Shown: in pieces, positions 1 through 41,970 of the stretch
Layout: each line of letters begins with the position of its first letter
How positions within the stretch are numbered: position 1 is the stretch's first letter
Assembly (NCBI GenBank): GCA_964583985.1
Contig: CAZOYD010000027.1
Span: 1-41,970 of the forward strand
Direction: 5' to 3'
Source: an uncultured archaeon
GTDB lineage: Archaea > Asgardarchaeota > Lokiarchaeia > Sigyniarchaeales > SOKP01
DNA length: 41,970 nucleotides
Program-made: the position numbers and the translations under genes
Notes under the pieces: generated by a model
The model's input: the letters and a program-made list of their open reading frames with translations, nothing else
Database searches by the model: none
What the model was told of the DNA's origin: nothing

Positions 1-54
1 CTTAAATCTAGAAGTTCCACTCTCTCCCTTTAGATCTGATTTTTCTAATACCAT
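1..54 (-). CDS. Possible 5' end of a gene running off the window (MVLEKSDLKGESGTSRFK...)
   Basis: ATG at 54 followed by 18 open codons to the window edge; no homology recognisable. Confidence 0.3.
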   Translation of the reverse strand, partial: MVLEKSDLKGESGTSRFK

Positions 55-334
55 CTTATTTTTGCATTTTTATGATTATTTGAAATAATATTTGAAAGTA
101 TTTATATATCTAGGATAAGTAAGCCGATCGTTCAGAAACACAATCTAATATTAATAGGAACGATTTCCGCATATGCAAAATATGATTAGTTTAAAGAGCT
201 CAAAAATGGAGAGAAAAGTGATAAATTTGATGGATATTAGTTTTGCAGAAATAGTATTTTATATCACTTTTTTTCCACACGTAGGATAAATAGATTGTCC
301 TTCTGGGAGAATTCTTCGCCTAAATTTGTGTACT

Positions 335-1081
335 TTAAATTAACAAATCCTCATCAATGTTATTGATGAACCGAAATTCTTTTGGGGTTAATATCGCAAT
401 CCTCACTTTCCCTCCGCATTTTGGAAAATTGGAAGTGAATCTTTCTAGCCCAATAACGGCCCTAATTAAGTAATCGGTGAATTCAACACCATCTTTAAGA
501 GAAAGAAGGCTATATGGGATCTTTCTCTTTGGAACCCCTTGAGAACTATCTGACATGCTCAAAAGCTTGTAAATTATCCATTGACCTTCTCCCGCGTAGG
601 TAATCCCATAATTTCCTTTATCAGGCTTTGCCCTCATTTTTTTTTCTGCTTCTAAATCTCCGTTTTTATTCTTATTAAAACCAATGTAATAGATGCATGG
701 AATTACGTTATTGCCTTCATATTCAAATCCACTAATATAAAAGAATAGGCCATAAAGTCCTTTTTTATCAAAAGATTTAAAATAATTAATTAGGATGTCT
801 GCAATTTTCTCAATGGATCTATATTCCTCATCAGAATAATTGCTATCTGATAGAATTTCCCTTATAGTATATATATGGGTACTCAATGGTTTTTTACCAG
901 GCATTGCATTTCCAACCTGAGACAATCCATAGTTATACTTGCCGTTTTTAGCGGAGATATTAAAAAATTTCTGACTATTTTTAAAAGAATTAATAGGATT
1001 TCCTTTTACTGAGATTGTCGATTGAGTGTCTGATCCAAGAACTATTCCTTCCGGAATATATAATATTGTGATTATTGTCAT
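335..1081 (-). CDS. Proteasome-beta/HslV-like Ntn-hydrolase fold protein
   Basis: A start at the second Met (1081) gives M-T-I-I-T-I...G-I-V-L-G-S-D-T-Q, i.e. an N-terminal Thr followed by the 'G-V-V-L-A-A-D-x-R'-type strand. A downstream Lys (QKFF) and a C-terminal 'CGGKVRIAILT' resemble the beta-subunit 'GG.i.v..i' strand. Confidence 0.65.
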   Translation of the reverse strand: MTIITILYIPEGIVLGSDTQSTISVKGNPINSFKNSQKFFNISAKNGKYNYGLSQVGNAMPGKKPLSTHIYTIREILSDSNYSDEEYRSIEKIADILINYFKSFDKKGLYGLFFYISGFEYEGNNVIPCIYYIGFNKNKNGDLEAEKKMRAKPDKGNYGITYAGEGQWIIYKLLSMSDSSQGVPKRKIPYSLLSLKDGVEFTDYLIRAVIGLERFTSNFPKCGGKVRIAILTPKEFRFINNIDEDLLI

Positions 1082-1194
1082 AACACAAATTCTCATTTAA
1101 ACTATTTAAAGAAAAAGATCTCTTGATGAGTGGTTCTACGTCTCTAAAGCCATAAAACATTCATATTAAGGGCGGTTTCTGCATAAATTATTTT

Positions 1195-1758
1195 TTAAAT
1201 CACTTTATTTCCACAATTATGGCAAATAATCTCCCCCTCTGATAGAAAAGCACCGCAATGCTTGCAGAAGGGCTTTTCCAATGGATCTTTCAACTCTTGC
1301 GAAGCGTGAATTTGTACTTGAGACGCAACATCTAAATCATCTGGAGGACTCGGAGGAATTCCGATATAAGGAGCTGGAAAATTATCACCTCGTCGCTTTC
1401 TAATTATATTCCCAAGAGGATTACCTCCAAGCCAAAATTCAGAAGTGATTGAAAGTATGAGAACGGAATTTGGACCTGCTTTCGTTACAAGTAAATATCC
1501 AGAGCTCCCCTTAATGTAAAGTTCGTTAAAATCACCCTTAACCATCCCCATGAGGGCTTTTTCGGATAATGATTCCAATGCAGTGGTCATAGCAGCAAGT
1601 TTCGTATCATCTACTCCTTGGGGTAATGCTGATGCAATTGACAATCCTTCAGCAGAGACTATTGCGGCAGCTTTAGCTTCGGGGATTGCTCCTAAGAGCT
1701 TTCTAATAAGATTATCCAAAAATTCAGGAGTGTTAGGATCAAAGTATTGCGCCATCAT
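1195..1758 (-). CDS. Roadblock/LC7 (MglB-like) domain protein with Pro-rich linker and C-terminal double zinc ribbon
   Basis: AAAIVSAEGLSIASALP...LAAMTTAL...ELYIKGSSGYLLV roadblock pattern; C-terminal CKHCG...CHNCG. Confidence 0.85.
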   Translation of the reverse strand: MMAQYFDPNTPEFLDNLIRKLLGAIPEAKAAAIVSAEGLSIASALPQGVDDTKLAAMTTALESLSEKALMGMVKGDFNELYIKGSSGYLLVTKAGPNSVLILSITSEFWLGGNPLGNIIRKRRGDNFPAPYIGIPPSPPDDLDVASQVQIHASQELKDPLEKPFCKHCGAFLSEGEIICHNCGNKVI

Positions 1759-1880
1759 TTTTCCTCTATTTTCTGGATTTCTTTCATATCGTCATTAAAA
1801 ATTAACCGATATTTGAATTTAAATATTTCAATGAAATTGAATAATAATCTTTTCTTTAGAAGAAAATGTAAGGTATTATT

Positions 1881-4076
1881 CTAAAGATTTAACATAAAAT
1901 TTTCCTTTATATTTTTGATTACCTCGGGATGATTTTTAAACCCTTCAACCATTTTGATACGCTCGCTGTTTTTTGCGGTTATTTCGATTAAAGGGGCATC
2001 TGCAACAAAACCAACTGCTATTAAATCATCCCATTTACTTTCATCAAGATATATTCGATTGCCAAGCTCTCTTGGATAATGCACCAGCAAGTATTTTGAT
2101 TCGGGGGATTTCTTGATTAGTAACAGATGTCTGGGTGTTGAGCCCGGCGTGATGAATTCGCGTGTAAACCAAGAGTTTTCTCCTAAGATCGTGGCGTAGG
2201 TATCCGCTTCATCATCGAGACCGTTAAATACCATGAAGAAATACTCGGTTTCCTTCAACTTTTCACAAGCTTCCTCAAAAGAATTGGTCTCAATTTTTTC
2301 AAAAAAAACTTCTTTTTCAACGCCCAGAATTCGTGCTATCTCCTTAATGCAAGAAAGGCAGTCCATTTCACCATCCTGAATGTCGATGTCTCTCACTTTT
2401 TCGATGTTCTCCAAGAGAAAAGCAAATTTTGCTACAATGGAATCGATGTATCTTATACCTTCTGAACCCTGAACTGTTTGGACCAAGCGATAAAACGAAT
2501 GATATTGGTCCTGAAGCTTCATTTCATCAATTGTTTCCAAGAAGAGAGAAAAATATTCCAAGATAAGATCATGGACGTCTTCTTGATAGTGGACATCTCT
2601 AATGATCCTAAATATAACGTGGATGTTCTCACTAATGAGTAGAGATCGTTCTTCTTCAGTTAACAAGTCTAACATTCCTTCTTTTATGATACACGCAACA
2701 ACCGTCGGGTACCCACTTTCAAACCTCTTTCCTATTTCATCTTTTAATACTCTTCTGGCAAGGGGATCTCCCACTTCTGCCAATTTTCTTAGCAAGGGAA
2801 AGGACAAGTTGCTATGTAAAATCCTGGTGTCATAGTCGTTTTCTGTCCATGCTTGCAGGTTCGAACAATGCCCCCAAAATTCACTTTCAGGATCAATTGT
2901 ATATTTTACATCCTCTTGACCTTCATATGTCCACCCCAATCTATCCGCAGCTTCATCAATTGAATCAATTTCGTCATAAAATTGGACTTCATCAATCGGG
3001 ATGTCGAGCATCAAGAAATTACATTGATCGAAAGGAAGGTTTTTTACAAAAATCAGAGTGCGTTTTTTTTCTTTTCCTTTTATTAATCTTATTGTCATGT
3101 AGTCATTGATTTTGAATTTTTTAATAGTTCTGGATTCATACCAAGCCTTCGAATTTTGAACATTTATCGATTCTTGGTCAAGACTGTGGTGTTTTTCCAT
3201 TCCTAAAATATTTTTAATAGCATCTAATAACTCTCCAATTTCTTCTTGAGAACCAACTCCATCCTTCAAGTTAAAGTAAGCGAGCCCAGCAACTAGAGAT
3301 ATCCATTCAAAATAATCATCTATCAACACGTCAATGAGCTTGATGAGGATTTTTGGAGAAAGCTCTCGATCCCCTTCCAAATATTTCAAGAATTTTTCCA
3401 TGATCTGTTGCATCGCAAACAATGTGTCAGAATTGTCAATTGGCTCATCAAAATATGCTGAATATTTTTTAGGAATTTTTTCTTGGAATACTTTTGATTT
3501 TTGTTGGAATTGTTGAAACAATCGGTTAAAATGTTCACTTGGAGTCATTTCAGGTAGAAGACTTGGTATCAAAACATTTATTCCCATCTTGCGATATCTT
3601 TCTGAGCGCACTAAATCTTGTTGTTTCTCACATAATTCCGAGAGATAGTAATATATCATCACGTTTGTCTCATCAATGTCAAGCGCTTTTCTAAAATGAT
3701 CTAGAGCATTTTTGAGATCTCCTTCTTTTTCGTATTTTTGTCCTAACCTCATATAATGATAGGATTGGACAAATCGCTTGTTACTTTCTAATTCCCATCC
3801 GAGCAATTCCTTCATTGATTCAATGGCATCCTGTTCTTTCTCCGGAGTAGAAAGCTCACGCTTGATTGCGTAATATGCGAACGTGAAATTTAAAATTAAC
3901 ATTGCAGTCTCATCTTTTATCATGAGCGAAATGAGTTCCATGAAATCCTTTGGTGAGAATACATGGTCATTTTCTGATAAATTCTCCTTCAATTGGAAGA
4001 ATGCAAATGCAAAGTTTTCAATTGTCCTTATTTCTTCTCGTTCCATTGTTTCTACCTCTTTTTTTTCCTTAATCAC
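1881..4076 (-). CDS. TPR-containing protein with a Lokiarchaeia-type conserved domain usually seen next to LRRs
   Basis: TPR segment YMRLGQKYEKEGDLKNALDHFRKALDIDE; central FKINDYMTIRL...FDQC...EIDSIDEA...EFWGHCSNLQAWTENDYDTRILHSNLSFPLLRKL motif, recognised from memory. Confidence 0.65.
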   Translation of the reverse strand: MIKEKKEVETMEREEIRTIENFAFAFFQLKENLSENDHVFSPKDFMELISLMIKDETAMLILNFTFAYYAIKRELSTPEKEQDAIESMKELLGWELESNKRFVQSYHYMRLGQKYEKEGDLKNALDHFRKALDIDETNVMIYYYLSELCEKQQDLVRSERYRKMGINVLIPSLLPEMTPSEHFNRLFQQFQQKSKVFQEKIPKKYSAYFDEPIDNSDTLFAMQQIMEKFLKYLEGDRELSPKILIKLIDVLIDDYFEWISLVAGLAYFNLKDGVGSQEEIGELLDAIKNILGMEKHHSLDQESINVQNSKAWYESRTIKKFKINDYMTIRLIKGKEKKRTLIFVKNLPFDQCNFLMLDIPIDEVQFYDEIDSIDEAADRLGWTYEGQEDVKYTIDPESEFWGHCSNLQAWTENDYDTRILHSNLSFPLLRKLAEVGDPLARRVLKDEIGKRFESGYPTVVACIIKEGMLDLLTEEERSLLISENIHVIFRIIRDVHYQEDVHDLILEYFSLFLETIDEMKLQDQYHSFYRLVQTVQGSEGIRYIDSIVAKFAFLLENIEKVRDIDIQDGEMDCLSCIKEIARILGVEKEVFFEKIETNSFEEACEKLKETEYFFMVFNGLDDEADTYATILGENSWFTREFITPGSTPRHLLLIKKSPESKYLLVHYPRELGNRIYLDESKWDDLIAVGFVADAPLIEITAKNSERIKMVEGFKNHPEVIKNIKENFMLNL

Positions 4077-4404
4077 TTGTTAACCAAGGTTGTTCGTATA
4101 CCTTTTCAACAGAGTGCAGGCATTCAGAACAAATGTTGATGCTACCATCCACTATAAATTCATTGGGTACTTCTAACCTTGACAGTCCTAAATTCTCAAC
4201 AATGAAAGAGAACTTCTCAGGAGAAAATTGAGCGAACTCATTATTAACTCGTTGAAAATGCTCTCTCGAATATTCCGTATTACAAATATAACACTTGGAA
4301 ACTGATATTTTTTCTCCTTTGAGGGAATTAAAAGTTTGAATGAAATTCATAAAAACCCCAATTACAGAAGGGGCATGATGGATTTTGTGATGCTTGGTCT
4401 CCAT
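4069..4404 (-). CDS. Hypothetical protein with two CxxC pairs
   Basis: CYIC and CSEC; its stop overlaps the start of the downstream gene. Confidence 0.55.
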   Translation of the reverse strand: METKHHKIHHAPSVIGVFMNFIQTFNSLKGEKISVSKCYICNTEYSREHFQRVNNEFAQFSPEKFSFIVENLGLSRLEVPNEFIVDGSINICSECLHSVEKVYEQPWLTSD

Positions 4405-4620
4405 TTAATTTTTCACTACTTTTTAATTTTTTTTGTGTTTTTGCTATTGAATAATACTCAGATCATTCTATTTAAAGAACAATTGACCAGTTAATTTTAC
4501 CCACAAGGAATAAATTTTTTAGAAAAAATAGAAAGGAAATATCGTCATTTAAATCCTACCCCGTTTTTTTGCTTAAGTGCAAATTTCTTTGTATTTTATA
4601 ATAATCTTTTAAGATTTTCA

Positions 4621-4947
4621 TTATATAACCTCGTTGTCATCTTCTTCTGATAAGGTTAACGATATTTTTAATTCCAATTCACTTATGTCTTTATCTATTT
4701 TCTTTATTCTTTCTTCTGAATATAAATATCCTTCTGATTCTTCGTTAACGATTTTTTCTAATTTTTTAATGTGACTTTTTCGCCAATCTTCAAGTTTCTG
4801 TATCGTTTTTTCCATTTCTTCGACACTTTTTGTCTCTTCTCTTTTCCAGTTTCTTATACTCTGGTATCCAGCTTTTATACCAAAATATATATCACAACTA
4901 TTTTTTTCCCAACATCTTTTACAATTTCCTGATGGATGACAAGTCAT
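4621..4947 (-). CDS. Hypothetical protein with Cys-rich N-terminus and coiled coil
   Basis: CHPSGNCKRCWEKNSC followed by a charged helical region; purine-rich RBS-like sequence upstream. Confidence 0.55.
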   Translation of the reverse strand: MTCHPSGNCKRCWEKNSCDIYFGIKAGYQSIRNWKREETKSVEEMEKTIQKLEDWRKSHIKKLEKIVNEESEGYLYSEERIKKIDKDISELELKISLTLSEEDDNEVI

Positions 4948-5115
4948 TTTTATTCCTCTTAATCTTTTTAGGTTATTATATTTTAAATTGAATTTATCAA
5001 GTATATATAAAATCTGAATAATTAATCCTCAAGTTTAATGGAATTTCCTAATGTTACTAAACTTTTGAAAAGGAGGTTCCGTTTCAAGTAAAGCAACTTT
5101 AGCAAGATTATATTT

Positions 5116-5697
5116 TCATTTTGCTTTTTCTCCACAATTAGAACAGAAATCCCCACTTTCGACATTTTTACCACATTTTACACAGACAGTTGTTGAAGTG
5201 GAATATGGAGTATATGTTTTTGCCTTCAATTCCGTTCGGATGGTCCTTGATCTGTTCTTTTGCATGATAAATCTACCGATTCCAACTGTTATTATGATAC
5301 CTAAAATTACTAAAAACCCTATCGCCATCGGAACCAAAAGGTCTGGAGGTGTATAATTTTCTATAACGATAGTAATATATCCCTCTACGCTTTCTTCTTT
5401 TAGAAAGGTAAAATCATAACTACCACTAATATATAATTTTTTTGAACCACTATCTTTAGTTTTCGAATTACACAACCATGTAGAACTGCCACTTGGGCTA
5501 CGAACGACTACAGAAACTTCAAAAGCTTCGTCATAAGTTCTAAAACTCCAAGATATGTATTCGTCTTCTAATACTTTATCTACCACTATTGTATCAGAAT
5601 TGGAATAGGAGTTTAGCCAAAAAAAAGTTTGTTCTATTCTATCTATCCCTTTAACGTTTGGAATGGTAAAACAGCAAATCAGACTAAATAACACCAT
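5116..5697 (-). CDS. Single-pass membrane protein: beta-rich extracellular domain, TM helix, cytoplasmic zinc ribbon
   Basis: Hydrophobic N-terminus; TM MAIGFLVILGIIITVGIG; C-terminal CVKCG...CSNCG. The frame stays open to a CTG at 5721 preceded by GGTGA, so the start may lie further upstream. Confidence 0.65.
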   Translation of the reverse strand: MVLFSLICCFTIPNVKGIDRIEQTFFWLNSYSNSDTIVVDKVLEDEYISWSFRTYDEAFEVSVVVRSPSGSSTWLCNSKTKDSGSKKLYISGSYDFTFLKEESVEGYITIVIENYTPPDLLVPMAIGFLVILGIIITVGIGRFIMQKNRSRTIRTELKAKTYTPYSTSTTVCVKCGKNVESGDFCSNCGEKAK

Positions 5698-5779
5698 CCA
5701 TATTTTACTAGTATTTTTCAGGCTATCACCTTATTTTTCTGATTAGTCCAACCAAATATGTTTCTATTAAACCATATTC

Positions 5780-6028
5780 TTAAATAGCTCCTTCCCATCT
5801 AGGAAGCTTTTCCATAAAATGTTTAAACACTGGCTCATCTGCTAATGTAGTACCCTCTATTTCCTCAATTAATATTTTCATAGGGACAATATTACTCTTA
5901 CGCGAAGCCATTTCTACTCCATCTATTATTAACGGTAAAAAAGCTCGAATTAATCCCACATTTTGCTCATCTGCCAAGAATTTCCTGAATAGAGTGGCAT
6001 CATCCACCTGTAATTTATTCACGTTCAA
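5780..6028 (-). CDS. Small hypothetical protein
   Basis: 82-aa ORF with TTG start and globular composition. Confidence 0.5.
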   Translation of the reverse strand: MNVNKLQVDDATLFRKFLADEQNVGLIRAFLPLIIDGVEMASRKSNIVPMKILIEEIEGTTLADEPVFKHFMEKLPRWEGAI

Positions 6029-6248
6029 ACTGTTTTCCGCTACCTATTCTTAAAATGTTCTTGTCTAATTAGTGTTGTAGTTACTTATAAATAAAAATTC
6101 TTCCATGAATCTTTCAAACACAATACTTGGTTCATTTAAGCTTTGTTAAAAAATAAATCAAAAAAAACCTAATTTAAAAAACGAGTAATTTTACTATTTT
6201 TTTGTATAAATTAAGTATAAAATAATAATCCAAATTTAAATTACTGTC

Positions 6249-7319
6249 ATGCCATCGAATTTAGATGATAATCCGAAAGTGAGTGAAGAAATTGAATTTT
6301 ATATGTGTTTAAAATGTGGATTCGTATATAGTAGGAATCCAGAAGTTAAGGAAGAAGATGGGTTTTATGTATGCGAGAACTGTGGATATGTATGTAGTAG
6401 GAATTTTGATGACCATTACTTATTTAAAGATTATAATAAAACTAGTTGTTGCGATGATCCAGAAATTGAGGAAGAAGACGGATTTAATGTGTGTGTGAAC
6501 TGTGGTTGTGTATTCAGCAGGATATTAGATAACTCACCACGAATCAGTGATGAGGAATTTCCCCTAGAAGAGGAGATACACGAAAAAAGGAGTAATGAAA
6601 GAGTGTATAGTCAAATAGGACCTCGCACGACTATTCGAGGAAGTCGAGATGCACGTGGGAATTTACTCAGTCCAAAATATAAATTAAAATTCAATAAACT
6701 TGCTAAAATTCACAGATCTTTAACAACGACCTATGATCGGAATTTATGGATTGCATTACCTAAATTACAGAGTTTACAGAAAAGACTCGGGATTCCAGAT
6801 GCCGTTGCTGAAGATACTTTACGAATTTATAGCCAAACTGTAAAGAAAAAGTTGACAATGGGCAGAAGTATTGATTCTCTACTAGCAGCTTCCATATTTT
6901 GTGCTTTAAGAGTTAATGGAATACCTAGAACCGTCGAAGAGATAGCTAAAGTTGCTCAAATCCCCCAAAAAAAAGTCACAAAAAGCTATCGTCTAATTAT
7001 GGTGGAGATCCTTCCCAATCTTAATTTAAAAGTACAACATTTCACGGCGGATAGGTACGTAGACAAATTCTATGATGAGTTGAGGTTATCAATGAAATGC
7101 AGAAATCTCTCACAGAAAGTAATAGAAAAAGCGAATCAACAAGGATTTAATTCGGCTGGAAAAGACCCAAAGGGCATTGCTGCTGCTTCTATATATATTT
7201 GTTCAAAATTATGTAATGAAACCCGCACTCAAAAAGAAATTAGTAAACTGTCCAGAGTTACAGAAGTTACTCTAAGAATGAGGGTAAAGGAGTTGATGAA
7301 ATATGTCGATATTAAATAA
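6249..7319 (+). CDS. tfb: Transcription initiation factor IIB (TFB) paralog with repeated N-terminal zinc-ribbon units
   Basis: Two cyclin-fold repeats (GRSIDSLLAASIFCALR...PRTVEEIA; GKDPKGIAAASIYI...TQKEISKLSRVTEVTLR) and three CxxCG units in the N-terminus. Confidence 0.9.
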   Translation: MPSNLDDNPKVSEEIEFYMCLKCGFVYSRNPEVKEEDGFYVCENCGYVCSRNFDDHYLFKDYNKTSCCDDPEIEEEDGFNVCVNCGCVFSRILDNSPRISDEEFPLEEEIHEKRSNERVYSQIGPRTTIRGSRDARGNLLSPKYKLKFNKLAKIHRSLTTTYDRNLWIALPKLQSLQKRLGIPDAVAEDTLRIYSQTVKKKLTMGRSIDSLLAASIFCALRVNGIPRTVEEIAKVAQIPQKKVTKSYRLIMVEILPNLNLKVQHFTADRYVDKFYDELRLSMKCRNLSQKVIEKANQQGFNSAGKDPKGIAAASIYICSKLCNETRTQKEISKLSRVTEVTLRMRVKELMKYVDIK

Positions 7320-7509
7320 TTTATGGTAATACAAATTCAATTTATATATCCAAAGTTTTAATCCTCTAAATAAGGTCAAACTTTTGATTTAATTTTTAAC
7401 TTGAAATGGTTTATGAGTCAGAATCCCGAAAAGATATTTGATAGAAATATTTTTTAAACCCTTAACGGTTTTTTTTTCATCTAGGGATGGGGGTAAAAAA
7501 GCCTCATTT

Positions 7510-9267
7510 TTATTCAATAACTTGTTTCTGCAAGCACTGCTTACAAGCAGTAAGCATCACGTCATCGGCTAGACGCAACAAATAAAGAACATTTCCGCAC
7601 GTATTACACCGAATATCAGTCCGCCCTTGTTCTAAAACCCTCCCTACATGCTTGAAAGGTAAGAATAAATGGCGAATATGGACTTTTTGAAAGGAAATTT
7701 GGCGTAATAATTGAGAAATCTTAGCATGATGAGCTTTTTTGGAGAGCGCACGAAACAGGATCTTGCCCGTGATTGTTGCGTTGATGAAAGGACAAGAAAG
7801 GTAAACCGCCGCACCCAATACGAGCTCTTCTTTCTTATAAGTGCCTTCTTCTTTTAGCAATCTCACCATCTCGTGAATGGTTATTTTAATATCGGAAGCA
7901 TAATACATGATCTCCTCGAGAAGACTTTGGTTTACTCCTGATATCTCGCTGACTTTTATCTTATTGAGCAACTCCCCAAGATAATCAAGGATTATCTTCT
8001 CGTGAATCGTTGGGGGAATTGAATTTATCTTCTCAACGAGAGCTTTTCTTAAGGGGATCTTTTCTTGAATTTCGCGTTTAATGAAGGGAAACGCATGTTT
8101 TAGCGTGATGGTATCTGGAATCCCCATGTACGGAAAAATCCTCTCTAAAAAGAATCTGTTAAGACTACTTTGTGTAATACCTACTTTTCCACAGATATCT
8201 GACATGCTGATGCCCGGAAGCTCGCACGAGATCATCGCAAGCACGCACACTACCGCTGCAATCACCTCTTCCTTTGCGTGATGTAGGAACAAATGAAAAT
8301 GGTCTTGAAGTATAAATGCATTCGAATACAATTCTTCATTTGAAAGGTAAAAACTATTTAAAATGGAGATGACATACCCTTTCATGATCGATGTTTTATC
8401 CCTCTTGGTGTATTCCGGATAATATCTCGTGATCATTATCTTGAGATCCGTGGTAAAAACATTATAACTCAGTTGAAATGCATCCAAGAATTCAGGAAGG
8501 ACGATTAAGGTCCCCTTGGTTTTTAAGAACATGTACAAGACAATCGGACCCGATACCTCTACCTTTTTATATTTCGAATGTATTGAGATTTTTTCTTGGA
8601 TGGATAAATAAAAAGAGGTAAATTCGTCAATCATGTCATCCCTGCTTGACGTGATTGCCATTACTGGCATGCTTAAAGCTTTTAGGGATTTTACATATAC
8701 CTCATGGATCGGATCCACGGTAAATTCGACGCGTATTCTTTCAATCAGATCTTGCTCGCGCTTGCTATATTCTCGATAGAATGGATTGATGACAAGCAAC
8801 CCTTCTTTAAAATCACTGAAACTAATGTTGGAAACGTGTAAGAATTCGCGGACTTTAATTATCTCTCCTTTTAGTCTAAAAACCACGTACGAGACAATGG
8901 GAGTCAATAATTTCACGTTTCGAAATTTAGTCCCTTCCTTAATGCGTGAAAAACTTAAATAAAGCAGGGTTCGACATTCTTCCTTGTATTTAGCCAAGTG
9001 AGGGCGTTGTAATTCCTTGATGATTGATTGAAACTCATCGGAGAAGGGTTGAAAATAACGCCAATATAACTGGAATGCCTTCTGAGGGGTAATGGCAGGA
9101 TGGAGTGACCTGCATATAGTATCAAAAGTAAGACCGTGCTCCCTTAACATTCCGATCTGAAGTACTTGTTCTTGAAAAGTTAACATTACCATCTGATTCT
9201 CATGAAAGTATTTAAACAAAAAATTGAAATATTTGGGATTTGCGTTAGCATCAAATAAATTTTCCAC
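7510..9267 (-). CDS. Large helical protein with degenerate TFB/cyclin-like repeats and C-terminal zinc ribbon
   Basis: Repeated helices (LLTPIVSYVVFRLKG, VSGPIVLYMFLKTKG, VIAAVVCVLAM...MSDICGKVGITQSSL, LVLGAAVYLS); C-terminal CNTCG...CKQC. Confidence 0.55.
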   Translation of the reverse strand: MENLFDANANPKYFNFLFKYFHENQMVMLTFQEQVLQIGMLREHGLTFDTICRSLHPAITPQKAFQLYWRYFQPFSDEFQSIIKELQRPHLAKYKEECRTLLYLSFSRIKEGTKFRNVKLLTPIVSYVVFRLKGEIIKVREFLHVSNISFSDFKEGLLVINPFYREYSKREQDLIERIRVEFTVDPIHEVYVKSLKALSMPVMAITSSRDDMIDEFTSFYLSIQEKISIHSKYKKVEVSGPIVLYMFLKTKGTLIVLPEFLDAFQLSYNVFTTDLKIMITRYYPEYTKRDKTSIMKGYVISILNSFYLSNEELYSNAFILQDHFHLFLHHAKEEVIAAVVCVLAMISCELPGISMSDICGKVGITQSSLNRFFLERIFPYMGIPDTITLKHAFPFIKREIQEKIPLRKALVEKINSIPPTIHEKIILDYLGELLNKIKVSEISGVNQSLLEEIMYYASDIKITIHEMVRLLKEEGTYKKEELVLGAAVYLSCPFINATITGKILFRALSKKAHHAKISQLLRQISFQKVHIRHLFLPFKHVGRVLEQGRTDIRCNTCGNVLYLLRLADDVMLTACKQCLQKQVIE

Positions 9268-9644
9268 TTTTTTTTACCTAAAAAAACCTCAAAAATGAGA
9301 TCTAACACAACAGTATTAGTGTTCCTCTGGAATCACAAAAATTAACTCATTTTTGGATTGAAAAATCTAGGACCTGAAGAAGTTTAAAATTTTATGCCTC
9401 TAAATTAATTATTCGGAGCAAAAATGCTTTGGATTTACTTAAGATGCTAAATTATGATGAAGAATTAAATAGTCATAATTATAGACAGATTGCTCATAGA
9501 ATAGAACAGCTTTTTGGAATGCCATATGATGAAGCTTTTGATTTTTATTCATCCAAACTCCTTAATATATAAATATTGGAAGAAAAGATAAATTTACAGA
9601 CCGATAAGATTTAAATACAAAAAAAACCAATTATTCATTGAACC

Positions 9645-10523
9645 ATGTCACGAAAAACCGCAGAGATTTTAATGGATGATGAAGAAATGGACGTGTTTGA
9701 TTTCATGCTCGAAGCGATGGGATATGATTATAGTACAATTGATGTCATAAGTGGAAAAAACCTCATCGACCGGGAAAACGTCGAGAAAAACTTTCACGTG
9801 CTCGAAAAAATGGTTCAAAATCGCTCATTTAGACGAGCCCCCTATTTTGCCATCGGATATCTCATAATGACCACGGGAGCCCTCATGCCAGAAGGTTTAA
9901 GGAGAGAAATTTTGGAAGCAGCAAGATGGGAACACGAAGAAGGGCAATGGTTGGATGCTGAATTTGCACTTAAAAGGAAGGCTTGTTTACAAGATTTTAG
10001 TGAAAAAATAAAATTATACAAACCAGGTCTGAAATTCTTCCCAACATTAATTAGATACTCTGCATTGAGAGAAATCGAAAGTACAATTCTTAATGTTGAA
10101 CAACTCCAAGAAATTTCCAAATTGAACGAATTATTCAAGATTAAGTACGTTTATTTAGATGGTTGGGGATTGAAATTTATTCCAGAGGAGATTTTCGAAT
10201 GCACCAATCTTAAATTTTTAAGTATGCACCATAATCAACTCATGGAGGTTCCTGAGAAAATTGGAAATTTAAAATTAATAGAAAATATAAAACTAGGTAA
10301 TAATGAACTTACAGAACTTCCAGATTCCCTTGGTGGACTAATAAATTTAGAATTTTTGAGCATTACAAATAATCCCATATCTTCCTTGCCAAATACCTTG
10401 AAAAATCTAAAAAACCTGGAACATATATATGTAAGAGGGACCAAAATCACTGAAAAACCCGAAATCTTTACGGATGCTCGATTTATTGAAGGAACGATAT
10501 ATGTGAAAGGAATTATTAAATAA
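9645..10523 (+). CDS. Leucine-rich repeat protein
   Basis: C-terminal LxxLxLxxNxLxxLP repeats (NLKFLSMHHNQLMEVP, NNELTELPDSLGGL, NNPISSLPNTL). Confidence 0.9.
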   Translation: MSRKTAEILMDDEEMDVFDFMLEAMGYDYSTIDVISGKNLIDRENVEKNFHVLEKMVQNRSFRRAPYFAIGYLIMTTGALMPEGLRREILEAARWEHEEGQWLDAEFALKRKACLQDFSEKIKLYKPGLKFFPTLIRYSALREIESTILNVEQLQEISKLNELFKIKYVYLDGWGLKFIPEEIFECTNLKFLSMHHNQLMEVPEKIGNLKLIENIKLGNNELTELPDSLGGLINLEFLSITNNPISSLPNTLKNLKNLEHIYVRGTKITEKPEIFTDARFIEGTIYVKGIIK

Positions 10524-10790
10524 ATCTAAATATAAGATGTCTAAAGCTCTTTCCCTAAAGCTATTTATATATTCTTAGATTTTTTTAGATTCTTTAATTC
10601 AGTCTTTTTCCATTAAAAATTAAGTAAAATCAAATACGTCATACAAAATCGATTTGATCGGGTATCATAAAAGAAGATTAGGAACCTTGAAATCCCCATA
10701 AAAATTTTATTAGGCAAGCTTTCCCATTCTTTTTTAATGACCCATCATTTGACTAAAATAATTAAAAAAAATTCATTATAAAATCAAAGA

Positions 10791-12191
10791 ATGATGAAGA
10801 AAAAAGCGATCGTGCTTGGTATTTTATGTTCCTTCTTTATAATGCAAGGAATTTTTATTGTATCAATTCCAACTGTGAAAGCAGATGTAATAATTCCCCC
10901 AAATTTCTATTCAGAATTAGAGATGGATTCAGTTTATGTCTATAATGTCACCAAATATGGCGGGGATCTAAGTTGGTTAGGCTTCGATTGGGTGTCGAAA
11001 TATAACACTACGACTAACGCTGGTGGTCAAATTTCTATTAATTATACGGGGTTTTATGATAAAGATCCTGCTGACGTTTATAATGCCTTTGGAAGTCCAA
11101 TGCCTTATATGGATATTGAATTTATTGAAAATCAAGAAGGAGTGCTGAATTCTAATCATACTTTTTCCAATGTTTCAAATGGAGAGGTTGCATTCAATAT
11201 GGCATTAGGTTATAACTCTTTTCAGTCGGGGTTCCTTATCCCTATTGATAATTTGACCTATCTGAAAGAATTAGCCCTTGCTCAAGATAGTGGATACATG
11301 CCTGGAGATATAAATGTCGAAGAATCATCTAATTTTATTTCATTCGATTTTAAGCAGGATTCAAAGTTCCAGAATACTACATTGGTATATGAAAAAAGAA
11401 GCGGTATTTTAGTATGGGGCAGAACAAAAATGGCTCCCATAACTGATCCCATTGGCTACACTCTTGAATTCTTCTTGACAAATTATTCTCTTGATTTCAA
11501 TTCTGCATATACATATAACGTGTCAAGATTTGGAGAAGCAGCATTTTGGTATGATTGGGATTTTAATTACATTGATACTTGGACTACAAATCCGGGGGGA
11601 TTAATAATAATAAACTTTACAGATTATTATTATAAAGACCCAAATGAACCAGTTTGGGCTTCTGATGCCTTTGCATCAAATATAAAGAGAGCCTGGCTAG
11701 ATATTGAGGTATATTATGATGGATATTTCGGTCCAATTGGTCCTCAAATTAGCTTAACGAACATTTCTAATAGAGAAGCAGCTATTCAAATGGGAATGGG
11801 GTATGGAGACTTGCAATCGGGATTTTTGATACCGCTGATAAACAACATCACTTTCATAAGAGAGGCAGCATTAAATGCCGCAAATCCTGGAGAAGTTTCA
11901 GTTAAAGAAACTGAACTGACCATTAGCATCTTCTACGATCAGAGTAGTGGGTTTCAAAAAACTCACTTCATATACGAAAAGAAAACGGGACTCCTGCAAT
12001 GGATTGACACAGATATAGGAAGTTACAGTTTAGAAATGACGCTAATCGGGTTTACTCCACCATCTACAACTACGAATCCACCATCAAATCCTGCAATCCC
12101 ATCCTTCCTTCCAATCACTTTAGGATTAGGAATATTATTAGCATCAGCGGTGATCATCAAGAAGGTTAAAAAACAAATTAAGAAGATTTAA
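10791..12191 (+). CDS. Secreted/surface protein with two internal repeats and a C-terminal Loki-CTERM-like anchor
   Basis: Signal peptide MMKKKAIVLGILC...VKA; duplicated domain of about 190 aa; many N-x-S/T sequons; P/T linker, then IPSF, a TM helix and a Lys-rich tail. Confidence 0.8.
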   Translation: MMKKKAIVLGILCSFFIMQGIFIVSIPTVKADVIIPPNFYSELEMDSVYVYNVTKYGGDLSWLGFDWVSKYNTTTNAGGQISINYTGFYDKDPADVYNAFGSPMPYMDIEFIENQEGVLNSNHTFSNVSNGEVAFNMALGYNSFQSGFLIPIDNLTYLKELALAQDSGYMPGDINVEESSNFISFDFKQDSKFQNTTLVYEKRSGILVWGRTKMAPITDPIGYTLEFFLTNYSLDFNSAYTYNVSRFGEAAFWYDWDFNYIDTWTTNPGGLIIINFTDYYYKDPNEPVWASDAFASNIKRAWLDIEVYYDGYFGPIGPQISLTNISNREAAIQMGMGYGDLQSGFLIPLINNITFIREAALNAANPGEVSVKETELTISIFYDQSSGFQKTHFIYEKKTGLLQWIDTDIGSYSLEMTLIGFTPPSTTTNPPSNPAIPSFLPITLGLGILLASAVIIKKVKKQIKKI

Positions 12192-12236
12192 GTAGATTTT
12201 TTTATTTTTTTAAATTTTTTTACTCGTGAGAAGAAT

Positions 12237-12620
12237 ATGGAACAAAAGAAAAAATATTTGTTGATTGCCATAATTGGAACAACATTATTCTCATTATTAA
12301 TACTGGTTAATTTCAGTCTATATAAAACTCCTGACAAGCTCGATACGGTGGAAAATATAACGCTTATCGTGGATTATAATAACAGTACCATTAAAACTCG
12401 AGCAAATTTTACGCTTACTGAAGGAAAAACTACTGCATTTGATGCTTTGAATCAGTGGTGTGAAATCCAATACGACGACTTTGGATGGGGTATTATTGTA
12501 AGGGTAATTGATGGGCTTGGGGGTAATTGGCTCTATTTTATTAATGGCATCGCTCCAGGAGTAGGTTCAGACATGTATTCTTTAAAGGATGGAGATCTTG
12601 TCAAGTGGGCGCGGAGCTAA
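12237..12620 (+). CDS. DUF4430 / transcobalamin-C-terminal-like membrane-anchored protein
   Basis: TTAFDAL...GIIVRVIDG...WLYFINGIAPGVGSDMYSLKDGDLVKW pattern; N-terminal TM. Confidence 0.8.
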   Translation: MEQKKKYLLIAIIGTTLFSLLILVNFSLYKTPDKLDTVENITLIVDYNNSTIKTRANFTLTEGKTTAFDALNQWCEIQYDDFGWGIIVRVIDGLGGNWLYFINGIAPGVGSDMYSLKDGDLVKWARS

Positions 12621-12760
12621 AAGGGTAATTTATGTTTGCCTCTGAATATGTTGAAGTATGGGTTCTATATCTTTAAACGCCTTACGTGTGTGATTTTTAT
12701 CTGATCTAAATGATAAAGCTTAAATTATCCACTTTTTTTCTTCATTTTAGGTCAAGAAAA

Positions 12761-13345
12761 ATGAATATTGAAGAATTAATTGGTTTGGCTTTTGATTCTG
12801 CTAAGGAGATTGATAATATAAAAGATGGAGCAATAGGTTCGAATGGATAAGGGTTTGTTTTTAGGAAATTCGACTACTACTCTCAAGAAACTTTCCTTAT
12901 ATGTGAAGGAAGTAATAAATTCTGTTCTATAGGTGCTTTTAGACAAATCTATGAAAAATCTTTAGATTCTATAGAAAAAAGTAGAGCTATTAACCTTGAT
13001 CAGCTTCTTAATTGCGATCCAAAGAAAGATCTATGTATCGTTGGTTCTTTAAAAACCCTGTTACCTAGTATTGACTTTGGTGGATGTGAAAGTTTATTTG
13101 AGGTACGGATGCTTGTAAAAACTCCAGAAAGTAAGATATTTCCCGCTACTCTTTACTATGGATTGTCTGGTTTAACTATTGGATCTTGGTGTCTGGGATA
13201 TCGTGATTTTCTTTCAACTGATGCTCGAGATTTTCCTGATAATTTTAAAAGGGTTATTAATTCCAATCCATTCGATTTTTCAATAATTGAGATGGAGGAA
13301 TTCATTGAGGGTCTTTTATTTGCTTTAAACAAGGTTCCCATATAA
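12761..13345 (+). pseudogene. Hypothetical gene interrupted by one in-frame TAA (12848-12850)
   Basis: ATG at 12761 (MNIEELIGLAFDSAKEID...) is in frame with the 13109 ORF; the frame is open apart from a single TAA at codon 30. Confidence 0.6.
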
Positions 13346-13440
13346 GATTTTGAGGGGGAGGTAGAAGATGATTTTTGTATTACTCTGATGGGTGTCAAGT
13401 TAGGGAAACCATTCATTAGAAGGTTAAAACACTATAATAT

Positions 13441-13866
13441 TTATTGATTAGTGTTAATCTTCATTAATTCAGGTTCCATTTCTTTAAAAGCTTTACGGAT
13501 TTTATGGAAATAATATCCCAATCGATAGGATTTTTTACAGTTCGTAAATAACATGAAATCATTTTCAGCGGATCCTACTAGAATTATCGTATAGCCTTTT
13601 ATACCCCTAATTACAATTTCCCTTAATTCTCCCTGACCGAGTCCCACGCTAATCTTTTCTCCCAATGATATTAGAGTAGCTGGACTTGCGCTATATATAT
13701 CTGCCACCACGTCGGCAGTTTCAGAGCTAGCTATCCTTAATCCTGTTTTTGAAACTAATGCAGTACCTTCTAAATCAGTGGAACTTTCTAAATTCTCTAA
13801 CTTCCGCATTAAGTCTGCAAGAACTTCTGGATTAATGTTTATCTCTGATGGTTGAAAATCTTCCAT
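13441..13866 (-). CDS. Roadblock/LC7 domain protein
   Basis: LEGTALVSKTGLRIASS...ATLISLGEKISVGLGQGELREIVIRGIKGYTII. Confidence 0.85.
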   Translation of the reverse strand: MEDFQPSEININPEVLADLMRKLENLESSTDLEGTALVSKTGLRIASSETADVVADIYSASPATLISLGEKISVGLGQGELREIVIRGIKGYTIILVGSAENDFMLFTNCKKSYRLGYYFHKIRKAFKEMEPELMKINTNQ

Positions 13867-13892
13867 AATGATAACCTCACTTAATAATATAA

Positions 13893-15347
13893 TTAGTTAT
13901 GAACATTTAAATCTTTTTTAGATTTCAAGGTAAAACTTCTGAGCTCTTTAAGAATTACCTTATCTCCCTTTTTCACTTCTATTTTATGTTGATTTTCATC
14001 ACGTTCAATTCCGATAATTACAGCCCCCTTTGTACCAAAAGAACCAAGAACTTTTGTATAGGGTGGTTCAAGTTTTTTACCGATCACCTTTTTTGCACCA
14101 ATTAAGCTTTGAGCCAAACCAGTGCATACTATACCTTGAGAATGATCCGGGTTTTGTATCTTGCCTATTTTTGTTTTAATTCGATATAATTTGGGGGGTT
14201 TATCATGAATTTTGATTAATTTTGCTGCACCCAAAATCCTCAGTGAGGTTGGAGGGAGATCCAATCTACTTAATAATATTCGAGATTTTTCTTTTGCAAA
14301 TAATATTTTTTCATTTAACCATAAAAAAGCGGAAAAATCAAGCTTTTCTTTTGAAATCGATGTTTCTAACAATTTACCGTTCTCTTCTTTATAGGGATAA
14401 ATAACCCCCGAAGTCGTAAACATCCCGATAGTAGAATGAACTTGCGTTCCAAAATGTATTTCCGGTTTAAATAAACGATTTTTATTTACCTTGATTTCGA
14501 CAAGATCACAATATTCAAACGATGTGGGATCATTCGTTGCATAACAACCTCTATAGACCTTATTGATATCTATGCCTTTCACATTTATTCCCACGCGATC
14601 TCCCGCTTTAGCAGAAGTAACGTCCTTGTGAAATATTTGAATTGATTTCACCCTTCCTTCTTCATTAATTGGGAGAATGGTTAGTTTTTGATTTAGAGTT
14701 AATTTACCTTTTAATAAAGTTCCCGTGAGTATCGCGCCTCTTCCTTTTATGGAGAAGTGATGGTCAATTGGTAAAATAACATGACCTTCGATATCTCTGT
14801 TAATTTTTAATTGAGAAATTTTTGCTAAAATGCCTTTTTTTAAATCTTCAAAACCAATTTTTTGTTTTGCAGAAACCGCATAAATAGAAATATTGGGGCC
14901 ATAAGATGTTGATTTGAAGAACTCTTTAATCTTTTCAATTTCCTTGTCAAGATTTCCTTTAAATAAATCAATCTTGTTTAATATTACTATTATATCCTTT
15001 ATTTCCAAAGCTTCAATCATGATTACGTGTTCCCCGGTTTGAACTTGAGGTCCCTTATTAATATCAATCACAAATACGGCAATATCAATGATTTCTACTG
15101 AGGAGGCGCTAATTTTTATTAGATCTGCATGTCCAGGACCATCTACTAACGTGATTATATATTCATCTAAGATCAAACTAGTAAACCCGAGATCGATAGT
15201 AATGCCTCTTTCTTTGCTTTGCGGATGAGCATCAATGCCCGCAGTCGAAATAATTTCACTAAGTACTTCTGCGATTGCCGTTTTACCAGAATCTATATGA
15301 CCAAATAAACCGATATGAATAGGAATCTTATTTTCTAAATCAAACAT
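13893..15347 (-). CDS. selB: Selenocysteine-specific translation elongation factor SelB/eEFSec
   Basis: GHIDSGKT, RGITIDLGF, DGPGH, NKID, IDHHFSIKGRGAILTGT, SRLDLPPTSLRILG and C-terminal GSFGTKG; tRNA-Sec and SepSecS lie nearby. Confidence 0.95.
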   Translation of the reverse strand: MFDLENKIPIHIGLFGHIDSGKTAIAEVLSEIISTAGIDAHPQSKERGITIDLGFTSLILDEYIITLVDGPGHADLIKISASSVEIIDIAVFVIDINKGPQVQTGEHVIMIEALEIKDIIVILNKIDLFKGNLDKEIEKIKEFFKSTSYGPNISIYAVSAKQKIGFEDLKKGILAKISQLKINRDIEGHVILPIDHHFSIKGRGAILTGTLLKGKLTLNQKLTILPINEEGRVKSIQIFHKDVTSAKAGDRVGINVKGIDINKVYRGCYATNDPTSFEYCDLVEIKVNKNRLFKPEIHFGTQVHSTIGMFTTSGVIYPYKEENGKLLETSISKEKLDFSAFLWLNEKILFAKEKSRILLSRLDLPPTSLRILGAAKLIKIHDKPPKLYRIKTKIGKIQNPDHSQGIVCTGLAQSLIGAKKVIGKKLEPPYTKVLGSFGTKGAVIIGIERDENQHKIEVKKGDKVILKELRSFTLKSKKDLNVHN

Positions 15348-15493
15348 ATTTTAATGATTAAGTCGTTATCTAGGTTTTTATATATTTATCCATAGGATGG
15401 AAGAATATTGGACTCCAATAAAATTTAATTTAATGGAGTTTAATTTATTTTATAGTAATATTTTATTTTTAAACTACAAAATCGTGAAAAAAA

Positions 15494-16357
15494 ATGCCTT
15501 CTAAGTATTGCGTGTATTGTGGCAACCCAATTAAGGAAAGTGACAAGTTCTGCATCATATGCGGAAAGCCAATCCTACATAATCTTCCTGATTCCCAGAA
15601 ACAAGAATCTAAACCAAGATATAAACCTCAACGTCAAGAAATTTTACCAAAGGAAGATACCATAATTGAATTTGAAGACGACGGTGAGGAAGAACTCGAA
15701 ATCAAGGAAGATAAAAAAGAAAAAAGGAAAGAAAAAGCAAAAATCGTAGAAAAACCCCTTCCTTTTGAAGTTAAAGAGCAAATGATTCTCTACATCGAAT
15801 ACAATGACATTCAGCTTAATAAAGAACTTTTAATTACCAAGCTAAAGGATTTACAGAAAGAGTTAAAAGATCCTGCTTATGATTATGATGAGAAATATAA
15901 GGAATCCTTAAATGTTAAACTTGAAGCAATCAAAACCCTAATTAATGAAATGAAACAAAAAGAAAGCGAAATTAAACAAAAAATGGATGACCCCTTCATT
16001 GTTCAAAGGATTAAATCTGATACGGAAACCAAGATCTTTCAATTAAAAAACTTGACGAAAGAATTTAAATTACACAAGGTTGATAAGGATTCTTTCGAGA
16101 CGTTGAGAGATAAATATAAAAAAGAAAAAGAAGAATTAGAGCAAGAACGGGAAGATCTTATATCTGGAATGAGTTTATGGATAAAAGAGCTAAAATTAGA
16201 AAAAGTAGAGGCTCAATCTCAGCGAAACCTTAATATTGGTAGATTTCATTCAAAAGAAATTACACAAGATGATTTTAATTCGAAAGATAAGGAATTAGAA
16301 TTGAAAGTTAAAAAGATTGATGTTAAAATTAAAACGTTAGAAAAACTTATCAAGTGA
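15494..16357 (+). CDS. Zinc-ribbon plus long coiled-coil protein
   Basis: N-terminal CVYCG...CIICG; E/K-rich heptads. Confidence 0.75.
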   Translation: MPSKYCVYCGNPIKESDKFCIICGKPILHNLPDSQKQESKPRYKPQRQEILPKEDTIIEFEDDGEEELEIKEDKKEKRKEKAKIVEKPLPFEVKEQMILYIEYNDIQLNKELLITKLKDLQKELKDPAYDYDEKYKESLNVKLEAIKTLINEMKQKESEIKQKMDDPFIVQRIKSDTETKIFQLKNLTKEFKLHKVDKDSFETLRDKYKKEKEELEQEREDLISGMSLWIKELKLEKVEAQSQRNLNIGRFHSKEITQDDFNSKDKELELKVKKIDVKIKTLEKLIK

Positions 16358-16405
16358 AATAAAATAAATTTTATTTTCACTCAAATATTTAGAAATGTGA
16401 TCATC

Positions 16406-16531
16406 ATGAGAAAAAAGTTAATTGGTTTCATAATCTTATTATTTGCTCTATCGTTACTCACGATTGGTATAATGGAAGGTGAATACAACTTGATTTCATC
16501 CATATACAATCAAATGGCTTCATTACCGTAA
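16406..16531 (+). CDS. 41-aa single-TM small protein (MRKKLIGFIILLFALSLLTIGIMEGEYNLISSIYNQMASLP)
   Basis: ATG 16406 preceded by GTGA; basic N-terminus plus hydrophobic helix; fills an intergenic gap; below the ORF-track length cutoff. Confidence 0.6.
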   Translation: MRKKLIGFIILLFALSLLTIGIMEGEYNLISSIYNQMASLP

Positions 16532-16553
16532 AAATAAGCATAAAAATTACTCT

Positions 16554-16862
16554 TTACTCGTAATCGTACCGTTTCATTTTTCCCGCAGAAACAGCATCAT
16601 CTAAAAATCCCTTCTTTTGATAAAGCTTTTCCTGTGATTTTCGATATTTATTGGACTCCTTGTAATGAGTTTTGCAAAGATATATTTTATGTTGCTTATT
16701 TTCAACATATTTCAAATCTGCTTTTTCAACATAAGATTTCCACTTGTTTTCTGATAAGGAGCGAATAGCAATTTCATTACAATTTCTAATACTACAAGTT
16801 CGCTGTTTAGTTGTGGTATTTCCAAGATCTTTATTTTCTCGTAATTCTTTTGGGAGTTTCAT
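16554..16862 (-). CDS. Small basic hypothetical protein with a possible C-x4-C...C-x2-H zinc finger
   Basis: CSIRNC...YLCKTHY. Confidence 0.65.
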   Translation of the reverse strand: MKLPKELRENKDLGNTTTKQRTCSIRNCNEIAIRSLSENKWKSYVEKADLKYVENKQHKIYLCKTHYKESNKYRKSQEKLYQKKGFLDDAVSAGKMKRYDYE

Positions 16863-16947
16863 TTACATCATCTTTCTAAAAATTTTATTAGAATCAATAA
16901 TTATTTATTTTAATTAATCACCATCTTAAAGTTTTATCTAATAGCAA

Positions 16948-17655
16948 ATGGATTCTCGAAATTTCCGCTTTAGTGAAATAAGCATTCAAAAGAATCTATA
17001 TCCATGTGATTCCCATTCGAGAATTACTTTGAATGATGAATTCTTTACTCCTTCTGCTATCTTATTTCCAATTATACCATATGAAGATAAACCATATGAT
17101 CTAATTTTAATACATCGCTCAGAGCGGGGGACCCGTCACAGGGGCGAAATGTCCTTTCCTGGTGGAAAGTTCGAGTCTAATCAAGACAAATCCATGAGGG
17201 ACACCGCTCTGAGAGAAACTGAAGAAGAAATTGGTGTTTTAAGAGAAAATATAAAGGTCCTAGGGTGTTTAAACGATTTTCCTACAATGACTAAATACAT
17301 AATAACCCCATATGTAGGCATAATCAATAAAAATCAAGAGTTAATTAGAGATAAAAGAGAAGTACAAAAAATCTTGAAGATCCCTATTGATTTTTTTACA
17401 GATAAACAGAATTTTCGCGAACAATCAATTGATATCGAAGGTCATAAATTCCCCATATTTTACTTTAATTATACAAATCACGATGGTCATTCTTATACCA
17501 TTTGGGGAGCAACGGCATTTATGATAGTGAATTTCATTGAAATCGTTTATGGTTTTACGTTATCCGAGCTTGGGCTAAAAAGATTTAAATTAGATAAAAT
17601 CAAACATTTAAAGGAATATATTAAATATAGAAACCAAATCATGAAGAAATTTTGA
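16948..17655 (+). CDS. Nudix hydrolase, CoA pyrophosphatase family
   Basis: HRGEMSFPGGK...TALRETEEEIG Nudix box with NuCoA motif; IWGATA. Confidence 0.92.
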   Translation: MDSRNFRFSEISIQKNLYPCDSHSRITLNDEFFTPSAILFPIIPYEDKPYDLILIHRSERGTRHRGEMSFPGGKFESNQDKSMRDTALRETEEEIGVLRENIKVLGCLNDFPTMTKYIITPYVGIINKNQELIRDKREVQKILKIPIDFFTDKQNFREQSIDIEGHKFPIFYFNYTNHDGHSYTIWGATAFMIVNFIEIVYGFTLSELGLKRFKLDKIKHLKEYIKYRNQIMKKF

Positions 17656-17662
17656 GAGAAAA

Positions 17663-18340
17663 GTGTCAAAATATACTTACCTATTTGATGCGGAATTTAT
17701 TCGATCTAGATTAAAAAAATTTGATTCACCCATGAGAATATCTTTAGATCACGAAAAATTCATTCATTCGGCTATAATTTTCCTAATTGTCCCTCATGGT
17801 GAACAACCGTATGATCTGATATTAATTCGTCGAACTAAACACAAAAAAGATAAACATTCCGGTGAAATGTCTTTTCCGGGAGGAAAATATGATCCCAAAA
17901 GGGATAAATCATATCAAGATACAGCAAAAAGAGAACTGATGGAAGAATTAGGAATTTCATATGATAAATTAACTATTATAGGATGTATAGATGATCATTT
18001 AACACCAAAAGGATTCATTATAACTCCATTTGTAGGATATATTAATGAGAATTTAAAAATGAAGAAACGAGAGGAAGAAGTGAAGGAGATTGTGAGCATT
18101 CCCGTCAGTTTTTTTGCTAATCGGAACAATTACAAGGAAAAAACATATTATCTAAATGAAGAGTTGATAGGTGTGGGGAAATTTAACTATAAAACAGCAG
18201 ATAATAAAAAATACGTGATTTTTGGAGCCACTTCACATATTATTGTTAATTTTTTAGACACTGTATATAATTTAGGGTTGATGACACCAGGTTGTAGAAG
18301 AATAACCTGTGTGGATATAAAAGATCGAATTATTAATTAA
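17663..18340 (+). CDS. Nudix hydrolase, CoA pyrophosphatase family (tandem paralog)
   Basis: HSGEMSFPGGK...TAKRELMEELG; IFGATS. Confidence 0.92.
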   Translation: MSKYTYLFDAEFIRSRLKKFDSPMRISLDHEKFIHSAIIFLIVPHGEQPYDLILIRRTKHKKDKHSGEMSFPGGKYDPKRDKSYQDTAKRELMEELGISYDKLTIIGCIDDHLTPKGFIITPFVGYINENLKMKKREEEVKEIVSIPVSFFANRNNYKEKTYYLNEELIGVGKFNYKTADNKKYVIFGATSHIIVNFLDTVYNLGLMTPGCRRITCVDIKDRIIN

Positions 18341-18347
18341 AATTTAA

Positions 18348-19382
18348 GTGAAATTAAAAATGAATGAATTAATAGAACGCGCTGGTAAAATGATTGTTGA
18401 AACTTGCTCCCAATTAAAGCCTAACGAGAAAGCTACAATAATAACAGATAAAGAGACCTTCGAAATAGGCTCGATGATAAGAAAGTATTCAGAAGCAATT
18501 TCAACCAAAATCTCTTTCCACATTATTGAAGATTATGGTAAGAGACCTTTAGATTTTATACCTAAAGAGATCGAAAAGGATGTAAAAAATAGTGACGTTA
18601 CGTATTATGCAGCACAATCAAAACAGGGAGAACTTCAAAAATTTAGGGGTCCAATTGTCAATTTGGCTACTCTTTCAGGAAGAGAGATACACATGCCAAA
18701 TATTGATACAACCATAATGCAAACTGGAATGCAAGCAGATTATTATAAAATAGCAGGATTAACCTATTTAATAATGGGTATCGCATGTAAGTCAAAAACT
18801 GCTCAGGTAACTACACCTAATGGTACCGATTTACATGTAGTTATTTCACCTAAGTTAAAGTGGGTTCCAGATACGGGCTTGCTATGGTATAAGGGGATTT
18901 GGGGTAATCTACCGGCAGGGGAAGTATATACCTGTCCTGAGTTAATTGAAGGAATAATGGTTGTAGATGGTACTTTGGGAGATTTCTTTAATCAGAAATA
19001 TGGTAACTTAGGAAAAACACCGGTAACCATTCCAATCTACAATTCAAGGGCGCAAATAGAAAAGATTACCTGTGAAAATGAAGAGTTACTCATCGATTTT
19101 AAAAATTATTTATATAACGACGAAAATGCTAACAGAGTAGGTGAATTCGCTTGTGGAACAAATATAGCTCTAAAAAGGTTAATATCTAATCTATTACAGG
19201 ACGAAAAATTTCCAGGAGTACATATTGCATTTGGAAGTCCGTTTCCAAATAAAACTGGTGCAGATTGGAATTCTATTGGCCATGTGGACGGAATTATGAA
19301 AGAATGTTCTCTATGGTTTGATGATAAATTGATCCTTGATCGTGGAAAGTTTGTTGAAAACGAGATTCTAAGCATATATTAG
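18348..19382 (+). CDS. Aminopeptidase, M29 (AmpT/AmpS)-like metallopeptidase
   Basis: GNLPAGEVY, VGEFACGTN, LQDEKFPGVHIAFG, HVD. Confidence 0.88.
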   Translation: MKLKMNELIERAGKMIVETCSQLKPNEKATIITDKETFEIGSMIRKYSEAISTKISFHIIEDYGKRPLDFIPKEIEKDVKNSDVTYYAAQSKQGELQKFRGPIVNLATLSGREIHMPNIDTTIMQTGMQADYYKIAGLTYLIMGIACKSKTAQVTTPNGTDLHVVISPKLKWVPDTGLLWYKGIWGNLPAGEVYTCPELIEGIMVVDGTLGDFFNQKYGNLGKTPVTIPIYNSRAQIEKITCENEELLIDFKNYLYNDENANRVGEFACGTNIALKRLISNLLQDEKFPGVHIAFGSPFPNKTGADWNSIGHVDGIMKECSLWFDDKLILDRGKFVENEILSIY

Positions 19383-19491
19383 TCTCGATTCATCTCCAAT
19401 CCATCTATTTTTAATTGGAAAAATATTGGTTAATGATAAAATTCATTACAATCTAAAGATATTAACTATTAACATATAGTTTTAATAAATT

Positions 19492-19584
19492 GGCCCTTGA
19501 CGGTTGGGGTGGTCTCTGACGCTGGGCTTCAAACCCAGTTATCCTGCGGAGGGATAGCGGTTCGATTCCGCTCGAGGGCCGCCA
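19492..19584 (+). tRNA. selC: tRNA-Sec (anticodon UCA), 9/4 fold, CCA encoded
   Basis: 9-bp acceptor GGCCCTTGA/TCGAGGGCC, G73, CCA; 7-bp D stem GTTGGGG/CTCTGAC with TGGT loop; 6-bp anticodon stem GCTGGG/CCCAGT with loop CTTCAAA; long variable arm; 4-bp T stem GCGG/CCGC. Confidence 0.97.
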
Positions 19585-19610
19585 TTTCTATAAATTTATT
19601 GTGATGATTA

Positions 19611-20978
19611 ATGGTCAATCTGAACGAACTAATGGATTATTTTAAAAACAGCAGCATTCCTCAAAACATATTGAATAGAGGGCAACTCGTACTTAATACT
19701 TTCCTGCATCCAATTAAAGTCCTTTTTGAGCAAAAATCGGTTCCAATCATGCCTTGGAATGATGATCAAATTGAATTTTTACTCCAAATCCTTTCTCATA
19801 TGGACACTGATAAGGATGACAAGGCTGCGAGGGTTGGTGAAAGGGAGGCAAGAATCGCTTCAAATTTACAACTCAAAACTTCTTCTGGGTTTTGTCATGG
19901 CATTGGTAGGAGTGGTTTTTTGACAGCTCCACAACCAAAAGCTCCCGGAGGATCGATATTATATGAAATTTCTAATTATTTAGCACGTGATTTCCTTAAA
20001 AAATTTGGTCTTCCAAATATTACTGAAGCAATCGTGCTGCCCTTGTGCACGGGAATGTCTTTGGCTTTAACATTAGCAGCTCTCAAACCCGATTGGAATA
20101 AAAATGATTTCATATTTAAAAGAACAGTAATAATTCCTCAGATTGATCATGATTCTATTTTAAAAAGTATTGAAATGGTTGGTGCCAGGGCTAAAATAGT
20201 CAAGGGTAAAATATTTGGAGATGCCGTTCAAATCCCCATTGAAGATATTAAAAAAAGTATTGATGATACCTGTTTTGCAATAATCTCTTTTACCAGTTTT
20301 TTCCCACCTAGAGAACATGATGATATCAAGGAAATCAGCAAGCTTGCTAAAGAGCATCAATTAGTACACGTGGTTATTAATGCTTATGGTGTTCAAAGTC
20401 CGGAATGGATGAAAATCATTAGAATTGGCATCGATGCCGGAAGAATTGATGCGATAATCCAATCGACTGATAAGAATGTACTTACACCAGTAGGAGGCGC
20501 GATTATAGCATCCCCATATAAAAAAAGTATTAAACAAATTAGCCAAACTTATGCAGGTCGAGCTTCAGCTTCCCCTATTGTTGATTTCCTTATCTCGATA
20601 CTCTCTTTAGGTATTGATGGATATCAAAAATTGATAGAGATTCAAAAGGAAAATAGAATTATTCTCGAACAAAAATTAAATGAAGTTGCCCTTAAATATA
20701 ATGAAAGAATTTTAAAAGTATTTAATCCCATTGCTATAGCAGTCACGTTAAAAAATCTTAAAAGGGAACAACACATTGCTTTGGGTGGTGCCTTATATAA
20801 TTTAAGAGTAACTGGTCCTCGAGTTTATGATCCTTCTGAAAAAGTTTTTGGTACGTGTTGTGCAGATTATAGTACGCCTTATATTGTAATGAATGCAGCT
20901 ATTGGTGCCACAAAAGAAGATATAATATTTGCGGTAGAACGCTTTGAAAAAGCATATTACCAAATGATGCAAAAATAG
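19611..20978 (+). CDS. spcS: O-phosphoseryl-tRNA(Sec) selenium transferase (SepSecS)
   Basis: GEREARI, HGIGRSG...QPKAPG, TGMSL, INAYGVQ, QSTDKN (PLP lysine), YAGRASA; starts 26 nt after tRNA-Sec. Confidence 0.95.
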   Translation: MVNLNELMDYFKNSSIPQNILNRGQLVLNTFLHPIKVLFEQKSVPIMPWNDDQIEFLLQILSHMDTDKDDKAARVGEREARIASNLQLKTSSGFCHGIGRSGFLTAPQPKAPGGSILYEISNYLARDFLKKFGLPNITEAIVLPLCTGMSLALTLAALKPDWNKNDFIFKRTVIIPQIDHDSILKSIEMVGARAKIVKGKIFGDAVQIPIEDIKKSIDDTCFAIISFTSFFPPREHDDIKEISKLAKEHQLVHVVINAYGVQSPEWMKIIRIGIDAGRIDAIIQSTDKNVLTPVGGAIIASPYKKSIKQISQTYAGRASASPIVDFLISILSLGIDGYQKLIEIQKENRIILEQKLNEVALKYNERILKVFNPIAIAVTLKNLKREQHIALGGALYNLRVTGPRVYDPSEKVFGTCCADYSTPYIVMNAAIGATKEDIIFAVERFEKAYYQMMQK

Positions 20979-21073
20979 CATTTATGTCAAGTTCTTGAAT
21001 ATTTTATTAGACAAATCAAAAAAAAATAAAAATGAGAAGAACAATATTATAATAAAAAAAGATTTGTGATAGC

Positions 21074-21751
21074 ATGGAAAATCGTCTTTTAACTCAATTT
21101 AATGATATTATCTCTAGTCAGTGGCAATTTAAAGAAATATATGAACCCGCTACTCCACTATCTTCTAGAGAAATTTTTGAATTGGCGTATCATACTTGTA
21201 ATTCAATTACCACAAGAAATATATTCACAAAATTATCTCTAAATGAAGCAACGGGAGCTCAAGCAATCTTTTACTTAAGTAGCAAGAAATTCATAACGAT
21301 TGATGGATTAGAGAATGGTTTGAAAATCAAGAAGTATTATCCTGAAGGATCTACTGGAAATAAACTAATGACTGATTTACATCCAAGCTTACAAAGAAGA
21401 AAACAAATTTTTGCGGGAAAAAATAATGACACCAAAACTCAGTTATTAAAAATGATTTTAGTAGAAAGAAAACTGGATGAGTGCGCAAACCACGTTATAA
21501 TTAAAGATTATAATCGAAAAATATACTTTGCGATAGGGGATGCAAGAGAAAGCGCTGCTGTTGTACCTATCTTTATGGAAGCCGAAGGAGCGAGTTTAGT
21601 ACAATTAGCATTGAACAAGTGGATGACTAAAGTACAACTATTAGATCAAGAAAAGATGTTTCCAGAAAATCTTGTTTCAGGATTACTCAAGAACCTTATG
21701 CAAATTAAGAAATGGATTTTAAACTTGATCACTTTAAATCTGGAAAAATGA
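21074..21751 (+). CDS. Hypothetical protein
   Basis: 225-aa ORF with GTGA RBS-like sequence upstream; no family recognised. Confidence 0.7.
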   Translation: MENRLLTQFNDIISSQWQFKEIYEPATPLSSREIFELAYHTCNSITTRNIFTKLSLNEATGAQAIFYLSSKKFITIDGLENGLKIKKYYPEGSTGNKLMTDLHPSLQRRKQIFAGKNNDTKTQLLKMILVERKLDECANHVIIKDYNRKIYFAIGDARESAAVVPIFMEAEGASLVQLALNKWMTKVQLLDQEKMFPENLVSGLLKNLMQIKKWILNLITLNLEK

Positions 21752-21834
21752 AATTTTTATCTTTATCATATTCAGATTCTTAATGATTCTATGATAAGAT
21801 GATTAAAAAGATAAAGAGATTGGGCCATCGGGGA

Positions 21835-21865
21835 TTTTCGTGCTTAACCTTATAATTTAAGTCAC
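21835..21865 (-). other. tRNA-Ile T-loop intron (59/60), 31 nt
   Basis: Canonical BHB: GGGG/CCCC, helix UUCG/CGAA, bulges AAG and AAU, intron helix UG/CA then CUUAA/UUAAG. Confidence 0.9.
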
Positions 21866-21886
21866 TTCGAACCCCGGCTCTCAGGC

Positions 21887-21931
21887 TTTTACTGTTATGG
21901 ACAATTTTTTTAGTGTATGTCCATAGGCCAT
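21887..21931 (-). other. tRNA-Ile anticodon-loop intron (37/38 or 38/39), 45 nt
   Basis: Central helix UUAU/GUAA, bulges AAA and AAG, internal stem UAUGGACA/UGUCCAUA; both registers give the same mature sequence. Confidence 0.85.
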
Positions 21932-21948
21932 TTATAAGACCTGCGCTT

Positions 21949-21973
21949 TTTGACCAAGCTCGAAAAACCTCGT
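21949..21973 (-). other. tRNA-Ile intron in the D arm (about position 21/22), 25 nt
   Basis: Central helix UGGU/GUCA, bulges UAA and AAA, intron helix CGAG/CUUG. Confidence 0.8.
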
Positions 21974-22128
21974 TAACCAGGCTGAGCTAATGGCCCAAAG
22001 TATAAATTTTTTTTTTTACTAATATTATAAACTCAAAAAGCATAAAAACATAAAAATTTTTTTATTGATGTGCTCTGTTATATTTATAATTGAAACAGAA
22101 AATTATTTTTCAAATTATTTAAATACAG

Positions 22129-22542
22129 GTGTTTTTAATGGCAGAAATGCTTACTGATTTGCTGCAGAATATATACAAAAGAATTGCTCAATTAGGTCAA
22201 GCAATTCAAGCGTTGAATTCTTCATTAGACGGATTAAATCAAAATATTGAACAAAAAATAACAAATCTTAATTTTAAATTAGAAGAATTTACTAAAGAAA
22301 TTGAAATAACAAAAAATAATCATGTAGAAGTATTAAGAGAAATTGGAGAAGGAACAAGAGATGAATTGAAGAAACTTCAAGTAGGTTTGGGTTTAGATGC
22401 ACTCCAAACACTAATATCTAAATTACAAGAATTTGAAAAATTATCGGAAGAAGTGCTAAATCAAGAGACAGTAAACCTTCTTCTCTCTGAGGCTATTAAT
22501 TCTGTAAAAATCTTAAAAGAACAAACACCAAGTAAATTATAA
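22129..22542 (+). CDS. Coiled-coil hypothetical protein
   Basis: Continuous heptads; probable start at MAEMLT. Confidence 0.7.
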   Translation: MFLMAEMLTDLLQNIYKRIAQLGQAIQALNSSLDGLNQNIEQKITNLNFKLEEFTKEIEITKNNHVEVLREIGEGTRDELKKLQVGLGLDALQTLISKLQEFEKLSEEVLNQETVNLLLSEAINSVKILKEQTPSKL

Positions 22543-22567
22543 TGCATATTTCAAGCGATTTAAGGTA

Positions 22568-22999
22568 TTGAATATCATGGCAGAAAAATTATTAGAAGAA
22601 ATGATAGGTAAAATTAATCAAATTACAACTTCGTTAAGTGGAACAATTGCTCAAATAAATCAAATGAGTACAGCAATTCAAACAATGTCGCAAAAATTTT
22701 CAGAAGAAACAATATCGGTCAATGAAAACATTAGGTTAATAGTTGAGGTATTGAAACAGTTCCGAATGAAATCAGGTGAAAGTATACAAGAAATTTCAAA
22801 CGATTTTAATAACCAAATTAAAGAATTATATGAAAATAAATCGATTGAAGTCATTACTGATGAGGAAAAGAAAGCAATCGATATAATTAGAAAAGCAGCG
22901 AAATCTGTATCCAATAATTTATATTATGCCCAATTATTAAATGTGATTCAATCTATTCGAGAAGAAACAAACAGAATTATTAGTTATAAGGAACCTTAA
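22568..22999 (+). CDS. Coiled-coil hypothetical protein, probable paralog of the upstream gene
   Basis: Similar length, MAE start and heptad pattern. Confidence 0.7.
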   Translation: MNIMAEKLLEEMIGKINQITTSLSGTIAQINQMSTAIQTMSQKFSEETISVNENIRLIVEVLKQFRMKSGESIQEISNDFNNQIKELYENKSIEVITDEEKKAIDIIRKAAKSVSNNLYYAQLLNVIQSIREETNRIISYKEP

Positions 23000-23065
23000 A
23001 TGAGTTTGATTATAATACAGTGACTTAAAATATTGTTTTTAATAAAATAACAGGAGTTAATTAAA

Positions 23066-23962
23066 ATGCCAATTGGTAGTTTTGTGATTATTTTACCATT
23101 AGATAAGGACTATAAAGTGTTAGGTTATTACTTCAAAGATGGTAATTCTATTTTTGAGGTAACGAGTGATATTTTCCTTCGATTGAACTTGGATCATTCT
23201 AAAGATGAATATAACCTCCTTTCTTTTAAAGAAATTAAACTTTTTACATACTTGCATAAATTAAAAGGGAAGCTTGCAAGGAAGGCTTCCACTATAATTG
23301 TCGGTTTACTTTTACACGAAAATGAAGAACCTGAAAAATTTCGTATTTCTTTAAAAGAAACAGCCGAAGCCGTCGAGATTTTGGGACTGAATGTCTTAGA
23401 TATACCCCAAGACAAATTTGAACGTTTATTAAAAGACATATATTTAGAACATTTAGAGCCACTTACAGATATATTAAAACCAGAAGCTTTGAAAGATAGT
23501 ATAATTAATATTACTAAATTTATGTTAAGTGGAGGAAAAAAAGAAAGAGCAATAGCTCAAGATCTATTAAAACGCGTAGAAAATGGAGATCACAAAAAAA
23601 TCTCGGAAAATTATGAAAGTGCAGAAAAAGCAATGGAATCTTTAGAATACGAAAAAGCAGCGAAATTATTGAGTAAAGCATCCCAAATAGCTGAAGAGTT
23701 ATATGTTTTAGATATTGCTGAAGTATTAAAAGAAAAATCAAGCTTTTCATTAAAAATCCCCGATTTATCAAAAAAACGGAACAAAATTGTACAAGATGCT
23801 AGGAATAGCCTTCGAAACGAAGATTTTCATTCTGCATATGTATCCTATAAAAAAGCAAGTGAATTATCAAAAAAATTAATAGATTTTGAAAAGGAAGAGG
23901 AATACCGACTCAAGTCAAAGGCACTTGAAGAATTCTACAAAATTGATCAGAAAAAAAAATAG
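23066..23962 (+). CDS. Protein with a possible longin-like N-terminal domain and TPR-like C-terminal helices
   Basis: N-terminal beta-beta-alpha-beta-beta-beta-alpha-alpha pattern (MPIGSFVII...IIVGLLLHENEEPEKFR); AEKAMESLEYEKAAKLLSKA and ARNSLRNEDFHSAYVSYKKA helical repeats. Confidence 0.55.
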   Translation: MPIGSFVIILPLDKDYKVLGYYFKDGNSIFEVTSDIFLRLNLDHSKDEYNLLSFKEIKLFTYLHKLKGKLARKASTIIVGLLLHENEEPEKFRISLKETAEAVEILGLNVLDIPQDKFERLLKDIYLEHLEPLTDILKPEALKDSIINITKFMLSGGKKERAIAQDLLKRVENGDHKKISENYESAEKAMESLEYEKAAKLLSKASQIAEELYVLDIAEVLKEKSSFSLKIPDLSKKRNKIVQDARNSLRNEDFHSAYVSYKKASELSKKLIDFEKEEEYRLKSKALEEFYKIDQKKK

Positions 23963-24079
23963 AAATCAAGTTGGCCAATTTTAGATTTAAATTGAATGTA
24001 CAAAGAAGTGAAATTTAATTTTTTAATCTGTTTTAATAACTATAACTAATAATATTTTCGTCATATATCCTCTAAGGAA

Positions 24080-24913
24080 ATGCTTGAAGAACATAAATCT
24101 ATTATTGGGCTAATTACTGATTTTGGTCTAAGAGGGTCCCATTATATTGCTAGTATGAAAGGAGTGATTCTGAAAATAAATCAAATGGTTAAAATAATTG
24201 ATATATCTCATGCGATAACTCCTTATTCAATAATTGAAGCTTCTTATATCTTAAAAACATGTTACCCCTTCTATCCTGAGGGAACCGTGTTCATTATTGT
24301 AGTAGATCCTGGTGTAGGTAGTGCAAGGGAAATATTGGCACTCAAAATAAAATCTAATCAAATTTTCATTGGACCAAACAATGGGATTTTTGGAAATGTT
24401 TTTGAGAGGGATGAGATTGCTTTATGCATCAAGATAGAAAATGAACAATATTTCATCAAACCCACGTCTAAAACATTTCAAGGACGTGATATAATGGCTC
24501 CAGTCGCAGCATATATCACTTCGGGTCTAGAATTAAGGGATCTCGGGACGGAATTTAATCTTGAAAACATTAAATCATCTTCCTTGGATTATGAAATATT
24601 AAATAAGAATAAAAAAATTAGATGTCATATCCAATATATTGATGATTTTGGCAATGGAATTACAAATTTTCCAATAACTGAAGAATTTACAAATAAATCG
24701 CTCATTTCATTAAAAGAAGGAGATATTATCACTTTAGAGTTTGAAAACCGTGAATTTCAAGGCAAATTTACCACTCATTTTAATGAAAAACCTCCAGAAA
24801 CATTATTATTCCTTATAGGTTCCACAGGATATTTAGAAATTTCAATGAATCAAAAAAATGCTGCAAATCATATTGGTATTGAAGTAGGAGATTTAATTTT
24901 TATTAATTTATAA
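24080..24913 (+). CDS. SAM hydroxide adenosyltransferase (DUF62; chlorinase/fluorinase superfamily)
   Basis: ITDFG, VVDPGVGSAR, GPNNG, TFQGRDIMAP, IDDFGN, GSTGYLEI. Confidence 0.92.
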   Translation: MLEEHKSIIGLITDFGLRGSHYIASMKGVILKINQMVKIIDISHAITPYSIIEASYILKTCYPFYPEGTVFIIVVDPGVGSAREILALKIKSNQIFIGPNNGIFGNVFERDEIALCIKIENEQYFIKPTSKTFQGRDIMAPVAAYITSGLELRDLGTEFNLENIKSSSLDYEILNKNKKIRCHIQYIDDFGNGITNFPITEEFTNKSLISLKEGDIITLEFENREFQGKFTTHFNEKPPETLLFLIGSTGYLEISMNQKNAANHIGIEVGDLIFINL

Positions 24914-24914
24914 T

Positions 24915-26072
24915 ATGAGCTCTATTATGGAAAAGGAAATCTTAGCATGTATTAAGGATCAAGATATTAAATATTTGCAATCAGGGGAAATTTCAAAATA
25001 TATCTTCCCCTTGGAAAGAAAAAAAGCTCATGAAGAACATATAAGTCATATAATTGTGAGGGTTTTTGCGTATTCAATTTCTCCCAAAAATGAGGTAATG
25101 TATCTCGTTCAAAAAAGAGGTGTAAAAAAATCTAGTTTTCCAGGCTATTTTACGGATTCTGCTTCAGGGCACGTGCTATATGACAAAGATCTTAGTTTAA
25201 AAGACATAGAACAGAATGCAAAAAGAGAACTTCAAGAAGAATTTGGGATACAACCGAAAAATGTTAAAAAAGCATCTTTTTATGATTTAAGGACAGAGAT
25301 TTATAAGGAGACACGTGAAATATCTTACATTTTCCTCTTTCAAGTGGATTATGGGGTTGATTTTAAAGCAGACCCAATCGAACTTGATTCTGAAACAAGT
25401 AGGTTCTATTCTGAAGTTGAACTCAAACAAATTCTGAAAAAAGAGGACTCTATTGATTATTCACGAAAAATTTGGGAAGAGTTACTCACGATTGATTTGA
25501 GTGATTCATTAAAAAATAAAATCAATCTGATGAAACAAGGAGATATTGCATTATTCATCGGGAGATTTCAACCATTTCATTATGGTCATGTGTATGTAAT
25601 TAATAATATATTTAAGAATTTTAAAAAAATTAAGATTGCAATTGGAAGCTCTCAATTATCAAACACGTGTATTAACCCTTTTACAAGTTCCGAGAGGAAA
25701 AAGTTTTTGATTGCTGCTTTACAGAGGAGAAATTATCCCGCTAAAAATTATGAAATATTTGAAATCCCAGATATTTTTAATGCCACTAAATGGGTCGATC
25801 ATGTTGTTTCAATTGTTGGAGATTTTGATATGGTATTTTCAAATAGTGATTGGGTAAGAATTTTATTTCAACAAAAAAACATCAATATTGGCAAGAAAAT
25901 TACCATTTTTAAGAAGAAATATAATGGAACCAATATAAGAAAATTAATATCTAAAAATGATAAAAACTGGAGAAATTTGGTACCAAAAGAAGTAATTAAG
26001 ATAATCGAGGATTCTTCTATAGATGGACTGAATCGTATCAGAAAATTATGTAAAAAAGGGTTTTCAAATTGA
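24915..26072 (+). CDS. nadM: Fusion of an N-terminal Nudix (IDI-1-like) domain and a C-terminal NMN adenylyltransferase (NadM)
   Basis: QKRGVKKSSFPGYFTDSASGH...AKRELQEEFGI; ALFIGRFQPFHYGH, IGSSQ, NPFTSSER, NGTNIR, WRNLVP. Confidence 0.85.
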   Translation: MSSIMEKEILACIKDQDIKYLQSGEISKYIFPLERKKAHEEHISHIIVRVFAYSISPKNEVMYLVQKRGVKKSSFPGYFTDSASGHVLYDKDLSLKDIEQNAKRELQEEFGIQPKNVKKASFYDLRTEIYKETREISYIFLFQVDYGVDFKADPIELDSETSRFYSEVELKQILKKEDSIDYSRKIWEELLTIDLSDSLKNKINLMKQGDIALFIGRFQPFHYGHVYVINNIFKNFKKIKIAIGSSQLSNTCINPFTSSERKKFLIAALQRRNYPAKNYEIFEIPDIFNATKWVDHVVSIVGDFDMVFSNSDWVRILFQQKNINIGKKITIFKKKYNGTNIRKLISKNDKNWRNLVPKEVIKIIEDSSIDGLNRIRKLCKKGFSN

Positions 26073-27139
26073 GTGAAAAAAATCTCATTAAGATAGATGG
26101 CTCCACTGGAGAAGGAGGAGGATCAATTATCCGGCTAAGTGGAGGATTTTCTTCTCTATTTAACCAACCAATTCATATTTACAACATTCGTGCTAATCGT
26201 CAAAATCCTGGATTGCGCCAACAACATTTAATAGGACTTAAAACATTGGTAGAATTAACAAGTAGTGATTTGAGTCCATGTGGTGTTGGTTCTATGGACT
26301 TTACATTGATACCGGGAGCATCCATACAAAAATCAGAAATAGATGTCAACGTTAACACTGCAGCGAGTTTAGGATTGTTACTCCAACCAATTCAAATAGC
26401 TTGTCTAAATATGAAGAAATCTCAAGGTTTACTAATTAATCTGTATGGGGGCGGCACTTTTGGGAAATGGGCACCGAGTTTGAACTATCTTAAAGACGTC
26501 ACTTATAATATACTTAAAAAATCAGGACTCAATATCTCTATTGACATTGAGCGTCAGGGATTTTATCCAAAAGGTGGCGCAAAAGCTCAATGCTCTTTAA
26601 CCATGGAGAATGATTCAATTAAACAAATCAATATGATGAAGTTGGGCAATATTGAATTAATCAATGGTGAAATAATATTATCAAATCATTTTGAAAATAG
26701 GAGTAACATTGGAGAAAGAATTAAAAACACTATTGTTGGAGAATTAAAAAAATATCATCGCCAAGTTAATATGAATATAAATTGTAGATATGTCTCGAGT
26801 CATAGTCAAGGATTAGGGCTTCATTTGTGGGCGAATTCTGATATGAATGCAATTATATCAACTGGTACCATATTAGGAGAAAAAAATATAACTTCTGAGC
26901 AATTGGGGAAACTGGCTGTAAAAGAACTAACAAAATATACACGAAATGATATTCCTGTTGATAATTATCTTAGTGATCAATTGATTCCATTGATGGTTTA
27001 TGCCGAAGGTTCCTCATGTATTAAGGTATTAGAAATCACGAGCCATGCTCAGACAAATCTAGAATTAATCAAGAAGTTCTCCAAAAGAAAATATAATATC
27101 ATAAAAGAAAATGTAGGATATTATATTGAAATTGAGTAA
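26069..27139 (+). CDS. rtcA: RNA 3'-terminal phosphate cyclase
   Basis: IDGSTGEGGG, NIRANRQNPGLRQQH, GFYPKGG, DQLIP, TSHAQTN (catalytic His). Confidence 0.92.
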   Translation: MSEKNLIKIDGSTGEGGGSIIRLSGGFSSLFNQPIHIYNIRANRQNPGLRQQHLIGLKTLVELTSSDLSPCGVGSMDFTLIPGASIQKSEIDVNVNTAASLGLLLQPIQIACLNMKKSQGLLINLYGGGTFGKWAPSLNYLKDVTYNILKKSGLNISIDIERQGFYPKGGAKAQCSLTMENDSIKQINMMKLGNIELINGEIILSNHFENRSNIGERIKNTIVGELKKYHRQVNMNINCRYVSSHSQGLGLHLWANSDMNAIISTGTILGEKNITSEQLGKLAVKELTKYTRNDIPVDNYLSDQLIPLMVYAEGSSCIKVLEITSHAQTNLELIKKFSKRKYNIIKENVGYYIEIE

Positions 27140-27203
27140 TTTAAAGAAATTTTTATATTGTAGTACTATTATATGTTTATTAAATTATTAAATTGGAGAT
27201 AAG

Positions 27204-28103
27204 ATGTCAGCTCAAAGCTATAATCGCTGTCCAAGATGTGGCAACGAAAATCGTGGTGGTAGTTATGCATGTTCCTTTTGTGGTAAACGATTAAGAATAG
27301 AAAGAATTGAAAACATCTCAATATTCAAGAGAATTGAAACCGAATGGTCAAATCCCGCACCATGGTATTTAAAAATTGTATGGCTATTTATCAAACCAAA
27401 TAAAGCTTTTTGGGATATCAATCATCAAAGAAGCAAGGCACCAGGACATCTAATCATATTATTTAATGCTTTAATTTACGGTCTGATGGGATTATCATAC
27501 ATGTCACATTTCATTATTACTGATCCATTTCTCTTATTTCTCTATAACATATCTACCTTTTTAACATTTTTTTTGATGGGTTTAGGAATTAGTTACATTT
27601 TTGGTACCCTCTTGTTATGGCTCTTTATTAAAGGCGCCAATTCTGCTGTAGGATTTTCAAAAATTTTAGAAAGTAGGTTTGGGGGAGATATTCAGAAGGA
27701 AACATATCGTGAGGCAGAAATGAGTCCATTCAGTATTTATAAGGGAGGGACATTACAGCAACAAAAATCAAATAAATTTAAAATGATGTATTGCGCATTC
27801 ACACCATTTTTACTCATCAACCTAATTGAAACTCTAATAATTTTGGTAGGCTTTCCAACTTCCTTAATAAGTATAACAGGATTTTCTCCCACAGTTTTTA
27901 CAGCAATGTTCAATTCTCCAACTTGGGTTATTTTACATGTTATGGATGCTCTCACAATTGCTATTTGGATTCCAATACTAGTGACACTTGCGATTAGAGA
28001 ACTCTCAAATTCATCAACAGTTCGAGTGTTAATTGCATCCCTTAGCATTGGGATAATAATAGCAATAGTAGTTTTCTTCTTACGACCTTCATTCTTACCA
28101 TAA
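27204..28103 (+). CDS. Zinc-ribbon plus Yip1-like multipass membrane protein
   Basis: CPRCG...CSFCG; LFIKPNKAFWDI motif followed by about five TM helices. Confidence 0.7.
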   Translation: MSAQSYNRCPRCGNENRGGSYACSFCGKRLRIERIENISIFKRIETEWSNPAPWYLKIVWLFIKPNKAFWDINHQRSKAPGHLIILFNALIYGLMGLSYMSHFIITDPFLLFLYNISTFLTFFLMGLGISYIFGTLLLWLFIKGANSAVGFSKILESRFGGDIQKETYREAEMSPFSIYKGGTLQQQKSNKFKMMYCAFTPFLLINLIETLIILVGFPTSLISITGFSPTVFTAMFNSPTWVILHVMDALTIAIWIPILVTLAIRELSNSSTVRVLIASLSIGIIIAIVVFFLRPSFLP

Positions 28104-28158
28104 ATTTATTACCATCGTTTCTTCATTTTATTTAATCACCTTTAATAACTTCATTGAA

Positions 28159-28776
28159 ATGACACGTCGAAATGATTCTGATTTAGAATCTGAAATATAT
28201 GCTCTTGTGGAGACAATTATCACTCTCCAAATGAAATATCAAAAAGGTGCTATCAGCGATGCTTTTTTTCAAAAAACCATTAACAATACTTACAAAGAAT
28301 TATTAACATTTCATTTCAAGTTAAAGGAAAAGGAATCATCACTTTCAGAGATCCTTGATAATATGGATATCACGAATAAATACCAACAAGCGCTAGATAT
28401 TCTGACTCAAGGGATTAAATCAAGCTCTTCAAAAGATATGACTTCATCCTCACATACGCAAAAAGGTTCTTCAGTGCTAGCGCTTCCAGTTATTACATTA
28501 GAAATCACTTCCGCTTTTATCACGCTTATGGATATCTTAAAACTAGGAAGTTTTAATGATACAAGTTTTTTAGAAGACACATTTGATAATTTAGTTGGAA
28601 ACGTCAAAAAATTTCCTGGTTTAGAATCTTTTAAGTTCAAAGTTTCGCACTTGAGAGAAGATCTATTAAAACATAAAGATAAGGTTGTAAATGATGAAAT
28701 CTATCGGGAAGATATTGGGAAGGAACTTTACTTGCTTTTTAAAGAATTTCATGATAAATTAAATCTTAAGACTTGA
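28159..28776 (+). CDS. vps28: Vps28-like protein (ESCRT-I subunit homolog)
   Basis: SEIYALVETIITLQMKYQKGAIS resembles Vps28 'AELYAII.TLE.LEKAY.KD.I'; EITSAFITLMDILKL resembles 'E....FIT.MD.LKL'; length about 205 aa. Confidence 0.75.
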   Translation: MTRRNDSDLESEIYALVETIITLQMKYQKGAISDAFFQKTINNTYKELLTFHFKLKEKESSLSEILDNMDITNKYQQALDILTQGIKSSSSKDMTSSSHTQKGSSVLALPVITLEITSAFITLMDILKLGSFNDTSFLEDTFDNLVGNVKKFPGLESFKFKVSHLREDLLKHKDKVVNDEIYREDIGKELYLLFKEFHDKLNLKT

Positions 28777-28878
28777 TATAAAATCAAAAAATTAATTAAG
28801 TTTTCTCCATTTAAAATTACATAAACGTTTTAATAAAAGTTAATTTTAAAATCTCAAAATCAAAAAAAGGTTATTCAA

Positions 28879-29157
28879 TTGCCAAGACCAGCTTTAAGAT
28901 CAAAATCTCAAAAACGAAAAAAATTAAAAACTCCTGGACATCAAAATGTTATTCATTATTGGAGAAAAAAACCATCTAAAGCTCAATGTTCATTATGCAA
29001 GAAACCACTTCAATCTATACCACGAGTACGACAAACAAAAATGAAAAAAATCGATAAAACGGCTAGATCAGTCAATAGATTAGAAAGTGGGAGATATTGT
29101 CCGAAATGTTTGCAAAAACAGATTAAGGAATCGGTTTGGCAAGCTCCTGATTTATAA
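28879..29157 (+). CDS. rpl34e: 50S ribosomal protein L34e
   Basis: KTPG...KKPSKAQCSLCKKPL...YCPKC. Confidence 0.95.
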   Translation: MPRPALRSKSQKRKKLKTPGHQNVIHYWRKKPSKAQCSLCKKPLQSIPRVRQTKMKKIDKTARSVNRLESGRYCPKCLQKQIKESVWQAPDL

Positions 29158-29219
29158 AAAATTTGCCAAAATTAACTAATATTAAATTTATCTGCTCATA
29201 TCAGCTTGAGTAATAAAAA

Positions 29220-29750
29220 ATGATTGTTACAATTTCAGGACTCCATGGAACTGGAAAATCTACTGTGGGAAAATTAGTTGCAACAGCATTAGGTTTAAAG
29301 TATTACTCTACCGGTCAAGCATTTCGAGATCTTGCGAATGAAATGAAGATGAACATTCAAGAGTTTACACGTTATGTTGAAGAACATCCAGATATTGATA
29401 AAAAATTAGATGAAAAAATTATCGAAATTGCAAAAAAAAATAACATCCTAATTGATAGTCAATTAAGTGGGCACATTCTCAGAAACGTTGCCAACTTTAA
29501 AATTCATCTAATTTGCCCTCTGGAAACAAGAGTTAAGCGAATGGCTGATAGAGATCAATCATCTTATGAATTAAAAATGAAAGAAACCCTAATTAGGGAA
29601 TCATCCGAATTAGAGCGTTTCAAAAAATTGTACGCTATTAATTTAGATGATCCTAAAGAAATAAGGGAGCTTCATGATTTGGTGATAGACACTGAAAGAC
29701 TTTCAATTGACGAGATTGTAAAAATAATATTATCCAAAATAACGAACTAA
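29220..29750 (+). CDS. cmk: Cytidylate kinase (archaeal type)
   Basis: ITISGLHGTGKST-type P-loop, STGQAFRDLA, DIDKKLD; located between rpl34e and rpl14e. Confidence 0.92.
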   Translation: MIVTISGLHGTGKSTVGKLVATALGLKYYSTGQAFRDLANEMKMNIQEFTRYVEEHPDIDKKLDEKIIEIAKKNNILIDSQLSGHILRNVANFKIHLICPLETRVKRMADRDQSSYELKMKETLIRESSELERFKKLYAINLDDPKEIRELHDLVIDTERLSIDEIVKIILSKITN

Positions 29751-29888
29751 AATTTCTTTTTATGATGAAAAGCATAAAAAATATAATTTTAAAATTATTT
29801 CATAATTTACTTTAAGTTGTTTATTATAACTGAAAAAGATTTTAATTCTCAGTAATAATAGACGTAAGAAGTAATTTGGTGACAAATT

Positions 29889-30161
29889 ATGAGCGTGTAC
29901 GATATAGGAAGAGTATGTGTTAAAACAATGGGAAGAGAAGCAGGTAATTACTGTGTAATTGTCGACATCATCGATAAAAACTATGTTATCATTGATGGTT
30001 TAAAAGTAAGAAGAAGACGGGCTAACTTTAATCATTTAGAACCTACTGCAGATATGGTAGAAATTAAAAAAGGATCTGACCATAAAACTGTCGAAGCTGC
30101 TATTAAAAAAGCAAAATTGGATAAAAAAATGAAGGAAACATTCTCAATCCCAATAAAGTAA
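29889..30161 (+). CDS. rpl14e: 50S ribosomal protein L14e
   Basis: IGRVCVKTMGREAGNYCVIVDIIDKNYVIIDG...RRRANFNHLEPT. Confidence 0.96.
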   Translation: MSVYDIGRVCVKTMGREAGNYCVIVDIIDKNYVIIDGLKVRRRRANFNHLEPTADMVEIKKGSDHKTVEAAIKKAKLDKKMKETFSIPIK

Positions 30162-30233
30162 TTAATCCGTAATTTTATGGATTCCATTTTTTTTTGCAAC
30201 GGTAGCCTAGCCTGGTAAGACGCTGGATTGGAA

Positions 30234-30262
30234 TCTTTGGAATAAACTCCAGATAACCATAC
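30234..30262 (+). other. tRNA-Ser anticodon-loop intron (37/38), 29 nt, relaxed BHB
   Basis: UGG/CCA central pairing, 3' bulge ACA, internal UGGA/UCCA stem; removal restores a 7-nt loop. Confidence 0.8.
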
Positions 30263-30294
30263 ATCCAGTGTGAGTGATCACTCGGGGGTTCGAA

Positions 30295-30327
30295 GGAACT
30301 TAAATAATAAAGTTAAGTTGACGAAAA
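30295..30327 (+). other. tRNA-Ser T-loop intron (59/60), 33 nt
   Basis: Helix UUCG/CGAA, bulges AAG and AAU, stem AACUUAA/UUAAGUU; removal restores TTCGAAT. Confidence 0.9.
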
Positions 30328-30422
30328 TCCCTCCCGTTGCGTTTATGTTTATAATTCTGATAAAATATAAGGCAAAATCTTTAAAATTTTGAATTACTAT
30401 CATTAATCAAAATTAATGATAA

Positions 30423-30794
30423 TTGAAAATTATGAAGAAAGTTATTGGAATTCCATCTGATGGACCAAATTTAAATGATAGTATCTCCGATCATTTTGGG
30501 CATTGCAATTTTTTTGTAGGAATTAAAATTAATGAAGATAATTCCTTTCAGAAGTTATTTGAGATTAAGAATAACGGTCATAGTGCATGCATGGAGCCTG
30601 TAATGAATTTGAAAGAGAAAGCGGTTACTGATATGATAGTAGGTGGCATCGGTGGTAGACCATATATGGGGTTTTTACAATTAAGTATACCAATGAATCA
30701 AGGTATTCCTGGAAAAAGTATTCAAGAAAACGTTGAATTATATCTTAAAGGACAATTAACAGAACTAAAAGGCTCAAGTTGTTCAGGTCATTAA
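30423..30794 (+). CDS. NifB/NifX-family (dinitrogenase FeMo-cofactor-binding domain, COG1433-like) protein
   Basis: ISDHFGHCNFF, MIVGGIGGR, C-terminal C..H. Confidence 0.88.
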   Translation: MKIMKKVIGIPSDGPNLNDSISDHFGHCNFFVGIKINEDNSFQKLFEIKNNGHSACMEPVMNLKEKAVTDMIVGGIGGRPYMGFLQLSIPMNQGIPGKSIQENVELYLKGQLTELKGSSCSGH

Positions 30795-30836
30795 ATCCGA
30801 CTTATTGAAGGAATAAAATTTATTTTTAAGGTTTTA

Positions 30837-31508
30837 TTAAACATCGGGAAATTCTAAAGCTTTTGTTTTGGATCCACCCATCATTTGATCCATTCCACCA
30901 GATACTTGTGTTTGTATTCCAGCAAATCTCTGAACCAATGTATTTATTCCGAAGCTGCATAGAAAATACCACCCAGTGAAATTTATCCAACCATATGTAA
31001 ATGGAATAACTCTCGTTGTCCCATAAACTAATTCCGTCCATGGATAAGCTGTATTAGTGAATGCAGCAAGCATTTGACCAATAAGAGGTACATCATTTGC
31101 ATTCATGGGGGATAAAGCGACGGGGTTATTCATGAAAATGCCGCGTACTATCGTGAAGATAACGATCATGGGAAGGAACGTTATGCATGACGGTTTCAAT
31201 CTCTGTAAAGACATGCGTTGCTTCGCTTGTTTAAACATTTCATCCTTCCTTTCCCACCTTTTACGCAATTTTCTATATTTCTCAGGATCGATATCAGCAA
31301 TCTCAATAATTTTTGCCTTTTCTTCATCATGTGCTTTTTGCGCTACTTGTTTTCTTTGAAGTTCATCCACGTCAGTAAGCCATTTAGAAAGTCCAGTACT
31401 AATCAATGCGGTAACAATTGACAATAATAAGACAAAAATCATCGAACCTGGCGGATAGCTCATCCACTCTAAAAAGGGGTTTGATTCTTGTATAAGAGCA
31501 AGCAACAT
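30837..31508 (-). CDS. DUF106 / EMC3-TMCO1 (Oxa1 superfamily) membrane insertase
   Basis: TM, coiled coil, KPSCITFLPMIVIF TM, GWYFLCSF TM; downstream of secY. Confidence 0.88.
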   Translation of the reverse strand: MLLALIQESNPFLEWMSYPPGSMIFVLLLSIVTALISTGLSKWLTDVDELQRKQVAQKAHDEEKAKIIEIADIDPEKYRKLRKRWERKDEMFKQAKQRMSLQRLKPSCITFLPMIVIFTIVRGIFMNNPVALSPMNANDVPLIGQMLAAFTNTAYPWTELVYGTTRVIPFTYGWINFTGWYFLCSFGINTLVQRFAGIQTQVSGGMDQMMGGSKTKALEFPDV

Positions 31509-31587
31509 GATTAAGATAAAATAAGATGATATATGTTTTAAATTTTTCAGATTACACTGGTTTTTTCATCTGTTTTTTAAAAATTAA

Positions 31588-33045
31588 TTAATCCAATCCC
31601 AACATCGCACGCATCCCAGGATATTGTGCTGCTGCCATCTCTTTCGCGATAGACTCGCTGTATTGATGGATAATCCCTATAGCGATGAGTAGCCCCGTAC
31701 CTGAAGTCAAGGCACCTAAACTGTCTGCGAAAAAGCTCATAGTCGCTATGATGAGACCATTTAGTATTATAAGCGTTGGGATGTACCTCTTTAAAATCCT
31801 CTCGATAATCCGTTCTGATGATCTAAAACCCGGAACTTGCATTCCTGAGTCGAGAATCTGCTGTGCGATATCACGTGGTGCAAGTCCTGAGACTTCAACC
31901 CAGAGACGGCCGAGCATTATGCATAAGAATATGAATATTATGAGATATATCCCAGCTCTTACAGGGTTTTGTATGAGATCACCTAATCCTCGAGGAGGCG
32001 TGAGAAAAAATAATATTCCATAATTTGGAACGAGATAATTTCCTTGAGCTCCTGCCGATACGGGTGCATCAAATCTACCAATTAGATCTAGCCAAAATGT
32101 GAGTTCGGGAATGCTACGCAAAGCTGAATCTGGTCCCGCTAGCAATTGGCCGAAGAATAAAAAATTGGCATAGAGTGCGTTAACCAATATGACGGGAATA
32201 TTAGAAACATATAATAGCTTCATGGGATACTTTCCTTTAAATCCTCTATGTCCACTATAAGCTAGAGGAATTTCAACGCGAGTGGATTCAAACCAAATGA
32301 CAATAGCAAAAATTACTAATGTAGTGATCCCTCCAATGATAGACGGTGCGTTATTTTGATAAATAAGATCTGCAGTATTAATAGCTGGATCTGTAAATGA
32401 TTGAATGAATGCTATTAATATTCCGCGAGCAGTACCAGTTGGACTTACGAAGCTAAATGTATTCCAAAAGATCTGACCAGCAACACCCGCAGCTATGAAT
32501 AATGAAACTCCACTCCCCAAACCCCAACCTTTTTGAAGAAGTTCATCTAATAGTAGGATCACAAGTCCCGCAAAAACCAGCTGAAGAAAAACGATTACAG
32601 CTCCATTGATTCCTAATGTCGCTACATTACCGAAGGCTCCTCCAATGATATAAGCAACACTATTAAATACTGTTAACATCATCGCCATGACTTTCTGAGA
32701 GCCACTAAACATGGCTCTATCATAAGGATCTTTCATATCCACCTTAATAATTTTAGAACCCAATAATAATTGCATTATAAGACCTGCGGTCACAATAGGA
32801 CCAATCCCCAATTCAGTAAGAGTCCCTCTATTGCTTGCGAGGATTACACGGAGCCAATAATAATAATCTGTCGTTTCAGCAATATTTACTCCATAAAGTG
32901 GAATGTTTGATAAAACAATATAAATTACTAATACCACAGCAGTCCAAATAAATTTCTCTTTAAAAGATACTTCCCTTTGTGGTTGTTTGATTTCAGGTAA
33001 AACCCGAACAAAAGGGCTGAAGAATTTTAGGAATTTTCCAGTCAT
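31588..33045 (-). CDS. secY: Preprotein translocase SecY/Sec61-alpha
   Basis: GTLTELGIGPIVTAGLIMQLL, LLDELLQKGWGLGSGVSLFIA, YPMKLLYVSNIPVIL, SGTGLLI. Confidence 0.98.
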   Translation of the reverse strand: MTGKFLKFFSPFVRVLPEIKQPQREVSFKEKFIWTAVVLVIYIVLSNIPLYGVNIAETTDYYYWLRVILASNRGTLTELGIGPIVTAGLIMQLLLGSKIIKVDMKDPYDRAMFSGSQKVMAMMLTVFNSVAYIIGGAFGNVATLGINGAVIVFLQLVFAGLVILLLDELLQKGWGLGSGVSLFIAAGVAGQIFWNTFSFVSPTGTARGILIAFIQSFTDPAINTADLIYQNNAPSIIGGITTLVIFAIVIWFESTRVEIPLAYSGHRGFKGKYPMKLLYVSNIPVILVNALYANFLFFGQLLAGPDSALRSIPELTFWLDLIGRFDAPVSAGAQGNYLVPNYGILFFLTPPRGLGDLIQNPVRAGIYLIIFIFLCIMLGRLWVEVSGLAPRDIAQQILDSGMQVPGFRSSERIIERILKRYIPTLIILNGLIIATMSFFADSLGALTSGTGLLIAIGIIHQYSESIAKEMAAAQYPGMRAMLGLD

Positions 33046-33283
33046 AATTAATCCGATTTTGTATAATTTTATGCTACTTGTCAGATATATATCTTTTAAA
33101 AAACTAAAATTAAAAAAAAACTTTGGTATTTAACATTTTTTGATTCGAAATTTATTGAATTATGGGGGGTTTAATTGGTGGAAAACTCTAAAAAAATAAA
33201 AAAAATAAAAAAAAATCCTTTTAAATAATTCATGTAAAGAAGTGTTTTTCTCAGAAGAGAGGCGTCATACCCCTTTTGTTTGT

Positions 33284-33583
33284 TTAAAACAAACTCCCTA
33301 TTCCTGTAGGTTCTTCTTCCTCTTCCTCTTCCTCTTCTTTTTTAACTTCCTTAACTTCCGCTGTAGCGGGTGCAGCACCACCAACAGGAGCTGCCATTAT
33401 AGGAGCTGCAGCAGCAGAACTAATAATATCATCAATATTTGCTTCTTTTAGCCCAGCAACGAGCTTAGTAATCTGAGAATTATCGATATCTGCTCCAGCA
33501 GCTTTTAGTACTTTTTCAATGGCACTATCCGTGATACTTTTACCTGCTTTATGTAGAAGCAAGGCGGCGTATATACTTTCCAT
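33284..33583 (-). CDS. rpl12: Ribosomal stalk protein P1 (archaeal L12)
   Basis: MESIYAALLLHKAGK...Ala-rich hinge, acidic tail, GIGSLF. Confidence 0.97.
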   Translation of the reverse strand: MESIYAALLLHKAGKSITDSAIEKVLKAAGADIDNSQITKLVAGLKEANIDDIISSAAAAPIMAAPVGGAAPATAEVKEVKKEEEEEEEEEPTGIGSLF

Positions 33584-33654
33584 TTTACAAACCTCTTATC
33601 TCTTTATTATATTATAAATATTAATCGATTATTTTATCAAAAAAATTATTATTT

Positions 33655-34626
33655 TTAACCAAAAAGGCCTCCTATCCCAACTTCTTCATCTTCTTCCTCC
33701 TCCTCTTCTTTATCTTTAGAAGGTTTGGAAGAACTTTCACTCGAAGGAGTTGGAAGACCTTCACCCAAAAGCATCACGTTCAAAATCGTGGCATTTGAAA
33801 CGGCTTTTCGGATATATTCATCTCTCATGTCTTCAATGTAAACGGGTGATTCAAATAAGATTCCAAGCGCTTGTCTATAAGCTTTTTGAATCATTGGCTT
33901 GAGAGTTTCTTCATCTATAACGCCAAGTTCAAGAGCTAAATGTTGAGCTGTTAAATAGGCGGATGCAATCTCCTGCTTGAATGCCTCGAAATTCATGTAT
34001 ATCACGTCAGCTGAGTAGATTTCTCCATCACTCCACGCATAATGAATTTTAACGACGGATTCTATAGGTGCCACACCCAACTTCTTCAAAACTGCTGCTT
34101 GCTTTACATTAACGAAATCTCCCGCTTTATGAGTTCGTGTGGCTTCACGTATCCAAATTGTATCATTTTGAATTTGTGTTGGTAATCGCAATGTCATGTT
34201 CAGTTCACTAATAACTTGCCCAGTAGGTAAACCTGTATCTCCAGCAGGAACCCAAATATCAACCGGAGTTATATCATCCGGCTTAGCTGGAATCATCCAT
34301 AAATTATCAATCAAGATCTTCTTTAGTTCAAACACATCCATGTCTGTAAAGCATAGAGCTGCTTGTCCGGGAATATTATTAGCAAGTTCATCTAAATTTT
34401 CCTTTTTTGATTCATTTTTAAACCGTTCAATCGCTCTAATCTGTAAATTTTTCTTTGACATTTTAATGATAGCCTTTCCACGTATCAATTTTCGAATGTC
34501 TTGAACTTGCTTGTCATTCAAGTTGCCCACTTTTAATACCATTATGTTTTTGTACTTGTTGAATAGTTCTATCAAGGAATCAACTTCATCTAATTTCCAT
34601 TGTGGAATATGCTTATTTCCAATCAT
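33655..34626 (-). CDS. rpl10: Ribosomal protein uL10 (P0)
   Basis: IPQWKLDEV, MSKKNL, VPAGDTGLPTG, acidic tail ending GIGGLFG. Confidence 0.97.
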   Translation of the reverse strand: MIGNKHIPQWKLDEVDSLIELFNKYKNIMVLKVGNLNDKQVQDIRKLIRGKAIIKMSKKNLQIRAIERFKNESKKENLDELANNIPGQAALCFTDMDVFELKKILIDNLWMIPAKPDDITPVDIWVPAGDTGLPTGQVISELNMTLRLPTQIQNDTIWIREATRTHKAGDFVNVKQAAVLKKLGVAPIESVVKIHYAWSDGEIYSADVIYMNFEAFKQEIASAYLTAQHLALELGVIDEETLKPMIQKAYRQALGILFESPVYIEDMRDEYIRKAVSNATILNVMLLGEGLPTPSSESSSKPSKDKEEEEEEDEEVGIGGLFG

Positions 34627-34630
34627 TTTA

Positions 34631-35359
34631 TCACACCTTTACTCCTTTTAAGAATTGTTCGTCAATTTTTACTGGGCGTCCCATCGTAGTTTTTAGGTAC
34701 ATGGATTTGATATTGTTAAATTTGTGTGGCATTTGATCTGCAATGTAATTAACAACCGTCTTAAGATTCTCAAATATTTTCTCTTGTTCCATTGATTTCT
34801 TTCCAATTTTAACTTGAACCGTAGGTTGTTTTTTTAGCTGAATCCGAATGACTTTTAAATAGCGTTCAATCGTTAATTTAAGGTCTTCTGGGGTTGAAAT
34901 GATCCCGTATCCACTCGGAAATGGTTTTGGCATTTTTCCTAAAGGTCCTAAAAATCGAGCTAAATATCGTGCGACATTTGGCATCATTGTATCCTCAACA
35001 ATGAAAAAATCATATTTTTTCACAAATCGTTTCTTTTCTTTCTTTTCTTCACTGTTCAATTTAACTAATCCATCAATATCGATTGTATCTAAACCTAAAT
35101 TCTTCGCTTCCATTAAAATTTCATCAGAAGCAATAACGCATACATTTGGTTTATCTAATAAGAGAATATCATATGGAAGGATAATTTCCTTATCAATTCT
35201 TTGTTTTGGATCACTTAAGTTAATGTCCTTGAGATTCATTACAAAATCAATCGTCTCGTCAAATTTCCGATTTTTTTCTTTAAATCCATCTTTTTTAAAT
35301 GTTGAAAACTGAATAGCCGCATTTATTGATTTCTTCAGTAATTTATCATCTACTTTCAT
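34631..35359 (-). CDS. rpl1: Ribosomal protein uL1
   Basis: RKFDETIDF, LGPLGKMPKP, YLKTTMGRP. Confidence 0.97.
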   Translation of the reverse strand: MKVDDKLLKKSINAAIQFSTFKKDGFKEKNRKFDETIDFVMNLKDINLSDPKQRIDKEIILPYDILLLDKPNVCVIASDEILMEAKNLGLDTIDIDGLVKLNSEEKKEKKRFVKKYDFFIVEDTMMPNVARYLARFLGPLGKMPKPFPSGYGIISTPEDLKLTIERYLKVIRIQLKKQPTVQVKIGKKSMEQEKIFENLKTVVNYIADQMPHKFNNIKSMYLKTTMGRPVKIDEQFLKGVKV

Positions 35360-35362
35360 TGT

Positions 35363-35954
35363 TTACATCTCCCCCGTAATTCTATCATCATAATCTCCAT
35401 TTTCTATGCGTTGTTGAATCTTTCGAGGATCTTCCCCCTCTACTGTAACCCCTATTGATAAAGCAGTTCCTAACACTGATTTAATAGCTGCTTTATATGT
35501 TCGTTCTAAAAAAATCTCTTTTTTTGCTTCTACGACATTAATGATTTGATCAAGATTAATATCTCCAATCTTGCTATCTGAGCAAGAAGCACTCCCCTTT
35601 TGAGCTCCAATCTCCTTTAATAGTAATGATGCTGTCGAAGGAGTCTCTATGAAAATTTCAAATTTTTTAGTCTCAGGATCACATACAATTTTAACTGGTA
35701 CAGTTAACCCCTTGAATATCATTGTCTTTTCATTGACTGTGTCGACCACATCCTTAATATATGCACCTAAATCCGAAATGATATTAGATTATGCCAGTTG
35801 GGCCGACGGCAGGACCTTTACCTTTTATTGTTAAAACGATTTGTTTTAGGAAATAGGCGGCCCGCCTGATGCTTTTGGGGTTTTAATCGAGTAGATTAAT
35901 AACGTTCCCACCAGTCACGAGGGCCTTAATGGTTATTTTTCCTTTTTCACTCAC
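35363..35954 (-). CDS. rpl11: Ribosomal protein uL11, spliced from four exons: 35954-35905, 35873-35853, 35817-35789, 35760-35363 (165 aa)
   Basis: GTG start at 35954 with GGTGA RBS. Joined exons read [46 protein letters not shown]..., in frame with the ORF-track C-terminus (GLTVPVKI, TPSTASLL, VLGTALSIGVTVEG); first gene of L11-L1-L10-L12. Confidence 0.9.
35761..35788 (-). other. rpl11 intron 3 (28 nt), BHB-type
   Basis: TCTAATATCATTTCGGATTTAGGTGCAT; helix GCAU/GUGC, bulges AAU and AUA, intron helices CUAA/UUAG and AUC/GAU. Confidence 0.85.
35818..35852 (-). other. rpl11 intron 2 (35 nt), BHB-type
   Basis: TTCCTAAAACAAATCGTTTTAACAATAAAAGGTAA; helix GCCU/AGGU, bulges AUU and AAA, exon-exon helix GGGCC/GGUCC, internal stem UAAAAC/GUUUUA. 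Confidence 0.85.
35874..35904 (-). other. rpl11 intron 1 (31 nt), BHB-type
   Basis: CGTTATTAATCTACTCGATTAAAACCCCAAA; helix UGGG/CCCA, bulges AAC and AAA, intron helices GUU/AAC and UUAAUC/GAUUAA; exon-exon helix imperfect. Confidence 0.85.
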
Positions 35955-36006
35955 ATATTCTCACCGTATTCTTTTTATTATATAGATTTATTATCAAAAT
36001 ATATCT

Positions 36007-36102
36007 TTAAGGTTAAGAACGCGAATTTACTGTCTACTAGACGATTCATTTTCGATATCTATTATATATCGAAACCGCATCAACTTGCGTCCTAAGCCTT
36101 AA
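36007..36102. ncRNA. Candidate structured RNA upstream of the rpl11 operon
   Basis: Read on the minus strand: nested pairings TTAAGG/CCTTAA and AGGACGC/GCGTTCT enclosing TTTCGATAT/ATATCGAAA and GTCT/AGAC hairpins. Confidence 0.45.
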
Positions 36103-36182
36103 GAATAAAATTTTGAACTTAGTGAATAAAAAAATGAATAAGAATTAAAATATTTTTTGAATTTTGAAATAAATTCGTAATT

Positions 36183-36389
36183 TTAAAATCGGCAACACAA
36201 ACGACGACCAAAATCTAAGTTATATTTCATGTATTCATCAGACAAAATTTTCATGACGGTTTCATTATCCAGATTTGAATGGAATTTTTGGTTGATTTGG
36301 GTTGGAATATCATCAACTTCAATTCCGGGTATTGAAATTAATCGAAAGATTTCCTGTTTCATTTCTTCAGAAATAGGATTTATCATCAT
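36183..36389 (-). CDS. Small hypothetical protein ending GRRLCCRF
   Basis: 68-aa ORF co-oriented with its neighbours, helical composition. Confidence 0.6.
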   Translation of the reverse strand: MMINPISEEMKQEIFRLISIPGIEVDDIPTQINQKFHSNLDNETVMKILSDEYMKYNLDFGRRLCCRF

Positions 36390-36475
36390 GATTATATATC
36401 TACTCTAATAGAAATATCTTTCACTTATTATTTATATCCTTATATCACTACTAATTTAAAAGTACATTAAGAGGC

Positions 36476-36919
36476 TTAATAAAAGGGTTTGAAGTCTCTC
36501 CGCTTCCCTATTGTATACCCAATGAATCCCCCTAAGCCAAAGCATAATAATGTAGTCCCTACACTGAAAAGGATCTGATAGATATGCTCTGAATCTCTTA
36601 ATGGGGCCCAAGGAGCCCCCTGAAAAATGTATGCAATTCCAAACTCTATTATCCCTCCGAATAATGCCGCTCCAGTTATAATAAAAACATATTTATAAAA
36701 AGTTCTGCTATCTAATTTTCTAATGTAGAAGATGCTGATTAAAAATACCGGGATTCCTATAGTAGTTAGGACTATGCCTATTAAAGGTATGATCCCCATG
36801 CTATAACCTATCCAACCGATCAGCGTTGTGCTTATATAAACACCAATCGCTATCCATAACCATTTCTCTACAATTGATTTTCCAAAAGCTCTTTTCTTTT
36901 TTTTCTCTCTCATGGACAC
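36476..36919 (-). CDS. 4-TM hypothetical membrane protein
   Basis: Four hydrophobic segments; APWAPLR motif shared with the next gene. Confidence 0.7.
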   Translation of the reverse strand: MSMREKKKKRAFGKSIVEKWLWIAIGVYISTTLIGWIGYSMGIIPLIGIVLTTIGIPVFLISIFYIRKLDSRTFYKYVFIITGAALFGGIIEFGIAYIFQGAPWAPLRDSEHIYQILFSVGTTLLCFGLGGFIGYTIGKRRDFKPFY

Positions 36920-37056
36920 CTATTTATCATCTCATAAAATACAATACATCCATATCCAGCGCTCCACGCTTCTAAATTAAGTAAGATAAAAGAGGAAGAG
37001 GATGGTAACTTCCTCTCCTTATTTAACTATAAAAAAGTTTTTTGATTTAAGATTAG

Positions 37057-37557
37057 TCATTCAATTTCAAAACGAGTAGGGGGTCTCCATTTTATTTTCT
37101 TGCCAATTCTGTACGTTATATAAGCTGTAATTGCATATGAAGATATTACAATTAGGAGATTAATCCTTCCCCTTATTACCGCATCTCCAATCAAAATTCG
37201 TAAGGGAGCCCAAGGAGCTTGAACAAGTACATAACCAATAATAAGCCACATAATACAACCAAAAACAAGTGTACCGCCAACTACCAAGAGTATTCTAGGT
37301 ATGAACTCCACGAGTTTAGGTTTTCTAATACGACTAGCAGTATATGTTAAAAGAAAAATTGCTAAGCCCAAGATTGTTGAAAAGATAACATGTCCTAAAT
37401 CGTAAATCCCGACAAAAAATAACCCCCACGATGATATCATCCATGATCCATAAGCTCCAATATAAATATAAGCCCAGTTTTTATTAAGATTCTTCGAGAA
37501 AATTTTGATTCTTTCTTTCAAGTTCCTTTTATTTGAATTCTTTTCATTATCATTCAT
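37057..37557 (-). CDS. 4-TM hypothetical membrane protein (paralog)
   Basis: APWAPLR motif and C-terminal Y.IGK shared with 36476-36919. Confidence 0.7.
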   Translation of the reverse strand: MNDNEKNSNKRNLKERIKIFSKNLNKNWAYIYIGAYGSWMISSWGLFFVGIYDLGHVIFSTILGLAIFLLTYTASRIRKPKLVEFIPRILLVVGGTLVFGCIMWLIIGYVLVQAPWAPLRILIGDAVIRGRINLLIVISSYAITAYITYRIGKKIKWRPPTRFEIE

Positions 37558-37884
37558 ATAATCAGCTCCTTATGACCATATCACGGACAACAACCAAAAC
37601 TTTGACAAGCAATATATGTACTTCCAGTTGCAAAATTTATAGATTGTGACTAAAATGTACACGTTAGCAATATTTAATAATAATAATCTCAGTTATAACA
37701 ACATTCATTGTGGGTTTTTAGTGGGATTTTCTGGAAATGGCTCTTTAGCCATATTTAGTTAGTATCAACCAAAAAATTAAAGGAGCTAAACAGAGATTAA
37801 ACCTTAGATTTCTTAATTTTTAAATCTGCAGCACAATCTGCGACTAAAATTAAGGTTATATATCATTTCCAACTTAAAATTCTT

Positions 37885-38583
37885 TCACTTATTATTTATA
37901 TCTTCTAAAATAACTTCATGTTTAATCGTGCCAATTTTTTCAATTGATGCTTCAATAATATCTCCTGGTAATATTGGGCTAATTCCACCTGGAGTTCCAG
38001 TGGCAACAATATCTCCTTTTTCAAGAGTCACGTATTTTGATATATAATCGATGATTTCAGGAATTCTGAAGATCAAATGCTTAGTGTTGGAAGATTGCTT
38101 TATAGATCCATTAACAGAAAGCTCTATTGTTAAATCATGAGGATCTCCTATCTCATTAGGGGATGCTATTTTAGGTCCAATAGGACCAAACGTGTCAAAA
38201 TTTTTACTTCGATACCAGGGTAAATTTATATTTCTATCTGCTTTTTGCATGGATCTTGCGGTCATGTCAAGGAAAATCGTGTAACCTTGAATATATTCGT
38301 AGGCATTCTCGGTTTTAACATTTTTACACGTTTTTAAGATCACAAATGCTAATTCAACTTCATGATCTACGCTTCTTTTTTCTTCATCATCATACAATAC
38401 TCTTGGATAGGTAATCGGTTCATTGTTGGTGATTAACGTGTTTAGGGTTTTCGCGAAAAATACGGGTTCTTTTGGCACTGGTGAACCTGTTTCTTTGATA
38501 TGATCTAAATAATTCCGGCCCAAGCAAATGATTTTTGTAGGATTAATCTCTGTATTTCCAATCTTAAACACTTCCCATCTCAC
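37885..38583 (-). CDS. Fumarylacetoacetate hydrolase family protein
   Basis: KIICLGRNYLDH, DHEVELA, DMTAR, KNFDTFGPIGP, GDIVATGTPGG; true start may be GTG at 38571. Confidence 0.93.
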   Translation of the reverse strand: MRWEVFKIGNTEINPTKIICLGRNYLDHIKETGSPVPKEPVFFAKTLNTLITNNEPITYPRVLYDDEEKRSVDHEVELAFVILKTCKNVKTENAYEYIQGYTIFLDMTARSMQKADRNINLPWYRSKNFDTFGPIGPKIASPNEIGDPHDLTIELSVNGSIKQSSNTKHLIFRIPEIIDYISKYVTLEKGDIVATGTPGGISPILPGDIIEASIEKIGTIKHEVILEDINNK

Positions 38584-39265
38584 CTTCTAAAATAACTTTA
38601 TTTGAAAGAGTACCTATTTTTTCTATCGTAGCATCTAATACATCTCCCGGTTTTATGGGACCAATTCCACTGGGAGTTCCCGTAGCGATGATATCTCCGG
38701 GTACTAACGTAAAAAATCGTGTTATGTATTCCATGAGTTCAGGGATTTTAAACAGCAAATATTTCGTATTAGAATGCTGTTTTATTTCTCCATTTAATCT
38801 TAACTCGAGATTTAAATCATGAGGATCCTTTATCTCATTCACATCTGCAATTCGGGGTCCTATAGGACCAAAACTATCAAAGGATTTTGAACGGAACCAA
38901 GGTAATTTCGAGAAAATATCTTTAATTTGCATCTTTCGAGCGGTAATGTCATTAAAAACGGTGTAACCTTGAATATGTTCATAGGAATTCGCAGCTTTAA
39001 TATGTTTACAAGTTTTTGAGATAATGAATGCTAATTCCACTTCGTAATCCACGCGATTCATTTTAGGATCTTCATAAAGCATTTTTGGATAAATTATTGG
39101 TTGATCATTGCTAATAAGGCAATTTAAAGTCTTAGGAAAAAGGACTGGTTCTTTAGGTATTTCTAACTTTGTTTCTTCGATATGATCCATGTAGTTGGTA
39201 CCGACACAAATGATTTTTGAAGGATTGATCTCCAATTCTCCTATCATCATCTTAAAACCGAACAC
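38564..39265 (-). CDS. Fumarylacetoacetate hydrolase family protein (tandem paralog)
   Basis: KIICVGTNYMDH, DYEVELA, NDITAR, KSFDSFGPIGP, GDIIATGTPSG. Confidence 0.93.
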   Translation of the reverse strand: MFGFKMMIGELEINPSKIICVGTNYMDHIEETKLEIPKEPVLFPKTLNCLISNDQPIIYPKMLYEDPKMNRVDYEVELAFIISKTCKHIKAANSYEHIQGYTVFNDITARKMQIKDIFSKLPWFRSKSFDSFGPIGPRIADVNEIKDPHDLNLELRLNGEIKQHSNTKYLLFKIPELMEYITRFFTLVPGDIIATGTPSGIGPIKPGDVLDATIEKIGTLSNKVILEGEMGSV

Positions 39266-39387
39266 CTTTTAGATATTTAATTTTTAGCAAGCTAAGATGC
39301 AAGTTATATCATTTATTAGAATCGGTTGATTATGCATATTAAAGTTGGGATGGAAATATAAATTATGGTTTTAATAAAGGATACCTC

Positions 39388-39945
39388 ATGTCAGAAGAAA
39401 AGCATGGTGAATTCAAAAATAAGATGACTATTAGAATAGCAGTAAGTGCTATTTTAATTGCTGTTGGAGTCGTTTTGAGTTATTTAAACCCATTTGCTTA
39501 TTTTACAATTGCAGGAACAAAAATAAATCCCTTTGCGCATCTGATTAATGCTTTAAGTGGAGTTTTATTAGGATTATTATTTTCCGTTGTTACTGCTCTT
39601 GGTATAGCCATCATACGATATGCAACTGCTATCGGTTCTATTCACGCATTTCATGGTGGTATTTCTGGTGCTCTCATCGTAGGTATTACGTCATACTTTA
39701 TCCAAAAAAAATGGCCAAAATATGTTGAATACTCTGCGTTTACAGAGCCATTAGGCACCGTGTTCTTAGGAGGGACAATTGCTGAAATAATAATTCCCAT
39801 TTATGGAATTTTCTCGATGCAAGGGTTGCTTGTATATTGGAGTTTATTCGCTTTACCATCCATAGTAGGATGCACTCTTGGTTTTATAATATTAAAAATT
39901 CTCAAAGATTCTGGATATTCACGGGAAAACTTTACAAATAATTAA
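39388..39945 (+). CDS. thiW: ECF transporter S component, ThiW family
   Basis: PFAHLINALSGVLLG, IIRYATAIGSIHAFHGG, EPLGT resemble the ThiW pattern. Confidence 0.75.
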   Translation: MSEEKHGEFKNKMTIRIAVSAILIAVGVVLSYLNPFAYFTIAGTKINPFAHLINALSGVLLGLLFSVVTALGIAIIRYATAIGSIHAFHGGISGALIVGITSYFIQKKWPKYVEYSAFTEPLGTVFLGGTIAEIIIPIYGIFSMQGLLVYWSLFALPSIVGCTLGFIILKILKDSGYSRENFTNN

Positions 39946-39969
39946 CATTTTAACTCTTTCCTAATAAAA

Positions 39970-40551
39970 ATGGAAAAATTCGACTTTAAAAATTACATTG
40001 GACACCGAACATTATTATACGGAGAAACAAACACGGGAAAAACATATATCACTGCTAAATTCATTGATTTCCTTTTGGATTTCAATCTTTTTGATCCAAA
40101 AGAGATAAGTATCCTAGATTTTGCTCCTAAGTTTTTAGATGTCAATGGTTTAAAAGTTGGAGGGAAAATTCTAGATTTTTCAGAAAAAAGTATTGAATGC
40201 AATTACTTGAGACTTTATGGTGAAATAATCCCTCCTCGCTTGAATGCAAATAACAAGCAAGAATTATTTGAAAATATCTGCCACAATTATAAAATAACTA
40301 CCCAAATGTTAGAATTATACAAAAGACAGCAAACAAAAGTCTTAATAATGAATGATATTTCCATTTACCTTCACATAGGTAACAAAAATACTTTACTAAA
40401 TGTTATTAACAGTGCTCACACATTCTTTGGAAATTCTTATTATGGAATCAAGATTAAGAAAAGTTTCAGTGCATTATTATCACTTAAAGAAAAAAGTCGA
40501 GTTGAATTTCTTATCAATAATATTCCAAATTCCATACTCACTTCAAAATAG
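39970..40551 (+). CDS. Small P-loop NTPase of unknown function
   Basis: TLLYGETNTGKT Walker A; ILDFAP; LIMND Walker-B-like strand. Confidence 0.7.
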   Translation: MEKFDFKNYIGHRTLLYGETNTGKTYITAKFIDFLLDFNLFDPKEISILDFAPKFLDVNGLKVGGKILDFSEKSIECNYLRLYGEIIPPRLNANNKQELFENICHNYKITTQMLELYKRQQTKVLIMNDISIYLHIGNKNTLLNVINSAHTFFGNSYYGIKIKKSFSALLSLKEKSRVEFLINNIPNSILTSK

Positions 40552-40638
40552 GTTATCATGCTGTGTTTTTCTGCAATGTTAAATGTATTTTTAAAAAAAA
40601 AGAATAAAAAATAATTATAACGGAATTTAAATTAATTT

Positions 40639-41478
40639 ATGACAAATCTAAAAGGTAAAACAATATTCATTACAGGTGCTAGTAGAGGGATAGGAAAAGC
40701 AATTGCCTTACGGGCGGCAAGAGATGGTGCAAACATTTCTGTTGTTGCTAAAACAAAAGAACCCCATCCAAATTTACCGGGAACAGTTTACTCCGCAGTG
40801 GAAGAGATTAATTCAGTCGGTGGTCATGGACTTCCATGTATTGCTGATATTAGATACGAAGATCAAGTACAATCTGCTGTTGATGATACTATCAAAGAAT
40901 TTGGGGCAATAGATATTCTAGTTAATGATGCCAGTGCTATTAGCTTGACTCCAACAATAGAAACTACAATGAAACGATTTGATCTTATGTTTTCCGTAAA
41001 TGTAAGAGGAACATTTCTATGTTCAAAATTGTGCGTTCCTCATTTAAAGAAATCTGAAAATCCACATATCCTCAATTTATCACCTCCATTAAATATGGAT
41101 TCCAAATGGTTCGAGCACCATGTTGCATATACGATGTCTAAATATGGGATGAGTATGTGCGTGTTAGGAATGGCAGAAGAATTCAAAAAAGATGGTATTT
41201 CGGTAAACGCTCTTTGGCCTCGTACCGCCATTGCTACTGCTGCTGTAAGAAATCTTTTAGGGGGGAAAACAAATATAAATCATTCAAGAAAACCAGAAAT
41301 CGTCGCTGATGCTGCTTATATTATATTAACAAAACCAAGTAAAGAGACCACGGGAAACTTTTTTATTGATGATGAAGTTTTAGTCGAAAATGGAGTTACT
41401 GATCTTAGTAAATATTCAGTAGTACCAAATGCCAAACTAATTCCAGATTTCTTCCTATATGGTGGAGGTCAAACATAA
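40639..41478 (+). CDS. Short-chain dehydrogenase/reductase, HSDL2/citronellol dehydrogenase-like
   Basis: TGASRGIG, PHPNLPGT, HILNLSPP, YTMSK (YxxxK), NALWPRT. Confidence 0.92.
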   Translation: MTNLKGKTIFITGASRGIGKAIALRAARDGANISVVAKTKEPHPNLPGTVYSAVEEINSVGGHGLPCIADIRYEDQVQSAVDDTIKEFGAIDILVNDASAISLTPTIETTMKRFDLMFSVNVRGTFLCSKLCVPHLKKSENPHILNLSPPLNMDSKWFEHHVAYTMSKYGMSMCVLGMAEEFKKDGISVNALWPRTAIATAAVRNLLGGKTNINHSRKPEIVADAAYIILTKPSKETTGNFFIDDEVLVENGVTDLSKYSVVPNAKLIPDFFLYGGGQT

Positions 41479-41590
41479 CATTATTTTTTATCTTTTTTTT
41501 TTAATCTTTAAAAATGATAAAGAAACCTTATAAAAAATGTAGATCAATAGATATATTAATAGTTTTTAAAAACACATACTGCATATTAAG

Positions 41591-41970
41591 ATGAAATTAA
41601 TTCTCTTCGGCCCCCCAGGTGCGGGAAAAGGTACGTTTTCTGGTCAAATAAAGAAGGTTTTACCCAATATAGTGCATGTAAGCACGGGTGATATTTTTCG
41701 AGAAAATTTGAAAAAGCAAACAGCTCTAGGAGTAAAAGCCAAAGAATACATGGATAAAGGAGAGCTCGTTCCAGATGAAGTAACTATAGGGATGGTAAGA
41801 GAGAGACTAAACGAGGAAGATGCAATTCAAAATGGTTTTATATTGGATGGATTCCCTCGTACTCTTCCTCAAGCTAAAACTCTCTCAGATATTTCTGATA
41901 TTGATTTATTTTTACTATTAGAGGTAAGTAGAGATATTATCAAAAAAAGAATTTTGGGGAGATACTCCTG
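41591..41970 (+). CDS. adk: Adenylate kinase, bacterial/eukaryotic type (3' truncated by the window edge)
   Basis: MKLILFGPPGAGKGT, HVSTGDIFR, GELVPDEV, GFILDGFPRT; absent from the ORF track because it has no stop in the window. Confidence 0.93.
   Translation, partial: MKLILFGPPGAGKGTFSGQIKKVLPNIVHVSTGDIFRENLKKQTALGVKAKEYMDKGELVPDEVTIGMVRERLNEEDAIQNGFILDGFPRTLPQAKTLSDISDIDLFLLLEVSRDIIKKRILGRYS

Follow-up and report, generated by a model that had tools for sequence, protein, structure and literature searches.

Three candidate bulge-helix-bulge introns in the single-copy uL11 ribosomal protein gene of an Asgard archaeon

Results

A uL11 gene in four pieces within a ribosomal protein operon

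ORF calling and Pfam searches across the window (by which we mean the whole stretch of DNA that was analysed, 41,970 nucleotides) placed an archaeal uL11-uL1-uL10-P1 operon on the minus strand, in which the uL11 gene lies in four pieces, split by three inserts of 31, 35 and 28 nt. As called by ORF finding, uL11 is a 128-aa fragment (35749-35363, minus strand, start GTG 35749) with a complete C-terminal RNA-binding domain (PF00298, 60.9 bits) and a sub-threshold match to the N-domain (PF03946, 17.3 bits, profile positions 31-58 only). Joining the exons (35954-35905 + 35873-35853 + 35817-35789 + 35760-35363) gives a 165-aa uL11, the first 72 residues of which match the Pfam Ribosomal_L11_N profile (PF03946) over positions 1-58 of 58 with 69.7 bits (E 1.7e-19), relative to a cut-off of 32.9 bits. 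The start of this joined gene is a GTG at 35954 on the minus strand, and relatives have ATG at the same alignment column. The features of the locus, 5' to 3' along the gene, are as follows.

35961..35965, minus strand: putative Shine-Dalgarno-like GGTGA, 6 nt 5' of the start codon; ACGGTGA is kept in the closest relatives L026, L027 and L028
35905..35954, minus strand: exon 1, 50 nt; GTG start, codons 1-16 and 2 nt of codon 17
35874..35904, minus strand: predicted intron 1, 31 nt, HBh' relaxed BHB as the local minimum free energy (MFE) fold; 8 carriers; not in the closest relative
35853..35873, minus strand: exon 2, 21-nt micro-exon (A-S-G-G-P-P-I); synonymous changes only relative to L027
35818..35852, minus strand: predicted intron 2, 35 nt, hBH relaxed BHB as the local MFE fold; 6 carriers
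35789..35817, minus strand: exon 3, 29-nt micro-exon; GGUCC strand of BHB 2 at its 5' end, GCAU-AA of BHB 3 at its 3' end
35761..35788, minus strand: predicted intron 3, 28 nt, HBh' relaxed BHB as the local MFE fold; 11 carriers; not in the closest relative
35363..35760, minus strand: exon 4; remaining N-domain, RNA-binding C-domain (PF00298) and stop codon

These insert coordinates, lengths and minus-strand blocks, read from the sequence, are those that an earlier note on this DNA had claimed. The 3' end of exon 1, UGGG-AA, forms the 5' strand of central helix 1 plus two bulge bases, while exon 2 provides GGGCC for the outer helix of BHB 2 and GCCU for its central helix. The predicted exon-exon junctions are GGTGGGAA|AGCATCAGG, CCGCCTAT|AGGTCCTG and GGCATAA|ATATTAAGG. 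By-eye counting gave a G+C content of 67% and 62% for the two micro-exons, against 33% for the genome, and all three intron sites sit within the most G+C-rich 60 nt of uL11.

Each of the three inserts brings a stop into the reading frame of the exon before it, and the added length totals 94 nt, so that read-through is impossible. The source genome is a metagenome-assembled genome (MAG) of 138 contigs, with 100% completeness and 5.25% contamination, and uL11 is single-copy in it; the intact second rpl11 copy that the earlier note had named as evidence against splicing is missing from this assembly scored as 100% complete. Three familiar classes of insertion were considered and rejected for these inserts. 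At 28-35 nt they compare with a core of hundreds of nt for group I and group II self-splicing introns, and Rfam at its gathering threshold reported tRNA-Sec only in the window; an intein would have to be in frame and open, whereas the inserts are frame-shifting (31, 35 and 28 nt) and stop-bearing; and they are without the terminal repeats or target duplication of a MITE, beyond the symmetry of the BHB itself.

Predicted folds of the inserts

When each insert was folded with RNAfold together with 8-12 nt of flank, the local MFE structures contained the central helices UGGG/CCCA, GCCU/AGGU and GCAU/GUGC with 3-nt bulges, as the earlier note had stated. For intron 1 the prediction is HBh', with helix UGGG/CCCA, bulges AAC and AAA, and an inner hairpin that stacks directly on this helix; intron 3 has the same HBh' layout, with helix GCAU/GUGC, bulges AAU and AUA and again a stacked inner hairpin. 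In the predicted fold of intron 2 (hBH), an exon-exon outer helix GGGCC/GGUCC is followed by bulge AAA, helix GCCU/AGGU and bulge AUU, and then by an inner hairpin with a linker of 8 nt. All three inserts therefore have a 4-bp central helix, a 3-nt bulge on each strand and at least one adjoining helix (h or h').

The stability z-scores were modest (-1.46, -1.70 and -0.77 for introns 1, 2 and 3), and in longer contexts the predicted equilibrium probability of the central helix was 0.54-1.0 for intron 1, 0.02-0.88 for intron 2 and 0.00-0.27 for intron 3; for contexts of 240-280 nt the values were 0.02-0.6 for helix 2 and 0.004-0.27 for helix 3. With helices 2 and 3 often minor in these longer contexts, folding would need to be local, co-transcriptional or protein-assisted. 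The three BHB motifs occupy non-overlapping segments and so are able to coexist, in a structure that is 5.9 kcal/mol above the MFE of the 241-nt context.

The earlier note had also suggested scanning the genome for BHB insertions in other genes, and here the motif did no better than its decoys. A whole-genome scan for the BHB motif with ORF rescue gave 112,712 matches against 107,541 for parallel-pairing decoys, with no enrichment, and shifted-cut decoys gave approximately 87,000 matches per variant, equal at every threshold. This absence of genome-wide enrichment is attributed to the weakness of the motif and to adjacent genes, which swamp the signal. Since the motif is low in information, and the fold is weak evidence alone, the claim is carried by the comparative evidence.

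Presence, absence and conservation of the inserts in related uL11 genes

Related uL11 genes were collected by searching 40 relatives with PF00298 and GTDB genomes with a back-translated query, giving a comparison set of 36 distinct uL11 5' regions from the same clade (Promethearchaeota and similar). The expected clean presence or absence was seen at exactly three sites among these 36 genes, with 8 carriers at site 1, 6 at site 2 and 11 at site 3; at least one insert was found in 19 of the 36, and all three in the source genome only. In loci from other families of the same order, uL11 was uninterrupted (14 of 14). In a 25-kb pairwise alignment with the closest relative (86% DNA identity), the three uL11 inserts were the only clean insertions inside protein genes, the other indels (near 23952-23994, 24065 and 31586) being intergenic. 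Elsewhere in this alignment, at window positions 18639-18939, segments of 97 and 180 nt have no counterpart in the closest relative and have poorly aligned flanks, a difference of gene content and no intron.

In a comparative test, cutting after the second base of the bulge restored the sequence of the intronless relatives at all three sites. The junction codon at site 1 is AG|U (Ser) in intronless genes and AA|A (Lys) in the source genome, that at site 2 is AU|A (Ile), as in intronless relatives, and that at site 3 is A|AC or A|AU (Asn), again as in intronless relatives. The claim that a cut at this position gives a full 165-aa uL11 is thus borne out, both by the joined exons and by the regeneration of the codons of intronless relatives.

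An assembly or binning artefact, or a mixed population with an intronless functional copy elsewhere, would account for inserts in a MAG of 138 contigs with 5.25% contamination, and intronless alleles do occur in sister species. We consider this extremely improbable, because homologous inserts occupy the same sites in many MAGs assembled independently in different studies (a near-identical intron 2 is present in the independent MAG L026) and the assembly is without a second uL11 copy.

The pairing of the inserts is conserved through compensatory changes. At sites 1, 2 and 3, respectively, 100%, 95.8% and 100% of the central-helix cells in the alignment are paired, with one pair at site 1 varying AU:4, UG:3, UA:1 among its 8 carriers and one pair at site 2 varying UA:3, GU:2, UG:1 among its 6. 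For the 6 carriers at site 2 the outer helix is 100% paired and the hairpin 97.2% paired, and the observed covariation was reached in 0 of 500 shuffles; for the 11 carriers at site 3 the inner helix is 83% paired, with three doubly changed pairs. Across the inner helices, double changes occur at five pairs. Moving the partner by 1-3 columns as a slide control dropped pairing to 18-80%. At site 1 the interiors of the introns diverge widely between clades and the motif is kept. The exon codons that pair with the introns are also fixed among carriers and vary among non-carriers: GGG in 8/8 against 6/27 (Fisher p 1e-4), CCG in 6/6 against 7/29 (p 1e-3) and GGC in 11/11 against 5/24 (p 1e-5), these p values being uncorrected, including for phylogeny.

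Ribosomes might instead skip the inserts by programmed bypassing or frameshifting on an uncut RNA. There is a hairpin in each gap, as there is in the bypass gap of phage T4 gene 60. Such a mechanism would, however, need three consecutive hops of 31, 35 and 28 nt, matched take-off and landing codons flank none of the three gaps, and the features that are conserved are those of the BHB motif rather than those of a bypass signal; we give this explanation hardly any credence.

Another reading holds that the N-domain is decaying, with the cell making a 128-aa C-domain uL11 from the GTG at 35749 and the upstream pieces being relics. ORF finders and public annotation do give exactly this 128-aa product, and the uL11 C-domain alone binds rRNA, L11 being dispensable in some bacteria. 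The upstream coding sequence is nevertheless under strong purifying selection: over the first 39 uL11 codons, read from the alignment with the intronless relative L027, there are 16 synonymous changes and 1 non-synonymous change, which argues that the micro-exons are translated in the joined frame. In the aligned sequences the N-terminal stretch is conserved apart from a residue marked x and one Ala/Ser change, and the start codon and the Shine-Dalgarno-like motif are kept. Nor would relics hold frame-exact junctions, and the helices of the inserts covary. Decay of the N-domain is accordingly highly improbable.

Splicing enzymes and other interrupted genes in the genome

The genome encodes two EndA paralogues, in the regions of G000:C4:51753-51977 and G000:C3:71349-71597, and RtcB (557 bits). 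The 207-aa EndA paralogue has as its nearest match the Aeropyrum pernix chain 3p1z_B, taken here to be the catalytic EndA subunit of that organism, and it keeps the Tyr/His/Lys positions and a KPR loop that is presumably the crenarchaeal L1 loop. The 205-aa paralogue has Phe and Ser where the M. jannaschii enzyme has what we take to be the catalytic Tyr and His, and these substitutions point to a structural subunit. By sequence, then, the two paralogues would form an EndA of the heterotetramer type, (alpha-beta)2, with catalytic and structural subunits, encoded along with RtcB. Asgard archaea have been described as having an (alpha-beta)2 EndA with the L1 loop, a type that cleaves relaxed HBh' and hBH motifs (PMC5829648); the title of Yoshinari 2006, as given in the reference list of that paper, ties archaeal pre-mRNA splicing to a hetero-oligomeric endonuclease.

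The inserts might be removed from the RNA by some other nuclease and ligase, or by a self-cleaving activity, with the BHB-like fold incidental; the low information of the motif and the minor share of helices 2 and 3 in longer contexts would both allow for this. We judge it very unlikely, as the covariation is concentrated in the 4-bp helix between the two 3-nt bulges and, at all three sites in 25 carrier introns, the junction lies precisely behind the second base of the bulge. In the window, Rfam moreover detects neither a ribozyme nor a group I/II intron, for which inserts of 28-35 nt would be too small.

The splicing machinery appears to be heavily used in this genome, in which transfer RNA genes are also interrupted. 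A tRNA-Ser(GGA) gene in the window (30195-30342, plus strand) has at least two introns, one of 29 nt in the anticodon loop and one of 33 nt in the T-loop (30293-30325); the T-loop insert is not in the closest relative, and ARAGORN and Rfam detect the gene only after it is removed. About 60 nt downstream of this tRNA-Ser gene lies a 23-nt perfect hairpin, ATCATTAAT...ATTAATGAT (window 30399-30421), which is missing from the closest relative. The window also contains a tRNA-Sec gene (19492-19584, plus strand; ARAGORN, and Rfam RF01852 with 59 bits), indicating that selenocysteine is used by this Asgard archaeon. For the whole genome, scored as 100% complete, ARAGORN found 21 tRNA genes only, of which 12 contain an intron, which suggests that many tRNA genes are too interrupted for detection. 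These ARAGORN counts fit the heavily interrupted Asgard tRNA genes reported in a preprint (bioRxiv 10.64898/2026.10.13.758758, October 2026). A 'tRNA-Ala' called by ARAGORN in permissive mode at 35818-35953 was discarded, as it lies on another contig and the match in coordinates is a coincidence.

Among protein genes, the sole RNase HII gene (L089, G000:C1:127200-127829, minus strand) contains, within the catalytic DEAGR|GP motif, a hairpin insert of 30 nt that includes a TAA stop; the putative central helix of this insert would consist of G-U pairs alone. Split alignments supported by paralogues, from a tblastn search of 2,712 ORFs against the genome, were rejected as introns, since the 7 clusters proved to be gene fissions in which a stop, a ribosome-binding site and an ATG are present. 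Large ORFs on C5 and C21 align across adjacent gene pairs at G000:C1:16930-17070, C1:20730-20850, C11:6010-6190, C13:46590-46780 and C60:17580-17750. The boundaries of these pairs show a stop, GGAGG and ATG, and the downstream genes begin with a CCNWCSYAG-type motif; the pairs are gene fusions or fissions and contain no introns.

Gain and loss of the proposed uL11 introns

A quick tree was built from uL11 (C-terminal part), uL1 and uL10, the latter two being uninterrupted in all loci that contain them. The minimum numbers of changes on this tree, on which gain and loss are not separable, were 6, 5 and 9 for sites 1, 2 and 3. Well-supported sister pairs with different intron states were L026/L027, L018/L024, L019/L021, L033/L037 and L028/L045, and the uL11 introns appear to be gained or lost quickly between sister species. 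Introns at the same site are mostly alignable across clades, which favours either a history of old gains and many precise losses or recombinational exchange. The uL11 introns are probably without a function of their own, and we infer that they persist where G+C-rich Gly/Pro codons, in an A+T-rich genome, can provide a stable helix strand. Whether mRNA splicing by the tRNA enzymes is routine in this Promethearchaeota genus, including in essential genes with several introns and micro-exons, and with turnover at G+C-rich 'proto-splice' sites, is in our view an evenly balanced question.

Effects on public annotation

Public protein collections carry the marks of these inserts, with 51 of the best-scoring 120 uL11 clusters being shorter than 162 aa. 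The truncated or aberrant lengths among these best 120 clusters were 128, 134-146, 152 and 161 aa. The 128-aa calls begin after site 3, the 146- and 152-aa calls begin inside the site-2 intron, and the 161-aa calls, with a GTG within GGTGGG as their start, run through the site-1 intron (e.g. MGALLINSIITPN). Several of these entries are named 50S ribosomal protein L11 by NCBI. If the message is spliced as proposed, damaged sequences are consequently present in the marker-gene sets, phylogenomic alignments and completeness estimates used for these archaea.

A full-length protein approximately 100% identical to the spliced uL11 was not found in a collection of 5.8 billion proteins. Metagenome contigs, scanned for exact matches to junction 1 and to site 3 in its spliced and unspliced forms, yielded 0 matches, and as the unspliced form was equally missing, these scans are uninformative.

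Discussion

We consider it very probable, from comparative sequence analysis, that the three inserts are genuine BHB introns taken out of the sole uL11 pre-mRNA by EndA and RtcB. In the proposed mechanism each insert, with its flanking exon bases, would fold after transcription into a relaxed BHB, of the hBH type in intron 2 and of the HBh' type in the other two; EndA, as an (alpha-beta)2 heterotetramer, would cut after the second base of each 3-nt bulge; and RtcB would ligate the exons of 50 nt, 21 nt and 29 nt and the remainder, so that the full 165-aa uL11 would be translatable only once the exons are joined. Excision at the level of RNA, the part played by EndA and RtcB and any order of splicing are what we infer from the genome, and they are offered as a model.

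If the uL11 message is indeed spliced three times, archaeal mRNA splicing would be no one-gene curiosity and would reach the core of the translation apparatus in an Asgard lineage. The earlier note had placed this organism in the archaeal lineage closest to eukaryotes; it is a Loki-type Asgard archaeon (Promethearchaeota), and that branch of the Asgard archaea need not be the closest one. With only 50 nt between the start codon and the first intron, translation of an unspliced message would give a 23-residue peptide. If spliced as proposed, the uL11 gene would be a natural system for studying how a cell without a nucleus prevents the translation of unspliced mRNAs; a conflict of introns with translation has been proposed as a driver of the origin of the nucleus. 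If mRNA splicing proves routine in these archaea, they would represent prokaryotes with split genes, fast intron turnover and translation kept off unspliced messages without a nucleus.

The mechanism itself is known; what would be new is a multi-intron ribosomal-protein mRNA with micro-exons, and rapid intron turnover, in Asgard archaea. The full-text literature searched held no paper on BHB introns in Asgard protein genes, in agreement with the earlier note, which knew of no prior description; papers outside the searched literature are possible.

The closest precedent is the BHB intron in the pre-mRNA of cbf5, the pseudouridine synthase gene, of Crenarchaeota, reportedly described by Watanabe in 2002 and Yoshinari in 2006. 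Like the uL11 inserts, this is a short BHB-type intron within coding sequence, with a link to hetero-oligomeric EndA, with lineage-specific gain and loss, and with gene prediction confused by the intron. The cbf5 case is one intron in one gene in Desulfurococcales and Sulfolobales, whereas uL11 has three introns within 144 nt in an Asgard archaeon, and differs further in being a ribosomal-protein gene, in its micro-exons of 21 and 29 nt and in turnover that extends even to sister species. The naming of cbf5 as the main known archaeal mRNA intron agrees with the literature, in which it is the only confirmed BHB intron of a coding sequence (PMC2738675, Yokobori 2009; PMC7714728, 2020).

In Haloferax volcanii, HVO_1309 has a BHB intron in its 5' UTR (PMC7714728). 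As is proposed here for uL11, the substrate of EndA is an mRNA, from which the intron is freed in circular form; unlike in uL11, this intron is confined to the untranslated leader, and the coding sequence needs no splicing to be complete.

In eukaryotes, the HAC1/XBP1 mRNAs are spliced by Ire1 and a tRNA ligase such as RtcB. This resembles the mechanism proposed for uL11 in being protein-only, non-spliceosomal cutting and ligation at paired stem-loops, with a ligase common to tRNA splicing and with a change of reading frame upon splicing, and differs from it in using Ire1 rather than EndA/Sen, in its single regulated intron and in its role in stress signalling.

The multi-intron, non-canonical tRNA genes of Thermoproteales and Asgard archaea resemble uL11 in their HBh' and hBH motifs, in the enzymes predicted to act on them, in having several introns in one gene and in repeated gain where a BHB can form, and a tRNA-Ser gene with two introns lies in the same window as uL11. 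The preprint on Asgard tRNA genes (bioRxiv 10.64898/2026.10.13.758758) does not mention mRNA. What would set uL11 apart from tRNA introns is that the substrate is an mRNA, in which the exon halves of the helices are codons, constrained both by protein sequence and by pairing.

Follow-up and report, generated by a model that had tools for sequence, protein, structure and literature searches.

In the literature that we searched, splicing of archaeal coding sequence by the tRNA splicing endonuclease is known for cbf5 only, with one intron. The cbf5 pre-mRNA of Desulfurococcales and Sulfolobales carries a bulge-helix-bulge (BHB) intron (Watanabe 2002; Yoshinari 2006; Yokobori 2009, PMC2738675; the same papers are cited in PMC5829648), and a 2020 study gives cbf5 as the only BHB intron reported in archaeal mRNA (PMC7714728). 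A BHB element in the 5' UTR of the Haloferax volcanii HVO_1309 mRNA is cut both in vivo and in vitro, and its removal alters expression (PMC7714728). Recent work on Asgard introns covers tRNA genes only (PMC11291895; preprint 10.64898/2026.10.13.758758). For BHB introns in Asgard protein genes we found no report in the literature searched, many subscription papers lying outside its reach.

We analysed a window of 41,970 nucleotides (positions 1 to 41,970 of contig CAZOYD010000027.1) from an Asgard (Promethearchaeota) genome in which the ribosomal-protein gene uL11 heads a uL11-uL1-uL10-P1 gene order. The uL11 gene lies on the minus strand, with a GTG start at 35954 and its stop at 35363, and an earlier note on this sequence had assigned it three introns, each with its own in-frame stop, all of which must be removed. 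We set the junctions by alignment to intronless orthologues of the same genus together with a search for BHB geometry. This gave the following features (window coordinates; in the bulges a hyphen marks the predicted cut):

35961..35965, minus strand: Shine-Dalgarno-like GGTGA, 6 nt 5' of the GTG, a motif kept in congeners
35905..35954, minus strand: uL11 exon 1, 50 nt, with the GTG start, 16 residues and 2 nt of a Lys codon
35874..35904, minus strand: predicted uL11 intron 1, 31 nt, central helix UGGG/CCCA, bulges AA-C and AA-A
35853..35873, minus strand: uL11 exon 2, a 21-nt micro-exon encoding ASGGPP plus split codons, GC 0.67
35818..35852, minus strand: predicted uL11 intron 2, 35 nt, central helix GCCU/AGGU, bulges AU-U and AA-A
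35789..35817, minus strand: uL11 exon 3, a 29-nt micro-exon encoding GPAVGPTGI plus split codons, GC 0.62
35761..35788, minus strand: predicted uL11 intron 3, 28 nt, central helix GCAU/GUGC, bulges AA-U and AU-A
35363..35760, minus strand: uL11 exon 4, 398 nt including the TAA stop, with the remaining N-terminal domain and the RNA-binding domain
34631..35359, minus strand: uL1, PF00687 at 6e-46, starting 3 nt past the uL11 stop
33655..34626, minus strand: uL10/P0, PF00466 and PF17777, with PF00428 weak and below cut-off, starting 4 nt past the uL1 stop
33284..33583, minus strand: P1 stalk protein, 99 aa with an acidic tail, assigned by composition and position

The span that the earlier note gave for the introns, 35761-35904, has as its exact limits the start of intron 1 and the end of intron 3. 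All three introns lie within 66 nt of coding sequence, in a conserved Pro/Gly loop. Like cbf5, uL11 combines short BHB introns (here predicted) in coding sequence, a heteromeric tRNA splicing endonuclease and a patchy distribution among related species. It differs in having three introns within those 66 nt, separated by micro-exons of 21 and 29 nt, whereas cbf5 has one intron per gene; in being a ribosomal-protein gene at the head of a polycistronic operon; in belonging to an Asgard archaeon and not to Crenarchaeota; and in a much faster turnover within one genus. The tRNA introns of Thermoproteales and Asgard archaea (Sugahara 2008; PMC11291895; 10.64898/2026.10.13.758758) resemble those of uL11 in several respects: one gene can carry several mini-introns, the motifs include relaxed hBH and HBh' forms, removal depends (for uL11 by prediction) on an (alpha-beta)2 EndA of broad specificity, and gains and losses are repeated. 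The uL11 introns, however, interrupt an mRNA, whose exons lack a tRNA scaffold to keep them together and in which the exon half of the motif has to conform to the reading frame. HVO_1309 is similar in presenting a BHB within an mRNA as a substrate of the archaeal splicing endonuclease, with the cutting shown for HVO_1309 and inferred for uL11, but its element is single, lies in an untranslated leader and belongs to a euryarchaeon with a homodimeric enzyme.

The spliced uL11 coding sequence is 498 nt long and encodes 165 aa with no internal stop. The exon 4 part matches PF00298 at 1.6e-16 and, partially and below cut-off, PF03946. Before splicing, the 38 N-terminal codons are distributed over four pieces in two alternating frames, and gene callers therefore report only a 128-aa C-terminal fragment. 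The ribosome-binding site and start, said by the earlier note to be intact, are indeed so: GGTGA precedes the GTG by 6 nt and is kept in relatives, which likewise begin at this codon, with ATG or GTG. From their spacing, uL11 and uL1 probably share one operon. Elsewhere in the window, both Rfam and ARAGORN call a tRNA-Sec at 19492-19584 (plus strand), the sole tRNA that either tool finds there. Upstream of uL11 lie two neighbouring small membrane-protein ORFs of 147 and 166 aa (36476-36919 and 37057-37557, minus strand) with a common APWAPLR motif, the former giving no Pfam match, and two tandem, closely similar paralogous ORFs of 232 and 233 aa (37885-38583 and 38564-39265, minus strand) that overlap by 20 nt.

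The three inserts have the same architecture. At the junctions set by homology, each forms a 3-4-3 BHB with a perfect 4-bp helix between 3-nt bulges, in which four exon bases pair with four bases close to the 3' end of the intron, and the cuts fall past the second base of the bulge. In this region such a helix occurs in 2.6% of arbitrary placements. Allowing for two or three equivalent placements per junction, we estimate the chance of finding it at three junctions of three as ∼1e–4 to 1e–3. Folded on its own, each intron gives the expected motif. Intron 1 has a strong 9-bp inner hairpin with one bulged A and an outer helix pushed aside by an internal loop; intron 2 has a 5-bp exon-exon outer helix (GGGCC/GGUCC) and a non-adjacent inner hairpin AAAAC/GUUUU (fold z = –3.4); intron 3 has an inner hairpin of 4 + 3 bp and an outer helix of 2 bp. 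Compared with the strict hBHBh' arrangement, the motifs appear as relaxed HBh' or hBH forms, introns 1 and 3 being classed as relaxed because their outer helices are weak or displaced.

The whole-region fold shows no extra stability relative to shuffles (z = –1.1), and the case for the BHBs therefore stands on geometry and comparison rather than on energy. In the full unspliced context the predicted helix probability is 0.03–0.27 for intron 3 and, depending on the flanks, 0.1–0.6 for intron 2. A splicing order read from these probabilities was dropped, as the values shift with the flanks chosen. The earlier note held that the three folds use non-overlapping exon segments and could form at the same time. 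We saw no overlap between the segments, and a joint structure is feasible (–48.4 versus –54.5 kcal/mol for the minimum free energy fold). Rfam at gathering thresholds returned no match in or near uL11.

The comparison covered 36 distinct congener uL11 loci from independent assemblies. A perfect helix is found in 27 of the 28 homologous inserts that relatives carry at the three sites. The intron 1 helix varies among relatives (UGGG/CCCA, AGGG/CCCU, UGGG/CCCG and AGGG/CUCU), with a first pair that is U-A, A-U or U-G, that is, changed by compensatory or wobble substitutions. For intron 3, 88.8% of cells are paired across 11 homologues, versus 23–44% when the partners are slid. In three pairs of its inner helix both partners have changed, and only 9 of 500 shuffles attained the covariation score, a figure whose weight is limited by the relatedness of the sequences. 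Assembly error was considered as a source of the inserts and rejected, since assemblies made independently in different studies have the introns too.

The enzymes that such introns would need are encoded in the genome. There are two paralogues with the tRNA_int_endo (EndA) domain, in the regions of contig 4, 51753-51977, and contig 3, 71349-71597. The first is alpha-like, keeps the Tyr/His/Lys context and resembles the catalytic subunits of crenarchaeal heterotetramers (3P1Z_B, 1e–36); in the second the catalytic Tyr is replaced by Phe and the His by Ser, as expected of a structural subunit. RtcB is also present (3e–167). Asgard archaea have been assigned an (alpha-beta)2 EndA with a broad-specificity L1 loop (PMC5829648). 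The dependence of uL11 on EndA and RtcB that the earlier note had proposed gains support from this alpha/beta pair, from RtcB and from BHBs at the exact junctions, and we suggest that EndA and RtcB most likely remove the uL11 introns.

Several observations indicate that the gene is still in use. uL11 is single-copy, and no second L11 N-terminal domain was found in this genome, which is scored 100% complete. Over the 22 codons that span the introns, the spliced product equals that of intronless orthologues save for one residue, which is Lys here and Ser or Ala in relatives. Across 17 relatives the protein sequence of these codons is identical save at one position while synonymous sites vary freely, and in the 30-codon block of exons 1–3 dN/dS is 0.03–0.15 where dS could be estimated. 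The exons had been described as undecayed, with dN/dS of exons 1–3 set in advance as a test; the values point to strong purifying selection and speak against pseudogenisation. That the inserts disable an unused, decaying uL11 is suggested only by the 128-aa C-terminal fragment that standard gene callers see. Against it stand the essential role of the gene, its single copy in a genome scored as complete, the low dN/dS, and the persistence of the interrupted arrangement with intact exons in many species, and we give it next to no credence.

Nearly the same can be said of translational recoding, in which ribosomes would bypass or frameshift over the three inserts with no RNA splicing. Each insert does have a hairpin and an early stop, like the gap of T4 gene 60. 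However, at none of the three gaps are there matching take-off and landing codons that resume the uL11 frame, and the canonical 3-4-3 geometry and the covariation point to an endonuclease. To our knowledge, bypass gaps of 28–35 nt, three of them within ∼160 nt of unspliced sequence, are without precedent. We regard this reading, too, as extremely improbable.

Taken together, the replication of the BHBs in relatives, the low dN/dS, the single copy, and the EndA pair with RtcB lead us to infer that splicing of uL11 is obligatory. The statement that all three introns need removal to make uL11 is in this sense borne out by the geometry, the restored frame and the signature of selection, but as a conclusion drawn from sequence it is sound and trivial at once. 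We scanned metagenome contigs twice with exact patterns of the spliced junctions, once for exon 1-2-3 and once for exon 3-4, and obtained no match; hence no cDNA-like or intronless conspecific sequence was seen there. Among the best 120 public homologues, no species was represented by both a truncated and a full-length uL11, one fragment aside.

The public record of this protein reflects the introns as well. Of the same best 120 homologues, 43 are truncated predictions of 114–152 aa that start inside or just past an intron, so that about one-third of the public uL11 predictions of the clade are truncated because gene callers stop at the introns. Some of these carry the name '50S ribosomal protein L11' in NCBI MAG annotations. 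Three of the homologues (P0039, P0048 and P0076) begin at ...GPTG, a possible sign of a further, fourth intron site between GPAV and GPTG.

We then consider the in-frame stops that the earlier note had pointed out. Reading from the GTG at 35954, we confirmed a TAA in each intron with the codon strings as quoted. Retention of intron 1 reads ...CTC GAT TAA, with the TAA at 35885-35883 and a 23-aa product; retention of intron 2 alone reads ...ATT TCC TAA (35848-35846, 25 aa); and retention of intron 3 alone reads ...ATA ATC TAA (35786-35784, 34 aa). The lengths of 31, 35 and 28 nt are likewise not multiples of three, as claimed. In shuffled introns 1, 2 and 3, however, the probability of an in-frame stop is 0.48, 0.78 and 0.55, from which stops in all three have P ∼0.20. 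In the genus, 12 of 18 introns contain an in-frame stop versus 11.0 expected, and the six without one, all from relatives, cause a frame shift only. Indivisibility of the length by three was tried as a rule and rejected, since 4 of the 28 homologous inserts measure 30 or 36 nt. The in-frame stops are a chance-level feature of short AT-rich inserts. Together with the lengths they are incidental and form no selected fail-safe, and the presence of a stop in each intron adds nothing past the need to splice.

The distribution of the introns among congeners is patchy. No intron is present at uL11 in 15 of the 36 loci, and all three occur together in the present genome only. The closest relatives (88–92% protein identity) have no intron, intron 2 only, intron 1 only, or introns 1 and 3. 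On a tree of 33 taxa built from the flanking uL11-uL1 DNA, introns 1, 2 and 3, present in 8, 6 and 11 taxa, need a minimum of 7, 5 and 9 state changes (at least 21 in total), near the maximum possible; deep branches of this tree are weak, and many of the changes fall inside well-supported shallow clades. The uL11 introns thus behave as dispensable passengers with a fast turnover.

The introns sit in the GC peak of uL11 (0.63–0.73 versus ∼0.35 elsewhere). Alleles with an intron all have the same exon hexamer at the 5' splice site concerned (NGGGAR in 9/9, GCCKAT in 7/7 and GCATAA in 12/12). In intronless alleles these positions vary synonymously, and the helix-forming bases are found in 7/27 (GGG at site 1), 6/29 (first-position G at site 2) and 4/24 (full hexamer at site 3). 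When phylogenetically independent pairs are compared, hexamer and intron are always associated in one direction, with too few pairs per site for significance. The earlier note had offered, as an alternative to regulation, that the clustering merely reflects where exon helices allow insertion. This gains partial support in that the hexamers track intron presence, but a crude count of permissive sites (GC-rich 4-mers followed by A) leaves the clustering partly unexplained (P 0.002–0.025).

These results bear directly on the regulatory reading of the earlier note. There it was proposed that the stop-bearing introns make uL11 output sense EndA/RtcB capacity, that cleavage in the first cistron may affect uL1-uL10-P1, and that ribosome synthesis would in this way be coupled to tRNA maturation. 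Some features are compatible with such a checkpoint: retention of any intron truncates the product to 23–34 aa, uL11 leads a tight series of four cistrons, with spacers of 3 and 4 nt, and the predicted BHB stability differs by intron and context, which makes partial splicing conceivable. A hairpin-loop feature that the introns share (see below) could also bind a factor. On the other hand, the stops are at chance level, the introns are missing from those 15 loci and change state at least 21 times in 33 taxa, and similar introns occur in unrelated genes, namely those for EF-1alpha and a Rab-like GTPase. We therefore found no support for a uL11-specific coupling of ribosome synthesis to tRNA maturation. 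Given the intronless loci and the number of state changes, any such control is neither conserved nor required. As the introns are dispensable, turn over and are also found in unrelated genes, the dependence on EndA and RtcB would be real but general, with no link specific to uL11. We consider the checkpoint improbable, and a condition-dependent effect of splicing in the present organism is about equally so.

Regulated non-spliceosomal splicing of mRNA does have a well-known eukaryotic example. In HAC1/XBP1 transcripts, stress-activated IRE1 cuts twin 7-nt loops, and RtcB or Trl1 ligates the exons. The likeness to a regulated uL11 lies in the excision of a short intron outside the spliceosome, the shift in frame and the joining by RtcB, and is one of analogy only. 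The nuclease in that system is IRE1, which does not recognise BHBs, whereas we found no sign of regulated cleavage for uL11, whose predicted BHB motif points to a constitutive tRNA enzyme.

Two further protein genes of the genome have inserts of the same kind. The EF-1alpha gene (contig 22, ∼38-129, plus strand) is broken after GRFAVRDMG by a 31-nt BHB insert (GGGU ag-u ... GCCU aa-a), removal of which restores the C-terminus, ...DMGRTVCVGIVKDL. In a gene for a Rab-like small GTPase (contig 1, 34043-34080, plus strand), a 38-nt BHB insert (GCUA aa-a ... UAGU aa-g) splits the P-loop, and its removal restores GAKDVGKT. In our reading, the uL11 introns belong to a genome-wide population of mRNA mini-introns. 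In 18 of 29 distinct introns the terminal loop ends in UC followed by G, versus 7.5% of shuffles. Most of these loops are NNNUC pentaloops, and the UC-G loop is common to the three uL11 sites and the EF-1alpha and Rab-like introns. The NNNUC loop is absent from three tRNA introns examined in the window. This shared feature, for which the passenger view does not account, may reflect a common origin or a shared constraint.

The loop feature could also mark an active mobile family of mini-introns, gained repeatedly at a few permissive sites by a reversed endonuclease/ligase reaction or by allele exchange, instead of being ancestral and lost. Whether a locus has an intron bears almost no relation to the flanking-gene tree, intron 2 of one locus (L006) is missing in its closest relatives, and the UC-ending loops extend from uL11 to the EF-1alpha and Rab-like introns at well above the shuffled frequency. 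Moreover, no RVT_1 reverse transcriptase, which could drive a precise, cDNA-mediated loss, was found in the assembly, mobile elements being often unassembled. However, introns that occupy one site are homologous in different clades, and their divergence roughly follows that of the hosts, which fits old introns with many losses or with allele exchange. A blastn-short search of the three uL11 introns against the whole genome gave only chance-length matches, so there is no intron repeat family at the sequence level, and the tree is unrooted at the relevant depth with many deep branches unsupported, which makes gain and loss inseparable. On balance we find repeated gain by such a family rather unlikely. 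A broader version, in which an active family of NNNUC-loop mini-introns enters and leaves mRNAs of this Asgard genus at sites where exon codons offer half a BHB, and the capacity to splice caps uL11 operon expression as a side effect, seems to us slightly better placed, though still doubtful.

Overall, we favour obligatory splicing by EndA and RtcB of three BHB passengers, in which the stops are incidental and the enzyme dependence is general and not specific to uL11; on the sequence evidence we judge this account as a whole to be likely. In the mechanism that we envisage, the primary uL11-uL1-uL10-P1 transcript would be cut twice per intron, past nucleotide 2 of each 3-nt bulge, so that the (alpha-beta)2 splicing endonuclease would make six cuts and RtcB three joins. 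The four exon pieces, including the 21- and 29-nt micro-exons, would be held by exon-exon and exon-intron helices, for example by GGGCC/GGUCC across intron 2 and, across intron 1, by pairing between GUGAC and the Ala-Ser codons. uL11 would be encoded by the fully spliced mRNA alone. Introns would be tolerated where Gly and Pro codons can provide the GC-rich strand that the exon contributes to the central helix.

The notable object at this locus is thus a set of three predicted spliced mini-introns, with rapid turnover, in an essential Asgard ribosomal gene. If confirmed by RNA, it would mean that mRNA splicing by EndA and RtcB is routine in an Asgard lineage, which would bear on the origin of intron-rich genes and of their handling. 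Should repeated gain by a mobile family be true after all, gain and loss of introns in protein genes, translation genes included, would be ongoing in close archaeal relatives of eukaryotes.
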